Below are positions 1-64,000 of a stretch of 64,000 nucleotides of DNA, one piece after another. Position 1 is the first letter of the stretch. The number at the start of each line of letters is the position of its first letter. The position numbers and the translations under genes were made by a program. Source of the stretch: a virus (Duplodnaviria; Heunggongvirae; Uroviricota; Caudoviricetes); the IMG/VR virus record IMGVR_UViG_3300045988_142422. One strand, 5' to 3'. Below the pieces are notes generated by a model. That model was not told the origin of the DNA, did no database searches, and saw only the letters and a list, made by a program, of their open reading frames with translations.

Positions 1-123
1 CAATTTTACGCGTTGTTTCATCGATAAACTCGACTGAGCGCCCAGCGTAACCAGCGATCCCAGCGATGCGATTAACAAAATATTCATTGCGCACGTTAAC
101 GCCAGCGATAAGAACAAACATGA
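1..123 (-). CDS. Hypothetical protein, N-terminal part only (gene runs off the window start)
   Basis: Minus-strand ATG at 121-123 reads MFVLIAGVNVRNEYF... and stays open to position 1; a GGAG lies just upstream. Truncated, so absent from the ORF track. Confidence 0.3.
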
Positions 124-168
124 TAAAGCTCCTTTAAAGCGCCCATAGTGGGCGCTTGATTCCATTAA

Positions 169-819
169 TTACGCTTTGAAAGCATCAGCTAAATAATTGT
201 AGAAATCATTTTTAATGAAGCGATATTGCTGAGTACCAGCTTTCGCGCTCCCAGCTCCTTTGACTTTTTCAACAAGTCCAAGACGTTCGCAAAGATTGAT
301 CAACTGGTTGGCTTGAGTATAGCCAGCGTCCAATTTAATTTCACACGCTTTTTTAGCTTCATTCATTAAATCGAAAACAGCGCCATTAGTGAACGTGTCG
401 ATCTCGTCGTTAATCATATCGATTAAAGCGAATACACGAGATCCAGACATATCAGCGATGGAATAAACGCATTTACCAGATTTAATTGATTTAACCAGAT
501 AAACAAGTTTTTCCAGAGAATAACTATTAGTCATTGCATCACGGAAAAATACTTCTGGCGCTTGTTTGCTTGCTTTAATCGCATAGTAGAAAACAGAGCA
601 TAATTTTTCGTCTTCTACTGCGTTTACGACGTTGTTGATGAAGTAAGCAAGTTTAGTGGTCGCAGCTTGCATATTTGCTTTGTCTGCTTTAGTGTGCGTA
701 CCATTTTTATAATGTTCGTTATATGTTTGAGTTGCCAGATCTGCTTTTTCGCGCAGTTCATCGGATACAATGGAAGCAGCTTCAATGATGGATTTTTTAG
801 AAATGATAATGTTAGCCAT
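169..819 (-). CDS. Hypothetical protein (216 aa)
   Basis: Long ORF with ATG start and an AT-rich promoter-like region upstream (820-1050). No motif I can assign. Confidence 0.5.
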   Translation of the reverse strand: MANIIISKKSIIEAASIVSDELREKADLATQTYNEHYKNGTHTKADKANMQAATTKLAYFINNVVNAVEDEKLCSVFYYAIKASKQAPEVFFRDAMTNSYSLEKLVYLVKSIKSGKCVYSIADMSGSRVFALIDMINDEIDTFTNGAVFDLMNEAKKACEIKLDAGYTQANQLINLCERLGLVEKVKGAGSAKAGTQQYRFIKNDFYNYLADAFKA

Positions 820-1067
820 GATAATTTTTCCTTATGTAAATTTAAAATTTATTGTCGTTAGCGTCTTCGCTTTCGACGAGTTCAATTATCGATATGCGAA
901 AAAAGATTGCAAGTGTTTTTTTTAAATTTTTTGCAGGGATGAAAGTCCTAGAAATAAAAGCGAGATCGTCGAAGGTGTTCCCTAAATAAATAATTGATTG
1001 CGGCTTTAGACCTTATATATATTTAGGTTATTTGATTTGTAGATATAAAGAAGTGATGTGAAAAATA

Positions 1068-1091
1068 ATAACCGGACTTAGCCGGTTATTA
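1068..1091 (-). terminator. Hairpin downstream of the 1103-1411 gene, putative intrinsic terminator
   Basis: Inverted repeat AATAACCGGAC / GCCGGTTATT; the minus-strand reading has a T-run after the stem. Confidence 0.4.
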
Positions 1092-1102
1092 ACCTTATAG
1101 AT

Positions 1103-1411
1103 TTATTGAACAGACTCTACAGCCTTACGATTGGTGTCAAATAGCGCATCAACGAACTGTGCCGATGACTCGCTAGATTCGCAATCCAACATTGCCCGTT
1201 CTTCATTTGCCACTTTCTTACACAGTTCCACATTCTCACCTATCGCTTTTCCTGCTTTTACGGCTGCCGAAAATTGATACATGCAAACTGATACATTCTG
1301 AGACGTTGAGCACACGTCATTCATCAGCGACTGAATGACAGGCTTATAGTCCATTGCATTTGCCGCAACTGAGCAAAGTAAAAATAATGGTGGTAACAAT
1401 ATCGATTTCAT
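1103..1411 (-). CDS. Small secreted or periplasmic protein with N-terminal signal peptide (102 aa)
   Basis: N-terminus MKSILLPPLFLLCSVAANA is a hydrophobic signal with an AXA-type cleavage site; several Cys in the mature part. Confidence 0.55.
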   Translation of the reverse strand: MKSILLPPLFLLCSVAANAMDYKPVIQSLMNDVCSTSQNVSVCMYQFSAAVKAGKAIGENVELCKKVANEERAMLDCESSESSAQFVDALFDTNRKAVESVQ

Positions 1412-1414
1412 AAC

Positions 1415-1939
1415 TCAAAAAGGCAAAATTCGTTCAACCCAATCGAACAAAACAACTATTTTTCTACCGTTCTCGACACGTAGTGTAACCTGACAAGCAT
1501 CTGCGCCTGCTGACACCCCCTCAATTTCACGGCCATCCGCCATGTACACCCTTATAGATTTGTTTGCTTTGTAGGCTTGGTTGCAAATTGCAAAAAAATC
1601 GCGGCGTGATGGCCGATTATCGACATAATCAGGGTGAACTGTTAGTCGACCTTTGAAATCGTGAGCGATACTGTCAACCACACCTGATTCAATTGTACTA
1701 ATGCGTTCAAGTGGGAGCCTTATACGATTTTCTTTGTCAAAAGGGGCTGGGCAAAGGTCAACTTTGTTACGAGATGGCATGAGGCCATAAACGTACATGC
1801 AAAACGCCTGGCCATCTTCGAGAGTGACCCTTACAGGAATTTGTTCTCTGCGCCAGAACATCAGTAGTTTTTCAACGTTAGTGTAATCTCGCGGCCAGAG
1901 TTCAGCTTGGATACCGTAGGTAATATCTTTGGTTGTCAT
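1415..1939 (-). CDS. Hypothetical protein (about 175 aa from internal Met)
   Basis: ORF 1415-2017; start moved to the internal ATG (MTTKDITYG...) so that it abuts the upstream lipoprotein stop instead of overlapping by 74 nt. Start uncertain. Confidence 0.45.
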   Translation of the reverse strand: MTTKDITYGIQAELWPRDYTNVEKLLMFWRREQIPVRVTLEDGQAFCMYVYGLMPSRNKVDLCPAPFDKENRIRLPLERISTIESGVVDSIAHDFKGRLTVHPDYVDNRPSRRDFFAICNQAYKANKSIRVYMADGREIEGVSAGADACQVTLRVENGRKIVVLFDWVERILPF

Positions 1940-1943
1940 ATCA

Positions 1944-2366
1944 TCACAGAGTTGTTGGCAGAATGTCGATGTCACCAGAATTGCTGGTAAACACCCTGAA
2001 CGCTTTTGTGTCTCCATTCTTCAGAGTCGTTTCTCGCTCTTGACGAGCGGGGTTTAGAGCACATAAACCTGCACCTTCAAGAGATGCACCCACAATTAAT
2101 TCTCCGGCATTTAAATGGAAAGTCGCTTTTTCGCCTGTAGCCAGTTTTGCGACAGTTTCGCCGTTGATGAAAATGGAAGCATCACATCCAGCTCCTACAA
2201 AACCTGTGTCTCTCATTACCACCAACGTAGCTGGCGCTGCGCTTTGATACTTGAACACTTTGGCCTGCGGTGCTGGTTTGGCGTCATGGATTGATATTGG
2301 GTGTGATTGGCACGCGGCAAGCATCAACACTGGTAACGTTAGTAGAGGGAGAAGCGAGTATTTCAT
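1944..2366 (-). CDS. Putative lipoprotein
   Basis: MKYSLLPLLTLPVLMLAAC: signal peptide followed by a lipobox (LAAC). Start taken at the Met preceding the signal peptide. Confidence 0.55.
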   Translation of the reverse strand: MKYSLLPLLTLPVLMLAACQSHPISIHDAKPAPQAKVFKYQSAAPATLVVMRDTGFVGAGCDASIFINGETVAKLATGEKATFHLNAGELIVGASLEGAGLCALNPARQERETTLKNGDTKAFRVFTSNSGDIDILPTTL

Positions 2367-2434
2367 GATAGTTTTAGAACAGAAAGTGAACAGTATGGGA
2401 GACTTCATCTTTGTCTCCCTAATTGATAGCGTGA

Positions 2435-2713
2435 TTATTTTAATCTGCTTAATAGCGTTTCGAGATCTTCCTTTGTCATATTAGAGTTCTCATAGATACG
2501 CATGATTTTCTCACGAGTCTTAGCGGAAGCCCCGACAGAAGATATAACCTTGTCAAAGTCGGCCATTGTCAATTGTTCCAGAATGGTATTTATGACTTCA
2601 GCCTTAGACATTTTGATATTTTTTTCTTTTAGTTTCACTTGAAACTTTCCAAGTTTGTCATTGGCCTTATCAGACAATGCTACCTGACAGTAAGTTGTTT
2701 TCTTTTCACTCAT
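2435..2713 (-). CDS. Hypothetical small protein (92 aa)
   Basis: ORF immediately downstream of, and nearly abutting, the helicase gene on the same strand. Confidence 0.45.
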   Translation of the reverse strand: MSEKKTTYCQVALSDKANDKLGKFQVKLKEKNIKMSKAEVINTILEQLTMADFDKVISSVGASAKTREKIMRIYENSNMTKEDLETLLSRLK

Positions 2714-2715
2714 AA

Positions 2716-4275
2716 CTAATCTCGTTTCAGAACTCCAAAATCGAATGCTCCATCAATAGGCAATACACCTTCTGCAAAGCCAGGTGTGGTGTCGATGATG
2801 TGTTTTCGCTCATAAGAGTGAGACAACAGGTATTTGTTGCTAATGTCAATGAAATCAGTGATAAAACACACGTTTGCCTGATTTTTTTTGGCTCGTAAGC
2901 CACGACCGACACGCTGCCTCATTTCAACTTCTGCTTTTCCACCACCAGCCAGAATGACCGCACCAACGCTTGGCACATCAACACCGACATCCAGAATAGT
3001 CGAGCCTATTAAAACATCTATTTCGCCAGACGCTAAACTGTTCAGCTTTGCTTGCCTTGTCGCCTGGTTCGATTCCCCATAGATGAAGTCAACTCTAAGG
3101 CCGGACTCCTTCATCATCTCCATCAGGATTTGCCCGTGGCGTTTAAGACGAACCAGAGTCATGCAATTGAGAGAATGTTGCTTATAGAGCAATGCTTCGC
3201 GCACAATGGCCTCGTTACGTCCCAAATTATACACGATCCCCAACTGATAAGCCTTTTGGTAGGCTGTGCTCATACCTACTCTAAAATTAAGGTGTTTGTT
3301 GGCAAGTTCCGCCTTGATTCTGACCTCGTCTGGCTTGTAAGCAACTTTATGATAAAGGAAGTACGGTTTTGCCAGAATGCCTCGATCAATCAGGTACTTT
3401 TCTGTGACTTTAATTTCAATTCGACCGGCCACAGCCATCAGACGCATGTTGGCTTCTGTAGAATCCTTCATGAACGGCGTGGCCGTAAGCGCCAGACGAT
3501 AGTCTGCGTTCACACATAATCTGGCAATGTCATAGAAATTAGAGCCTGAAGACTCATGCGCTTCTTCCAGAATAAGCAGAGACACACTTGAAAGGAAGCG
3601 TTTCACCAACTCCCGACGTTTGAGGTGGTAGCTTTTCTTATCTGGTGTTGCATCGCGTGGTGGTTCTTCGAGGAAACTTGCAAGAGTTTGAACTGTAGCG
3701 ACGTTGATATGTCGTGATACCTGGAACTCACCCGAGCCAATGACTCCAACCTTTTGGTCTTTTAACCACGGTTCGCCATTTTCGGCGCGGTAGTCGATGG
3801 ATCTCTGGAAGTTTTCGGCCATTTGAAACATCAGAACAGAGCGGGTTGTTAAAAATAATGTCATTCGACCGATACGTGCAGCTGCTTTGCAGGCAACGTT
3901 AGATTTCCCGCCACCAGTAGCGATCTGCGCAATCATCATTCCCTCTCGAACCAGTGTTTCCACAGTCTGATCCTGATACGCATAATCAGGATTGTATGGG
4001 AATGGGTTAACCGCCGGATTTGGTTTACCAAGCGCCGGGGCTTTGTCTTTGCGGATATGAACACATTTGATGCCCGCCTTGTTCAAGTTCGCCGCTACAG
4101 GCTTGGCAAAGCCAGCAGGGAACGAGTTTTTACTCCAGTTGAACATCGTGCTTGTGCCCTTCCAGTCGCCAGTCTCGACTTCGTAGCTCAACATTTGCTG
4201 CACCAGTTGCTTTACCTTGTCATCTGCGCCAGAAATAAGCGCATTTACTGCGTTAGATACAATCCGAACAGTCAT
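2716..4275 (-). CDS. Superfamily-2 DNA/RNA helicase (DEAD/DEAH-like)
   Basis: Walker A-like IATGGGKS, DEAH-like LILEEAHESS motif II, C-terminal helicase-domain motifs (GRGLRA). Confidence 0.7.
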   Translation of the reverse strand: MTVRIVSNAVNALISGADDKVKQLVQQMLSYEVETGDWKGTSTMFNWSKNSFPAGFAKPVAANLNKAGIKCVHIRKDKAPALGKPNPAVNPFPYNPDYAYQDQTVETLVREGMMIAQIATGGGKSNVACKAAARIGRMTLFLTTRSVLMFQMAENFQRSIDYRAENGEPWLKDQKVGVIGSGEFQVSRHINVATVQTLASFLEEPPRDATPDKKSYHLKRRELVKRFLSSVSLLILEEAHESSGSNFYDIARLCVNADYRLALTATPFMKDSTEANMRLMAVAGRIEIKVTEKYLIDRGILAKPYFLYHKVAYKPDEVRIKAELANKHLNFRVGMSTAYQKAYQLGIVYNLGRNEAIVREALLYKQHSLNCMTLVRLKRHGQILMEMMKESGLRVDFIYGESNQATRQAKLNSLASGEIDVLIGSTILDVGVDVPSVGAVILAGGGKAEVEMRQRVGRGLRAKKNQANVCFITDFIDISNKYLLSHSYERKHIIDTTPGFAEGVLPIDGAFDFGVLKRD

Positions 4276-4357
4276 AAACCTCTTTCCTTAGTGCCTTTTG
4301 TATGTTATTTGGCTATTATAATAAGTAAGTGATTACTTAGTGGATTGTAGCAATAAA

Positions 4358-5038
4358 ATGGATGTAAAAATCACGATTTTGCAGGTTGATGTTGCCAACC
4401 TTCGCCCGAATACCTGGAACACCAATTCGGTTGGTGCGCAGAATTTTGAAAAACTGAAAGGTTCTATCGAAAAATTGGGCTTTTTTAAGCCAATTTTGGC
4501 TCGTGAACTTGAAGATGGATTTTTTGAAATCCTCGGCGGTGAACATCGCTGGCGTGCTGCTATTGAGCAAGGAATTTCAACGGTTCCGGTGCTTTCTGTG
4601 GGCAAAATTAGCGATGTCGTAGCTAAACAGATGTCACTGGTGGACAACGAGCGATACGGTGAAGACGACCAAATCGCATTGCAACGCTTCATTGAAGAAA
4701 TTCAGTCAGAACTTGACTATCAACTGTCTGAAATCGCCCCGTATGACGACGAAATCTCGATGGTTTTAGCAAAAGAGGCGGCAATCGACCTTGAAGCACT
4801 GGAGGCGTTGTCTCGTGGTAGTGATGAGCCTGTCGATACCGACAAACGAGAGAAAACCGAACGTGTGGGTGCGGAACATCAGACCATGCGCTTCAAAGTA
4901 ACTTTCGATGCGTCAGATCGTGTTGCAGAAACCATAAAAAACATCATCAAAGAGCAGGCTATTAACACCGGTAATGAAATGGAGAACGCTGGTGAGGCTC
5001 TGGTGTGGCTGGTCGACTACTACAAGGAGCGTATGTAA
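4358..5038 (+). CDS. ParB/Srx-like N-terminal domain protein 1
   Basis: GGEHRWRAA matches the ParB GxRRxxA box; acidic middle region. Start set at ATG 4358 (the track start 4340 is GTG). Confidence 0.65.
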   Translation: MDVKITILQVDVANLRPNTWNTNSVGAQNFEKLKGSIEKLGFFKPILARELEDGFFEILGGEHRWRAAIEQGISTVPVLSVGKISDVVAKQMSLVDNERYGEDDQIALQRFIEEIQSELDYQLSEIAPYDDEISMVLAKEAAIDLEALEALSRGSDEPVDTDKREKTERVGAEHQTMRFKVTFDASDRVAETIKNIIKEQAINTGNEMENAGEALVWLVDYYKERM

Positions 5039-5706
5039 TGACCAAAAAGTTTGAAATCGTATATCGCGACCCGGCAGATCTTATTCCCTATGAGATGAAT
5101 GCCAAAAAGCATGATGAACAGCAGATCAGAGATTTGGCCGCAGCCATTAAAAAGCGCGGATTTGACCAGCCAATTACGGTCGATAAGAACGACGTAATTA
5201 TTACTGGCCACGGCCGCCGTGAGGCTGCAATTTTTGCTGGACTTGAGCGCGTACCGGTTATTGTTCGTGATGATCTGAGTGATGACGAGGTTCGTGCGAA
5301 GCGCCTTGAAGATAACCGACTTGCCAGCATTGATTACGATGCAATTAAGCTACAGAAAGAGCTTGAGTCGCTTGTTCTGGACGATATTGAGGTTTTCGGC
5401 TTTGAAGAGCGTGAGTTGAATGTTCTCGTTGGCAGTATGACAGAAGAAATGGACACCGACTCGCTAGTTATCGATCTTGGCGAAGAAACTAAACGACAGA
5501 AGGATGAACACACCGAGATCAGTCGTGAAGTTGCAGCGGAAGAAGTACGTGTTGTCGACGTATTGGGCTTTAAAACGCTCCCTGCTGGCTCTGCCATTGT
5601 TGTTGGTGATTTGCTTGCCCATATGGAAGAAATGACGGGAGAAAGCGGGGTAGACGCATTTGTGGCATATGCGGAGAAGATCTCTTCCGGGGAGATGGCT
5701 GCATGA
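5038..5706 (+). CDS. ParB/Srx-like N-terminal domain protein 2
   Basis: ITGHGRREAA ParB box; ATG overlaps the upstream stop (TAATG) with AAGGAG 9 nt upstream. ORF track lists an extended 5005 start. Confidence 0.65.
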   Translation: MTKKFEIVYRDPADLIPYEMNAKKHDEQQIRDLAAAIKKRGFDQPITVDKNDVIITGHGRREAAIFAGLERVPVIVRDDLSDDEVRAKRLEDNRLASIDYDAIKLQKELESLVLDDIEVFGFEERELNVLVGSMTEEMDTDSLVIDLGEETKRQKDEHTEISREVAAEEVRVVDVLGFKTLPAGSAIVVGDLLAHMEEMTGESGVDAFVAYAEKISSGEMAA

Positions 5707-6368
5707 GCAAATACATCATCAACGTATCGTTTCAGACACGCGTAAATAAAACCACGCGCACGTTGGAAATCGCTGAGTCGTTCGGGCTTGGCCTGGACGA
5801 AAAAGAGTGGACGCTTTACGACAATCTGGAGCTGGAAGTGAAGCAGGGCGATGTGGTGTACATCACCGGCCAATCCGGTTCCGGCAAATCCGTTGTGCTG
5901 CGCGAGTTGCAACGACAGATGAAGGATGAAGGGCTGTCTGTAGCCTCCATCGATGATTTTACCTTCGATAATGAGGTTAACGTCATCGATCAGTTGGGCA
6001 AAACGACCAGTGATGCGCTTGGGTTGTTATCTATGGCTGGTCTGAACGATGCATATCTGTTTGTTCGCAAGCCTTCTGAAATGTCAGACGGCCAGAAATA
6101 TCGTCTCAAGATTGCCAAACTGATTGAGTCAGGCGCTAAAGTATGGGCTGCTGACGAGTTCGGCGCTGTTCTCGACCGTGTAACCGCTCAGGTTGTGGCG
6201 TCTAACCTCCAGCGTGCCGCTCGAAAGGTTGGTGCGACGGTAATGGTGGCGACGACTCACGAAGACCTGAAGAACGCGCTGCGCCCTGATATGCAGATCA
6301 CCAAGCACTACAAAGAACGCGTGAAGGTGGAATATCACAATGGTAGTCATGATGAGGTCCATTCATGA
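5703..6368 (+). CDS. Minimal ABC-type ATPase (221 aa)
   Basis: Walker A GQSGSGKS, ABC signature-like SDGQKYRL, Walker B VWAADEF, H-loop TTHEDL. ATGA overlap with the upstream gene. Confidence 0.7.
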   Translation: MSKYIINVSFQTRVNKTTRTLEIAESFGLGLDEKEWTLYDNLELEVKQGDVVYITGQSGSGKSVVLRELQRQMKDEGLSVASIDDFTFDNEVNVIDQLGKTTSDALGLLSMAGLNDAYLFVRKPSEMSDGQKYRLKIAKLIESGAKVWAADEFGAVLDRVTAQVVASNLQRAARKVGATVMVATTHEDLKNALRPDMQITKHYKERVKVEYHNGSHDEVHS

Positions 6369-7255
6369 CGGACATCATCATTAAACGCTACCGCCCTGAA
6401 GAGTTTCCGCGTCATCTGGACTTTCTGGAGCGAATGACTGTTACAAAGGGAACTGTAGAGGACTGGCACGCTCTTAAGTCGCTTCACTACAAAACAGACG
6501 GCAAACCTTTCGCGCCAACTTACTATCGCTGCGAACTTGATGACCGTCTGGTGGGCGTCGTGGTTATGGCTTACCCGAAACTACTGTTGGCACCTCGCCA
6601 CCGCATGTTTCCTAAGTTGAAACCAACCACTAATACCACCGTGGCTAACCAGTACTGGGGTCGGTACGTGAATAACAACTTTGCGGTGATCAGTCGCTCA
6701 GTTGTGGATACTCAGTATCGTGGCGTAGGCGTCTCTTATAGAATGATTAACCTGGTTAGCAGGATGCATGACCGGCCAATCATTGAGATCCAGTCCTCGA
6801 TGAGCAAATACAATCCCTTCGCCATGAAAGCAGGGTTTAAGTTCATCCGCCCTGAGCGACCGAAGAGCTATGAAAGTGCACTGCGTGTGTTCCAGCGCCA
6901 TTTCCGCTCCGACCCGGGTGATAACGAGGCGATCGTCAAAGAATTGTTCGCTATGAGCGAGTCTCGTCGTCGCCGTGCGCTGCGCGATTTGGTGGCGGAC
7001 TACCATAAGAACAGTTCCCTGGCAAAAGCTGGGCGGAATCGTGGCACGACGATTCAGGACATTGCCGACAGTCTGGTGGACGAGGCCAGCATTGTGAAGC
7101 TGCTCAAGGACATTCACAACCTGAGCTTTACGTCTCCGTTGTATGGTGTGTACCGAAACCCTGACTTTGGCCGTCGACTGCCTGACACGCTGCCACTGCT
7201 GGCATTCGACAAACAACCTTTGGATAAACCGTTAGAAATTGCTTTACCGGCATAA
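6365..7255 (+). CDS. GNAT-fold acyltransferase-like protein (296 aa)
   Basis: DTQYRGVGVS resembles the GNAT RxxGxG/A acyl-CoA-binding motif, followed by NPFAMKAGFKFI. ATGA overlap with the ATPase. Fold assignment is tentative. Confidence 0.45.
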   Translation: MTDIIIKRYRPEEFPRHLDFLERMTVTKGTVEDWHALKSLHYKTDGKPFAPTYYRCELDDRLVGVVVMAYPKLLLAPRHRMFPKLKPTTNTTVANQYWGRYVNNNFAVISRSVVDTQYRGVGVSYRMINLVSRMHDRPIIEIQSSMSKYNPFAMKAGFKFIRPERPKSYESALRVFQRHFRSDPGDNEAIVKELFAMSESRRRRALRDLVADYHKNSSLAKAGRNRGTTIQDIADSLVDEASIVKLLKDIHNLSFTSPLYGVYRNPDFGRRLPDTLPLLAFDKQPLDKPLEIALPA

Positions 7256-7264
7256 GGATTTGCC

Positions 7265-7531
7265 ATGACGTTAACCGACAAACAAAAGGACATCATCAAA
7301 ACGCTCAATCTCGGTTATGAGCGAGGTCATCTACTTGACCTGGACGAATTGCTTGAAGTTTTGCCGTACAAGACAACCAAGCAAAGTATCCAGTTCTCAA
7401 TTCGCGCTCTGATAAAAAAGGGGCTGGTGGAGAAAGGGCATACGCGCCAACGCAGTGACAATCGCTATCACCGCCGGACTCTTGGGTTAACCACTTTAGG
7501 TCGAGCCAAAGCGAAGTTACTGGTGATGTAA
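7265..7531 (+). CDS. Small putative winged-helix DNA-binding protein (88 aa)
   Basis: Basic 88-aa ORF directly after the GNAT-like gene; the sequence pattern suggests a wHTH. Weak. Confidence 0.4.
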   Translation: MTLTDKQKDIIKTLNLGYERGHLLDLDELLEVLPYKTTKQSIQFSIRALIKKGLVEKGHTRQRSDNRYHRRTLGLTTLGRAKAKLLVM

Positions 7532-7554
7532 TCGGTCTGGGAGCTTATTTAAAG

Positions 7555-7611
7555 ACCTGCATCTGTATATATAAATAATAAGTAACTTATTAAATATATA
7601 CGGAAGCAGGC
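7555..7611. repeat. 57-nt inverted-repeat element, copy A
   Basis: ACCTGCATCTGTATATA ... TATATACGGAAGCAGG arms around an AATAAGTAACTTATT core; a near-identical copy lies at 39921-39978. Confidence 0.7.
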
Positions 7612-7726
7612 TTCGTAAGACATGCCAGACCTAATTAAACACCCCAGAAAACAAGTTGGTTAGCAGATGCAGTAAACAAGTTGTTTTAGAGCGCATGGAC
7701 GCGCTCTGTGTGTTTTAGAGGGATCT

Positions 7727-8359
7727 ATGACGGTCGAAAAAGACGAGGTAAAAACTCGCCTGACACCAGCGGAGTGGGCCGAAGCTGAAGCCAAATGGAC
7801 GTCAGGCGAATATACACTCTCAAAGCTGGAGGAAGAGTACGGCATTCGTCGTGAAACACTCTCCAGACATTTCAAAAAGCGAGGATTAGAGAAAGGCGCG
7901 GACTCTGTTGGGAAGATGGTTCGTGAGTCTCTTAAATCTGACGCAGAGCTTCGCGCTAAAGCCCGTGCGGAAAAGATAGAAGAACGTCGTACACGTTATG
8001 ACGGCTGGGCGTATGCGTTGGGGCAGATGGTGATGGTCGAAGTCACTACGGCCAAACGTGAGGGTAAGCCTTTAGGGGCGATTGAGGATTCTCTCAAGAG
8101 CTTACAGAGAGCCAGTAATACCCTTGCAAAATGCTTTGAAGTTTCGTCCAAAGCATTGGGCATGGATCATGCGGAAAATGACGAGGAAGAAATTCCGAAC
8201 CTGGTATTTGGTGAGCTTACGCCTTCCCAGGTGGCGAAATTACGTCAGGAAGACGACGAGCCTGAAATCATCGATGACGAATTGCTTGAGACGTTGGAAG
8301 AAGAAGCTCTAAGCGAATTTGATGCGACAGATGATGGAAGTGAAGGGGAGGACGAATAA
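7727..8359 (+). CDS. Terminase small subunit (putative)
   Basis: Sits directly upstream of and abuts the large terminase; N-terminal HTH-like region and a strongly acidic C-terminus. Confidence 0.55.
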   Translation: MTVEKDEVKTRLTPAEWAEAEAKWTSGEYTLSKLEEEYGIRRETLSRHFKKRGLEKGADSVGKMVRESLKSDAELRAKARAEKIEERRTRYDGWAYALGQMVMVEVTTAKREGKPLGAIEDSLKSLQRASNTLAKCFEVSSKALGMDHAENDEEEIPNLVFGELTPSQVAKLRQEDDEPEIIDDELLETLEEEALSEFDATDDGSEGEDE

Positions 8360-9615
8360 TGGCAATCCCGTCCTCGCTCAGTCTTGTGCAACTGCATTCT
8401 GGACAGATGAAAGTCTTCCAGTCTCCGCATCGATTTAAAGTTGTTTGTGCTGGTCGACGCTGGGGAAAATCCCGGTTGTCGATCTCCACTATTATTCGTG
8501 CGGCGGCAAAGGAAAAAAAGCAAAGAGTCTGGTATGTCGCTCCTACTTACCAGATGGCTCGCCAGATTTTGTGGGACGATCTACAGGAAGTTCTGCCTCG
8601 TAAGTGGGTTAGGAAAAAGAACGACACCACGATGACAATCGTGTTGAAGAACGGTTCGGAGATCGCCCTCAAAGGTGCTGATAAGCCTGACACTCTGCGC
8701 GGCGTAGCGTTGCATTTTGTAGTGCTTGATGAATTTCAGGATATGAAGGCTGACACCTGGTACAAGGTGTTACGACCTACTCTTTCATCGACACGCGGCG
8801 GTGCACTGATCATTGGTACGCCAAAAGGCTTCTCGGAATTTCACAAACTGTGGACTATAGGCCAGAACGTAGAGCTGCAAAGAAAGGGACAGTGGAAGAG
8901 CTGGCAGTTTGTAACTGCCGATTCTCCGTTTGTACCTACGGCGGAAATTGAAGCTGCTAAGAACGATATGGACCCGAAATCGTTCGCTCAGGAGTACCTG
9001 GCGAGCTTTGAGAACATGTCCGGGCGCGTTTACTACCCGTTCGATCGTAACGTGCATGTAAAACCGCTTCAGTTCAACCCTCGGTTGCCTATATGGGTAG
9101 GGCAGGACTTCAACATTGACCCGATGTCTTCAGTAATTTTGCAACCTCAGCCAAATGGTGAGCTATGGGCAATTGATGAATTGGTGCTCTTTTCCTCTAA
9201 CACGGCAGAGGTTTGTGATGAGCTTGAGAGACGCTTCTGGCGCTGGAAATCACAGATAACGGTATTTCCAGATCCGGCAGGTGCTTATCGCCAACATGCT
9301 CGCGGGGAGTCTGACGTCGACATATTCAAAGAGAAGGGATTCTTACGTGTCGATTATTCGAAAAAGCACCCGCCAATTGCGGATCGTGTTAATGCTGTTA
9401 ACCGAATGCTGATGACCGCATCTGGAGATATCCGGCTGTATATCGATCCGAAGTGCAAGCATTTGATTGATTCACTGGAAAAAGTCATCTACAAGCCTGG
9501 AACACGAGATATGGATAAGACAGGTGGCATTGAGCATAGTGCAGACGCATTGGGCTATCCAGTACATCGTAGGTATCCAGTCAAAAACCGTGTTATTCTT
9601 GGTGGTTCTCGATAG
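8359..9615 (+). CDS. Terminase large subunit
   Basis: Walker A-like VVCAGRRWGKS, Walker B VVLDEF, C-terminal nuclease-like region; followed by the portal gene. Confidence 0.8.
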   Translation: MAIPSSLSLVQLHSGQMKVFQSPHRFKVVCAGRRWGKSRLSISTIIRAAAKEKKQRVWYVAPTYQMARQILWDDLQEVLPRKWVRKKNDTTMTIVLKNGSEIALKGADKPDTLRGVALHFVVLDEFQDMKADTWYKVLRPTLSSTRGGALIIGTPKGFSEFHKLWTIGQNVELQRKGQWKSWQFVTADSPFVPTAEIEAAKNDMDPKSFAQEYLASFENMSGRVYYPFDRNVHVKPLQFNPRLPIWVGQDFNIDPMSSVILQPQPNGELWAIDELVLFSSNTAEVCDELERRFWRWKSQITVFPDPAGAYRQHARGESDVDIFKEKGFLRVDYSKKHPPIADRVNAVNRMLMTASGDIRLYIDPKCKHLIDSLEKVIYKPGTRDMDKTGGIEHSADALGYPVHRRYPVKNRVILGGSR

Positions 9616-9641
9616 GTAAGTAATTATCTAAGGTTATTCAA

Positions 9642-11216
9642 ATGGAATTGAACGACAAACAAATTAAGGATCTGGTGGCGCGACGCCACCCGGAATACGA
9701 AAAGAAAAAAGAACATTGGGACTTCCTCGCCAGCACTTACGCTGGCGGGCGTGGTTGGTTTACAGACAATATCTTTCGTTACTTTAAAGAGGGAGATCAG
9801 GAGTTTAAGGAGCGAGTTGAACGTGCTTATCGCTTCAACCACACTCGTGAGGTGGTAAACCTCATCAACAAATATCTCTTTAAAGAAGACATTCATAGAA
9901 ATATCGAAGAGGCACCAGAGCAGATCCGCAATTTCTGGAAACGTGCGACTCGCCAGAATGCCTCTATTGACTCATTTATGGCCGCTATTGATTTGCAGTC
10001 GTCTATTTACGGTCGCATATGGGTTGTTGTCGATAGCACGATGAGTGGTGATGTTGAGTCAGTAGCTGACGAGAAAAAGAAAGATGCTCGCGCCTACGCC
10101 TACTGGATTTCACCTCAGCAAATGCTGGATGTGGCATGGGACGACGACGGGAATATGTTGTGGGCGTTAATTGTGGAAGTCGCTCGTGATGACGCAGATC
10201 CTTTTACTTCTACAGGTCAGGAATACCAACGTTATCGTCTGTGGACACAAAACGAGTGGTATCTGTTCCGTGAGGAAGTGAAGAAGGGCGCTGGTGGAGC
10301 AGGTCGCCGTCAGGCAAAAGTTATTTTAGAGGATAGCGGTGAGCATAATCTCGGCGTAGTTCCTGTGTTTCCTGTTGATTGTATTGGAGAAAGTGAATCA
10401 CCGTATTTCAGCCCATCGTTGATCGATGATATCGCTTATCTTGATCGTGCGGTTGCAAACTATCTGTCAAACCTTGATGCCATTATTCAGGATCAGACAT
10501 TTAGCCAGTTGGCTATACCGGTACAGTCGCTTTTACCTGGTGATGAAAACCACACTAAAGTGCTTGAAATGGGCACAAAGCGAGTATTCACCTACGATTC
10601 TGAAGGTGGAAACCAGCCGTTTTATCTGTCACCAGACCCGAAACAAGCTCAGATGATCATCACTACGATTAAGACGGTGATTAACGAAATCTACCATTCA
10701 GTTGGTGTAGCTGGTGAGCGAACGAAGCAGGACAACGCACAGGGAATCGATAATTCATCTGGTGCCGCAAAAATGTATGACTTCCAGCGTGTAAATAGCT
10801 TGCTTGTCACAAAAGCAGAGCGTCTGGAAAGGGCTGAACGCCAAATCATGCTACTGGTTGCGAAATGGATGGGGGTAGATCTGGACGAAGACCACTCTTT
10901 AATTGCGTATCCAGAAAGTTTCGATATTCGTGGCCTTACTGATGAATTTTCTGTTGCCGAGAAACTGTCATTACTTCAGGCACCGGACTCTGTACGTCGT
11001 CACCAGATGGAAATGCTTATTGAGAAGATTTTCCCGAACATTACTGAGGCGATGAAAAAGGAATTTGATAAAGATCTCTTGAATTTTCCTCCAAAAAATG
11101 ATCTAAATACCCTTGAAAATAAGTCAGTACTTACTTATGATCGTGGTGCAGCCCAAGAAAGCGGGCAAGATCAACCCCGAGGGAATGGGGACTCATCTAC
11201 TCAAGAGAACGAGTGA
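9642..11216 (+). CDS. Portal protein
   Basis: 524-aa protein between terminase and scaffold/capsid genes; size and position typical of a portal. Confidence 0.75.
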   Translation: MELNDKQIKDLVARRHPEYEKKKEHWDFLASTYAGGRGWFTDNIFRYFKEGDQEFKERVERAYRFNHTREVVNLINKYLFKEDIHRNIEEAPEQIRNFWKRATRQNASIDSFMAAIDLQSSIYGRIWVVVDSTMSGDVESVADEKKKDARAYAYWISPQQMLDVAWDDDGNMLWALIVEVARDDADPFTSTGQEYQRYRLWTQNEWYLFREEVKKGAGGAGRRQAKVILEDSGEHNLGVVPVFPVDCIGESESPYFSPSLIDDIAYLDRAVANYLSNLDAIIQDQTFSQLAIPVQSLLPGDENHTKVLEMGTKRVFTYDSEGGNQPFYLSPDPKQAQMIITTIKTVINEIYHSVGVAGERTKQDNAQGIDNSSGAAKMYDFQRVNSLLVTKAERLERAERQIMLLVAKWMGVDLDEDHSLIAYPESFDIRGLTDEFSVAEKLSLLQAPDSVRRHQMEMLIEKIFPNITEAMKKEFDKDLLNFPPKNDLNTLENKSVLTYDRGAAQESGQDQPRGNGDSSTQENE

Positions 11217-11237
11217 TAAGTAACAAAAGGAATTTTT

Positions 11238-12125
11238 ATGAATCTGTGGCAAATGCTTTTGGCCCGTCGTGGTCTGATGGATGTCGCTGAAGCGCATGAG
11301 CGTGGAGGCGCTGGCGGTGTAGCTGCTGATAATGAGCAGAGTACACAAGATCCTGACAAACAGGGTGAACAAAAAGAGCAGCCGAAGGGCGATGACGAAT
11401 ACGCTGGCATGACTCAGGAAGAGTTACTGGCCGAACTTCGTAAAACCAAGAAAGCTGGTGCTGAACTGCTGAAGGAGAACATGAAGCGCAAAGAGAAAGA
11501 GCGCACATTGGCCGATCAGCTTGCTCAGTACGGTGATATCGATCCGGCTCGTGCTCGCCAGCTTTTAGAAGCTGAACAGGCCGCAGAAAACGCACGTCGT
11601 GAGGCGGAGCAAGCTGAACTGGAGCGTCGTGGTGAGTTCGATGCTGTTAAAAAACAGATGATCGAAGCACACCAGGCAGAGCTGGCACAGCGTGACGAAC
11701 GTTATGCAGCACTGGAAAGTGAAAACGCATCACTGAAATCTCAATTAGTCGAGATGACCGTGGGCGCTTCCTTCAGTAACTCTCTCTTCCTACGTGACAA
11801 AGTTCTGATGACCCCGGCAAAAGCCCGCGTGATCTACGGTTCTCATTTTGAAGTGGGTGAAGACGGTAGCGTAGTGGGTTATGACAAACCGGCAGGTCAC
11901 AAAGAACGAGCTGTTCTGGTTGACGGTGAAGGTAAGCCGTTGCCGTTTGAATCCGCGATTGAACGCATTGTGCGGGCAGATCCGGAAGCTGACGCATTGA
12001 TGCGTAGCGAAGCCAAGCAGGGTGTAGGCTCACATTCCAAATCGACCTACACAATATCCCAACCGAAGAACAAGTCGACTATGGATAAGTTGGCCTCCGG
12101 TCTGGGGAAAATTGGACTTAAGTAA
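11238..12125 (+). CDS. Scaffolding protein (putative)
   Basis: Highly charged, coiled-coil-like protein between portal and major capsid genes. Confidence 0.6.
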   Translation: MNLWQMLLARRGLMDVAEAHERGGAGGVAADNEQSTQDPDKQGEQKEQPKGDDEYAGMTQEELLAELRKTKKAGAELLKENMKRKEKERTLADQLAQYGDIDPARARQLLEAEQAAENARREAEQAELERRGEFDAVKKQMIEAHQAELAQRDERYAALESENASLKSQLVEMTVGASFSNSLFLRDKVLMTPAKARVIYGSHFEVGEDGSVVGYDKPAGHKERAVLVDGEGKPLPFESAIERIVRADPEADALMRSEAKQGVGSHSKSTYTISQPKNKSTMDKLASGLGKIGLK

Positions 12126-12150
12126 CATCTAAATCAAAGGGAATTGATAG

Positions 12151-13026
12151 ATGCCATTACTGCGTGAAGAAGCTGAAAAGCTGTCTAACAACGAACTTGA
12201 ACAGGGTGTGATCGAAACTATCATCGATCGCGATGACCTGTTTGCCATCCTGCCTTTTATGAAAATTAATTCAAAGGCATATCTGTACAACCGTGAAAAA
12301 ACGCTGAGTGAAGCTACCTTCATCGACGTTAACGACACCATCCCTGAAGGTGCAGCAACCTTCGAAGAATGCGTTGCGAAACTGCGTATTCTGGCTGGTG
12401 ACGTAGACGTTGATAAATTCCTGGCGACCACTATGGCCGACACCAACAACCAGTTGGCTATTCAGGTTCGTCAGAAAGTTAAAGGTCTGGCTCGTGCGTT
12501 CCGTCGCAACCTGATTTTGGGTGACTCCAGCTCCAACAACAAGGCGTTTGACGGCATTCCACGCCTGATGCACGCAGATCAGAAGATCGATATCGCCGGT
12601 GCATCTATGACTTTCTCTATGTTCGACGAACTGGTCGATGCGGTGAAAGATCTTGGTGCTGACTGCATCATGATGCGTTCAGAGCACCTGCGTGCTTACC
12701 GTGCGCTGCTGCGTACAGTAAACGTAGGTCCGTCTGAAATCATGATGGAGAACTTCGGTCGTCCGATGCTGTGTCATAACGGCGTTCCGTTCATCATCAA
12801 CGACTTCATCCCGACCGATTCTGGCAAAGCAAGCATCTACTGCCTGCATCTGTCAGAAGAGAACGGCGTTACTGGTCTGTATGGCGGCGACAACGCAGGT
12901 ATCGTTGTTGAAAACATTGGTACTGTACAGAACAAAGACGCAGTACGTACCCGTGTGAAGTGGTACTGCTCTCTGGCGAATAAGCACGATAAGGCTATCG
13001 CTGCACTGACCAATGTAAAAATTTAA
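12151..13026 (+). CDS. Major capsid protein
   Basis: Position after the scaffold gene, size 291 aa, and a strong intrinsic terminator immediately downstream (typical of highly expressed capsid genes). Confidence 0.7.
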   Translation: MPLLREEAEKLSNNELEQGVIETIIDRDDLFAILPFMKINSKAYLYNREKTLSEATFIDVNDTIPEGAATFEECVAKLRILAGDVDVDKFLATTMADTNNQLAIQVRQKVKGLARAFRRNLILGDSSSNNKAFDGIPRLMHADQKIDIAGASMTFSMFDELVDAVKDLGADCIMMRSEHLRAYRALLRTVNVGPSEIMMENFGRPMLCHNGVPFIINDFIPTDSGKASIYCLHLSEENGVTGLYGGDNAGIVVENIGTVQNKDAVRTRVKWYCSLANKHDKAIAALTNVKI

Positions 13027-13057
13027 TCAGTGAAGTAGATAAGTAATTATCTATGTT

Positions 13058-13087
13058 AAAGGGTGGGCTATACGCCCACCCTTTTTG
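13058..13087 (+). terminator. Rho-independent terminator after the capsid gene
   Basis: GGGTGGGC-TATAC-GCCCACCC stem-loop followed by TTTTT. Confidence 0.75.
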
Positions 13088-13099
13088 TAGGAGCGAGAA

Positions 13100-14020
13100 A
13101 TGCCAGAACAAAAGATGAAGATTACGGAAGAGGCATTTTCGGATTTTACGGGGCATATGTGCCGTGCCGGATTTACCAATTCTATCTCCGATGAACCTTT
13201 AACCGAGCGACAACAAAGTCAGCTATCTGCTTGTTTGCAGGCGGTTCCCTTCTCCCAATCCGTAAACATAACCCCGGCTTCACCGTCAGTTTTGGTTGGG
13301 AAAACTGTTCAACTTAGTGCAGGTATTACTATGGGTAAGAGTGCCAGTTCATTCACCTGGAAGTCAGCCAATGATCAAATTGCAACCGTCAACGGCACTG
13401 GATTAGTAACTGGCGTAGCACCAGGCAAAGTGAAAATTACCGCAACTGATCAGGAAACCCAGCTTTCCGCGTCAGTGGAAGTCACCGTAAATCCGGTAGC
13501 CGTTCAATCCGTAACGGTAACGCCAGACTCAACCTCTGTTGAGAAAGGGAAATCAGTCAGTCTGAAAGCGAATGTTCAGCCGTCAAATGCGACGAATAAG
13601 GCAGTTACTTGGTCTTCCAAAAATGAAGACAAGGCAACGGTAGACCAGAGCGGGAACGTTACTGGTGTAGAAGTTGGCACTGCGACGATTGAGATCGTTT
13701 CCCAAGATGGCAGCAAAAAGGGAACTGCAACGGTGGAAGTAACTGCGCCTGTTGTGGCTGTTACCGGCGTCGAAATCGACCCAAATAGCACAACCGTTGA
13801 GGCAAACAAAACTGTTCAGCTGACCGCAAATGTCGAGCCGGCAGGAGCAACAAATAAAACCGTTACTTGGGAATCCAAAAATACCGAGTTTGCAACGGTG
13901 GATAGCGAAACCGGTGTTGTAACTGGCGTTGCGGCTGGTACTGCCACAATCGAGGTTACTACCCAAGATGGTAGCCACAAAGCGACAGCGACCGTAGAAG
14001 TCACTGCTGCACAGGAATAA
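13100..14020 (+). CDS. Ig-like (Big_2-type) repeat protein, possible capsid decoration protein
   Basis: Three tandem segments with the bacterial Ig-like pattern (VTVTPDSTSVEKGKSVSLKANVQPSNATNKAVTWSS... repeated). Confidence 0.65.
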   Translation: MPEQKMKITEEAFSDFTGHMCRAGFTNSISDEPLTERQQSQLSACLQAVPFSQSVNITPASPSVLVGKTVQLSAGITMGKSASSFTWKSANDQIATVNGTGLVTGVAPGKVKITATDQETQLSASVEVTVNPVAVQSVTVTPDSTSVEKGKSVSLKANVQPSNATNKAVTWSSKNEDKATVDQSGNVTGVEVGTATIEIVSQDGSKKGTATVEVTAPVVAVTGVEIDPNSTTVEANKTVQLTANVEPAGATNKTVTWESKNTEFATVDSETGVVTGVAAGTATIEVTTQDGSHKATATVEVTAAQE

Positions 14021-14064
14021 TCAATATTGGGCGGCGAAAGCCGCCCATGTAGAGAGAATGCGTT

Positions 14065-14499
14065 ATGAAACCAGCAAAAATTGTTTTATTAGAACCGCAA
14101 TTTTCCGGTTATTCGGGAATGTTGTGCGGCGTTCAGTTCGAGAACGGGGTGTCCGTAGCGGAGTTGCCTTTTATCGATCAGCAAAGGATTTGTGCCTCAA
14201 TGCGAGCATCAACAGTCGAGGGCAAAAATGTTTCTCCGTCTGCCGCATACAGTGATCGTGGCGAGTTGACCGCAGACCTGATTACCGAGCCAGCAGCACC
14301 TGACATTGTGCCAATGAAACGTGGGACACCAGATGAACCGGCCAAACAGATCCAGACTTTCACACGAGAAGAGTTGGAGTCAATTGCAGACAATGAAGGC
14401 ATTGCCGGTCTACGTGTGATTGGTAATCAGGTTGGTGTCAAAGCGAAAGGAATTGTCGAGATGATTGAAGGCATCCTGAAAGCACAAGGCGGTGAGTAA
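14065..14499 (+). CDS. Hypothetical head-tail joining region protein
   Basis: ORF in the conserved slot between capsid and tail genes; ATG start. Confidence 0.45.
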   Translation: MKPAKIVLLEPQFSGYSGMLCGVQFENGVSVAELPFIDQQRICASMRASTVEGKNVSPSAAYSDRGELTADLITEPAAPDIVPMKRGTPDEPAKQIQTFTREELESIADNEGIAGLRVIGNQVGVKAKGIVEMIEGILKAQGGE

Positions 14500-15332
14500 T
14501 GGCGCAGATCGACTCGTATCGTAGCGGTGAAGTTGTTTCCCTTTCATTTGCCTTCAACGTGCTGGATATCGAATCTGCTACCTACACAGTAAAGGACAGC
14601 ACCGGGGCTATTCTCGTTGATGGCGAGCCGCTAGAAATTACCAGCGGTCAAATGTCGATTCCGGTTGTCGTGTCGGCTGAATATAACCAGCTCTCTGAGA
14701 AAGAACGCGATCTGCGGTACGTCATTGTGAAGGCTGTTGCATCGGGTCTGACGCATGAAGAGCGGCAAATGTATGTTCTGCTGAATAGTTTTGAACTGTC
14801 GATACCAGAACAGTCGTTTGCAACTGTCGCTGATGCTCAAATGCAGGCGATCGATATGCTGAATGGGGACACTTTGCTGTCGGATGGTGAAGGCTTAATG
14901 CGCAAGCGTCTCATTGAGGCTACCAGACGAATTAAAACTTTACCGTTCTCAATCCGCAAAATTCTACGTATCGACTTTGACCGATACGATCGCCCTCAAA
15001 ATATGCTGAATGTGTATGACATTCCGTGGGGAGCAGATGGAGCGTACCGGCATGATTTAGTCGATTGGGAAAAGATGACGCAGGAGAAGTTTGAAGAGTT
15101 CCCTGACTACTTCAAAGAAGCGTTGATGCTTGCCGTTGTCAACGAAGCGTGTGAGATCGCAAATGGCAATGATGTTGCCGCAGCACGAGAGGATGGCATT
15201 TTGTCAGAGTCAATCGGTGAAACAACCAACATGTACCGTACCGGTAAAGCTGCAAACGTTCATGTGGCTCGCAGTACCTGGCGCTTGCTGGTCAGTTACA
15301 TCAACAACCGTATGATTGTTCGCCGTGCGTAA
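14499..15332 (+). CDS. Hypothetical head-tail joining region protein
   Basis: Start overlaps the upstream stop (translational coupling). Confidence 0.45.
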   Translation: MAQIDSYRSGEVVSLSFAFNVLDIESATYTVKDSTGAILVDGEPLEITSGQMSIPVVVSAEYNQLSEKERDLRYVIVKAVASGLTHEERQMYVLLNSFELSIPEQSFATVADAQMQAIDMLNGDTLLSDGEGLMRKRLIEATRRIKTLPFSIRKILRIDFDRYDRPQNMLNVYDIPWGADGAYRHDLVDWEKMTQEKFEEFPDYFKEALMLAVVNEACEIANGNDVAAAREDGILSESIGETTNMYRTGKAANVHVARSTWRLLVSYINNRMIVRRA

Positions 15333-15411
15333 CGCCAGTCGCATTATTTACTTTTGGTCGAAAGGGTTTTTGGCCAGTAATGAGAGCGACCGACAACAAC
15401 AGAGAGAGAGC

Positions 15412-15756
15412 ATGAATATTTCGTGGCAAACAGAAATTGCGATCTACCGCTTTGGCGCAAAGAACGTTTACGGCGAGGCGCAATTACAATTCGTCAGGAA
15501 GACGAATGTCGGCGTGGTTAAGTTCGAACAGAGTAATGAGAAATCGTCAGTTCGTGCTGATAGCTCTGGTAGTCGTGGTAAGGCGAGTCTGGAGCTGTTT
15601 GATGCTGTGTTAGTTGTCCCTTTAGAAGCGGCTGTACAACTTGATGATGTGCTGATCCTTGAAGGTCAAAAATTAAAGGTGTCCAGTGTTCATCGCCGCT
15701 GGGGGCTACGAGGAAGACCTGGGCATCTTGAAGTAGGGGCGAATATATGGGTCTGA
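15412..15756 (+). CDS. Hypothetical head-tail joining protein
   Basis: ORF 15316-15756 in the track begins with TTG; the first ATG (MNISWQTE...) is at 15412. Start uncertain. Confidence 0.4.
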   Translation: MNISWQTEIAIYRFGAKNVYGEAQLQFVRKTNVGVVKFEQSNEKSSVRADSSGSRGKASLELFDAVLVVPLEAAVQLDDVLILEGQKLKVSSVHRRWGLRGRPGHLEVGANIWV

Positions 15757-16220
15757 AATACGATGCGCATCAGTTCAAACGTGCGGGGAATCGACTCAAC
15801 AACAGCCAGAAAGCATTTAAGCGATATCTTATCCGGGACATGGAAAAGCTGGCGCGTTTGGTTGAGCGTCTCAGCCGTGCAATGGCCCCGCTGGAAACCG
15901 GATCTCTGGAGACAGCCATCTTTGCCAGGGTGATTAAAGAAGGTTATTCAGGGCTGCGTATTGAGCTTTCTGTGTCTGGAGCAAAACCACGTCAGGGGCA
16001 TCCGGGCGTAGAAGTAGGTGACTATGCTAAGTACATGGAGCTGGGTAAATACCGACTCGGTTATCTTTCTCGAATGAAGAACGTGACAAACCCACCAATT
16101 GCCGGTGTTAAACCCCGTGTTGGGCCACACTTTCTGGAAAGAGCGGTGGAAATTAGCGAGAAGCAGTTCTCAGAAGCGATTCTTGAGGCTGCCAGAAAAG
16201 CCGGATTTACGAGAGGTTAA
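15747..16220 (+). CDS. Hypothetical head-tail joining protein
   Basis: ATG start overlapping the upstream gene end. Confidence 0.45.
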   Translation: MGLKYDAHQFKRAGNRLNNSQKAFKRYLIRDMEKLARLVERLSRAMAPLETGSLETAIFARVIKEGYSGLRIELSVSGAKPRQGHPGVEVGDYAKYMELGKYRLGYLSRMKNVTNPPIAGVKPRVGPHFLERAVEISEKQFSEAILEAARKAGFTRG

Positions 16221-16221
16221 T

Positions 16222-16605
16222 GTGTTTATTGAAGCGTTTGCAAGTTTGATGCAGAAGGCAAAGATTGGCACGGTCGGGACTGACATTTTCTGTCACTACT
16301 TGCCTGCCAATGTGAAATCTGGCGTCCTGCTTATTAACCCAAATACCGGCATCAGCATCGATCATGAGCTACAGGGCTTTTATCACGAATCATTCACAAT
16401 CATTGTGCGTGGTTCGTCAATTACTACGACGGTTGAGAAAGCCAATAAAATCATTGAGATGTTTCCAGTAGAGGAAACGGAATCTGGTGGTGTTTATTTT
16501 CGACTTGTACGACCGATGGCGATGCCAATCATTTATCCCAAAAATGATGGGGCATTAATAGAAGCAGGCATTCCTGTTGAATTTGCTGGCTATTTATTGA
16601 ATTAA
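16222..16605 (+). CDS. Hypothetical tail completion/neck protein
   Basis: Open frame from 16099; GTG at 16222 lies immediately after the upstream TAA stop. Start uncertain. Confidence 0.4.
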   Translation: MFIEAFASLMQKAKIGTVGTDIFCHYLPANVKSGVLLINPNTGISIDHELQGFYHESFTIIVRGSSITTTVEKANKIIEMFPVEETESGGVYFRLVRPMAMPIIYPKNDGALIEAGIPVEFAGYLLN

Positions 16606-16679
16606 CTCAATTGGTAAGTATATACTTACTATTAGCGCAATGAATGCGTAGAATTAACGGAAAAAGGAGTTTTCCATCA

Positions 16680-17426
16680 ATGTCTAATACCCATGTAAAA
16701 AACATCAAACTTGGTGCCTGTAAGGTGTCGTTTGGTGGTGTGGATTTGGGTTACACCAAAGGTGGTGTTCAGGTTGAAGTAGCCACTGAAACGCTGAAAG
16801 TCACCGTCGATCAGTTGGGGCAGACCGTAATTTCCGAATTAGTTCAGGGGCGCAACATTACCATCACCGCGCCTCTGGCTGAGTCTGTACTCCAAAACAT
16901 GGTTGACCTGATGCCTGGTTCTACTCTGAGCGAAGATGACAACTCTGTCACGATCACATCTGCACAGGGCGTTAACCTGATTGATGTGGCGAAGGAGCTG
17001 GTTCTGACTCCGCAGGACACCACCGACTATGTGTTGACCATCCCGAAAGCGGCAACCGCGGGCAACTTCACTATGACCTACCAGTCTGATGATGTTCGTG
17101 TGTTCTCTGTTCAGTTCAGCGCATACCCGGATGATGAAGGCGTTCTGGGCAAAATGAGCGGTCCTAAACCGGTAAAAACTGTGTCGATCTCACCGGAATC
17201 TCCAACCGTAAAAGCTGGAGAAACTGTGCAACTGACAGCCGAAATCACTCCAGCTGATGCCGCAGACAAAACCGGTGTTTGGGAATCCGAAGACCAGGAA
17301 AAGGCCACGGTAGATCAAACGGGTCTGGTACGTGGTGTGGCGCAGGGTTCTACAAATATCTCCTTCACCAGCAATAGCGGTGGTAAGAAGGCAACTAAGT
17401 CAGTAACGATTAACCCCGCAGATTAA
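16680..17426 (+). CDS. Major tail protein with C-terminal Ig-like domain (lambda gpV-like arrangement)
   Basis: AAGGAG upstream of ATG 16680; C-terminal Big_2-like segment (VSISPESPTVKAGETVQLTAEITPADAADKTGVWES); strong terminator downstream. Confidence 0.65.
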   Translation: MSNTHVKNIKLGACKVSFGGVDLGYTKGGVQVEVATETLKVTVDQLGQTVISELVQGRNITITAPLAESVLQNMVDLMPGSTLSEDDNSVTITSAQGVNLIDVAKELVLTPQDTTDYVLTIPKAATAGNFTMTYQSDDVRVFSVQFSAYPDDEGVLGKMSGPKPVKTVSISPESPTVKAGETVQLTAEITPADAADKTGVWESEDQEKATVDQTGLVRGVAQGSTNISFTSNSGGKKATKSVTINPAD

Positions 17427-17439
17427 TCAGTAATTAAGC

Positions 17440-17468
17440 AGAGGCTCAGGATGGGCCTCTCTTTTAAA
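17440..17468 (+). terminator. Rho-independent terminator after the major tail gene
   Basis: GAGGC...GCCTC stem followed by CTTTTAAAA. Confidence 0.5.
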
Positions 17469-17481
17469 AGGATTTTAACCA

Positions 17482-17799
17482 ATGACCAAATTACTCGATC
17501 TAGATTCCATTCTGCCTCCGAAGAAAAGCATCAAATTTGGCGGTCAGGAATATCCCATCGTTGAAATGACGGTAGGTCTGTTCGTTTCCATCAAGCAGAT
17601 GGAAGGCAAAGATCTCATGAATATGTCTCCTGTTGAGCAAGTGACAGCTTATGCAGATCTGGTTCGTAAGGTTATCCCTTCAGTACCTGACGAAGTTCTT
17701 GAAAAACTGACTGTTCCGCAACTCCAGCAGATCTTCACCTTCGCTATGGAAGTGATTGATGAAGAAAACGAAAAAGCGGCTGGCGAAGGGGCAAAGTAA
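17482..17799 (+). CDS. Tail assembly chaperone (gpG-like)
   Basis: Small acidic protein immediately upstream of the tape measure gene. Confidence 0.55.
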   Translation: MTKLLDLDSILPPKKSIKFGGQEYPIVEMTVGLFVSIKQMEGKDLMNMSPVEQVTAYADLVRKVIPSVPDEVLEKLTVPQLQQIFTFAMEVIDEENEKAAGEGAK

Positions 17800-18149
17800 T
17801 TTCCCGCGATGAATCCGGGACAAGGACCGTCTCAATAGATCTCGGATTCTATTTCAGTCGTGTAGTTGCTCACTACGCCGTGTCGCCATTAGAGCTACTG
17901 AACGTTCCTCTCACGATGTTCTGGATGCTCAGTCGCAATATAGACCGTCTGCGTGCGGAAGAGGATGTCCGCAACTTACAAGTCGCTCGTGCGTCCCAGG
18001 CGGATGGCGAGGCTGTGAAGGCGTTCATGGAGGGTTTGCAACTCAGGATTGGAAGACCAGTCGTAACAGATAAAGTCTACGATCCAAGCCAGGATAAGGC
18101 AGACCCTGACGCCAAAGAGCAACTGATGCAAATATTTGGCAGAGGATGA
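17763..18149 (+). CDS. Putative frameshift extension of the tail assembly chaperone (gpGT-like)
   Basis: The -1 frame relative to 17482-17799 is open from 17763 and overlaps the chaperone's 3' end. Slippery site not confidently identified. Confidence 0.35.
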   Translation, partial: RKRKSGWRRGKVISRDESGTRTVSIDLGFYFSRVVAHYAVSPLELLNVPLTMFWMLSRNIDRLRAEEDVRNLQVARASQADGEAVKAFMEGLQLRIGRPVVTDKVYDPSQDKADPDAKEQLMQIFGRG

Positions 18150-18156
18150 CAAGGGA

Positions 18157-21100
18157 ATGTCACAAAACGTAGAGTTTATCCTGTCGCTGGAAGACAAACA
18201 GTTTACAGCGTCAATCGATCGTGCGGGGAAACTGCTTACTCGATTTGGTGAGCAGGTAACAAAGCCTGCTCAAAAAATCCAAACCTTTGAACGCTCTTTG
18301 GGTTCGGTCGCCCGTATCATTGGCGTTCTGGAAAGCAAGCTCGATTCTACGGCAGATAAACTACAGGATGTAGCTGCCGGTTTTGAGCTTGCTTCAGATG
18401 CTACGCGTAAAATGCGTGGCAACATCACCAGCCTCAATTCTGGTCTTAAAGCCCTGATTGAGCGCGTCGATACGACAACTTCTTCAGTAGATAAACTCAC
18501 CGCGTCATTACGTAAAGTGCAATCAGAGCTAAATGATTTCTCTGATTGGGCGACCTATGCAAGCAAAAGCGCAAGCCGCTTTGGTACGGAGGTCAAAGAA
18601 GCCTCTGCGTCCGTGAGTGGCATGAATACGCGCCTTAATACCACGACGAAGCGACTCAGTAATTGGGGTGTCACAACGAGTCAGGCTGCCGAGGGACTGA
18701 AAAAGGTTCGTGAGCAGATGGACGAAGTTATCGGACGTCAGCAACTGATTAGCAAGCCGGTACGCGTTCGTACATCTGGAAGTGGCGATGGTGGTAGCGG
18801 GCGGCGTAGCGGCGCTTCTGGCCATAGCGGTAAAAGTAACGAAGGAGGTATGTTCTCTGGCCTTCGTGGCAACATTTTCCTGCTTGGCGAGATCGGAGAT
18901 GCAGCCAGAACGGTTACTGACATCATGTTTGGGTGGCAGAAGCCTATTGTTGAAGCTGCGGCCGAAATGGAACGTATGCGGGTGATGCTTCGAGGGTTGA
19001 ATAAGGAGAAGTCCAACCCGGGCCAGGCTGCCGCTGATGATATGAAGTACATCGTAGACATGGCGCAAAATGCGCCGTTCGCGATGCAGGCGTTAACAGA
19101 TTCCTTCGTGAAGTTTCGTTCTGCTGGCTTAGATCCAACCGATGGTTCTCTGAAGGCGCTGGTGGACTCCGTTGCTCGTTTTGGTGGTGATAGTGAGCTG
19201 TTGAAACGTGCGGCTGTGGCCGTTCAGCAGATGTCCGGTAAGGGCGTTGTGTCAATGGAAGAGCTACGTCAGCAATTAGGTGAAGCCGTTCCTAACGCGA
19301 TGCAGGCAATGGCAGACGCCGCAGGCATCACTATGGGGGAACTGACTAAAGCCGTTGCCAGCGGTACGGTTGAGGCAAAACAGGCGTTGTCTCTGATGTT
19401 TGTTGGTCTGCGTGCGGAGAATGAGAACGCAGCGAAAGACATGATGCAAACCTACACAGGTGCGCTGGCGCAACTTCAGACGTCATTCACGTTATTTGCT
19501 GATCGGGTTGGTCAGGCCGGATATCTGGATTCTCTATCGAAGGGGATGAAAGAACTGGCTTCAATCATGAATAGCGCCGAAGGGATTTCGTTTGCCAATT
19601 CTTTAGGCTCGGGGTTAACGACGGCAATCGATGGGTTGCGTCAGCTTGCTCAATGGTTAGCAAAGAACCAAGAGCTGGTAATTAATCTCGGTAAGGTCGT
19701 GGCCGCGATGGTTGCGTTCAAACTGATGCGAGCAGGGATCATGGGGGTAGTTGGCGCAGGCAGCCAGATGGTTAGCACCTTTGCCACGATGGCGACCGCC
19801 ATACAGACTCCATTTAACCTCGGCGCTACAGCAGTAACCCGATTCAATCGTGCGGCACGTATGGGGCTGGCTCCGATCCCCTCTCTTATTTTCGCCATCC
19901 GTGGGGCGATTACGGGGCTTAAAGGCGCTTTTGCTGGATTAACGGCGTTCATTGCAGCAAACCCTATAGGGGCAGCATTTACAGTTGCCACTGTAGCTGT
20001 TGCTGGCCTAATCACGTACATGACCATGCTCCGCAGCGAAACTTCAAAGGTCGTTGACGAGATTAGGAAAATACCAGAGGCGATGACGGCGGCCAAACGT
20101 GCACAAATGGCCGACCGCGCAGAAAAGCTCGAAAAGCAGATTCTTGCTGATCAACGAGCATTAAAAACTGGTGAGGGTGTTAATTACGTATCTAACTCTG
20201 CCGGTGTTATTACTCACAAAGAGTCGAAGGCTGACATCGAAGCACGCCTGAAAAAAAATCAGGAAGAGTATCAAAAGATAACCGGCACGATAGCTCTTGG
20301 TGACGGCGCTGTAGCAAAGCGTTTGGCTAAAGAGGCTGCCGAATCTCAGATTGAGAAAATTCGAGCGGAAAACCAGATTTTCGCGGCAACATTCGTGAAA
20401 GCCCGGCAGGAGGCTCTGGATAAGATCCAGAAAATCAATGATGACGGTTCACTTTCAGATGACGAAAAGAACAAGCTATTGGCACCGTTACGTGAAACGG
20501 TAAACAAAAGCTATCTGGAGCCTGCGCAAAAACTGGTTGATTCACTTTCTTCTCGTAAGAATGCGACCGAGAAGCAAATTGCGACTCTTAATGATCAGCT
20601 TGAAAAAGCCAAAAAGGATGGAAATACCGAGCAGATCCAGAAACTGCAAGGCAGTATTCATGGTTATCAGGAGCATTTGGAAGCCGTTGCTCAGGAGCTG
20701 ACTCAGGCAGAGTTCGAGAGAGATAACGCGGCCAAAACTGGTAAGGGCGTAATGTCAAACCAGGGGACTGTTCTTGGGTTAGGTACAACTGATAAAGCTG
20801 CTCAGAAGGCGTTGGCGCAATATATGCGAAACCAGATGGATTCTGCGACTTATCAGCGTACTTTGCCTGACGGCACTCCGATGATGGACTTCGAAGGTAA
20901 GCCGATTATTGGGCCTAAACAACTCAAGACGCAGCTTAATTTGCAGAAAGCATCCAGTGCCAGCTCTCTGGAGAAAATGAGCGATGAAGAGCGTGCCGCA
21001 GCCATTGCCGCACTTACTAAAGCTCGTGAACAGGATGCAGCAGCTGCCGAGAAAGCAGCCCAACGATCAGCTAACGCCTCGCAGCGTGCGGCCAAGAAGG

Positions 21101-22728
21101 AACAGGCAGCGCAACAGAAACTGGCAGCCGGATACCAGAAGGCTCTGGACAAAGCCGATCAGCTTATGGGGCAAATGGGTGAAAGCTCTAAGGCTACGGT
21201 ATCGTTTGATCAGTCTCTTCGCGATACAACGAAATCGCTGACAGATTTGGCTAATGCGGTTCCTAACGAGTTCATCACTCAAGAGATGATCGACAAGGCG
21301 AAAAAACGTCTTGAAGACCTCAAAAATGCGACACCTGAATATCGTGAGATGTTTAATCGCCGCAATGTTGAGCAGATGATCTCCACTTGGGCACCGGAGG
21401 CGGATTCCATTATTAGTGCTGGCTATACGCCGTCTCGCGAAGAGAAAGTTGCTGATTTCGAAGACACCTACAACCGCAATCTCAAAGCGTTGATAGAACT
21501 TCGTGATAAGGCGTCTGATCCTAAAGTTGTGGCGCTTTATACAAAGAAAATCAATCAACTGATTGCTGCTGGCAATACCGCGCTTATTAAAGAGACGGGG
21601 ACTGCGACGCAGAAGTTGGCACTGGAATACGAAAATCTGGCAGAGCAGATCGAAAGCACCTGGACTGATTTGTTTAGTGGCTTAACTGATGTCCTGACTG
21701 ATTTCGTTATTAACGGGAAGATGAGCTTCTCCAGCCTATCTCAGTCCATTTTGAAAGATATCACCAATATGGTCGTGAAGTCGCAGATCACGCTGCCTCT
21801 AATGAACATGTTGGGGATGGGAACCACCGCAGCTGGTAGTTCACAGAGTGGTAATTTGCTCACCGGGGTTGCTTCCGCAGTTGCCAATCAAGGTGTGCGC
21901 ATAAGCAACACTGTTAATGGCGACAAGTCGGTAGGAGAAGCCACGAAGGAGACGTCCAGTTCGGTAACTGGATTGGGGCAAACGACACAGCAGACCACCA
22001 GCGCAATTGGCACAGCAACAAATGCGATTGGTAGCTGGGTATCAGGGCTATTTAATAGCACCGAAGCCAAAGATGCTGAGACAAAAGCAGTGAAGGACTC
22101 CATCTTCTCGATGCAGAACCTCAGCTCTGTTACCGGCGCTCTGTCTGCCGCGTTTGCAATGCTTGGAGCTAATGCTTCCGGCTCTGGTAATAAGTGGTTG
22201 AATTTCGGCGCGACAGTTGCATCTGGTTTGGTTTCAGTATGGGCTGGTGGTGGATTCGATGGATTGATGTCCGGTTCTTCTGGCTCAACTTCCGGGTTCA
22301 ACAATCTGACCAGTTCTGCTGCCGATGGCACGAATGGTATTCCTGCAATTCCGAAGTTTGCAAATGGTGGCATATTCGGAAAAGACGGCGTGATCCCGCT
22401 CCGGGCATACCAGAAAGGCGGTATCGCCAACTCACCTCAATTGGCGTTGTTTGGGGAAGGCGATATGAATGAGGCGTATGTTCCATTGCCTGATGGTCGA
22501 ACAATCCCTGTAACGCTCAGTACCGATGGTATGAGTGGAGGAGGAAATGTTCTTTCTCCTGTATCAATTGAGATCAACGTCCATAGTGACGGTAGCACAA
22601 CTGAATCCGGCGATACAGAAAGCATATGGAACAATGCCGCTCAACGGATGAAAGCAATCGCGCTTGAGACTATCGCTCAAGAGAAACGCCCTGGCGGATC
22701 ACTCAACCCAAACACTCAACGTAACTAA
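18157..22728 (+). CDS. Tail tape measure protein
   Basis: About 1520 aa, coiled-coil-rich with hydrophobic segments, positioned after the chaperone pair. Track start 18136 is TTG; ATG at 18157 preferred. Confidence 0.85.
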   Translation: MSQNVEFILSLEDKQFTASIDRAGKLLTRFGEQVTKPAQKIQTFERSLGSVARIIGVLESKLDSTADKLQDVAAGFELASDATRKMRGNITSLNSGLKALIERVDTTTSSVDKLTASLRKVQSELNDFSDWATYASKSASRFGTEVKEASASVSGMNTRLNTTTKRLSNWGVTTSQAAEGLKKVREQMDEVIGRQQLISKPVRVRTSGSGDGGSGRRSGASGHSGKSNEGGMFSGLRGNIFLLGEIGDAARTVTDIMFGWQKPIVEAAAEMERMRVMLRGLNKEKSNPGQAAADDMKYIVDMAQNAPFAMQALTDSFVKFRSAGLDPTDGSLKALVDSVARFGGDSELLKRAAVAVQQMSGKGVVSMEELRQQLGEAVPNAMQAMADAAGITMGELTKAVASGTVEAKQALSLMFVGLRAENENAAKDMMQTYTGALAQLQTSFTLFADRVGQAGYLDSLSKGMKELASIMNSAEGISFANSLGSGLTTAIDGLRQLAQWLAKNQELVINLGKVVAAMVAFKLMRAGIMGVVGAGSQMVSTFATMATAIQTPFNLGATAVTRFNRAARMGLAPIPSLIFAIRGAITGLKGAFAGLTAFIAANPIGAAFTVATVAVAGLITYMTMLRSETSKVVDEIRKIPEAMTAAKRAQMADRAEKLEKQILADQRALKTGEGVNYVSNSAGVITHKESKADIEARLKKNQEEYQKITGTIALGDGAVAKRLAKEAAESQIEKIRAENQIFAATFVKARQEALDKIQKINDDGSLSDDEKNKLLAPLRETVNKSYLEPAQKLVDSLSSRKNATEKQIATLNDQLEKAKKDGNTEQIQKLQGSIHGYQEHLEAVAQELTQAEFERDNAAKTGKGVMSNQGTVLGLGTTDKAAQKALAQYMRNQMDSATYQRTLPDGTPMMDFEGKPIIGPKQLKTQLNLQKASSASSLEKMSDEERAAAIAALTKAREQDAAAAEKAAQRSANASQRAAKKEQAAQQKLAAGYQKALDKADQLMGQMGESSKATVSFDQSLRDTTKSLTDLANAVPNEFITQEMIDKAKKRLEDLKNATPEYREMFNRRNVEQMISTWAPEADSIISAGYTPSREEKVADFEDTYNRNLKALIELRDKASDPKVVALYTKKINQLIAAGNTALIKETGTATQKLALEYENLAEQIESTWTDLFSGLTDVLTDFVINGKMSFSSLSQSILKDITNMVVKSQITLPLMNMLGMGTTAAGSSQSGNLLTGVASAVANQGVRISNTVNGDKSVGEATKETSSSVTGLGQTTQQTTSAIGTATNAIGSWVSGLFNSTEAKDAETKAVKDSIFSMQNLSSVTGALSAAFAMLGANASGSGNKWLNFGATVASGLVSVWAGGGFDGLMSGSSGSTSGFNNLTSSAADGTNGIPAIPKFANGGIFGKDGVIPLRAYQKGGIANSPQLALFGEGDMNEAYVPLPDGRTIPVTLSTDGMSGGGNVLSPVSIEINVHSDGSTTESGDTESIWNNAAQRMKAIALETIAQEKRPGGSLNPNTQRN

Positions 22729-22770
22729 CTATCGACTGCCCCGACCGGGGCAGTCTCACAAGGATGTGAG

Positions 22771-23106
22771 ATGGAAAGACAAACGTTTAATTGGTATCCA
22801 GATTACGAATCTGAAAAAAGCGTAAAACCGAATGTAACGGTACTTAATTTTGGTGATGACTACGAGCAGCGACAGGCTCAAGGTCTTAATCGTATTAAAG
22901 AAGAATGGTCGTTAACCTTTACCAGATCATACAACGAAATTAATGCAATCGATGACTTCCTGACTGAGCGAGCAGGCGTTGAGTCGTTCTATTGGGTTAA
23001 TCCAAGAGGAAAACGGATTGTAGTTGTATGTGACAGTCATACGGTCAAGCGATATCAGGGGTACTGTGTCTTAACTGCTACATTCAGACAAGTATTTGAG
23101 GCTTAA
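22771..23106 (+). CDS. Minor tail protein (lambda gpM-like by position and size)
   Basis: 111 aa, first gene after the tape measure gene. Confidence 0.55.
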   Translation: MERQTFNWYPDYESEKSVKPNVTVLNFGDDYEQRQAQGLNRIKEEWSLTFTRSYNEINAIDDFLTERAGVESFYWVNPRGKRIVVVCDSHTVKRYQGYCVLTATFRQVFEA

Positions 23107-23188
23107 GTATCTGGATAAGTAAGTACTAATTTACTATCATTGTGGCGCTGACAGGATGTTAGCGCCTACTTATTTCAAGGATGAAACA

Positions 23189-23887
23189 ATGGGAATTAAA
23201 GCTGATATTCAGAGCTTATCTCCCTCTGCACTCATTGAGTTGTTCGTACTGGATATGTCGAACACAACTTCAGGGGGGAAGTTATTCTTCCACGCCGGAA
23301 CAAACGAACTGATGCAACCTGTCGTCTGGCAAGGAGTGACATACGAGCCGTGGCCAATCAAAGCATCAGGCTTTGACAAAACTGGCCAGGGAACGTTGCC
23401 ACGTCCAAAAATTCAGGTATCGAACTTTGCCGGAACCGTCTCTGCGGAAGTTCAGGCGAACGACGATCTTGTTGGCTGCCGCATTATTCGCAAGATGACG
23501 CTGGCTCGCTTCCTCGATGCCGTTAATTTCAAAGACGGCAACCCAACAGCAGATCCAAACCAACATTTCCCGGATGAAATGTGGTTTATCGAACAGAAAA
23601 CTCTCGAAACTCATCAGGTTGTCGAGTTTGAATTGTCCAGTGTGTTCGATTTGATGGGGGTGCAACTGCCGTATCGTCAGATCATTAAAAACACCTGCCC
23701 GTGGAAATACCGAGGGCCAGAATGCGGCTATACCGGTCCATATTTCGACAAAAATAACCAGCAGACGTCTATGTCTGGTGCTGATTACTGCACAAAACGT
23801 TATGACGCCTGTAATGCGCGTCGGAATTATTTTGCCAACGGAGTGATCCATTTTGGCGGGTTTATTGGAGCTACGCGATATGGGTAA
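23189..23887 (+). CDS. Minor tail protein (lambda gpL-like)
   Basis: Order and size as in lambda; AAGGA 8 nt before ATG 23189. Confidence 0.6.
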   Translation: MGIKADIQSLSPSALIELFVLDMSNTTSGGKLFFHAGTNELMQPVVWQGVTYEPWPIKASGFDKTGQGTLPRPKIQVSNFAGTVSAEVQANDDLVGCRIIRKMTLARFLDAVNFKDGNPTADPNQHFPDEMWFIEQKTLETHQVVEFELSSVFDLMGVQLPYRQIIKNTCPWKYRGPECGYTGPYFDKNNQQTSMSGADYCTKRYDACNARRNYFANGVIHFGGFIGATRYG

Positions 23888-24677
23888 TAAAGCAATCCCT
23901 GAGCTTGGCTCTGATGTTATGCAGCAAATCTATCTCTGCGCCATAAATCGCTACCCTAATGAAGCGTGTGGCTTTCTGGTGAGAACTAATGGCGACAAAT
24001 ATCGCTTTATGGAAGCGCGAAATGTTTCGGAGAACCCGCAGAACACTTTTGTAATGCACGTTGACGACATTATGGCGGCAGAGGATGCAGGTGACGTAAT
24101 CGCAATCTGGCATTCACATACTGATGAATCAGCAGAAGCATCTGATGCCGATCGTGCAGGCTGTGAAGCGACGGAAGTTCCGTGGATGATTCTGGCTATT
24201 CGCAAGAATGTTGAGGGAGATGCCCCTTTCCATTTTAGCGAGATGAATGTGATCACACCTGATGGTTTCGAAATGCCATACCTGGGTAGACCGTATGTAT
24301 TTGGCGTATTCGATTGCTGGATGTTGTGTCGGGACTATTTGAAGCGTGAGTTTAACGTCGAGCTTAACCCGAACGCACACCTGCATATTCCATCGTGGTA
24401 CACCGGCGATAACGACATTCTCGACCAGAACTACCGAAACGAGGGATTGGTACGGCTTGCACCTGGAACAGAGCCTCAACGTGGGGACGTCTTCTTTATT
24501 CAATACGGGAAAATGCCAGATCACTGCGCGGTTTATATCGGCGATGGAATGATTCTTCATCACCAGATCGACCGTCTTAGTTGTCGTGCTTATTACGGCG
24601 GAATGTATCAGAAACATACGACGCATCACTTGCGTCACAGAGACTTGCTCAAGGGAGATGAGACGTGTCTGAGTTAG
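23880..24677 (+). CDS. Tail assembly protein with JAB/MPN and NlpC/P60-like motifs (lambda gpK-like)
   Basis: AIWHSHTDESAEASDAD matches the JAMM HxH...S..D metalloprotease signature; position after the gpL-like gene. Confidence 0.65.
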   Translation: MGNKAIPELGSDVMQQIYLCAINRYPNEACGFLVRTNGDKYRFMEARNVSENPQNTFVMHVDDIMAAEDAGDVIAIWHSHTDESAEASDADRAGCEATEVPWMILAIRKNVEGDAPFHFSEMNVITPDGFEMPYLGRPYVFGVFDCWMLCRDYLKREFNVELNPNAHLHIPSWYTGDNDILDQNYRNEGLVRLAPGTEPQRGDVFFIQYGKMPDHCAVYIGDGMILHHQIDRLSCRAYYGGMYQKHTTHHLRHRDLLKGDETCLS

Positions 24678-25258
24678 TTCATGTGCAGCTTGGCGGCCCT
24701 ATGGCCAAACATTTTGGCCGCCACTGGCATCTAAAGGTGCGCAATACAAAACAGGCTCTGGATTTAATTGAGGCCAACAAGCCTGGGTTTAAAGCATGGA
24801 TGAAGCGCAATATCAAAACCTATGACCGTTACCACATCCAGATCACCAATAAACAGGGCCACAAGTGGTCTGTTGACGAAAGTGAATATCAGATGATGGG
24901 GCAGTCTGACAACATTGCCAAAATCCGCATTACACCTGTTCCGCGAGGAAGCGGTGGATCTGCTTTTGGGTGGTTTCAGACGGTAGTAGGGGCCGCTTTG
25001 TTGGTTGTATCGGCGGTAGTGATGCCTGCTTTAGCACCTCTCGGTTTGTCACTGATGATGGGCGGCATATCACAAATCATATCGCCGCAAGCCACTAACG
25101 AAAGTGTGAGACAGGCAGATAACTCGAACTCTTATTATTTCGACGGCCCTCAAAATACAGAAAACCAGGGCAACCCAGTACAACTTATCTATGGCGAGGA
25201 AATTCTGGTTGGCTCACAGGTTGTGAGTTCTTCAATCACGATTGACCAGCTAATGTAA
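24665..25258 (+). CDS. Tail assembly protein (lambda gpI-like)
   Basis: Position between the gpK-like and gpJ-like genes; hydrophobic central segment. GTG start at 24665 (alternative ATG at 24701). Confidence 0.55.
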   Translation: MSELVHVQLGGPMAKHFGRHWHLKVRNTKQALDLIEANKPGFKAWMKRNIKTYDRYHIQITNKQGHKWSVDESEYQMMGQSDNIAKIRITPVPRGSGGSAFGWFQTVVGAALLVVSAVVMPALAPLGLSLMMGGISQIISPQATNESVRQADNSNSYYFDGPQNTENQGNPVQLIYGEEILVGSQVVSSSITIDQLM

Positions 25259-25275
25259 ACAAGGATTTTTTGAAC

Positions 25276-28200
25276 ATGGAACAGTTCAAGAAGAAAAAGC
25301 TACCGCTGTTTATTGCCGGTGCGGGTGGTAAAAAAAGCAGCAAAAGCTCCAGCCGTACACCGGTTGAAGCCGACGATACCGTAAATTCTCGTGCAATGGC
25401 CGCTATCCTCGATCTTCTTGGGGAAGGGGTAATTGGCGGCTTAGTAAATGGCGCAAGATCTATTTTTATCGACGATCTGCCGATTGTAAATGAAGACGGT
25501 TCCTCCAACTTCAGCGGAATCACATGGGATTTTCGCGACGGTTCACAAGACCAGACTCCAATGTCTGGCTTTGATTTCGTTGAAACGCCTAAATCCGTCA
25601 ATATCCAGTTAAAAAAAACACATTATGTAACGGTTTCAATCGATAACGATGAAGCTGATCGGGTTCGTGTCATCATGAAGTTTCCTTCTTTGCGAAGCAT
25701 AGATAAAAAAACTGGTGACACGAACGGTACGACTGTTGAGTACAAGTTCCAGATAGCAAATGGCGACTCAACATTTGTAGATGTGGTCGCTGAAGGTGAA
25801 AAAAGCGTTGGCATTAAGCTAACAGCAAAGAAGACCGGCGTTTATTACCGTAGCTATGAGCTGAAGCTGCCTAAGCCTGGACGAGCATACAAGGTTCGTG
25901 TGGTCCGTATTACCGATGATAACAGTAGCCAGTATCTCTATAACGATACATGGGTGGATTCAATCGGGGAAATTGTCGATACACCGATGAACTATCCAAA
26001 CTCTGTTTTGGTTGGATTGAAGGTAAACTCTGAGCAATTCGGCAGCACCATGCCATCTCGCTCTTATCTGGTGCGTGGCCTAAAAATTCGAGTACCTTCA
26101 AACTATAACGAGTCCAGTAACACTTACGCTGGGGTATGGGATGGCACTTTTAAGCTGTTGTCTTCTTCGAACCCCGCGTGGATTCTCTTTGATTTGCTGA
26201 CCAATGCTCGATATGGCCTTGGTCAGTATGTGTCGGAATCTATGATTGACCTTGGCCAGTTGTACCAGATTGGTCGATATTGTGACGAAGAGGTCGATGA
26301 TGGCTTTGGTGGCAAAGAGAAACGCTTTGCAATCAATACGCAGATCACCAGTCGACAGGACGCATACCGGCTAATTCAGGATATTGCCGGAGCATTCCGC
26401 GGCATGGTGTTTTGGGCTGGTGGGATGGTTAACATCATGCAGGATAGCCCATCAGATCCGGTAATGATGTTTACCAACTCTAACGTCAAAGATGGATTGT
26501 TTACCTATAAAGGTTCTGCGCGTAAAGATCGCCCATCCGTTGCGCTCGTAACCTACAACAACAAGGAGGACGGTTATAAGCAAAACATCGAGTACGTCGA
26601 AGATCAGGACGCAATGCGCCGTTATGGTGAGCGTAAAACAGAAGTCGTAGCATTTGGCTGTACAAGCCGAGGGCAGGCTCACCGAGTTGGTTTGTGGCTT
26701 TTATATACCGCCAGAATGGAGTCGGATGTAATTACATTTACTGCCGGCTTAGACGCGTCATTTCTGATGCCTGGTGAAACCGTTCTGATTCAGAACAAAT
26801 ATCGCGCAGGCAAACGTAACTCAGGTCGAATTGTGGCGTTTACCAAAAACAGCGTCACACTCGATGCGCCTGTGTCGTTAGCCAAAGGCGGCTGCTTTAT
26901 TCGAATACTGAATCAGGAAGGCAAAATCGTTGAACGCGATGTTCTTGAAACTGGCGAAAATATAACAAAAGTTACGTTTTCAAAAGCCCTGTCTTCGGCT
27001 GAAACGCCTGTTTTGAACGGCGTCTGGACTATTACAGAACCAGACCTCGAACCTATGCGCGTTCGCATCGTTAACATCGCGCAGGGGGAAACGCCGGGTA
27101 GCTTTGACATCACCGCTGTTGAGAACAATCCGTCTAAATATGAGGCAATCGACAATGGTGCAACGCTGATCCCGCAGAATACGACGGTATTGGACCCAAC
27201 TTACTCCAAGCCATCTAATTTGCAAATCACTGAAGGGACTTATCTCTCAAGCCCGGGCAACCTGTCAGTAAAACTGACTGCAACATGGGAAGGGAAATCT
27301 CCAGAGTATTGGATCAGTTGGCGACGTTCTGATGAAAACAATGTATCGAACTGGCAATCGGCGCGTGTAACCGAAGAGCAATACGAAATCGTTAATGTCG
27401 CGGAGAATGGACGCTACGACTTCCAGCTGTATGCGGTTTCATTCAACGGTAAAAAAACAGAGATTATCAGTGCCGTTTATCAGGTGTTGGGCACAATGAC
27501 ACCGCCGGATTCCCCAACGTCATTAACGGCCGTTGGAGACTATCGTAATGTGATACTGAATTGGGTTAATCCAGATTCGGTAGACCTTGATCACATTAAT
27601 GTTTACGCATCCCAGACCAACAATCTGGATACGGCGAAACTGATCGCAGAGTCTGCAAGCACCACCTTTACACATGCTGGTCTTGGGGATAGCGAAACGT
27701 GGTATTACTGGGTTCGAGCATCGAACAAGCGAGGTATGTTAAGTCCTCCGAACTCAAACTTGGGTACAGAGGCGACAACTCGCGATGTACTGTCGTTCCT
27801 GACTGGCAAAATTACATCTTCCGAGCTTGGTCAGGCTCTGCTTGAGGACATCAACAGCAAAGCCTCTCAAGAAGCAGTTGACGAGTTAAATGAGCATATC
27901 AACCAGAGCGTCGAATCTTTGGAGGGGGCGGTAAACGACGTTAAGGAAGATATAGCTGAATTAGATCAGCAGTTCAGCGATAACCTCGCGGATTTTGAAA
28001 TAAAATTCAACGAGCGTAGCGATGCTTTGGAGAACGCACAAACCGAGCTTAAAGGTGAGGTTTCGGCAACGATCGACAAGGTCAATGAAGCGTTTGAAAA
28101 AATTGATGCTACTGATGCTGCAATTGTTGAAATCGAAAACACCGTATCTGAACACGATAAAGCTCTCGCTAATACAGTCGAGGCAATAAAGGCTGCAAGA

Positions 28201-30003
28201 GATGAAGCGGCGGCTCTTATTGCTAAGGAAAGCGAGGCTCGTGTTGAAGGCGATGCTGCAAACGCTAAACAACTGGAAGTGTTGCAGTCAACGGTAGAGG
28301 AAAGCTCCGCTGCCGTTGAAGAAATGAAAAAGACGGTTGCAGAGGTCGATCGTGCCAGTGCAGAACTGACTACGAACATTGAGGCGTTAGCCAAAACAAA
28401 TATTGACCTGGCTCTTCGTCAAGATGAAGACCAGCACAAGCAGATGGTCAATAACGCGAAGATCGCAACAACACAGAAAACCTTTGCTGATGATATGTCT
28501 GCAATGGCCACGAAGGTTGAGGAAATTCGCGTAGAAATTGGCGAAGACATTAAGGCCAGTATTCTGGAAGAGTCCACCGCTCGTGCCGATGGCGATGAAG
28601 CGTTGGCAAAGCGTGTCACTCAGCTGCAATCTAAGTTTGAAGGAGATATCAGCGCGGCGATTAGTACAGAGCAGGAGGCTCGTACATCTGCCGATGAAGC
28701 TCTGACGACACAGATCACTCAGCTTGAGTCGAAAGTAAGCAACGATATCGTCGCAGCTATTAAGGAAGAGCAAGAAGCCCGAGCAACGGAAGATTCGGCT
28801 CTGGCAAGCCAGATCACCCAACTTCAGGCAAAAGTTGATGATGATATTTCTGCTGCAATACGTAGTGAGCAGGAGGCCCGAGCAAGCGGGGACTCTGCGT
28901 TAGCCAAACAAATAAACCAGCTTCAGTCAAAGGTTGACGGTGATATATCCGCTGCCATCACTCAGGAGCAGGAGGCCAGAGCAAGTGCTGACCAGGCGCT
29001 CTCACGAGAAATTAACAGCCTGCGAGCACAAACCGGAACTGATATTGCCGCAGCGGTTGCTGTAGAGACAAAAGCAAGGACTGATGCCGATAGTGCATTG
29101 TCTACCCAGATTACGTCTCTTACAGCAAAAGCTAATGATCTCGAGGCGTCTCTTGCCAGAGAAACAACGGCTCGTGCAGATGGTGATACCGCTTTAACAA
29201 AAGAGGTTTCAAGTTTAAAAGCACAGACAGCGAAAGATATTAGTGCGGCCGTTGCAGTTGAAACGCAGGCTCGAACTGATGCTGACTCGGCGTTGTCGTC
29301 TCAGATCACCAAGCTGACCTCTCAATACAAAGAGGATATTAAAGCGGCTGTAGCAACCGAAACGAAAACGCGTACAGAGCAAGATGCTGCATTGGCGACT
29401 CAAATCACAAACTTAGAGTCTCAAACGGCAGCCAACATTTCCGCGGCGGTAACAACTGAAACGACAGCGAGAACGCAGGCAGATAATGCTCTGAGTGGGC
29501 GAATCGATACTCTGAAAGCAGAGGTGGATGGAAATACCGCGACAATTCAACAGCAGGCAACAGCTATTGCTGATACCAACAAAAAAGTATCAACCGCGTG
29601 GACGTTGAAAATGGAGACTTCAACGAGCGGAGGGCAGAAGTATGTTGCCGGTATTGCGCTTGGTATTGACACCACTGGGCTATCTCAGTTTTTGGTTCAG
29701 GCGGACAGGTTTGGTTTGGTCAACTCTGTTAACGGGAAGATCACAACGCCATTTGTTATCGAAAACAGTATCGCCTATATGAATGGAGCGTATATCAAGG
29801 ATGGCACAATCACCAATGCAAAAGTAGGCGATCTGCAATCTACCAATTTTGTTAGCGGTAGATCTGGATGGCGGTTCGGCAAAAATGGAACGCTTGAGAT
29901 CAACGGTAATAGCGGCGGCAATGGGCGATTGGTTATAAATGGTCAGCGGATTGACGTTTATGACGATAACAACGTCCTACGAGTAAGAATTGGCCGTCTG
30001 TGA
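25276..30003 (+). CDS. Host specificity / tail tip protein (lambda gpJ-like) with a long coiled-coil repeat insertion
   Basis: About 1575 aa, last large gene of the tail block; AAGGA upstream of ATG 25276. Contains about 10 tandem 29-30 aa repeats. Confidence 0.75.
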   Translation: MEQFKKKKLPLFIAGAGGKKSSKSSSRTPVEADDTVNSRAMAAILDLLGEGVIGGLVNGARSIFIDDLPIVNEDGSSNFSGITWDFRDGSQDQTPMSGFDFVETPKSVNIQLKKTHYVTVSIDNDEADRVRVIMKFPSLRSIDKKTGDTNGTTVEYKFQIANGDSTFVDVVAEGEKSVGIKLTAKKTGVYYRSYELKLPKPGRAYKVRVVRITDDNSSQYLYNDTWVDSIGEIVDTPMNYPNSVLVGLKVNSEQFGSTMPSRSYLVRGLKIRVPSNYNESSNTYAGVWDGTFKLLSSSNPAWILFDLLTNARYGLGQYVSESMIDLGQLYQIGRYCDEEVDDGFGGKEKRFAINTQITSRQDAYRLIQDIAGAFRGMVFWAGGMVNIMQDSPSDPVMMFTNSNVKDGLFTYKGSARKDRPSVALVTYNNKEDGYKQNIEYVEDQDAMRRYGERKTEVVAFGCTSRGQAHRVGLWLLYTARMESDVITFTAGLDASFLMPGETVLIQNKYRAGKRNSGRIVAFTKNSVTLDAPVSLAKGGCFIRILNQEGKIVERDVLETGENITKVTFSKALSSAETPVLNGVWTITEPDLEPMRVRIVNIAQGETPGSFDITAVENNPSKYEAIDNGATLIPQNTTVLDPTYSKPSNLQITEGTYLSSPGNLSVKLTATWEGKSPEYWISWRRSDENNVSNWQSARVTEEQYEIVNVAENGRYDFQLYAVSFNGKKTEIISAVYQVLGTMTPPDSPTSLTAVGDYRNVILNWVNPDSVDLDHINVYASQTNNLDTAKLIAESASTTFTHAGLGDSETWYYWVRASNKRGMLSPPNSNLGTEATTRDVLSFLTGKITSSELGQALLEDINSKASQEAVDELNEHINQSVESLEGAVNDVKEDIAELDQQFSDNLADFEIKFNERSDALENAQTELKGEVSATIDKVNEAFEKIDATDAAIVEIENTVSEHDKALANTVEAIKAARDEAAALIAKESEARVEGDAANAKQLEVLQSTVEESSAAVEEMKKTVAEVDRASAELTTNIEALAKTNIDLALRQDEDQHKQMVNNAKIATTQKTFADDMSAMATKVEEIRVEIGEDIKASILEESTARADGDEALAKRVTQLQSKFEGDISAAISTEQEARTSADEALTTQITQLESKVSNDIVAAIKEEQEARATEDSALASQITQLQAKVDDDISAAIRSEQEARASGDSALAKQINQLQSKVDGDISAAITQEQEARASADQALSREINSLRAQTGTDIAAAVAVETKARTDADSALSTQITSLTAKANDLEASLARETTARADGDTALTKEVSSLKAQTAKDISAAVAVETQARTDADSALSSQITKLTSQYKEDIKAAVATETKTRTEQDAALATQITNLESQTAANISAAVTTETTARTQADNALSGRIDTLKAEVDGNTATIQQQATAIADTNKKVSTAWTLKMETSTSGGQKYVAGIALGIDTTGLSQFLVQADRFGLVNSVNGKITTPFVIENSIAYMNGAYIKDGTITNAKVGDLQSTNFVSGRSGWRFGKNGTLEINGNSGGNGRLVINGQRIDVYDDNNVLRVRIGRL
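28560..29530 (+). repeat. Tandem in-frame repeats (about 87-90 nt each, about 10 copies) inside the gpJ-like gene
   Basis: Protein repeats of the form DISAAI..EQEARASADQALS.QITQLQSKV, read from the translation. Confidence 0.7.
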
Positions 30004-30096
30004 TGGTGGAAAAAAATTTTTATATCGGTAAAAATAGGTAAGTATTTACCTAATGGCGGGCAAGGATAGCCCGCCAAATCAAGGAGCATATTCAAC

Positions 30097-33000
30097 ATGT
30101 GGTACAGGGAAGGTACTATCACATTTACACAGGGTAGCAATACTCTGGTTGGGGCAGGGACAGCCTGGAACGTAACAGCTAATGGTGTGTTGCCGGGGAT
30201 GATCGTCATTGGCCCCGACAATAAGCTGTATGAGATCAAGCGCGTAACCAGTGATACGAACATTGTTCTCTCAGAACCTTATACCGGCGAAACTCAGTCT
30301 GAAGTTCCGTGCCGAATCATTACGACCTATGAAGGCGACTTAACACAGTTTAGCGCGCGCTTTACAGCACTAATGTCGCGTATGTCGGCTGATTCCAAGT
30401 CTATGCGCAGTTGGTTGACTGCTCTGGATGAGGTGACAATCGAGCGTGAAGACGGTACAGAAGTAACCGTTAAGCCGCTAATGCAGATCGTCAACGAGCA
30501 CAACGAAAACGTTGAGTGGTATAAAAATAACACTGACGCGATTGATGCTGCTGGCGACAAAGCTCGTGAGGCGGCGGCCAGTGCTGCCGCAGCAGCAGAA
30601 AGCGCCAATACCGCTGGAGAAAAAGCCTCTCAAGCGTCTCAAAGTGTATCCGCTGCGGCATCCTCACAAAGTGCCGCAAGTGCGAGTGCAACTGCTGCGA
30701 AAAAATCTGAAACGAATGCCGCAGCGTCACAACAATCAGCAGCCACTTCTGCATCCACCGCGACCACGAAAGCGTCAGAAGCTGCCACCTCAGCCCGGGA
30801 TGCGGCGGCCTCAAAAGAGGCAGCGAAATCATCAGAAACGAACGCATCCTTGAGCGCCAGTAGCGCAGCTTCCTCGGCAACGGCGGCAGGAAATTCCGCG
30901 AAGGCGGCAAAAACGTCCGAGACGAACGCCAGGTCTTCTGAGACGGCAGCGGGACAGAGCGCCTCAGCTGCGGCAGGCTCAAAAACAGCGGCTGCGTCGT
31001 CTGCCAGTGCCGCGTCAACAAGTGCCGGGCAGGCCTCAGCCAGTGCCACCGCCGCCGGAAAATCGGCAGAAAGTGCCGCATCGTCTGCTTCAACAGCCAC
31101 AACGAAGGCTGGCGAAGCCACTGAACAGGCCAGCGCAGCAGCGAGGTCTGCTTCCGCAGCGAAGACATCCGAAACGAACGCGAAAGCGTCGGAAACCAGC
31201 GCAGAATCCTCAAAAACGGCTGCCGCATCGTCCGCCAGTTCGGCGGCGTCATCGGCATCATCTGCGTCTGCTTCAAAAGATGAGGCGACCAGACAGGCGT
31301 CAGCAGCGAAGGGCAGTGCCACGACGGCATCCACGAAAGCAACAGAGGCGGCAGGCAGTGCGACGGCAGCATCTCAGAGCAAAACTGCTGCTGAATCCGC
31401 TGCGACCCGTGCGGAAGCTGCTGCTGATCGTGCTGAAGAGATTGCCGGTGCAGTTGCGATGGAAGACGCAAGCCTTACAACTAAAGGTGTTGTGAAACTT
31501 AGCAGTGCTGTCGACAGCACCAGTGAATCGCTGGCCGCAACGCCAAAAGCAGTTAAAGCAGCCAATGACAATGCGAATAGCAGGGTGCCATCTAACCGAA
31601 AAGTTAACGGTAAAGCACTGACTGCGGATATCACATTAACGCCGAAAGATATTGGTACTTTAAATTCAGTAACGATGTCTTTCTCTGGCGGGGCAGGGTG
31701 GTTCAAACTGGCTACGGTTACCATGCCACAAGCGAGTTCCATCGTTTACATCGCATTGATTGGTGGCGCTGGTTACAACGTCGGCTCCCCACATCAGGCA
31801 GGTATTTCAGAACTGGTTCTACGAGCAGGCAATGGAAACCCCAAAGGGATTACAGGTGCTTTGTGGAAGCGTACAGCTGTCGGATTAACGAATTTCGCCT
31901 GGATCAACACATCCGGCGATACATATGATATTTACGTTGAGATTGGCAATTATGCGACTCGTGTAAATATCCATTGGGATTGTACTGCAAATGCGACAGT
32001 TTCTATTTATACCTCGCCAACATATTCAGCGAGTAAGCCTTCCAGCGTTACCGATGGTGTTGTTTATACGATGTATAGCTCACATCAGAAACCTACACCA
32101 TCAGATATTGGAGCACTGCCAACAACCGGAGGAACAGTTTCAGGTCCGTTGTCTGTTACAGGTGGATTAACTGGTTCATTGAATGGTAATGCAAGTACAG
32201 CCACGAAATTGCAGACGGCAAGATCTATCGGTGGAGTTGTTTTCGACGGTTCTGCAAATATTAACCTTCCAGGTGTAAACACTACGGGTAATCAGAACAC
32301 CACTGGTAATGCTGCAACTGCTACAAAACTTCAGACGGCAAGAACTATCGGCGGCGTGAGCTTTGATGGTACTGCGAATATTAATTTGCCTGGTGTAAAC
32401 ACGGCAGGTAATCAGAATACAACGGGCAACGCGGCTACTGCTACGAAGTTGCAAACAGCGAGAAACATCAATGGTGTTAAGTTTGATGGCTCAGGCGATA
32501 TCAACATTAATACACTGGTATCTCGTGGCCGAGTTACGGCGTTAAGTGGCTCTACTCAGGGTACTGCTGGTATTCAAATGTATGAAGCATATAGCAATAA
32601 TTACCCAACATCATTCGGCAATGTTCTGCATATGAAAGGGGCGAGTGCTGCTGGTGAGGGCGAGTTGCTTATTGGCTGGAGCGGAACGGATGGTGCTCAT
32701 GCACCGGTTTATGTTCGTTCACGCCGTGATACTTCGACAGCGAATTGGTCTGGTTGGGCGCAGGTCTATACCACTGCTCATAAACCCACAGCGAAAGATG
32801 TTGGGGCTGCACAGACGTTTAGCGCGTCATACAGTACTGGGGCTGGCAACTGGACTACCGCTGAATTTATCGCATGGCTGAAGGAGCGTGGTGCTTTCGC
32901 CGTACCGTATTGGATGATGAAAGGCTCTTGGTCATATGCCGACAATAAAATTATCACTGATACAGGTGTCGGCAATATTTGTCTTGCTGGTGCGGTTATC

Positions 33001-34485
33001 GAGGTTTTAGGTCACGAAGGCGCAATGACCATCCGAGTTACTACGCCTACAACGACAACCGGAGGTGGTATTGCCAGTGCTCAGTTCACCTATATTAATC
33101 ACGGTAGCGCGTATGCCCCTGCCTGGCGCAGAGATTACAACACGACTCTCAAACCAACTGCGGCTGATGTTGGTGCGTTGCCGAGCGGTGGCGGCACACT
33201 TTCCGGCGCACTCACATTATCTATGGTTGCGCCGAGTGTTCAATTACGAGGGCAAGGTACTGATACCAGGCAGTACATCATGGCTTACAGAACCGATGGT
33301 GCTACATCATGGTATGTAGGTAAGGCTAACAACGGCTCTGATAGCGCGATGCTCTGGAACTATACGGGGGCAAACGGAGTCGAGTTGGCTGCCGATGGCA
33401 ATGTGCGCATTAATGCGAAGGGTAAGCAGTTTACGTTCGCAAACAACGGCAATTTGGGGCTTGTCGCTTCGTTGGATCAAAGTTCTGTTCCACAGGGCAC
33501 TTACCATCAAGTTGCTATGAACTCTGGAACCAGAGGTGCTAAATCCTATCTTCGTAAGTTCAGGGGTGGGAACGCAGATACCGTCTGGCATGAAACCGTT
33601 CAAGACGGAAATTACCGACTTGCTACTGGTGACACTGATTCTCAGGGTGAAATGTACCTTTCGACTTCGGGTTGGGTTCGTTTCCGTGGTGAAGTTGTTT
33701 CAGAATCGGCCAATGGTTTGCGAGCCGCATTCGGTAACTTCGGTTTCTTTATCCGAAATGATGGAACGAACACTTATTTCCTTTTGACAGCTTCAGGTGA
33801 CAAGTACGGTTCTTGGAATGGTTTGCGGCCTCTGACTATCAACAATGTCAGTGGCGCAGTGTCAATGAGCAACGGACTAACTGTTGCTGGTGGACTTAAT
33901 GTAACGAGCGGAAACCTGAAAATCTCGACGTCCAGCACATCGTGGATCGACATGAGAGCAGGCGTAGCCCTTTCGAACTCTTCAGCTGTTTCGACGTCAT
34001 CCGCTTCGGCGATAGTCCGTCAAGAACACGCCGATCGCCATTTCATTCTTGGCGGTTTGGGTAACTCGCAGTTCGGGATTTACATGATTAACAAATCTCG
34101 AACTGCGAACGGCACTGACGCTGCCGCTTATCTCCAGAACGACGGCACTTGGGTTTGCGCAGGCAACGGTAGTTTTAATGACGTTTACATCCGTTCCGAC
34201 CGCCGTAGTAAGCGCAATATTCGCAAAATTGAGCGGGCGCTCGACAAGCTGGAGCAGATCGAAGGTGTTCTCTACGAGATTCAGGTCTGTGGCCGTTATG
34301 AGCAGTCTGGTGGCCTCATCGCTCAGGATGTCCAGAATGTTCAGCCTGAACTGGTAACGGTCGACCATAACGATCAGTCAGGAGAGCCTCGTCTGCGTCT
34401 TAACTACAACGGCGTTATCGGCATGTTGGTTGAGGCTGTCAAAGAGCTGCGCGAGGAAGTGCGCGAACTGAAGGCAAAAATGTAA
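30097..34485 (+). CDS. Tail fiber protein with C-terminal intramolecular chaperone (peptidase S74-like) domain
   Basis: AAGGAG before ATG. Ala/Ser-rich low-complexity region (about 30580-31450); three ATKLQTAR.IGGV.FDG.ANINLPGV fiber-type repeats (about 32170-32510); C-terminal YIRSDRRSKRNIRKIERALDKL motif typical of autoproteolytic chaperone domains. Confidence 0.8.
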   Translation: MWYREGTITFTQGSNTLVGAGTAWNVTANGVLPGMIVIGPDNKLYEIKRVTSDTNIVLSEPYTGETQSEVPCRIITTYEGDLTQFSARFTALMSRMSADSKSMRSWLTALDEVTIEREDGTEVTVKPLMQIVNEHNENVEWYKNNTDAIDAAGDKAREAAASAAAAAESANTAGEKASQASQSVSAAASSQSAASASATAAKKSETNAAASQQSAATSASTATTKASEAATSARDAAASKEAAKSSETNASLSASSAASSATAAGNSAKAAKTSETNARSSETAAGQSASAAAGSKTAAASSASAASTSAGQASASATAAGKSAESAASSASTATTKAGEATEQASAAARSASAAKTSETNAKASETSAESSKTAAASSASSAASSASSASASKDEATRQASAAKGSATTASTKATEAAGSATAASQSKTAAESAATRAEAAADRAEEIAGAVAMEDASLTTKGVVKLSSAVDSTSESLAATPKAVKAANDNANSRVPSNRKVNGKALTADITLTPKDIGTLNSVTMSFSGGAGWFKLATVTMPQASSIVYIALIGGAGYNVGSPHQAGISELVLRAGNGNPKGITGALWKRTAVGLTNFAWINTSGDTYDIYVEIGNYATRVNIHWDCTANATVSIYTSPTYSASKPSSVTDGVVYTMYSSHQKPTPSDIGALPTTGGTVSGPLSVTGGLTGSLNGNASTATKLQTARSIGGVVFDGSANINLPGVNTTGNQNTTGNAATATKLQTARTIGGVSFDGTANINLPGVNTAGNQNTTGNAATATKLQTARNINGVKFDGSGDININTLVSRGRVTALSGSTQGTAGIQMYEAYSNNYPTSFGNVLHMKGASAAGEGELLIGWSGTDGAHAPVYVRSRRDTSTANWSGWAQVYTTAHKPTAKDVGAAQTFSASYSTGAGNWTTAEFIAWLKERGAFAVPYWMMKGSWSYADNKIITDTGVGNICLAGAVIEVLGHEGAMTIRVTTPTTTTGGGIASAQFTYINHGSAYAPAWRRDYNTTLKPTAADVGALPSGGGTLSGALTLSMVAPSVQLRGQGTDTRQYIMAYRTDGATSWYVGKANNGSDSAMLWNYTGANGVELAADGNVRINAKGKQFTFANNGNLGLVASLDQSSVPQGTYHQVAMNSGTRGAKSYLRKFRGGNADTVWHETVQDGNYRLATGDTDSQGEMYLSTSGWVRFRGEVVSESANGLRAAFGNFGFFIRNDGTNTYFLLTASGDKYGSWNGLRPLTINNVSGAVSMSNGLTVAGGLNVTSGNLKISTSSTSWIDMRAGVALSNSSAVSTSSASAIVRQEHADRHFILGGLGNSQFGIYMINKSRTANGTDAAAYLQNDGTWVCAGNGSFNDVYIRSDRRSKRNIRKIERALDKLEQIEGVLYEIQVCGRYEQSGGLIAQDVQNVQPELVTVDHNDQSGEPRLRLNYNGVIGMLVEAVKELREEVRELKAKM

Positions 34486-34551
34486 TCAAGGTGAATGGTG
34501 AGGGGACACCCTCACCAATTCAGGATATTCACATCAAAAAGGAGATTAGAT

Positions 34552-35334
34552 GTGCCAATTGTCGGTGTTCCCGGTTGGATTGGGTCTTCGGCTGTCAGTG
34601 TGACAGGCCAGAGATGGATGAGTGCGGCTCGAACGGCGGTGCAACTGCCAGCGGCTGGTTCAATGTCTCAAATGGCCGGGCGATCTAAAGAAGTTCAGTA
34701 CAGCATCGGTGCGAATCATAACTACAACAAAGACACACTGATCAACTATTTAAAATCCCAGGGGGCGACGCCAGTCGTTGTTACCATTACAGGGGATCTG
34801 GTGTCGTCCAGTAGCGGCGTGCCATGTTTAGATTTCCCGAGTTCACTTACCAACTCTTATATCAGCCTTGTAATCAACGCAGGTGTGACTGTCTATGGAC
34901 GCGGTGGCAATGGTGGTAGTAACGCTGCCGGTGCTGCTGGTGGTAACGCAATTAATAATGGCATCGGTACACGCTTGCGTATTACGAATAATGGTGCAAT
35001 CGCTGGAGGTGGTGGCGGCGGTGGCGGCGGTAACAGGGGTAAACTAATATTTGGTGGTGGCGGTGGTCGCCCATTCGGTGCTGGTGGGTCTTCCTCTCAT
35101 ATGAGTTCCGGTGCAACTGCTGGTACTATTTCCGCTCCTGGTAAAGGATCTGTTGGTGAGGGGTCTCTTAGTGCATATACAGGCGGTTCGGGTGGTAATG
35201 TCGGTGCTGCTGGAGGAAGATGTAATACTCAAGGTAACGGTACAGAATATAACGGCGGAGCAGCTGGTAAAGCTGTTACTGGTAATGCTCCAACTTGGAC
35301 TAAAGTTGGGGCAATTTACGGCGCTCATGTGTAA
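34552..35334 (+). CDS. Glycine-rich protein, possibly a fiber-associated or second receptor-binding protein
   Basis: AAAGGAG 8 nt before GTG 34552; long poly-Gly tracts (GGGGGGGGGNRG..GGGGGR). ORF track lists the frame from 34495. Confidence 0.4.
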   Translation: MPIVGVPGWIGSSAVSVTGQRWMSAARTAVQLPAAGSMSQMAGRSKEVQYSIGANHNYNKDTLINYLKSQGATPVVVTITGDLVSSSSGVPCLDFPSSLTNSYISLVINAGVTVYGRGGNGGSNAAGAAGGNAINNGIGTRLRITNNGAIAGGGGGGGGGNRGKLIFGGGGGRPFGAGGSSSHMSSGATAGTISAPGKGSVGEGSLSAYTGGSGGNVGAAGGRCNTQGNGTEYNGGAAGKAVTGNAPTWTKVGAIYGAHV

Positions 35335-35408
35335 GTACTTACCTACCAAGTGTGGGCGTTTTATGATATAAAACCGCCATCCCGATTTGACGATTCATGG
35401 AGGAAATA

Positions 35409-35732
35409 ATGTCGAACGAGATGGCAGGCGTAACGCCAGAGCAGGTAGAGCGCATTGCCGCTATCGTTGCGCGTGAAGTTGTCGGCAAATTAGGTAAGGA
35501 GTTGCGTGAGGAAATTGGCCAGGAGGTCAACGACCAGCTCAAAACCTACTTTGGCGATATGACGCCTTCGCAACACAGCATTCAGCACTCCAACCTGGAC
35601 AAACTACTTAATCGGCTAGACGCCATCTCCAGCGGGTTCTTTGGCGGCATTATCTCAAAGATAACGTCGTTCCTGATTACCGCGCTGCTGCTGGGTCTGG
35701 CCGCTTATGGCGTGAAGAATGGACTGCAATAA
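35409..35732 (+). CDS. Putative holin-like membrane protein
   Basis: GGAGGA 5 nt before ATG 35409; single C-terminal transmembrane segment; first gene of the apparent lysis cassette. Function inferred from position. Confidence 0.35.
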   Translation: MSNEMAGVTPEQVERIAAIVAREVVGKLGKELREEIGQEVNDQLKTYFGDMTPSQHSIQHSNLDKLLNRLDAISSGFFGGIISKITSFLITALLLGLAAYGVKNGLQ

Positions 35733-35745
35733 CAGGAGATCAAGG

Positions 35746-36438
35746 ATGAAAACTCCGAGAGGCATTCGTAATAACAACCCTGGCAACCTCGACAAAGGTT
35801 CGCCGTGGCAGGGGCTAATCGACAACCCTGCCGAACCGCGCTTTTGCACGTTTAAAGACCCTGTTTGGGGGATTCGTGCGCTGGCGGTGACTCTAATTAC
35901 CTACCACGATAAACGTCGCGCAAAAGACGGCACAAGTATCGATACCATTCGTGAAGTTATTGAACGCTGGGCACCGCCGAATGAAAACAATACTGACGCC
36001 TACATTAATGAGGTGTCTAAAGCCGTTGGTGTAACCGCAGACATGATCATCGATCTGCATGATTACGACATCCTTCGACCTTTGGTTGAGGCAATCATTC
36101 GCCACGAGAATGGCCGAGGCCCGCTAAAAACGCTGAACACCTGGTATGCGGCAGAAGTTATTGAGGAAGGTCTGCGTCGAGCTGGCGTTGTTAAGCCGGT
36201 GAAAACCGTGAAGGCTGTTCCTGTAACTAAAGAAACCGCAGGCGCAACTGTTACAGCAGGTATTGGTCTGGCGCAGCTGGCCGATGTTATGCCGCAGGTT
36301 TCCGCTGCTATGGATAAAGCACAAGGTCATATCTCTAGCGGGGATACAGTACGCATCATCTTCGGTATTGCCACTATTGTTGTGGCAGGATTCATTGCCT
36401 GGTCGCAGGTAAGAAAACACCAGAAAGGGATGGTCTAA
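35746..36438 (+). CDS. Putative endolysin / cell-wall hydrolase with C-terminal transmembrane anchor
   Basis: AGGAG before ATG 35746; N-terminal GIRNNNPGN motif that I associate with phage lysozyme-like proteins (from memory); directly upstream of the spanins. Confidence 0.4.
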   Translation: MKTPRGIRNNNPGNLDKGSPWQGLIDNPAEPRFCTFKDPVWGIRALAVTLITYHDKRRAKDGTSIDTIREVIERWAPPNENNTDAYINEVSKAVGVTADMIIDLHDYDILRPLVEAIIRHENGRGPLKTLNTWYAAEVIEEGLRRAGVVKPVKTVKAVPVTKETAGATVTAGIGLAQLADVMPQVSAAMDKAQGHISSGDTVRIIFGIATIVVAGFIAWSQVRKHQKGMV

Positions 36439-36439
36439 T

Positions 36440-36691
36440 ATGCTAGGCAGCCTGATGACAAAGCTAAAAGTTGCTTTGATTACGCTGGCTGCCGTTCTTT
36501 TCGTTCTTGTCGGCGCTTACACGATGGGCGGGAATGCGGCGCGACGAGCAATGGAAGAGAAGGCAAAACAGGAAGACAGAAAACGACTTCAAAACACAGT
36601 GAAAGTGGTGAATGAGACGAGCAGTAAAATACGTCAGAAAGATGCTTCTGCCGTTCATCGTGAGTTGTATGATAAGTGGGTGCGTCATTAA
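36440..36691 (+). CDS. Inner-membrane spanin (Rz-like)
   Basis: N-terminal transmembrane helix followed by a charged coiled-coil region. Confidence 0.6.
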   Translation: MLGSLMTKLKVALITLAAVLFVLVGAYTMGGNAARRAMEEKAKQEDRKRLQNTVKVVNETSSKIRQKDASAVHRELYDKWVRH

Positions 36692-36827
36692 ACCACAAAC
36701 AGCCAGCGTGTTGTTCTGCGATGGGGCTGAGCCTATCTATATCAGCAATAATGATGTAATGACTGAAGAAACCGAACGCCAAATCCTTTTTCACAATACG
36801 ATGGGAGAGAGGGTTTGTGGTTGGTGA
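36642..36827 (+). CDS. Outer-membrane lipoprotein spanin (Rz1-like), overlapping Rz in another frame
   Basis: MLLPFIVSCMISGC: signal peptide plus lipobox. Starts inside the Rz-like gene and extends beyond it. Confidence 0.6.
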   Translation: MLLPFIVSCMISGCVIKPQTASVLFCDGAEPIYISNNDVMTEETERQILFHNTMGERVCGW

Positions 36828-36859
36828 TGTCGAAGTTCCCCTCAAATGAGGGGAACACA

Positions 36860-37381
36860 TTATTCTTCGAACAATTTTTCGATAGATTTTGTAGGATAGA
36901 ACAAAGAACGCTCGTTGTTACCAACCAGCTGGATAAAGCCTAAACTTTTATAAAACGCCTTGGCTTTGTCATTTAACGCCTCAACGAAAAGTCCATGAAT
37001 GCCTACAGCAAGAGATGCATTGTACACAACGCGCATTGCATGTGTTACAAGCATTGAGCCAAATCCTTGACCTTGAAGGGACTTGTCCAAAGCCAGCCTA
37101 CCCAAAGTAACACTTGGAACATTCCGATAAGGAACCTTCTTTTGTTTGCTTCTTGAAGGTAAGGACTCCTTTTCAAAACAACTACCTGACAAAGTGTAAT
37201 ATCCTAACACTTTTGGCCTTTCTTCTTGAGTGCAAAGCACATAAGCACGAAGAATTTTTCCCTCATGCTGCCTTTTTAAGTGGTTGGCTAAAAAGGCGTT
37301 TAGTGACTCTTCGCCGCAATCAAAACCGTTTAGATCATAATCTTTCTCTCCAGAGAAAATCTCTATCGTTGTATTGCTCAC
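36860..37381 (-). CDS. GNAT-family acetyltransferase toxin (TacT/KacT-like) of a type II toxin-antitoxin pair
   Basis: GNAT motif QGQGFGSML; about 170 aa; immediately downstream of a DUF1778-type antitoxin gene. Confidence 0.8.
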   Translation of the reverse strand: MSNTTIEIFSGEKDYDLNGFDCGEESLNAFLANHLKRQHEGKILRAYVLCTQEERPKVLGYYTLSGSCFEKESLPSRSKQKKVPYRNVPSVTLGRLALDKSLQGQGFGSMLVTHAMRVVYNASLAVGIHGLFVEALNDKAKAFYKSLGFIQLVGNNERSLFYPTKSIEKLFEE

Positions 37382-37388
37382 GAGTAAA

Positions 37389-37658
37389 CTACTCCATGCT
37401 TTTCAGACGATCAGCAGCTCGTTTCAGCTTGTCGTTCGGTGCCGGAGGATTGCTTATAGCGTCCATAACCAGATTCCAGGATTCTTCATTCAGAACTAGT
37501 CTACGGTGTTGCTCTATAACTTTCACGGCACGTTCAGATGCACTGCTAACCATAAACTGAGTAATGCTCTGGTTAGACATTGCGGCAGCTTCCTCGATGA
37601 TGCTTTTATCGTCATCGGTTAATCTCAAATCGATGCGCTGCTTTTTTAGTGCTGACAT
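37389..37658 (-). CDS. DUF1778-type RHH antitoxin (TacA/KacA-like)
   Basis: RIDLRLTDDDKSIIEEAA ... PPAPNDKLKRAADRL pattern; AGGAGG RBS before ATG 37658. ORF track lists a longer 37697 start. Confidence 0.8.
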   Translation of the reverse strand: MSALKKQRIDLRLTDDDKSIIEEAAAMSNQSITQFMVSSASERAVKVIEQHRRLVLNEESWNLVMDAISNPPAPNDKLKRAADRLKSME

Positions 37659-37976
37659 GTATTCCTCCTGATGGCCGTGATGTAGGAAGGCCATCAATCT
37701 CCTCTGTTCAAACTGAGTTTTCGACTCAAAAATTACTTTAAAAGGCTATAGCCCATTACGTGTGCATTATCAAATTGTGTACGGCATATCACCGTACTTG
37801 TAATATAGAGGTCATTGTTACTTTTTTCAACAGACAAATACAAGCTATGATTGCCAATTGTTAATCACAACCTACCATTTAACCTTTACACCGCAGCCGT
37901 AGGCATTTAGGCTATATCACATATAAGAAAACAAGTTGTTTCAGACGATAATTATATACGCAAAGGGAACTCTCCA

Positions 37977-38645
37977 ATGACCAAGATCTTTGTGGTTGGC
38001 GGCACAAAGGGCGGGCCTGGCAAATCCACCGTTGCCCAGCAAATTGCCGTTTGCCTGAAAGTCAAAAAGAAGAAGAAGGTTTATATTACCGATATAGATA
38101 TTCAGCGCACGACAACGAGCTGGTGTGAAGACCGTCGACAGAACGAAGACCTTGAGCTGATTCCTTTTGCATACGTTCAGGATGACATCATTAAGCACCT
38201 AAAATCGCTTCAGGGTAGAGCTGAGTTTGTAGTGGTAGATGCTGGTGGCTTCGACTCCGAAATTCAGCGACAAGCGATGCTGATGGCTGACGTTATCATT
38301 ATCCCGCTGCGTCCTAAGCGTCGTGATTTGAAATCTTTACGTGACATCGATCCTATTATCGACAATGTTCGCAATGTAAACGATAAAGTGAAGGTCCGCG
38401 CGGTCATGAACCAGTGCCCGGCTTTGCCATCACAAGTGTCTCGCATTCTGGCGGCTAAAGAGATTGTTGAGACGTTTGGAATCGAGTCTGCGCCAGTCAA
38501 TCTGTATAACCGCAACGTCTATGATGATGCGGAAGAGTCTGGTCGTTCTATCTTTGAAATGACCGGTAGCGAGCGCGACAAAAAGGCGGAAGCCGAGTTT
38601 GAAGAATTTGTAGATTATCTGTTGAGTCTGGAGGAAGAAGAATAA
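37977..38645 (+). CDS. parA: ParA-family partition ATPase
   Basis: Deviant Walker A GGTKGGPGKST; 222 aa; followed by a small basic DNA-binding partner. Confidence 0.85.
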   Translation: MTKIFVVGGTKGGPGKSTVAQQIAVCLKVKKKKKVYITDIDIQRTTTSWCEDRRQNEDLELIPFAYVQDDIIKHLKSLQGRAEFVVVDAGGFDSEIQRQAMLMADVIIIPLRPKRRDLKSLRDIDPIIDNVRNVNDKVKVRAVMNQCPALPSQVSRILAAKEIVETFGIESAPVNLYNRNVYDDAEESGRSIFEMTGSERDKKAEAEFEEFVDYLLSLEEEE

Positions 38646-39004
38646 TGTCCATGAAAATGGGTGACCTAGCAAAGCGCAAAGAGCCTGATGCACCGGCTAA
38701 GAACACAACTCCTTTGCGCCAACCAGTCAGACCACAGGGACGCCCGACTCGTGGCAAAGAGAAAATTAAAAGCCGCACAATGTCACTGGAGGACGAATAC
38801 TTCGAACTGCTGGAGATGATGAAGTTCATCCCTCGCTTCGAGAAGTTCACTCGTTCTGACGTGATTCGAGCTGCTATTTTCCATCTTGCGGAGAAGACAC
38901 CGCAGGAAATCGAGGACATCGTGAAACTTAACGAGGCGATCACAGCTGCCGACGTAACGATGCGTACCGATGAAATCAAACGCGAGTTGATGAAGAAGAG
39001 TTAA
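38645..39004 (+). CDS. Small centromere-binding partition protein (ParG/RHH-like, putative)
   Basis: 119 aa, basic N-terminus, start overlaps the parA stop. Confidence 0.5.
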   Translation: MSMKMGDLAKRKEPDAPAKNTTPLRQPVRPQGRPTRGKEKIKSRTMSLEDEYFELLEMMKFIPRFEKFTRSDVIRAAIFHLAEKTPQEIEDIVKLNEAITAADVTMRTDEIKRELMKKS

Positions 39005-39009
39005 GAATA

Positions 39010-39035
39010 AGGCGCCAGATGGCGCCTATATTTTA
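39010..39035. terminator. Bidirectional intrinsic terminator between convergent genes
   Basis: AGGCGCC-AGAT-GGCGCCT hairpin followed by ATATTTT. Confidence 0.55.
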
Positions 39036-39042
39036 AAGTGGT

Positions 39043-39720
39043 TTATTTATTGCCAGACGGTAATACATAGTAGCGGATTGTAGTACCCTCCATTTCAATA
39101 ACCTTGAATGCAAGGTTTTTATATTCGACTTTTGTTTTCGCATCGGAAAGAGGCACTGAAAACTCGGTCTTAGTTTCATCTAAACTTGGGTAGCTTTCGG
39201 AATAAATAAATTTAAGGTCGTCGCCACTTTTGCCATTATAAGAAATAGACTGAACAATCTTTTTCTCTACATGGCAGGGGACATTTTGTGCGAATTTTAT
39301 GGATATTTCGGAGGCGTCGAACGTCGTAGTGTTGGGAGGAGATATAGTGTTTTTGACCTTGTCATACTTGACGTTATCAGTGTGGCTCACTACCTGCCCT
39401 GTAATGGCCTTCAGGCCAACAGCTTTTGAGTCTTCAAAGTTCCGGTAGACCCCACCACCAACGTGGCAGTAGTTGCCCGCTTTAATCTCAGACATCGAAC
39501 CAGAAGCGTTACCAAGAGTGACCATGTCGGTTTTTAACGTGGACACAAACGTGTTATAAACGACAAGGTCACCCATTTTCGCCTTTGACTCTACGTTAGA
39601 GGAAGGCAATATTTCTTGGGTTAGGATTGGTTTTACAGTGGCATTTTGTTGTGGGTTACTTTGTTGCGCGCAACCGGCTAATAATAAAACTAAAAGTGCC
39701 GCTGACTTATTCGCCTTCAT
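39043..39720 (-). CDS. Lipoprotein (putative superinfection-exclusion-type moron)
   Basis: MKANKSAALLVLLLAGC: signal peptide plus lipobox; gene is isolated on the minus strand between plus-strand modules and looks AT-richer than its neighbours. Confidence 0.6.
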   Translation of the reverse strand: MKANKSAALLVLLLAGCAQQSNPQQNATVKPILTQEILPSSNVESKAKMGDLVVYNTFVSTLKTDMVTLGNASGSMSEIKAGNYCHVGGGVYRNFEDSKAVGLKAITGQVVSHTDNVKYDKVKNTISPPNTTTFDASEISIKFAQNVPCHVEKKIVQSISYNGKSGDDLKFIYSESYPSLDETKTEFSVPLSDAKTKVEYKNLAFKVIEMEGTTIRYYVLPSGNK

Positions 39721-39920
39721 TCTTAATTCCCTTTCTACGTGATTGGTACATTGTTTATTTCTGGACGTTTCTTAAGTTGTAGACGCTATTCTGTGTCTGA
39801 GTAATCTACAATAATTTGTTACACTTAACAATGTTGCAACCGTCTGGCGTGCAGCTGTTTTGAAGTAGATCTTAAGGTTGCATACCATGAGACTAAAAAC
39901 TAGGTTGGGTTGGTTTTTGA

Positions 39921-39978
39921 CCTGCTTCCGTATATAAATACTAAGTTACTTATTATTATTTATACGGAAGCAGGTCTT
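39921..39978. repeat. 58-nt inverted-repeat element, copy B
   Basis: CCTGCTTCCGTATA ... TATACGGAAGCAGG perfect 14-bp arms around a CTAAGTTACTTATTA core; homologous to 7555-7611. Confidence 0.7.
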
Positions 39979-40083
39979 TTATCTGCTGACTTCCCAGATA
40001 CATTCCCTTCCGTTTCCACTTCCAAAAACTGCCACCAGTCGCTATCATCCGCTCATCGTGATAAGTAAGTAACTACCTACCAG

Positions 40084-40833
40084 GTGAGCCACATGAGCCA
40101 AATCTTTTTCGATACCATCGACAACTACCAGTACGACTTCATGACAGAGTGGAATACCGCTGTTATGGACAAGTGGGTCGCTGAAAACATTGGTTTGTCG
40201 CGCTGTAAAGATGAGGCTGAACTCTTCGAGACGAAGTGGTTTGATTACCGCGACATGCATCCTCTGATGGCCACCTGTCTATTTACGGAGACATACAAAC
40301 GTCAGTACTCAAATATCATGCTGACGCACGGTCGCGAACACTTTGAAACAGCTCCGTTCACCACCGGGTTAAAACGCCTGCCTTATCAGGAGTTGTCGAC
40401 TGCCAATAAAACGTCGCTATGGAAAGCACGCCAGTTTGCTGACCGCTATTGCTGCTCATACGACTACTTTATCTCCACCGTTCTTTCCGCAGCTGCACGA
40501 CGGCTGTGGGACAAGCTGCCGCGCCCACAGCATTTATGGCAGCCAGAGCTGATTGAGATATTCGAAGAGAAATTAGCCAGACGCGCAACAACCCGTCTGG
40601 ATGACTCTCTCGTTAGCTTTAAGCATATGGGAGACATGCAGTTCAACCCGATTCAGGAAAGCTATTTTGAGTGGATTCTGGAGCGTTTACGCACCATCCC
40701 CCGCAGCAAGCGCATACGCGCAATTTTCTCCGCTATCTGGCTAATGGAAATCGTTCCAGAGCGCCTTATTTCCGCCCACTTTCCAGAAGAACTGGAAGAA
40801 GCACGGCGGTTTATTGATCCCCTATCTAATTAA
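40084..40833 (+). CDS. Hypothetical protein, first gene of the replication block
   Basis: ATG with upstream purine-rich stretch. No motif I recognise. Confidence 0.45.
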   Translation: MSHMSQIFFDTIDNYQYDFMTEWNTAVMDKWVAENIGLSRCKDEAELFETKWFDYRDMHPLMATCLFTETYKRQYSNIMLTHGREHFETAPFTTGLKRLPYQELSTANKTSLWKARQFADRYCCSYDYFISTVLSAAARRLWDKLPRPQHLWQPELIEIFEEKLARRATTRLDDSLVSFKHMGDMQFNPIQESYFEWILERLRTIPRSKRIRAIFSAIWLMEIVPERLISAHFPEELEEARRFIDPLSN

Positions 40834-40876
40834 CTAATACTAGAAAACAATTTGTTTAAAAAACAAAGGAAAGCAC

Positions 40877-42217
40877 ATGACCGAACTTTGCCATACAGGA
40901 CGCGGGCTGTCCGAAGAGTTTGATGAAGATTTTCAGAACAGATTGACGGCCTATTTTTGTCGTGATCACGAGTTTCTTACTCGTGCTGGAGATCTGGTTG
41001 TACCTAGCCAATTTGCCAATGCGGCCAATGCCATATTGGTTAATATGGTTTCGGGCTATTACCGTATGTACAAGAGCGCGCCCTCTTCATCTGCAATTCT
41101 GGATATGCTTAAGCGTGCGAAACGCGATAAGACTATCCGTGAGGAACTATTCGCCGATGTTGTTGCTGCGTTTAAGCGCATCCTTGCAGAAAAATTGTCC
41201 GATACCTCGTACATGGTTGACCAGGTATCAACCTTCGCAAAAAGCGTAGCGTTTGATGATGCTCTGATTAAGGCTGCTGAACTGAAAGAGAAGGGCGACT
41301 TTCAGGGGGCGATGGCAATCATGGCCAAGGTTCAGCAGATAGGCTCGAACGAAGCAACCGGAATCTATGACTACTACACCTCAGCAAGTGAGCGACTGAA
41401 AGCGCGTGAATATGAGGCCTCAGAGGAGTATGTGCCAAACAGCATTACAACTGGACTCCCTCTGCTCGATAGGTTGCTGTACCAAAAAGGCTGGGCGAAG
41501 CGTGAAATGGTGCTCTTCATGGGGTTCGCTAAATCCGGTAAATCGACCGCAATGGGTGAGTTTTCCATAAACGCAACGCTTGCTGGCTACAATGTTCTGT
41601 ATCTCTCGCTGGAGGTTCACACCACCATTTTATCCGACCGTTTTGATGCAAGATTGTCGGAGACGGAAATGTCCAAGTTGGTGGAACGGCGCGATGAAGT
41701 TCATCGTAAGTTGGCAGAGTTGGGAGCCTCTAAGGGGATTGGTAGTTTGTGGGTTGTTGAGCGTCCGTCAGGAAGTATGTCACCGGCAGATCTGGACCGT
41801 ATGCTTAACAGCATGAAAGCCAACGGCATGGTGCCTGACATGGTTGTTGTCGACTACGCAGATTTGATGCGTGCCAGTTATGACCTTCGTGATGATCGCG
41901 CCAACATACGTAGTATCTATACCGACTTACGTGCTCTTTATGACAAACACAACGTTGCTGGTATCACAGCATCGCAAACAAACCGTGAAGGTGGCGCGTC
42001 AGAAGTTGCCACAATGATGCACGCTGCCGACAACATCGAAAAAGTACGTATTGCTGACCTGGTAATAACGATCAACAAAACAGAAGAAGAAGAAGCGAAA
42101 GGAGAGGCTCGTCTCTACTTTGCTGGTTCACGTAACCAGCAGGGAGGGATCAGCATTCGCGTTAAACAAAACCTCGAACAAATGCGCTTCATTGAGCGAA
42201 TCTTAGACGTTACCTAA
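40877..42217 (+). CDS. DnaB-like replicative helicase
   Basis: RecA-type core with Walker A GFAKSGKST and Walker B-like VVVDYADL; AAAGGA before ATG. Confidence 0.7.
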   Translation: MTELCHTGRGLSEEFDEDFQNRLTAYFCRDHEFLTRAGDLVVPSQFANAANAILVNMVSGYYRMYKSAPSSSAILDMLKRAKRDKTIREELFADVVAAFKRILAEKLSDTSYMVDQVSTFAKSVAFDDALIKAAELKEKGDFQGAMAIMAKVQQIGSNEATGIYDYYTSASERLKAREYEASEEYVPNSITTGLPLLDRLLYQKGWAKREMVLFMGFAKSGKSTAMGEFSINATLAGYNVLYLSLEVHTTILSDRFDARLSETEMSKLVERRDEVHRKLAELGASKGIGSLWVVERPSGSMSPADLDRMLNSMKANGMVPDMVVVDYADLMRASYDLRDDRANIRSIYTDLRALYDKHNVAGITASQTNREGGASEVATMMHAADNIEKVRIADLVITINKTEEEEAKGEARLYFAGSRNQQGGISIRVKQNLEQMRFIERILDVT

Positions 42218-42364
42218 AAAATAAGCGTGGAGAACGCCTCCACGCTTGATTCATTGGTGAAACAACTTTTCTTTTGCCAAACCACAAAAGAAAAACACAT
42301 GAGCCTTTATGTTATATCAACATTTAGGTTGGTCACAATATTGCCTATTAAAAGTTGAATTATC

Positions 42365-43477
42365 GTGAGCGAGCTGAAAGAGCTAATTACCGAATTAGAT
42401 TTTGAACAATGGTTGGACACTGAAGGTATCGTTTATCGACGTGGAGGCGTGAGTGCTCGCGGTCGTGAAGTGAATATCAAGGAGTGTCCGGTATGCGGCA
42501 GCTCCAACTGGAAGGTATATTTCAATCTGACCAGTGGCGTCGGTAAATGCTTCGCTGGTGATCATCCCGAAGAGATTCAGTTCAATAAGCTGGTCTTCCT
42601 CAAGCACTACAGCGGCAAATCACGACGACAGTTCGAGGAATATGTGCAGAACGCCCTTCTTTCCCAGGGGTGGGCACCAAAGAAAGAAGAGATAGTGCTT
42701 GCAAGCACAGTCGAGTTAGAGGGACCACTTGCACTCCCTCGTCATTACGAACTTCCTATAGATGGCCGTCTTCCAGACTATCTGGTTGAACGAAACATAT
42801 CGCCTGAAATGGCAAAGTATTTTGACCTACGATACTGCGTCGAAGGTAAGCACGCCTATGTAGATCCGTATACAGATCAGGTTAAAGGACAGATATTCGA
42901 TATGCGAATACTGATACCGGTTTACGATCTGGATGGGGTAATGAAGACATTTCAGGGACGAGACATTACCGGTACAGCAGAACGCCGCTACCTCTTTCCT
43001 ATGCAGCTTCCAGCTTCAGGTAAGTTTCTCTACAACGGCCATAATGCAGTCGGCAAACAGACTGTAGTTGTCTGTGAGGGGGCGTTCGATGTTATGGGGG
43101 TTAAACGAGCTATTTTTGACGAAGAAACATTACGTGATTACGTGGAACCAATAGGAACGTTCGGGATGCATCTATCTGGTAACACCACTCAGGATGCAGA
43201 AGATCAGTTAGGCGCGTTCCTGACGCTCAAGGCGCGTGGGTTACGTAATGTGATCATGATGTGGGATAGTGAAAAGCAAGCTATACGTAATACGATGGCC
43301 GCAGCCAGGCGACTGACCAGTATTGGTCTTAATGTCAAAGTGGCGTGTTTGGGCGAGGAAGGACTCGACCCGGGCGATGCAACGCCAGAGCAAATCATCA
43401 AAGCCTATTATCGGGCAAAACCGTATACCAAGCAGTTGGAGTTACAAAGCAAGGTTTTGGGCATTAAGGCTCTATGA
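42365..43477 (+). CDS. DNA primase (zinc-finger plus TOPRIM)
   Basis: CPVCGSS...GKCF zinc-binding motif and TOPRIM-like VVVCEGAFDVMG; GTG start. Confidence 0.65.
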   Translation: MSELKELITELDFEQWLDTEGIVYRRGGVSARGREVNIKECPVCGSSNWKVYFNLTSGVGKCFAGDHPEEIQFNKLVFLKHYSGKSRRQFEEYVQNALLSQGWAPKKEEIVLASTVELEGPLALPRHYELPIDGRLPDYLVERNISPEMAKYFDLRYCVEGKHAYVDPYTDQVKGQIFDMRILIPVYDLDGVMKTFQGRDITGTAERRYLFPMQLPASGKFLYNGHNAVGKQTVVVCEGAFDVMGVKRAIFDEETLRDYVEPIGTFGMHLSGNTTQDAEDQLGAFLTLKARGLRNVIMMWDSEKQAIRNTMAAARRLTSIGLNVKVACLGEEGLDPGDATPEQIIKAYYRAKPYTKQLELQSKVLGIKAL

Positions 43478-43555
43478 TAACAATCACCTTTAAAATAAGT
43501 AGATGATTACTTATCTTTCTGTGAGAATACTTTCATCTGTTAGCTAGGAGTTGGT

Positions 43556-44332
43556 ATGAAAGACGAAATTCAGAAATTAGCCTGCGACATCATTGATAAA
43601 ACTGGTTTAGAAATCAGCGAGAGCAATCGGCTAGACATCATTGAAAAAGCCGTAAAAACAGCAATGGATCATATCGCCACTCGTTTGGTCGAGATCCCGC
43701 TACCAGGGCTACCTTATCTGAAAGTTGAGTTACACGTATGGGGTGAATCTTCTTGTTCACGGCGTTCTGCATTAGTTGTTTTTATTAGCAAAGAAAACCC
43801 GCTCAGTCTTAAAGTGCAGGTTGGTGCATGGATGGATGGAAAAGTGATCTACACAAATACCGTTTTTTGTCTTTCAAACGACGAAACTATTGAAGCGGCC
43901 ATTCAAGAAGCAGTTCTAGCAATGCGCAGCAGCGGTTTGATGAAGAATAACTACGAAGAGTACTTGCGTTCGATAAGTGGTGAAAAGACATTATCTCTGA
44001 AAGCAGATTTCGTTACCCCGAAAAATCTGTTGGAAGTCTTGCTTAATAAAGGGGCTAATGATGCCGTAAATGTAATCAGAGAGAGTGAGTATGCGTCTCT
44101 TTGCGACATGTGCAAAAGCCAGTTGGATCTGGTGCATATCGTTATTGATGCTGGGAAGGCATGTGATGGCGTAATGGCGGAATTTGCTTGGAAGGTGGTC
44201 AGGATTGCTAACGAATTACCGATGATAGAGCAAGAGGCCAAATCATACGCCACCAATCATGTCACAGAGCTTCTTGTCCCCTATCGCTTAGAAAGCAATC
44301 AGCGCAAGATGGTTAGCTGGGGAAGTTGGTAA
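43556..44332 (+). CDS. Hypothetical protein (258 aa)
   Basis: ORF with ATG start in the replication block. Confidence 0.45.
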   Translation: MKDEIQKLACDIIDKTGLEISESNRLDIIEKAVKTAMDHIATRLVEIPLPGLPYLKVELHVWGESSCSRRSALVVFISKENPLSLKVQVGAWMDGKVIYTNTVFCLSNDETIEAAIQEAVLAMRSSGLMKNNYEEYLRSISGEKTLSLKADFVTPKNLLEVLLNKGANDAVNVIRESEYASLCDMCKSQLDLVHIVIDAGKACDGVMAEFAWKVVRIANELPMIEQEAKSYATNHVTELLVPYRLESNQRKMVSWGSW

Positions 44333-44387
44333 TCTCTCCGCGCGTCGTTTTTTACGCAAATAACGATAGGTAAGTACAAGATTATTT

Positions 44388-44870
44388 ATGGCGGTAGTTG
44401 TGAAAGCTGATTTGTCAAAAATCCCTTCTATTTCAGGAAATAACGGTTATTCACTTCGTTGTGAGGAAGTAAAGATAAACGGTGAGTCGGCATATTGCAG
44501 CTATTCCGTTTGCCAGCACACCATTCTTGCCTTCAAAGAAAACCGTCTTCCTCGAACTTCTTTCCAGTCGTGCGCAACCGCTATTAAAGCAGGCAAATGC
44601 AAGGCGTTAAAAATGATGGTTGAAGAGATTCGTAAAGGAGAATCTCTGTATTTCGAAGATATGACCGCGCTCATTAAGGAGGTTGAAGAACGGAATAAAC
44701 AAGCCAGAACTATAAAACGAAAACGTGACAGTGTAACGATTAATAGCATGGTTAAGAAGAGCACCACATCACAAACAGCGATCACTGACGTGTATGCGGC
44801 GTTGCTTGAAGAAACAACAAAAGAAACACATGAGCAAATCGATCAACATATGGAGGTAAAACAACAATGA
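44388..44870 (+). CDS. Hypothetical protein (160 aa)
   Basis: ORF with ATG start; its stop overlaps the ligase start. Confidence 0.45.
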   Translation: MAVVVKADLSKIPSISGNNGYSLRCEEVKINGESAYCSYSVCQHTILAFKENRLPRTSFQSCATAIKAGKCKALKMMVEEIRKGESLYFEDMTALIKEVEERNKQARTIKRKRDSVTINSMVKKSTTSQTAITDVYAALLEETTKETHEQIDQHMEVKQQ

Positions 44871-46189
44871 AAAAGTTGATCGCACTTAAGCATAAGCTGG
44901 ACGAAATGAAAGCTATGGGAACCAATGCAAAAAAAGAGGCATTGGCCAACATGGATGACTTCGAGCAAAGCATGGTTTCATTGATGCTCAACCCTTTCAT
45001 CCGTTTTGGGGTAAAGAAATACAAAGTGGCAGAGCCGCTTAGTGAGTCCATCCCAAGTGACGAAAAAGCCATTGATGTACTGAATAAGCTGGCCTCTCGC
45101 GAGCTAACGGGGAACGCAGCAATAGCAGCTGTTGAGTCTATCGTGGCGTCAATGTGCGCCGATGGGCAGGACGTGTTCCGTCGTTTCCTCTTAAAAGACC
45201 CGAAAGCAGGTGTTGGGATTAGCCTATGCAACAAGGTTTTTGAAAATCCCATTCCGAAATTCGAGGTGCAGCTGGCGTCACCGTATAAAGAAAAAGGCGA
45301 CAAATACCCCTTCAAGCCAAATCCTAAAGCAAAATGGCCGATGATTGGCAGTCTTAAGCTCGATGGTTTGCGAGTAATTTGCGAGGTTATTGTTGACGAG
45401 GAAGAGGTTAACTTCCTTTCTCGTACTGGTAATCCAATCACGTCTCTCGATCACCTAAAGCCAGCAATGCTCGAATTAGGCAAACTTTCAGGCCACAAAC
45501 ACATCTTCTTCGATGGTGAAGGAACAGCAGGTTCATTTAACCAGTCCGTATCTGCATTGCGCAAAAAGAACGTGCAGGCAATTGGCGCTATTTATCATGT
45601 TTTCGACTTCTTCCTACCGGAATGGCGAGCACAGGCTAAATCCAAAGAGTATGCAAAGACAGGTATGAAGCTGAAAGAGCGCCTGGCTATGCTGGTGGCG
45701 TTGTTCAAAAACGATCGCAGTGAAGGCTACACACAAGACATTCACCTGCATCCGTTCTATATCATCCATAGCCACGAAGACTTCATCGAACGCTTCATGA
45801 AACGCCTGGACGATAACGAAGAAGGGGAGATGGGCAAAGATCCGAACTCTGTTTACGAGTTTAAACGTACCCGCAGCTGGTGGAAGTTAAAAGACGAAGA
45901 TTCAGAAGATGGTGAAATTATCGACTTTGAGCCGGGCGACCCGGACTCTGGTTTTGCCAATACACTTGGAAAAATTGTTATTCGTCTTGAAAACGGCGTC
46001 ATCGTTCGTGCGGGCGGCATTAAGCATAAATATCTGGATGAGATCTGGAACAACAAAGAGAAGTACCGTGGTCGTATTGTCGAGGTTCATTGTCACGAGA
46101 AAACACCGGACGGCAGCTTACGCCACCCACGACTGAAATGGCCGCGTTGCTTACGCGATACAGAAGATCGAATCGGAGATAAAGAATGA
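44867..46189 (+). CDS. ATP-dependent DNA ligase
   Basis: Adenylation motif I GSLKLDGLR with the catalytic lysine. Confidence 0.8.
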   Translation: MKKLIALKHKLDEMKAMGTNAKKEALANMDDFEQSMVSLMLNPFIRFGVKKYKVAEPLSESIPSDEKAIDVLNKLASRELTGNAAIAAVESIVASMCADGQDVFRRFLLKDPKAGVGISLCNKVFENPIPKFEVQLASPYKEKGDKYPFKPNPKAKWPMIGSLKLDGLRVICEVIVDEEEVNFLSRTGNPITSLDHLKPAMLELGKLSGHKHIFFDGEGTAGSFNQSVSALRKKNVQAIGAIYHVFDFFLPEWRAQAKSKEYAKTGMKLKERLAMLVALFKNDRSEGYTQDIHLHPFYIIHSHEDFIERFMKRLDDNEEGEMGKDPNSVYEFKRTRSWWKLKDEDSEDGEIIDFEPGDPDSGFANTLGKIVIRLENGVIVRAGGIKHKYLDEIWNNKEKYRGRIVEVHCHEKTPDGSLRHPRLKWPRCLRDTEDRIGDKE

Positions 46190-46365
46190 TGCTCGGCTGG
46201 ATGATTGCATTTTTAGCAGTTGGTTTTTTCATAGGTATTGTGGTGATGTCCAGTTGCATCAATGACTACATTAAAAGCGGTGTTATAGAAAGACGCGGTC
46301 GTATTTATCGCATTGTAGAAATAACCAACACCCTGAAGGAGATTAAGGATGATCGTATTAAGTAA
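46186..46365 (+). CDS. Small membrane protein (59 aa), paralog of 46561-46713
   Basis: ATGA overlap with the ligase stop; reads MMLGWMIAFLAVGFFIGIVVMSSCINDYIKSGVIERRGRIYRIVEI. Below the 60-aa track cutoff, translated by hand. Confidence 0.4.
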   Translation: MMLGWMIAFLAVGFFIGIVVMSSCINDYIKSGVIERRGRIYRIVEITNTLKEIKDDRIK

Positions 46366-46564
46366 ACGGGAGAAGGAAACGCTTCATGAAATCAGTAAGT
46401 GGCCGGAGTTCCCTGAGTACTGGAAGCCTAAAACGCGAGCTAAGTTAGAGCGTTTAGGGTTGGTTGCAAACGTTTCTGAAACGTGGTGTTCGGCCAACTA
46501 CCAGTTAACTGATAAAGGGAAAGTATTGCTACAGCAATTAGTAGAATCAGGAGTGTTAAAATGA
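46349..46564 (+). CDS. Hypothetical small protein (71 aa)
   Basis: ORF overlapping its neighbours on both sides. Confidence 0.4.
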   Translation: MIVLSKREKETLHEISKWPEFPEYWKPKTRAKLERLGLVANVSETWCSANYQLTDKGKVLLQQLVESGVLK

Positions 46565-46713
46565 TTCCATACATCTCATTAGCTTTTATGGGTGGCTTCC
46601 TTATCGGCTTCGGCATCTGTCGTGATTTAATTAAGCAGGAACTTAAAACCAAAACACTGTGCATCGGAAAGCGTGTGTATCGGGTAGTTCATGAAACAAA
46701 GGTGAAAAAATGA
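46561..46713 (+). CDS. Small membrane protein (50 aa), paralog of 46186-46365
   Basis: Reads MIPYISLAFMGGFLIGFGICRDLIKQELKTKTLCIGKRVYRVVHETK; shares the TM helix plus G(K/R)R(V/I)YR(V/I)VE pattern. Hand translation. Confidence 0.4.
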   Translation: MIPYISLAFMGGFLIGFGICRDLIKQELKTKTLCIGKRVYRVVHETKVKK

Positions 46714-47000
46714 GCAATTTAACTTCTTGGGAATGGTGGTTGGCCACCTATTTCTTAGCGGCCGGAGTCGCATTCGCCTTTTACGTAGGTCAGTTAGTCG
46801 TAAAACTGTTGCTGATTAAATTTGCTAGTCATAAACGTATCGATGATGGTCTGTGGCGTCTTGGCACCCTGGTGGAAACTCGCTACGGGCAACTTAAGGA
46901 GAACGAAACCATTACTATCCAAGCGAAACGATTCACTGCCACCATTACAAGAACACCTAGTCGTAGAGTGGCCTTGATCAAAAAAGTCACAACCGAATAA
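46710..47000 (+). CDS. Small membrane protein (96 aa)
   Basis: N-terminal hydrophobic helix WWLATYFLAAGVAFAFYVGQLVV. Confidence 0.45.
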   Translation: MSNLTSWEWWLATYFLAAGVAFAFYVGQLVVKLLLIKFASHKRIDDGLWRLGTLVETRYGQLKENETITIQAKRFTATITRTPSRRVALIKKVTTE

Positions 47001-47778
47001 AAACATATTGATAAGTATTTACTTACTTATCTTTTGTGTATAAGATGACTTTGTTTTCGTTGAGACGCGACTGTTTGAACTTAAATACAAGTGCAAACGA
47101 AGAAGTCTATCTGGCAGTAGCCTAATAAGCCAAACACCAGCGAGGTCAGTTTCCAGCCTCGTTACCGAAATGGGACACACTGAGCGAGTGTGATTGCAGA
47201 ACGCAGGAGGGAACATTCATGTTCCCTCCGATGAAGTAACAGAATGGGCGGTTGGTATATTTTCAACTCCATATGACTCCCGGATTCTTAGCCACTGACC
47301 GCCCATCCTGTTACGTCATTTTGTTCAATTATGTCGTTTATACTGGGTTAAAAAGCGGCGACGTAGCCCGGCTGGTATGGTTAGCCAGCACACAACGTTG
47401 AGGCCATTACATTTTTATCAATTCTAAGGTTCTATTCACAGAGATACCGGCGAGCGTTGATATGTAACATGTTGGGCAAACATTCAATCGGAGTAGTGGC
47501 CTCAACGTTGTGAAGACAGGATTGTTGTGTAGGTTTAACCACTGTTGCCATTGGTGCCTGTTTTCACAACAAATGATTCCATACATCACATTGTATAAAT
47601 TACAAAGTAGGTGCTGTCCTCAGAAACATCATCTACTTAAAGAGTTTGCCTTCTACTATTGAGCGAAGTCGAAAGCGTCTGGCACTAACGAAAAGTGCAA
47701 GTAGCGGTGCGTTTCCTGGCAGAAACTAAACCGTCGCGATTGGCACTGTTGAGTAATAAATACAGGCAGTGCTGAATT

Positions 47779-47853
47779 GATGGTGTAGCTCAGCGGTAGA
47801 GCAGTTGGCTGTTAACCAACTGGTCGGTGGTTCGAATCCACCCACCATCGCCA
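47779..47853 (+). tRNA. tRNA-Asn (anticodon GTT)
   Basis: Cloverleaf readable by eye: acceptor GATGGTG/CACCATC, D-arm TAGCTCAGCGGTAGAGC, anticodon loop CTGTTAA, T-arm GGTTCGAATCC, 3' GCCA. Confidence 0.8.
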
Positions 47854-47855
47854 AT

Positions 47856-47931
47856 GCCGGTTTAGCTCAGTTGGTAGAGCGCCTGCCTTGTAAGCAGGAT
47901 GTCAGCGGTTCGAGTCCGTTAACCGGCACCA
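47856..47931 (+). tRNA. tRNA-Thr (anticodon TGT)
   Basis: Acceptor GCCGGTT/AACCGGC, D-arm TAGCTCAGTTGGTAGAGC, anticodon loop CTTGTAA, T-loop TTCGAGT, 3' ACCA. Confidence 0.85.

Positions 47932-64000: not shown

Follow-up and report, generated by a model that had tools for sequence, protein, structure and literature searches.

A widely conserved five-gene operon beside the terminase genes of SSU5-type phages combines two ParB-fold proteins with a predicted split ABC ATPase-GNAT enzyme

What would a phage do with a block of overlapping genes that lies next to its terminase genes and codes for two ParB-like proteins, an ABC ATPase and a GNAT-fold protein? The question is raised by positions 4358-7531 of an SSU5-like phage-plasmid of Escherichia coli with 98-99% identity to the phages CMS-2020a, PhiR41_1 and Cyrano (the whole stretch of 64,000 nucleotides that was analysed is called here the window). 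A sequence-only reading had described there an operon of four translationally coupled genes and considered a role in DNA modification, anti-restriction or packaging initiation plausible. The observation itself is confirmed here, and its interpretation is partly supported.

The operon and its borders

The interval holds not four but five tightly coupled genes, in the order ParB1, ParB2, ABC ATPase, GNAT-fold protein and a small winged-helix (wHTH) protein (Table 1). The overlapping stop and start codons reported at 5038, 5703 and 6365 can all be read in the sequence, and the ParB, ATPase and GNAT-like (RGVGVS) motifs quoted along with them are present as described. An alternative in-frame start of ParB1 (GTG at 4340) is found upstream of the ATG. 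The fifth gene begins 9 nt past the GNAT stop codon in the window and overlaps this stop in loci L003 and L004 and in the Pseudomonas phage nickie. In L003 and L004 the small gene behind the GNAT gene is a homologue by phmmer (5e-8 and 3e-17), and those of nickie and of a Rhizobium phage were matched by position only. The wHTH protein weakly matches Lrs14/Sta1 regulators of archaea and the DNA-binding domain of LexA. The computed isoelectric points set two basic proteins (GNAT 9.8, wHTH 10.2) beside two acidic ones (ParB1 4.55, ParB2 4.53). PHROG families already hold all five genes. In PADLOC none of the five proteins had a significant full-length match to a component of an anti-phage or anti-defence system, the matches being generic: P-loop/ABC (mad3 2e-13, mad8 1e-8), ParB domain (MTase_II) and the wHTH protein against the C-terminal region of a CARF family (4.5e-5).

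Table 1. Features of the operon and its flanks in the window.
Feature	Position	Strand	Remarks
Superfamily-2 (UvsW-like) helicase	2716-4275	-	Divergent; Pfam ResIII, DEAD, Helicase_C
Short palindrome TAAGTAAgtgaTTACTTA, core ATAATAAGTAA	4318-4339		About 20 bp upstream of the ParB1 ATG; candidate operator/promoter element
ParB1, 226 aa	4358-5038	+	ATG 4358; TAA 5036-5038
ParB2, 222 aa	5038-5706	+	ATG 5038-5040 overlaps the ParB1 stop (TAATG); TGA 5704-5706
ABC ATPase, 221 aa	5703-6368	+	ATG 5703-5705 (ATGA overlap with ParB2); TGA 6366-6368
GNAT-fold acyltransferase-like protein, 296 aa	6365-7255	+	ATG 6365-6367 (ATGA overlap with the ATPase)
Winged-helix (wHTH) protein, 88 aa	7265-7531	+	Fifth gene; phrog_900 at 2e-45
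Imperfect AT-centred palindrome, ~58 bp	7553-7612		Between operon and terminase genes; candidate protein-binding or cos/pac-related site
Terminator-like hairpin and T-run	7687-7708	+	Just 5' of the TerS-like gene
TerS-like DNA-binding protein	7727-8359	+	phrog_867; ATG at 7727
Large terminase (TerL)	8359-9615	+	Terminase_6N, Terminase_6C; conserved downstream partner, with the TerS-like gene

A helicase gene is likewise divergent and next to the operon in L003, L004, nickie, the Rhizobium phage and JGB6, and we class it as a conserved neighbour, not as a demonstrated member. The palindrome core ATAATAAGTAA occurs in the window four times exactly and six times with at most one mismatch (0.82 expected), and 16 of 18 nt are common to the short palindrome and to the centre of the long one. 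The linear SSU5 record starts and ends at the centre of the long palindrome, a second full copy of which lies ~32 kb away (~39920-39985). The Rhizobium phage, L004 and nickie have other palindromes in the same position, and the hairpin is kept in SSU5, a Klebsiella phage and PhiR41_1. The operon had been placed directly upstream of the terminase; the TerS-like and TerL genes are indeed the next ones, but a spacer of 195 bp containing the palindrome and the hairpin lies between, and the two operons are not fused.

The ATPase and GNAT genes

The ATPase matches ABC_tran well above the Pfam cut-off (50.1 bits vs. 25), with Walker A (GQSGSGKS), signature (SDGQ), Walker B (VWAADE) and H-loop (TTHE) motifs, and its nearest relatives in sequence are nucleotide-binding domains of the transporter and ABC-F types rather than DNA-clamping ABC proteins. 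The following gene product has the GNAT alpha/beta fold with a helical insert of ~90 aa, and stays below the Pfam gathering threshold (Acetyltransf_10, 14.4 bits vs. 23.6, E 0.037), with no match in NCBIfam. Its RGVGVS loop (R119-G-V-G122-V-S124) resembles the expected R/Q-x-x-G-x-G/A but ends in Ser, not Gly/Ala, and the R and the G (R119/G122) are invariant in 43 sequences and in fused relatives. The database name of its family (phrog_886) is 'ATP-binding subunit', yet this is a GNAT fold without a P-loop.

A profile search with the GNAT protein retrieved 897 relatives. Among the matches listed, about 60 are longer than 330 aa and have an ABC domain at the N terminus and a GNAT domain at the C terminus, the same order as the genes in the window. 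The window ATPase matches the N-terminal halves of these fusions (phmmer, E 1e-12 to 2e-63, in most cases under 1e-30) and the window GNAT protein their C-terminal halves (E 1e-11 to 1e-24). Pfam recognised ABC_tran in all ten relatives that were scanned and gave sub-threshold GNAT matches in four. Walker A, LSDGQ, the D-E of Walker B and the D-loop are invariant in the fused family, as are the GNAT residues equivalent to H41/Y42, R119/G122, E141 and Y260 of the window protein, and the H-loop histidine is conserved in at least 90%. In the window the two domains are in two genes (ATGA overlap, 6365-6368) and not in one polypeptide, and all phages of the SSU5/nickie type, as well as planctomycete loci, show the same split; small ORFs often sit between the split genes in the relatives. 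Both window genes are named in the sources 'ABC-type ATPase with/fused to predicted acetyltransferase domain' (MK0520-type), a family which we take to be COG2401.

As judged from sequence, then, the 221-aa and the 296-aa proteins are the halves of one ABC ATPase-GNAT enzyme, which many other viruses and archaeal genome contigs encode as a single chain, and both halves have kept their catalytic motifs. Binding of acyl-CoA and acyl transfer by the GNAT half are predicted. The 'minimal' stand-alone ABC ATPase of the first description is instead half of a two-domain enzyme. The architecture had also been called undescribed. At the level of single genes a family label and PHROG families exist, and our literature search found no paper on the ABC ATPase-GNAT family or on the five-gene system. 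What is new here is the recognition of both genes as a split, uncharacterised viral enzyme that stays beside the packaging motor.

ParB partners, synteny and terminase linkage

Both ParBs belong to the ParB/Srx superfamily (PF02195 domain at the N terminus, with the arginine motif of box II) and score above the gathering cut-off of ParB_N (50.0 bits for ParB1 and 35.2 for ParB2; cut-off 26.3). They carry the boxes GGEHRWRAA and GHGRREAA, respectively, and are paralogues, as had been proposed (33% identity over 116 aa, E 5e-10). ParB1 (phrog_723 at 1e-78) is an acidic protein in which the ParB/Srx fold is followed by a conserved C-terminal domain of ~55 aa, seen in the ortholog alignment, whose fold is unassigned. 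It matches Spo0J/ParB/Noc N-domains in the PDB (1e-9 to 1e-5), with low confidence past residue ~100. ParB2, with the same nucleotide-binding fold, is of the type seen at the N terminus of phage ParB-methyltransferases (NAKKH...GHGRR...DNR), and a structural search gave no match to a DNA-binding (HTH) domain in it. Judging from their motifs, both proteins may bind nucleotides.

The ParB/Srx-fold proteins are genuine partners of the enzyme, adjacent to it in proteobacterial and planctomycete phages (with a different gene order in the latter) and fused to it in some relatives. In three relatives of ~680 aa the N terminus is a ParB/Srx-like domain with a DGEQR motif and a Zn-ribbon comes next; the ParB/Srx-like domain aligns with the ParB2 family (hhalign, probability 96.9%, E 1.4e-10, 128 columns). 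No ParB was detectable in probable archaeal-virus loci, and therefore ParB is not essential for the core enzyme.

Distant phages and prophages whose proteins are 41-44% identical have the same gene order, so that the operon is not a product of chance. The full order is also present in virulent phages (Pseudomonas phage nickie and phages of Rhizobium, Stenotrophomonas and Xanthomonas), and integrated prophages keep the operon as well. The five-gene operon of SSU5-type phages is thus real and widely conserved, and the possibility that its synteny would break down among relatives does not hold. That the genes act together, as the sequence-only reading had it, is borne out by this synteny and by the natural ABC+GNAT and ParB+ABC+GNAT fusions. 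The module genes are not in the list of Cyrano genes expressed in lysogeny; together with the presence in virulent phages, a role in the lytic cycle is the best reading.

The linkage of the enzyme gene to that of the large terminase persists from enterobacterial phages to probable archaeal viruses, and in some cases there is also a link to the gene of DNA polymerase B. Of 97 distant loci, 45 have TerL within 300 bp of the ABC-GNAT gene, and stop/start codon overlaps of -3 or -7 are frequent; the count is drawn from related viruses that are not independent events. Pfam confirmed the TerL of locus L157. Single ORFs of 1260-1310 aa join a family-B DNA polymerase (PolB) to ABC-GNAT, and in locus L205 the neighbours are RNR and PolB. 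One relative has an intein within the ATPase and one a TFIIB repeat. Genes at the borders of modules can be neighbours without any functional link.

Possible function and comparison with known systems

The most likely reading of ABC-GNAT is an ATP-gated acyl-transfer machine that works on phage DNA or on proteins bound there. For the whole lytic-cycle operon we propose, at a probability of roughly 0.45, one multi-protein enzyme, a ParB-assisted and ATP-gated acyl-CoA transferase on phage DNA (or, next, on a DNA-bound protein). Binding of ATP would close the dimer of ABC heads, as in other soluble ABC proteins, and this closure would position or gate the two basic GNAT domains, which would move the acyl group from acyl-CoA to the substrate. 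The two acidic ParB paralogues could, as nucleotide switches, activate the enzyme on double-stranded DNA or load it there, like the ParBs of phage thymine dioxygenases, and the wHTH protein may bind specific sequences or have a regulatory part, perhaps at the palindromes on either side of the operon. The enzyme would act late in infection. Its likeliest substrate would be replicated phage DNA before or during packaging, as a protective base modification similar to that of Mom, and the second likeliest a DNA-bound protein. Against DNA as the substrate counts that the great majority of GNAT enzymes have proteins or small molecules as their targets, and our literature search found no report of modification of SSU5-type virion DNA. 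Only tentatively can the operon be seen as a new post-replicative DNA hypermodification machine, in which the split ABC-GNAT and two ParB switches would form an ATP- and acyl-CoA-dependent, packaging-coupled DNA base acyltransferase; if true, such an enzyme would be conserved all the way from phage-plasmids of enterobacteria (SSU5, pHCM2-type, and plasmid-prophages of Klebsiella and E. coli) to tailed viruses with Bathyarchaeia and Nitrososphaeria as their nearest genome matches. A role linked to DNA modification or packaging, as first suggested, is still the most plausible, and the terminase linkage and a ParB-dependent DNA-modifying enzyme described in 2026 (O'Toole et al. 2026, PMC13229309) add support to it.

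The linkage to TerL and PolB would suit equally well a possible but doubtful protein acetyltransferase, an ATP-gated enzyme that acetylates lysines or N-termini of host nucleoid or phage replication/packaging proteins and so strips or regulates them, letting the DNA be replicated and packaged. The TFIIB repeat and the presence of the enzyme in archaeal-type and bacterial viruses without common DNA-modification partner genes speak for it, but the ParB folds of the DNA-methyltransferase-fused type and the 5mYOX-ParB precedent point to DNA, and the target protein is hypothetical. The high pI of the GNAT half suits nucleic-acid binding, though also a DNA-associated action on proteins. An operon directly upstream of TerS/TerL, with a palindrome in conserved position between them and tight TerL adjacency in distant viruses, might instead help the terminase to recognise or cut a palindrome-marked cos/pac region, and the ParB/Srx fold does include nuclease/nicking and NTPase members. 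We find such a packaging-initiation or terminase-accessory module improbable: it leaves the conserved, putative acyl-CoA loop and GNAT catalytic residues unexplained, archaeal-type loci have ABC-GNAT beside TerL without ParB, the palindrome is not unique and the hairpin parts the two operons.

A host take-over directed to RNA or translation, with an ABC-F-like ATPase bringing the GNAT protein to ribosomes or tRNA by the logic of TmcA/NAT10 or TacT, is less credible still. Most of the ATPase can be aligned with ABC-F ribosomal-protection proteins (NCBIfam NF000355, 1e-11; Lsa(A), 6e-9), and TmcA is an NTPase-GNAT enzyme that acetylates a tRNA cytidine; but many transporter nucleotide-binding domains score equally or better, there is one ABC domain and not the tandem of ABC-F, and the links to ParB, TerL and PolB have no obvious tie to translation. 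Already contradicted, and hardly worth retaining, is a plasmid partition module or an ABC transporter 'moron', as the database names would have it ('ParB-like partition protein', 'ABC transporter', 'ABC transporter ATP-binding subunit') on an element that is a low-copy plasmid-prophage. Virulent phages and integrated prophages have the same operon and SSU5 has a separate ParA-like gene 30 kb away, none being in or adjoining the operon; therefore it is neither, and the absence of the module genes from the Cyrano lysogeny list goes in the same direction. The identity of a canonical (ParABS) partition ParB was rejected, with parB_part (TIGR00180) scores of 43.2 and 43.1 bits (cut-off 58.45), no adjacent parA, no ParA-binding LG(K/R)GL N-terminal motif in either translation and no HTH match in ParB2. 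So was that of an ABC transporter: no permease or substrate-binding gene is in or near the operon, no membrane-protein gene is in it or its conserved flanks, and the 'ATP-binding subunit' is the GNAT protein. The absence of transporter or SMC context noted earlier thus extends to partition, and neither a partition nor an established terminase-accessory module was recognised.

How does the ParB-assisted acyltransferase that we propose compare with known systems? The MK0520-type ABC ATPase-acetyltransferases match in their two halves, in order and in catalytic motifs, but are single chains, whereas the window enzyme comes from two translationally coupled genes. Pfam, NCBIfam and PADLOC scans of the five proteins gave no DndA/C/E, DpdA TGT, 5mYOX dioxygenase or methyltransferase domain, and since these defining catalytic enzymes are absent, the likeness to known ParB-linked DNA-modification systems is one of architecture only. 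Mom of phage Mu is a GNAT-fold late gene product that modifies its own DNA (at adenine) before packaging. The fold is common to both, but there is no detectable sequence similarity, the structural likeness is no greater than to dozens of protein, polyamine and aminoglycoside acetyltransferases, and Mom acts without ABC ATPase or ParB partners. In Dnd systems the ParB-family DndB, the ABC ATPase DndD and the modification enzymes share an operon (PMC10853773), a combination of components that the window repeats with a putative DNA-modifying catalytic component. However, DndA, DndC and DndE homologues are missing, PADLOC matches to Dnd proteins are negligible, the ATPase is similar to transporter-type domains and has no coiled-coil insert like that of DndD, and the chemistry would be acyl transfer instead of sulphur insertion.

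Phage ParB folds are often fused to DNA methyltransferases, such fusions being enriched in prophages, and a ParB-acetyltransferase fusion binds GTP (PMC12704722). ParB2, and more weakly ParB1, is homologous to the N-terminal ~150 aa of ParB-DNA-methyltransferase fusions (phrog_498; PADLOC MTase_II), but the window ParBs stand alone, have no methyltransferase domain and are paired with an acyltransferase-type enzyme. Along the same lines, the phage thymine dioxygenase 5mYOX needs a cognate ParB devoid of a DNA-binding domain to act on double-stranded DNA (O'Toole et al. 2026, PMC13229309), and 5mYOX clusters co-occur with ParBs (27%) and terminases (19%) (PMC13229309). The window has two ParB paralogues instead of one, and an ABC ATPase with a GNAT protein of predicted activity in place of an Fe(II)/2-oxoglutarate dioxygenase; like the 5mYOX ParB, which consists of a nucleotide-binding domain and a C-terminal domain, ParB2 has a nucleotide-binding fold and no recognisable DNA-binding domain, and is encoded beside a putative DNA-acting enzyme.

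Operon layout, ParB proteins and repeats

From the sequence alone, the genes 5' of the terminase had been read as four genes chained by overlapping codons and placed directly upstream of the terminase genes. The TAATG and ATGA junctions are indeed seen, but the run has five plus-strand genes; the TerS-like and TerL genes (7727-9615) do come next, but only after a 195-bp spacer with a palindrome of ~58 bp and a hairpin resembling a terminator. Every motif quoted in the sequence-only reading was found, the two ParBs are paralogous as proposed (33% identity over 116 aa, E 5e-10), and both ParBs and the ATPase exceed the Pfam gathering scores. Over the 3.5-kb interval, identity is 98-99% with the E. 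coli SSU5-like phage-plasmids CMS-2020a, PhiR41_1 and Cyrano, falling to 85% with Salmonella phage SSU5 and ~80% with Klebsiella SSU5-like elements.

Genes of the operon and copies of a repeated 11-mer in the window
Feature	Position	Strand	Remarks
ParB1	4358-5038	+	First gene (ORF map and sequence)
ParB2	5038-5706	+	TAATG overlap with ParB1
ABC ATPase	5703-6368	+	ATGA overlap with ParB2
GNAT-like	6365-7255	+	ATGA overlap with ABC ATPase
wHTH (88 aa)	7265-7531	+	9-nt gap after GNAT-like
ATAATAAGTAA, exact	4318, 7575, 39946(-), 61538	mixed	Window search
ATAATAAGTAA, one mismatch	11131(-), 54129	mixed	Window search

ParB1 resembles the N-domains of chromosomal ParB/Noc proteins, and its box II reads G-[EQH]-H-R in the orthologues. 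A ribbon-helix-helix DNA-binding domain had been guessed for its C-terminal part from a beta-alpha-alpha pattern, but no informative match came from PDB or Pfam in profile searches. There is an in-frame GTG at 4340, 18 nt 5' of the ATG at 4358, and the N-termini are longer in the SSU5 and Klebsiella records (232-234 aa); in the orthologue alignment conservation sets in only past the ATG. ParB2 falls into the group of ParBs that in phages are found joined to DNA methyltransferases (phrog_498 at 2e-31; PADLOC MTase_II at 3e-17), with the invariant pattern N21-A-K23-K-H25...Q29, G57-H-G-R60 and D92-N93, and an R94 following it that is conserved in at least 90%. In the structure model of ParB2 (pLDDT 81.5) the predicted N-terminal fold, and only this part, matched PadC, KorB and sulfiredoxin, and the modelled helical remainder matched no DNA-binding domain. 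Both ParBs are acidic (pI 4.5), while the GNAT-like (pI 9.8) and wHTH (pI 10.2) proteins are basic. The TerS-like 'DNA binding domain' protein (7727-8359) has a very acidic tail, with a net charge of about -15 over the last 30 residues.

The imperfect palindrome of the spacer (AAGACCTGC.TC.GTATA...ATAATAAGTAACTTA...TATACGGAAGCAGG) has two copies in the window, at 7553-7612 and ~39920-39985, about 32 kb apart and both intergenic. In the linear GenBank record of SSU5, both ends fall exactly on the midpoint of the first copy. A unique cos site at 7553-7612 was considered, an idea weakened by the second full copy and by core copies 5' of other operons; the palindrome could rather have a regulatory function or serve as a binding site. 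Unrelated palindromes occupy the same position between wHTH and TerS in a Rhizobium phage (L217, 7121-7205), in the distant locus L004 (9220-9283) and in Pseudomonas phage nickie (L216, 7215-7254). The 11-mer ATAATAAGTAA is found four times exactly and six times with at most one mismatch, against 0.82 expected. Its copies, mostly sitting in short palindromes, lie just 5' of ParB1, ~150 bp 5' of the TerS-like gene, ~100 bp 5' of the gene (61645-62673) for a gp32-like SSB, and at other places; a phage-specific operator or promoter is a possible role.

The ATPase and GNAT genes as a split enzyme

A search for homologues of the ATPase yielded nothing beyond close enterobacterial relatives. The profile search with the GNAT protein retrieved 897 relatives among 1.8 billion representatives, the close ones being stand-alone proteins of about 300 aa and most of the distant ones proteins of 450-500 aa. 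In the latter, the N-terminal half is similar to the ATPase of the window (mostly E 1e-30 to 1e-63) and the C-terminal half to its GNAT protein (E 1e-11 to 1e-24), i.e., ATPase followed by GNAT as in the gene order of the window. ABC_tran was detected in all ten relatives scanned with Pfam, and sub-threshold GNAT matches in four of the ten. An alignment of 34 fused proteins has invariant Walker A, LSDGQ, Walker B and D-loop motifs and an H-loop histidine conserved in at least 90%, and the invariant residues of the GNAT protein, namely the acyl-CoA loop (R119..G122), E141 and Y260, are kept without exception here as well. The two genes are thus a split two-domain enzyme with intact motifs and, since motifs and residues are kept in the fused alignment, both activities are probably real.

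The fused enzyme also has a variant with a C-terminal TFIIB repeat, and single ORFs of 1260-1310 aa place a family-B DNA polymerase (PolB, exonuclease and polymerase domains) 5' of ABC-GNAT. As gene-called, these ORFs occur in L175, L176, L137 and L154 (proteins P0205 and P0178) and may be either true fusions or read-through calls. One relative (P0165, 847 aa) carries an intein with a LAGLIDADG endonuclease in the ABC ATPase, directly after Walker B, and the ribonucleotide reductase beside ABC-GNAT in locus L205 (4880-7888) also has an intein. The ATGA junction between the two genes of the window is an insertion hot-spot in relatives, with one to three small unrelated ORFs between the halves (L002 8131-8682, L215 48512-48766, L216 5646-5981, L217 5043-5898, L003 6961-7999, L004 7705-7995), such as a 183-aa ORF in Klebsiella, DUF2829 in Rhizobium or, in L003, Phage_gp49_66 plus a RyR domain.

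Gene neighbourhoods in relatives

The sequence-only reading had proposed synteny as a check, and the complete gene order (divergent helicase, ParB1, ParB2, ABC, small inserts in some cases, GNAT, small gene, TerS-like, TerL and portal) does recur in distant contigs and cultured phages. The contigs are one of Ectothiorhodospira and a 3.3-Mb metagenome contig, each within a phage-like gene cluster, and the phages, of 105-120 kb, are Pseudomonas nickie (Nickievirus), several Rhizobium phages, Stenotrophomonas phages and Xanthomonas JGB6. In two distant loci, a dCMP/cytidine deaminase-family gene lies a few genes past the divergent helicase (L003 1108-1569(-), L004 2695-3183(-)), and L003 has a radical-SAM gene at the locus edge.

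Contigs of Bathyarchaeia and Nitrososphaeria carry the fused gene, as do many from IMG/VR. A TerL homologue was found in 52 of the 97 distant loci, within 300 bp of ABC-GNAT in 45 of these 52, counts that are not independent events because the loci are from related viruses. TerL is usually directly upstream, commonly with overlaps of -3 or -7; in L157 the upstream ORF is a Terminase_6N (Pfam) preceded by tail genes. In planctomycete loci TerL is downstream of the enzyme (adjacent in L099 and L103, with a ParB gene between the two in L102), and in the SSU5 lineage TerS and TerL come after the operon. The enzyme has therefore been kept beside TerL in each of three arrangements; its linkage to TerL is persistent, and that to PolB occurs sometimes. 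Elsewhere the neighbours are replication genes, as in L205 (RNR, ABC-GNAT, phosphoesterase, PolB). L135 is a provirus from the genome of an isolate; its fused gene lies between a ParA-type ATPase (6914-7837(-)) and a putative amidoligase (9522-10385(+); Amidoligase_2, E 9e-60), and TerL and portal follow ~3 kb downstream.

Contigs end within 100 bp of ABC-GNAT in 25 of the 97 loci, and most of those ending at the gene do so exactly at its stop codon (L138, L139, L141, L144, L155, L158, L160, L161, L173, L191, L198, L212 and others). A location of the gene at a physical genome end was considered and dropped; most likely the source pipeline trimmed these proviruses at gene boundaries, and ABC-GNAT would then often be the last gene scored as viral.

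In four Planctomycetota loci (L094, L096, L097, L102) ParB is 3' of the GNAT gene instead of 5', so that the linkage survives gene shuffling. Three relatives of ~680 aa begin with a ~150-aa region with NPN...DGEQR motifs, followed by a Zn-ribbon, and a profile-profile comparison matched this region to the ParB2 family (probability 96.9%, E 1.4e-10, 128 columns). ParB was not detectable in any of 80 archaeal-type viral loci. ParB is a physical or functional partner of the enzyme and looks like an accessory to this core.

Possible role and known systems

The reading that we favour, with a probability of about 0.45, is a machine acting on phage DNA or nucleoprotein. ATP-driven dimerisation of the ABC heads would gate acyl transfer by the basic GNAT domains to phage DNA or a DNA-bound protein around packaging time, the ParB paralogues being nucleotide-switch activators and the wHTH protein the site-specific element. 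True acylation of DNA bases, which is one part of this reading, has by itself a fairly low probability. Rival readings are that proteins are acetylated at the nucleoid or packaging apparatus, that the module assists packaging initiation, or that the target is RNA or the ribosome; even with a protein substrate, the annotation correction and the functional link of ParB, ABC and GNAT hold. Partition and transport are essentially excluded. Against partition, virulent phages and integrated prophages carry the operon, the ParA-like gene of SSU5 is separate, 30 kb away, and the module genes (CYRAN_119-123) are absent from the list of lysogeny-expressed genes of the 99% identical Cyrano (PMC9928086). 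As to transport, the ATPase had been described as lacking a transporter context, rightly so: no permease gene is present, and what was taken for a second 'subunit' is the GNAT protein. A known defence or anti-defence system was also rejected, the PADLOC matches being all generic: P-loop, ParB-domain and wHTH (CARF-family C-terminal). The 92-aa gene 3' of the helicase (2435-2713(-)) matches CYRAN_117 in position; the latter is listed with expression 12-fold above background in the LF82 lysogen, and the adjacent ParB-ABC-GNAT genes are not in that list.

Databases and PHROGs contain the genes, though mis-annotated. The names given in the SSU5-like records are 'ParB', 'ParB-like nuclease' or 'DNA modification methylase', 'ABC transporter', and 'MK0520 protein, ABC-type ATPase fused to a predicted acetyltransferase domain'; the enzyme family is so far known by its database label only. 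Should the proposed role be correct, a gene pair that many genomes now carry under the wrong name 'ABC transporter' would form a new enzyme class with viral DNA or chromatin as its target, and a terminase-adjacent marker in tailed viruses of bacteria and probably archaea. Contigs with one single ATPase cluster number at least 1000, and clinical Klebsiella, E. coli and Salmonella harbour SSU5-type plasmid-prophages. Direct tests of the role are feasible, since the operon is present in culturable phages (SSU5, Cyrano, nickie and the Rhizobium phages).

Our literature search found no description of the ABC-GNAT family, of this operon or of ParB with an ABC ATPase and GNAT, and the association with the terminase appears undescribed. 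The phage thymine dioxygenase 5mYOX needs a cognate phage ParB on dsDNA, with a nucleotide-binding and a C-terminal domain and without a DNA-binding domain; ParBs co-occur in 27% and terminases in 19% of 5mYOX clusters (O'Toole et al., 2026, PMC13229309). As nucleotides, ParB folds take CTP, ATP or GTP; in prophages they frequently form fusions with methyltransferases, and one ParB-acetyltransferase fusion, without an assigned function, binds GTP (Kaljevic et al., 2025, PMC12704722). In Dnd systems, a ParB-family protein and an ABC ATPase stand together with modification enzymes (PMC10853773). If true, our reading would mean that ParB folds, newly recognised as activators of enzymes that modify DNA, also serve acyl transfer, with an ABC ATPase added to the scheme.

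Follow-up and report, generated by a model that had tools for sequence, protein, structure and literature searches.

What does a solitary lipoprotein gene do between the partition and replication modules of a phage-plasmid, and against which phages, if any, might its product act? The gene lies on the minus strand at positions 39043 to 39720 of the window (the whole stretch of DNA that was analyzed, 64,000 nucleotides long), which is an SSU5-like phage-plasmid. Its left backbone flank, on the plus strand, consists of parA (37977 to 38645) and a parG-like gene for a 119-aa partner of parA (38645 to 39004). The right backbone flank, also on the plus strand, begins with a gene for a 249-aa protein (40084 to 40833), the first of the replication module, which is followed by genes for a DnaB-like helicase (40877 to 42217) and a primase (42365 to 43477). 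The initial annotation correctly placed the lipoprotein gene between partition and replication genes and called it the only minus-strand gene in this stretch, which holds for the interval between those two sets of genes; a GNAT/DUF1778 toxin-antitoxin pair (36860 to 37697), just upstream of parA, is encoded on the minus strand as well.

The open reading frame, taken from a list of reading frames with translations, starts with ATG and encodes 225 aa. Comparison with orthologs gave dN/dS values of 0.11 to 0.16; it is a genuine gene, and the selection on it is purifying. As criteria for a bacterial lipoprotein we used a charged n-region, a hydrophobic h-region, the motif [LVI][ASTVI][GAS]C located in the first 35 or so residues, and conservation of the cysteine. 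The N terminus, MKANKSAALLVLLLAGC, has a positively charged n-region and a hydrophobic core, followed by the lipobox L-A-G-C, and so carries the sequence features of a signal peptidase II substrate. Signal peptide and lipobox together span residues 1 to 17 (39670 to 39720, minus strand), with Cys17 (codon 39670 to 39672) as the predicted lipid-modified residue. Both Gly16 and Cys17 are invariant in an alignment of 10 orthologs; in a wider set of 12 sequences, Cys17 is invariant and Gly16 nearly so. These results bear out the claim of a minus-strand gene for a 225-aa lipoprotein. In E. coli, the residue at position +2 governs the sorting of lipoproteins to the outer membrane by the Lol system. 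Position +2 is Ala here, and the protein is therefore probably sorted to the outer membrane. Across the wider family, a strict lipobox was found in 92 of 138 representatives, and none of the 138 has Asp at +2.

An AlphaFold2 model of the lipoprotein, with a mean pLDDT of 82, consists entirely of strands. Residues 1 to 26 have pLDDT values below 50, residues 18 to 29 form a Q/N/P-rich tether, and the predicted mature all-β domain begins at approximately residue 30. Cys85 and Cys149, invariant in the 10 orthologs and in the 12-sequence set, probably form a disulfide that stabilizes the domain. The only PHROG profile matched is phrog_1353 (E value, 8e-27), which is annotated as of unknown function. 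The wider family comprises about 550 clusters at 50% identity. Its N-terminal part varies, a C-terminal domain of about 70 aa is conserved, and its members are all predicted to be exported, compact, and all-β. A genome-collection search with a family alignment found homologs in only two species-representative genomes; members also occur in Shewanella, Pseudoalteromonas, Methylotuvimicrobium, and Tara metagenomes, all marine or environmental sources. A Pfam-A scan of the lipoprotein with E values up to 1 returned only a weak match to DUF6491 (E value, 0.045) on the signal region, and none of 55 diverse members of the family matched Pfam. The lipoprotein matched no family in PADLOC-DB v2 or NCBIfam, and searches of the PDB gave neither a sequence nor a fold match for the family. 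STM2726 of prophage Fels-2 is a true homolog (37.7% identity over 93% of the length; E value, 1e-33), of the same length class and with a lipobox and the conserved C-terminal motif. It differs in its carrier, a P2-like myovirus prophage, and in its genomic position. A literature search found no characterization of the family, STM2726, EcHS_A0921, or phrog_1353, and the only match for STM2726 was a microarray list.

Homology to SSU5, PhiR41_1, and Cyrano breaks off at 38997, 39008, and 39050, respectively, and resumes at 39920, 39921, and 39915; the lipoprotein gene is therefore a cassette in a bounded cargo slot. These three elements and CMS-2020a lack the gene and have other genes in its place, between flanks that are 82 to 98% identical. 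Breakpoints recur in three lineages at the same two structures, a terminator-like hairpin and an inverted repeat, which are the left and right edges of the slot. The left edge (39010 to 39027) was found by a pattern scan of both strands combined with folding and resembles a bidirectional intrinsic terminator: the hairpin AGGCGCC-AGAT-GGCGCCT has a T-rich tail on each strand, with folding energies of −16.6 and −14.6 kcal/mol and z scores of −4.7 and −5.5. Lying 15 nt past the stop codon of the lipoprotein gene and 5 nt past that of the convergent 119-aa gene, it is common to the lipoprotein gene and the parG-like gene of the partition operon; scored on the minus strand, it provides the lipoprotein gene with a terminator of its own. 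The right edge (39919 to 39976) is an inverted repeat with 16-nt arms (39919 to 39934 and 39961 to 39976) that are 100% complementary and separated by an AT-rich spacer of 26 nt (ΔG, approximately −30 kcal/mol; z scores, −6.7 and −9.0). It is part of the conserved backbone, and the K. grimontii copy contains a compensatory change. TTTTAT follows the repeat on the plus strand only, and the element is probably a plus-strand terminator that insulates the slot from the replication module. Both of the flanking elements named in the initial annotation, a bidirectional terminator and this inverted repeat, therefore exist, but the repeat is 199 bp upstream of the lipoprotein start codon and not directly adjacent to the gene.

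The intervening region (39721 to 39914, minus strand) is borne by the cassette and is nearly invariant in five orthologous loci, in which the gene itself is 89 to 99% identical. It contains a ribosome-binding site, AAGGGA (39733 to 39728), read directly from the sequence. A minus-strand promoter scan of this region at a threshold of 9 of 12 consensus positions returned no site; two candidates each match 8 of 12 positions, one of σ70 type comprising TTGTTA (39831 to 39826), a 17-nt spacer, and TAGATT (39808 to 39803), and an alternative comprising TTGCAA (39839 to 39834), 17 nt, and AATTAT (39816 to 39811). The gene had also been described as more AT-rich than its neighbors. Windowed GC analysis agrees as to direction, with a GC content of 0.423 for the gene, compared with 0.468 for the window and 0.47 to 0.49 for neighboring genes, and a GC3 of 0.45, compared with 0.47 to 0.58. 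The difference is modest, however: the gene falls at the 10th percentile of same-size windows and is not an outlier, and a strong compositional anomaly was not found. With its absence or replacement in SSU5, Cyrano, PhiR41_1, and CMS-2020a, its own terminator, and its conserved upstream region, the proposal that the gene is a genuine moron is well supported, as a single-gene cassette extending from about 39005/39051 to 39914.

What else occupies the slot was surveyed in 74 related IMG/VR elements. Thirteen protein clusters occur as cargo, in 15 architectures, and five slots are empty. Most of the cargo consists of known or candidate anti-phage genes identified by PADLOC matches, including PD-T4-3 (25 loci), PDC-S31 (13+5), PDC-S49 (6), and PD-T7-5 (4); the lipoprotein is rare, found in one of the 74. 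The slot also holds at least two further gene sets without known function. Among 5,426 complete E. coli genomes, the gene of the right backbone flank was found on plasmids in 248, and the lipoprotein gene in 41, always on plasmids and never on a chromosome. Forty-one of the 248 E. coli backbones carry it, 29 of these representing one clone. A different gene in the Cyrano slot is transcribed in lysogeny, at six times background (PMC9928086); we infer that the lipoprotein, too, may be expressed in lysogeny.

The family recurs in mobile elements unrelated to SSU5. In the P2 gpA-gpQ site, the location of old and tin that was defined as a defense hotspot by Rousset et al. in 2022 (PMC9122126), homologs with 38% identity immediately follow DinI. 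Beside them, the cargo varies greatly (AbiU, NsnA, bSEFIR, Shosta, AbiL, and others). In these P2-like prophages the homolog itself hardly changes (at least 99% identity) next to this variable cargo, and it behaves less like exchangeable defense cargo than like an accessory gene that is conserved within the lineage and borders the hotspot. A two-gene system with AbiU was considered and rejected, as AbiU follows the homolog only in Fels-2-type loci and 38 other cargo clusters do so elsewhere. The P2 hotspot and the SSU5-like slot are alike in their fixed boundaries, many alternative defense genes, and occasional empty sites; they differ in that the homolog is a constant neighbor of variable cargo in the former, whereas the lipoprotein is itself cargo in the latter. 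Unlike the genes adjoining the homologs in the P2 hotspot, the lipoprotein has no PADLOC match and is not a recognized defense gene. Further homologs were found in another prophage, with an OLD-type nuclease gene about 3 kb away; in a P4-like, satellite-like island (integrase-AlpA-VapE), of which the homolog occupies the end; on a mobilizable, non-phage plasmid; and, in two Edwardsiella species, immediately beside PDC-S31/DUF2971. The attributes of defense-hotspot cargo are present: a site with fixed boundaries, occupants that are mostly defense genes, and recurrence in more than one type of element.

Would the lipoprotein exclude the phage that carries it, by blocking that phage's own receptor as the initial annotation proposed? 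Cor (of phages φ80, N15, T1, and HK022) and Llp of T5 are small outer-membrane lipoproteins that inactivate FhuA. By analogy, the present protein would bind the receptor of its own phage's gp38-type adhesin and so prevent both reinfection and the loss of progeny on debris. Adhesins of this type typically recognize outer-membrane proteins, and the window encodes one (Gp38, PF05268; E value, 1.8e-70). Like Cor and Llp, the lipoprotein is phage encoded, predicted to reside in the outer membrane, and accessory to the lytic cycle, and its carrier is a temperate phage. SSU5 has a gene annotated as Cor-like (SSU5_025), whereas a tblastn search of the window found no Cor-like gene. Experimental precedent comes from Lpp021 and Lpp010 of the mEpimmI coliphages, small prophage lipoproteins recognized by their lipobox, as here, whose expression excludes phages using the same receptor (PMC11893012). 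Against this reading, nearly identical lipoproteins occur with nonhomologous fiber/adhesin modules: plasmid p13P484A-3 encodes a 100% identical lipoprotein and no gp38-type adhesin, and plasmid CT01 a 99.6% identical one with a different fiber module. Conversely, the AR_0104 plasmid has a fiber tip and adhesin 99.6 to 99.75% identical to those of the window and lacks the lipoprotein gene, its slot holding a gene for a P-loop NTPase; among 76 plasmids whose adhesin region is similar, just a few bear the lipoprotein gene. The lipoprotein thus assorts independently of tail-fiber adhesins, which argues against a block of the phage's own receptor, as does the presence of homologs in P2-like phages, a satellite-like island, and plasmids. 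The linkage and covariation with a receptor-binding protein expected of a Cor/Llp-type protein were not found. The adhesin gene is about 3.7 kb away, with lysis, toxin-antitoxin, and partition genes between, whereas the validated receptor-blocking lipoproteins of one phage group, including Lpp021 and Lpp010, are encoded within the cluster of structural genes and differ in type according to the receptor used, OmpA or LamB (PMC11893012). The gene studied here neither lies in a structural cluster nor tracks receptor type, so its position, which the initial annotation had regarded as typical of exclusion lipoproteins, is not the typical one. The protein itself also differs from Cor: with about 209 mature residues, it is threefold larger than the 77-aa precursor of the SSU5 Cor-like protein, to which it shows no similarity (BLASTP E value, 6.3) and which belongs to a different PHROG; nor was similarity to any characterized exclusion protein found. 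We regard exclusion through the phage's own receptor as quite improbable.

Three further explanations do not involve masking a phage receptor. Morons of temperate phages and plasmids often encode outer-membrane lipoproteins that contribute to host fitness, and the protein might confer serum or complement resistance, adhesion, or tolerance of envelope stress in the manner of TraT from F-like plasmids or Bor/Iss of λ. Those proteins are outer-membrane lipoproteins encoded by single cargo genes of plasmids or prophages, as is predicted for this one; Bor has been named as a prophage moron (PMC9928086), TraT is similar in size to the present lipoprotein, whose mature length is nearer to that of TraT than to that of Cor or Llp, and the plasmids that carry the gene come from enterobacterial isolates of human and animal origin. 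A fitness or virulence role is nevertheless unlikely: neither the TraT nor the Bor family was detected by the Pfam scan at E values up to 1, the placement fits defense hotspots, and the family, unlike TraT and Bor, extends to non-host-associated marine and environmental bacteria, in which serum resistance would be irrelevant. Mobile elements also often collect orphan immunity genes, and a compact, exported, all-β family that combines a variable N-terminal part with its conserved C-terminal domain would suit target-specific binding. The protein could then be an orphan periplasmic immunity protein or inhibitor directed against an exported antibacterial, for example a bacteriocin, a lysozyme, or the effector of a T6SS or a contact-dependent system. 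We consider this improbable, as no toxin, T6SS, Rhs, or bacteriocin gene neighbors the family in the nine context types examined. (Inhibition of a phage tail lysozyme would itself count as exclusion.) A structural or lysis role, for example as an outer-membrane spanin, is scarcely credible. The protein is a phage-encoded lipoprotein and the lysis cassette is only 2 to 3 kb away, but the phage has its own spanin pair, Rz (36440 to 36691) and an embedded Rz1 lipoprotein open reading frame (36612 to 36827) with an ISGC lipobox. The pattern of presence and absence effectively refutes such a role, since the gene occurs in one of the 74 IMG/VR loci, in 41 of the 248 backbones from E. coli, and also on non-phage plasmids.

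The best overall explanation, which we hold tentatively and at somewhat less than an even chance, is a moron cassette that excludes heterotypic phages at the level of the envelope. Since the slot is occupied mostly by anti-phage genes and the family recurs in defense hotspots, heterotypic exclusion at the envelope is the most likely function. Such guilt by position is probabilistic, as the same slots also hold genes without known function, and phage morons have many roles besides exclusion. Of the superinfection exclusion proposed by the initial annotation, an anti-phage role is plausible by virtue of position only, and the own-receptor mechanism is unsupported. According to the heterotypic exclusion model, the gene would be a self-contained moron in a terminator-insulated slot between the partition and replication modules. 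Its product would be made with a lipoprotein signal peptide, lipidated at Cys17, and, given the Ala at +2, probably delivered by the Lol system to the outer membrane, where a short flexible tether would hold the all-β domain of about 195 residues. There it may occlude or alter a conserved outer-membrane component or, alternatively, hinder the passage of incoming phage genomes through the periplasm; it would probably leave the carrier phage's own receptor unmasked.

A broader possibility, which we think rather doubtful, is that the protein is the founding member of an unrecognized family of exported, mostly lipid-anchored, all-β proteins that serve as single-gene anti-phage barriers at the envelope and act independently of the carrier's receptor, for example by stopping genome delivery or by blocking an outer-membrane factor that many phages share. 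Its carriers would include phage-plasmids, P2-like and other prophages, satellite-like islands, and plasmids. Most cataloged defense systems act in the cytoplasm; exclusion proteins that act at the envelope are few in number, small in size, and restricted to particular receptors. A family of lipoproteins of about 21 kDa that recurs in the hotspots of several unrelated element types but escapes Pfam, PADLOC, and NCBIfam is a well-defined candidate for part of the unknown fraction of hotspot genes. The slot itself, delimited from terminator to hairpin in SSU5-like phage-plasmids, should be useful for mining new systems and for learning what hosts gain from these widespread enterobacterial phage-plasmids.

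The minus-strand ORF at 39043-39720 encodes a 225-aa protein. In its N-terminus, MKANKSAALLVLLLAGC, the n-region is charged, the core is hydrophobic, and the lipobox, which contains Cys17, is canonical. No variation is seen at Gly16 or Cys17 among 10 orthologues, nor at Cys17 in a wider set of 12 sequences. Pairwise dN/dS values of 0.11-0.16, against orthologues on E. coli, Citrobacter, and Klebsiella plasmids, show that the ORF is a functional coding gene; ORF, lipobox, Cys17 conservation, and dN/dS all agree with the lipoprotein gene called in the initial annotation. The residue after the lipobox cysteine sets lipoprotein sorting in E. coli (the Lol rule), alanine directing the protein to the outer membrane; the +2 residue here is Ala, which predicts outer-membrane sorting. 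A strict lipobox is found in 92 of 138 full-length family representatives; among the others, ordinary signal peptides and near-lipoboxes predominate. Asp at +2 occurs in none of the 138. The AlphaFold2 model, confident at a mean pLDDT of 82, is all-beta; its first 26 residues are disordered. Two further cysteines, C85 and C149, are invariant in both the 10-orthologue and 12-sequence sets, which would fit a periplasmic disulfide. The gene is best read as a single-gene moron, whose product would be an outer-membrane-anchored beta protein exposed to the periplasm or at the surface.

The gene is alone in the interval between the partition and replication modules, and the bidirectional terminator and inverted repeat initially described as its flanks were both recovered. 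Pattern scanning and folding identified a GC-rich terminator hairpin at 39010-39027, scoring on both strands, folding far more stably than shuffled sequence (z of -4.7 / -5.5), and common to the convergent genes for the 119-aa partition partner and the lipoprotein. The inverted repeat, a perfect 16-bp palindrome (arms 39919-39934 and 39961-39976; about -30 kcal/mol, z of -6.7 / -9.0), is kept in all relatives, and the K. grimontii copy carries a compensatory double change (C>T / G>A). A T-run (TTTTAT) follows it on the plus strand only; the hairpin probably terminates plus-strand transcription at, or insulates, the edge of the replication module, though it may instead be an origin or operator. 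The region upstream of the lipoprotein gene is almost invariant across orthologous loci and contains a good RBS and two weak promoter candidates (each 8/12 positions); the promoter scan of this region gave no site at its threshold. In the CT01, AH02, and AH04 E. coli plasmids an IS3-family element lies between the parG-like and lipoprotein genes (8803-9965 in locus L075, NZ_CP081792.1), parting the latter from the shared terminator region. A windowed GC calculation gave 0.423 for the gene versus 0.468 for the window, so that it is AT-richer as proposed but modestly so, at the 10th percentile of same-size windows.

The window represents a phage-plasmid of SSU5-like type. It is closest to Escherichia phages CMS-2020a, PhiR41_1, and Cyrano, followed by Klebsiella phages and SSU5. 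Along the window, homology to Cyrano ends at 39050, to PhiR41_1 at 39008, and to SSU5 at 38997, and it restarts at 39915, 39921, and 39920, respectively; the lipoprotein gene, with the 195 bp upstream of it, thus makes up a cassette within a bounded slot, limited by the terminator at left and the hairpin at right. Since the cassette has conserved flanks and is replaced or absent in relatives, the label "moron" is apt. The gene is missing from every SSU5-like record in the phage collection; it is found on 13 PLSDB plasmids from E. coli, Shigella, Citrobacter, and K. grimontii (89-99.9% identity), with position and orientation unchanged throughout. Among 5426 complete E. coli genomes, 248 have the backbone flank on plasmids and 41 the cassette, never on a chromosome; 29 of these 41 represent one near-clonal 106,011-bp plasmid (strains Esc1-29 and CNR20191027; NZ_OZ3692xx-OZ3694xx). 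Their cassette is 100% identical to that of the window (39043-39914), whereas identity drops to 98.4% in the replication flank beside it, a contrast that points to cassette exchange and suggests recent transfer between backbones.

A census of 80 IMG/VR relatives, collected by the right-flank protein, showed that the slot (39005-39918), which runs from the parG-like gene to the replication-module ORF, is a bounded defence hotspot of SSU5-like phage-plasmids with mostly PD-T4-3, PDC-S31, PDC-S49, and PD-T7-5 cargo. In the 74 loci with both flanks, 13 cargo clusters made up 15 architectures; the slot was empty in five. PD-T4-3 was found in 25 loci, an unknown 374-aa protein in 16, two PDC-S31-type clusters in 13 and 5, PDC-S49 in 6, PD-T7-5 in 4, a pair of unknown membrane proteins (SSU5_035/036-like) in 5-7, and the lipoprotein in one. 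PhiR41_1 carries PD-T4-3 (GIY-YIG), Cyrano PDC-S31 (DUF2971), SSU5 two unknown ORFs and PDC-S31 (DUF2971), and the AR_0104 plasmid a 568-aa P-loop NTPase (PDC-S49). By slot sharing, the 374-aa protein and the membrane-protein pair become candidate defence genes. In strain LF82, transcription of the Cyrano slot gene during lysogeny reaches 6x local background (PMC9928086).

A profile search of 1.8 billion representatives gave 549 clusters at E <= 1e-3, only 9 of them at E <= 1e-30; the most widely conserved part is the C-terminal ~70 residues. No family member scanned matched Pfam, and those with names, from Shewanella, Methylotuvimicrobium, Pseudoalteromonas, and marine metagenomes, are called "hypothetical protein" or "lipoprotein". 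The lipoprotein is in this sense without known relatives, and its genomic context is informative. Fels-2 (STM2726), RE2010, and many P2-like prophages of Klebsiella carry homologues of 38% identity. In 55 P2-like IMG/VR loci the homologue, mostly >=99% identical, directly follows DinI/TumB, and the DNA separating it from portal gene Q, 0.4-3.6 kb long, holds 38 protein clusters, including AbiU, NsnA, bSEFIR, Shosta, AbiL, PDC-M03, PDC-M11, and HEC-05. This site corresponds to the gpA-gpQ hotspot already described in PMC9122126, a paper that, like a 2026 survey of P2/P4 hotspots, makes no mention of a lipoprotein. In Fels-2-type prophages (loci L019-L071) the homologue may be a conserved left anchor for cargo exchange. 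In an Edwardsiella tarda plasmid and E. anguillarum (loci L012, 8001-9555, and L013, 6001-7581), an orthologue of 63-65% identity directly precedes a PDC-S31/DUF2971 gene, from which a hairpin separates it; two genes that alternate in the SSU5 slot are therefore adjacent there. One further member lies in a prophage that has a serine recombinase, ~3 kb away from an OLD-type nuclease gene; others are found on a MobA/TraD plasmid and, in Pseudoalteromonas, where an integrase-AlpA-VapE island ends. A 71%-identical homologue in an IS-rich region with transposase remnants, near hin-fljB-like genes (locus L083, 6562-9679), adjoins a Hin-like resolvase, a flagellin gene, and a FljA-like repressor, a setting that looks like a mobile flagellar phase-variation module. 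From these varied carriers and contexts, the family travels as a solo gene among mobile elements, repeatedly in or beside defence cargo.

The initial annotation had proposed that the lipoprotein blocks the phage's own receptor, in which case it should co-vary with the receptor-binding module. In the window this module consists of a tail fibre (30097-34485) and the receptor-recognising protein, a T-even-type Gp38 adhesin (34495-35334; PF05268, E = 1.8e-70), present although the element is SSU5-like and siphovirus-like; at the nucleotide level its gene shares up to 87% identity with gp38 of Tequatrovirus. No co-variation was found among five elements compared. The lipoprotein of p13P484A-3 is 100% identical to that of the window, yet this plasmid has no gp38 and no homologous fibre tip; CT01 (99.6%) has a different fibre and a tail-fibre assembly protein, and the K. 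grimontii plasmid (88.9%) another fibre. B-1109 (98.7%) has the same gp38 (100%), whereas AR_0104 has the same module (fibre tip 99.75%, gp38 99.6%) and no lipoprotein. Carriers of the lipoprotein are only a handful of the 76 plasmids with a similar adhesin region. The experimentally validated mEpimmI exclusion lipoproteins, in contrast, are encoded within the structural cluster and vary with receptor type (PMC11893012). SSU5 has a Cor-like gene beside its fibre gene; none was found in the window, and the lipoprotein is unrelated to the SSU5 Cor-like protein. These comparisons argue against a dedicated self-receptor block, which we consider improbable and which, in the form first proposed, lacks support, although an effect on the cognate phage would still be compatible with the data. 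Related plasmids differ in this respect, with at least three distinct modules of fibre or adhesin among them; host-range modules are thus swapped too.

The gene, itself uncharacterised, belongs to a familiar class, the accessory lipoproteins of temperate elements. Because of its recurrent placement in defence cargo sites, we tentatively regard envelope-level exclusion of other phages as its most likely role; against such guilt by association, the P2-like homologue is constant beside variable cargo and not itself variable. A fitness or virulence lipoprotein unrelated to phages is an unlikely alternative to exclusion, an orphan immunity or inhibitor protein a more doubtful one, and a structural or lysis role is very remote.

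The lipoprotein gene had also been described as the only minus-strand gene in this stretch, which is correct for the partition-replication interval; a minus-strand toxin-antitoxin pair, a GNAT (KacT/TacT-type) toxin and a DUF1778 antitoxin, lies at 36860-37697. This pair occupies a second variable slot (36825-37870), between the Rz1 spanin gene and parA, in the window, Cyrano, and the K. grimontii plasmid; SSU5, PhiR41_1, p13P484A-3, and a C. freundii plasmid have two unrelated ORFs instead.
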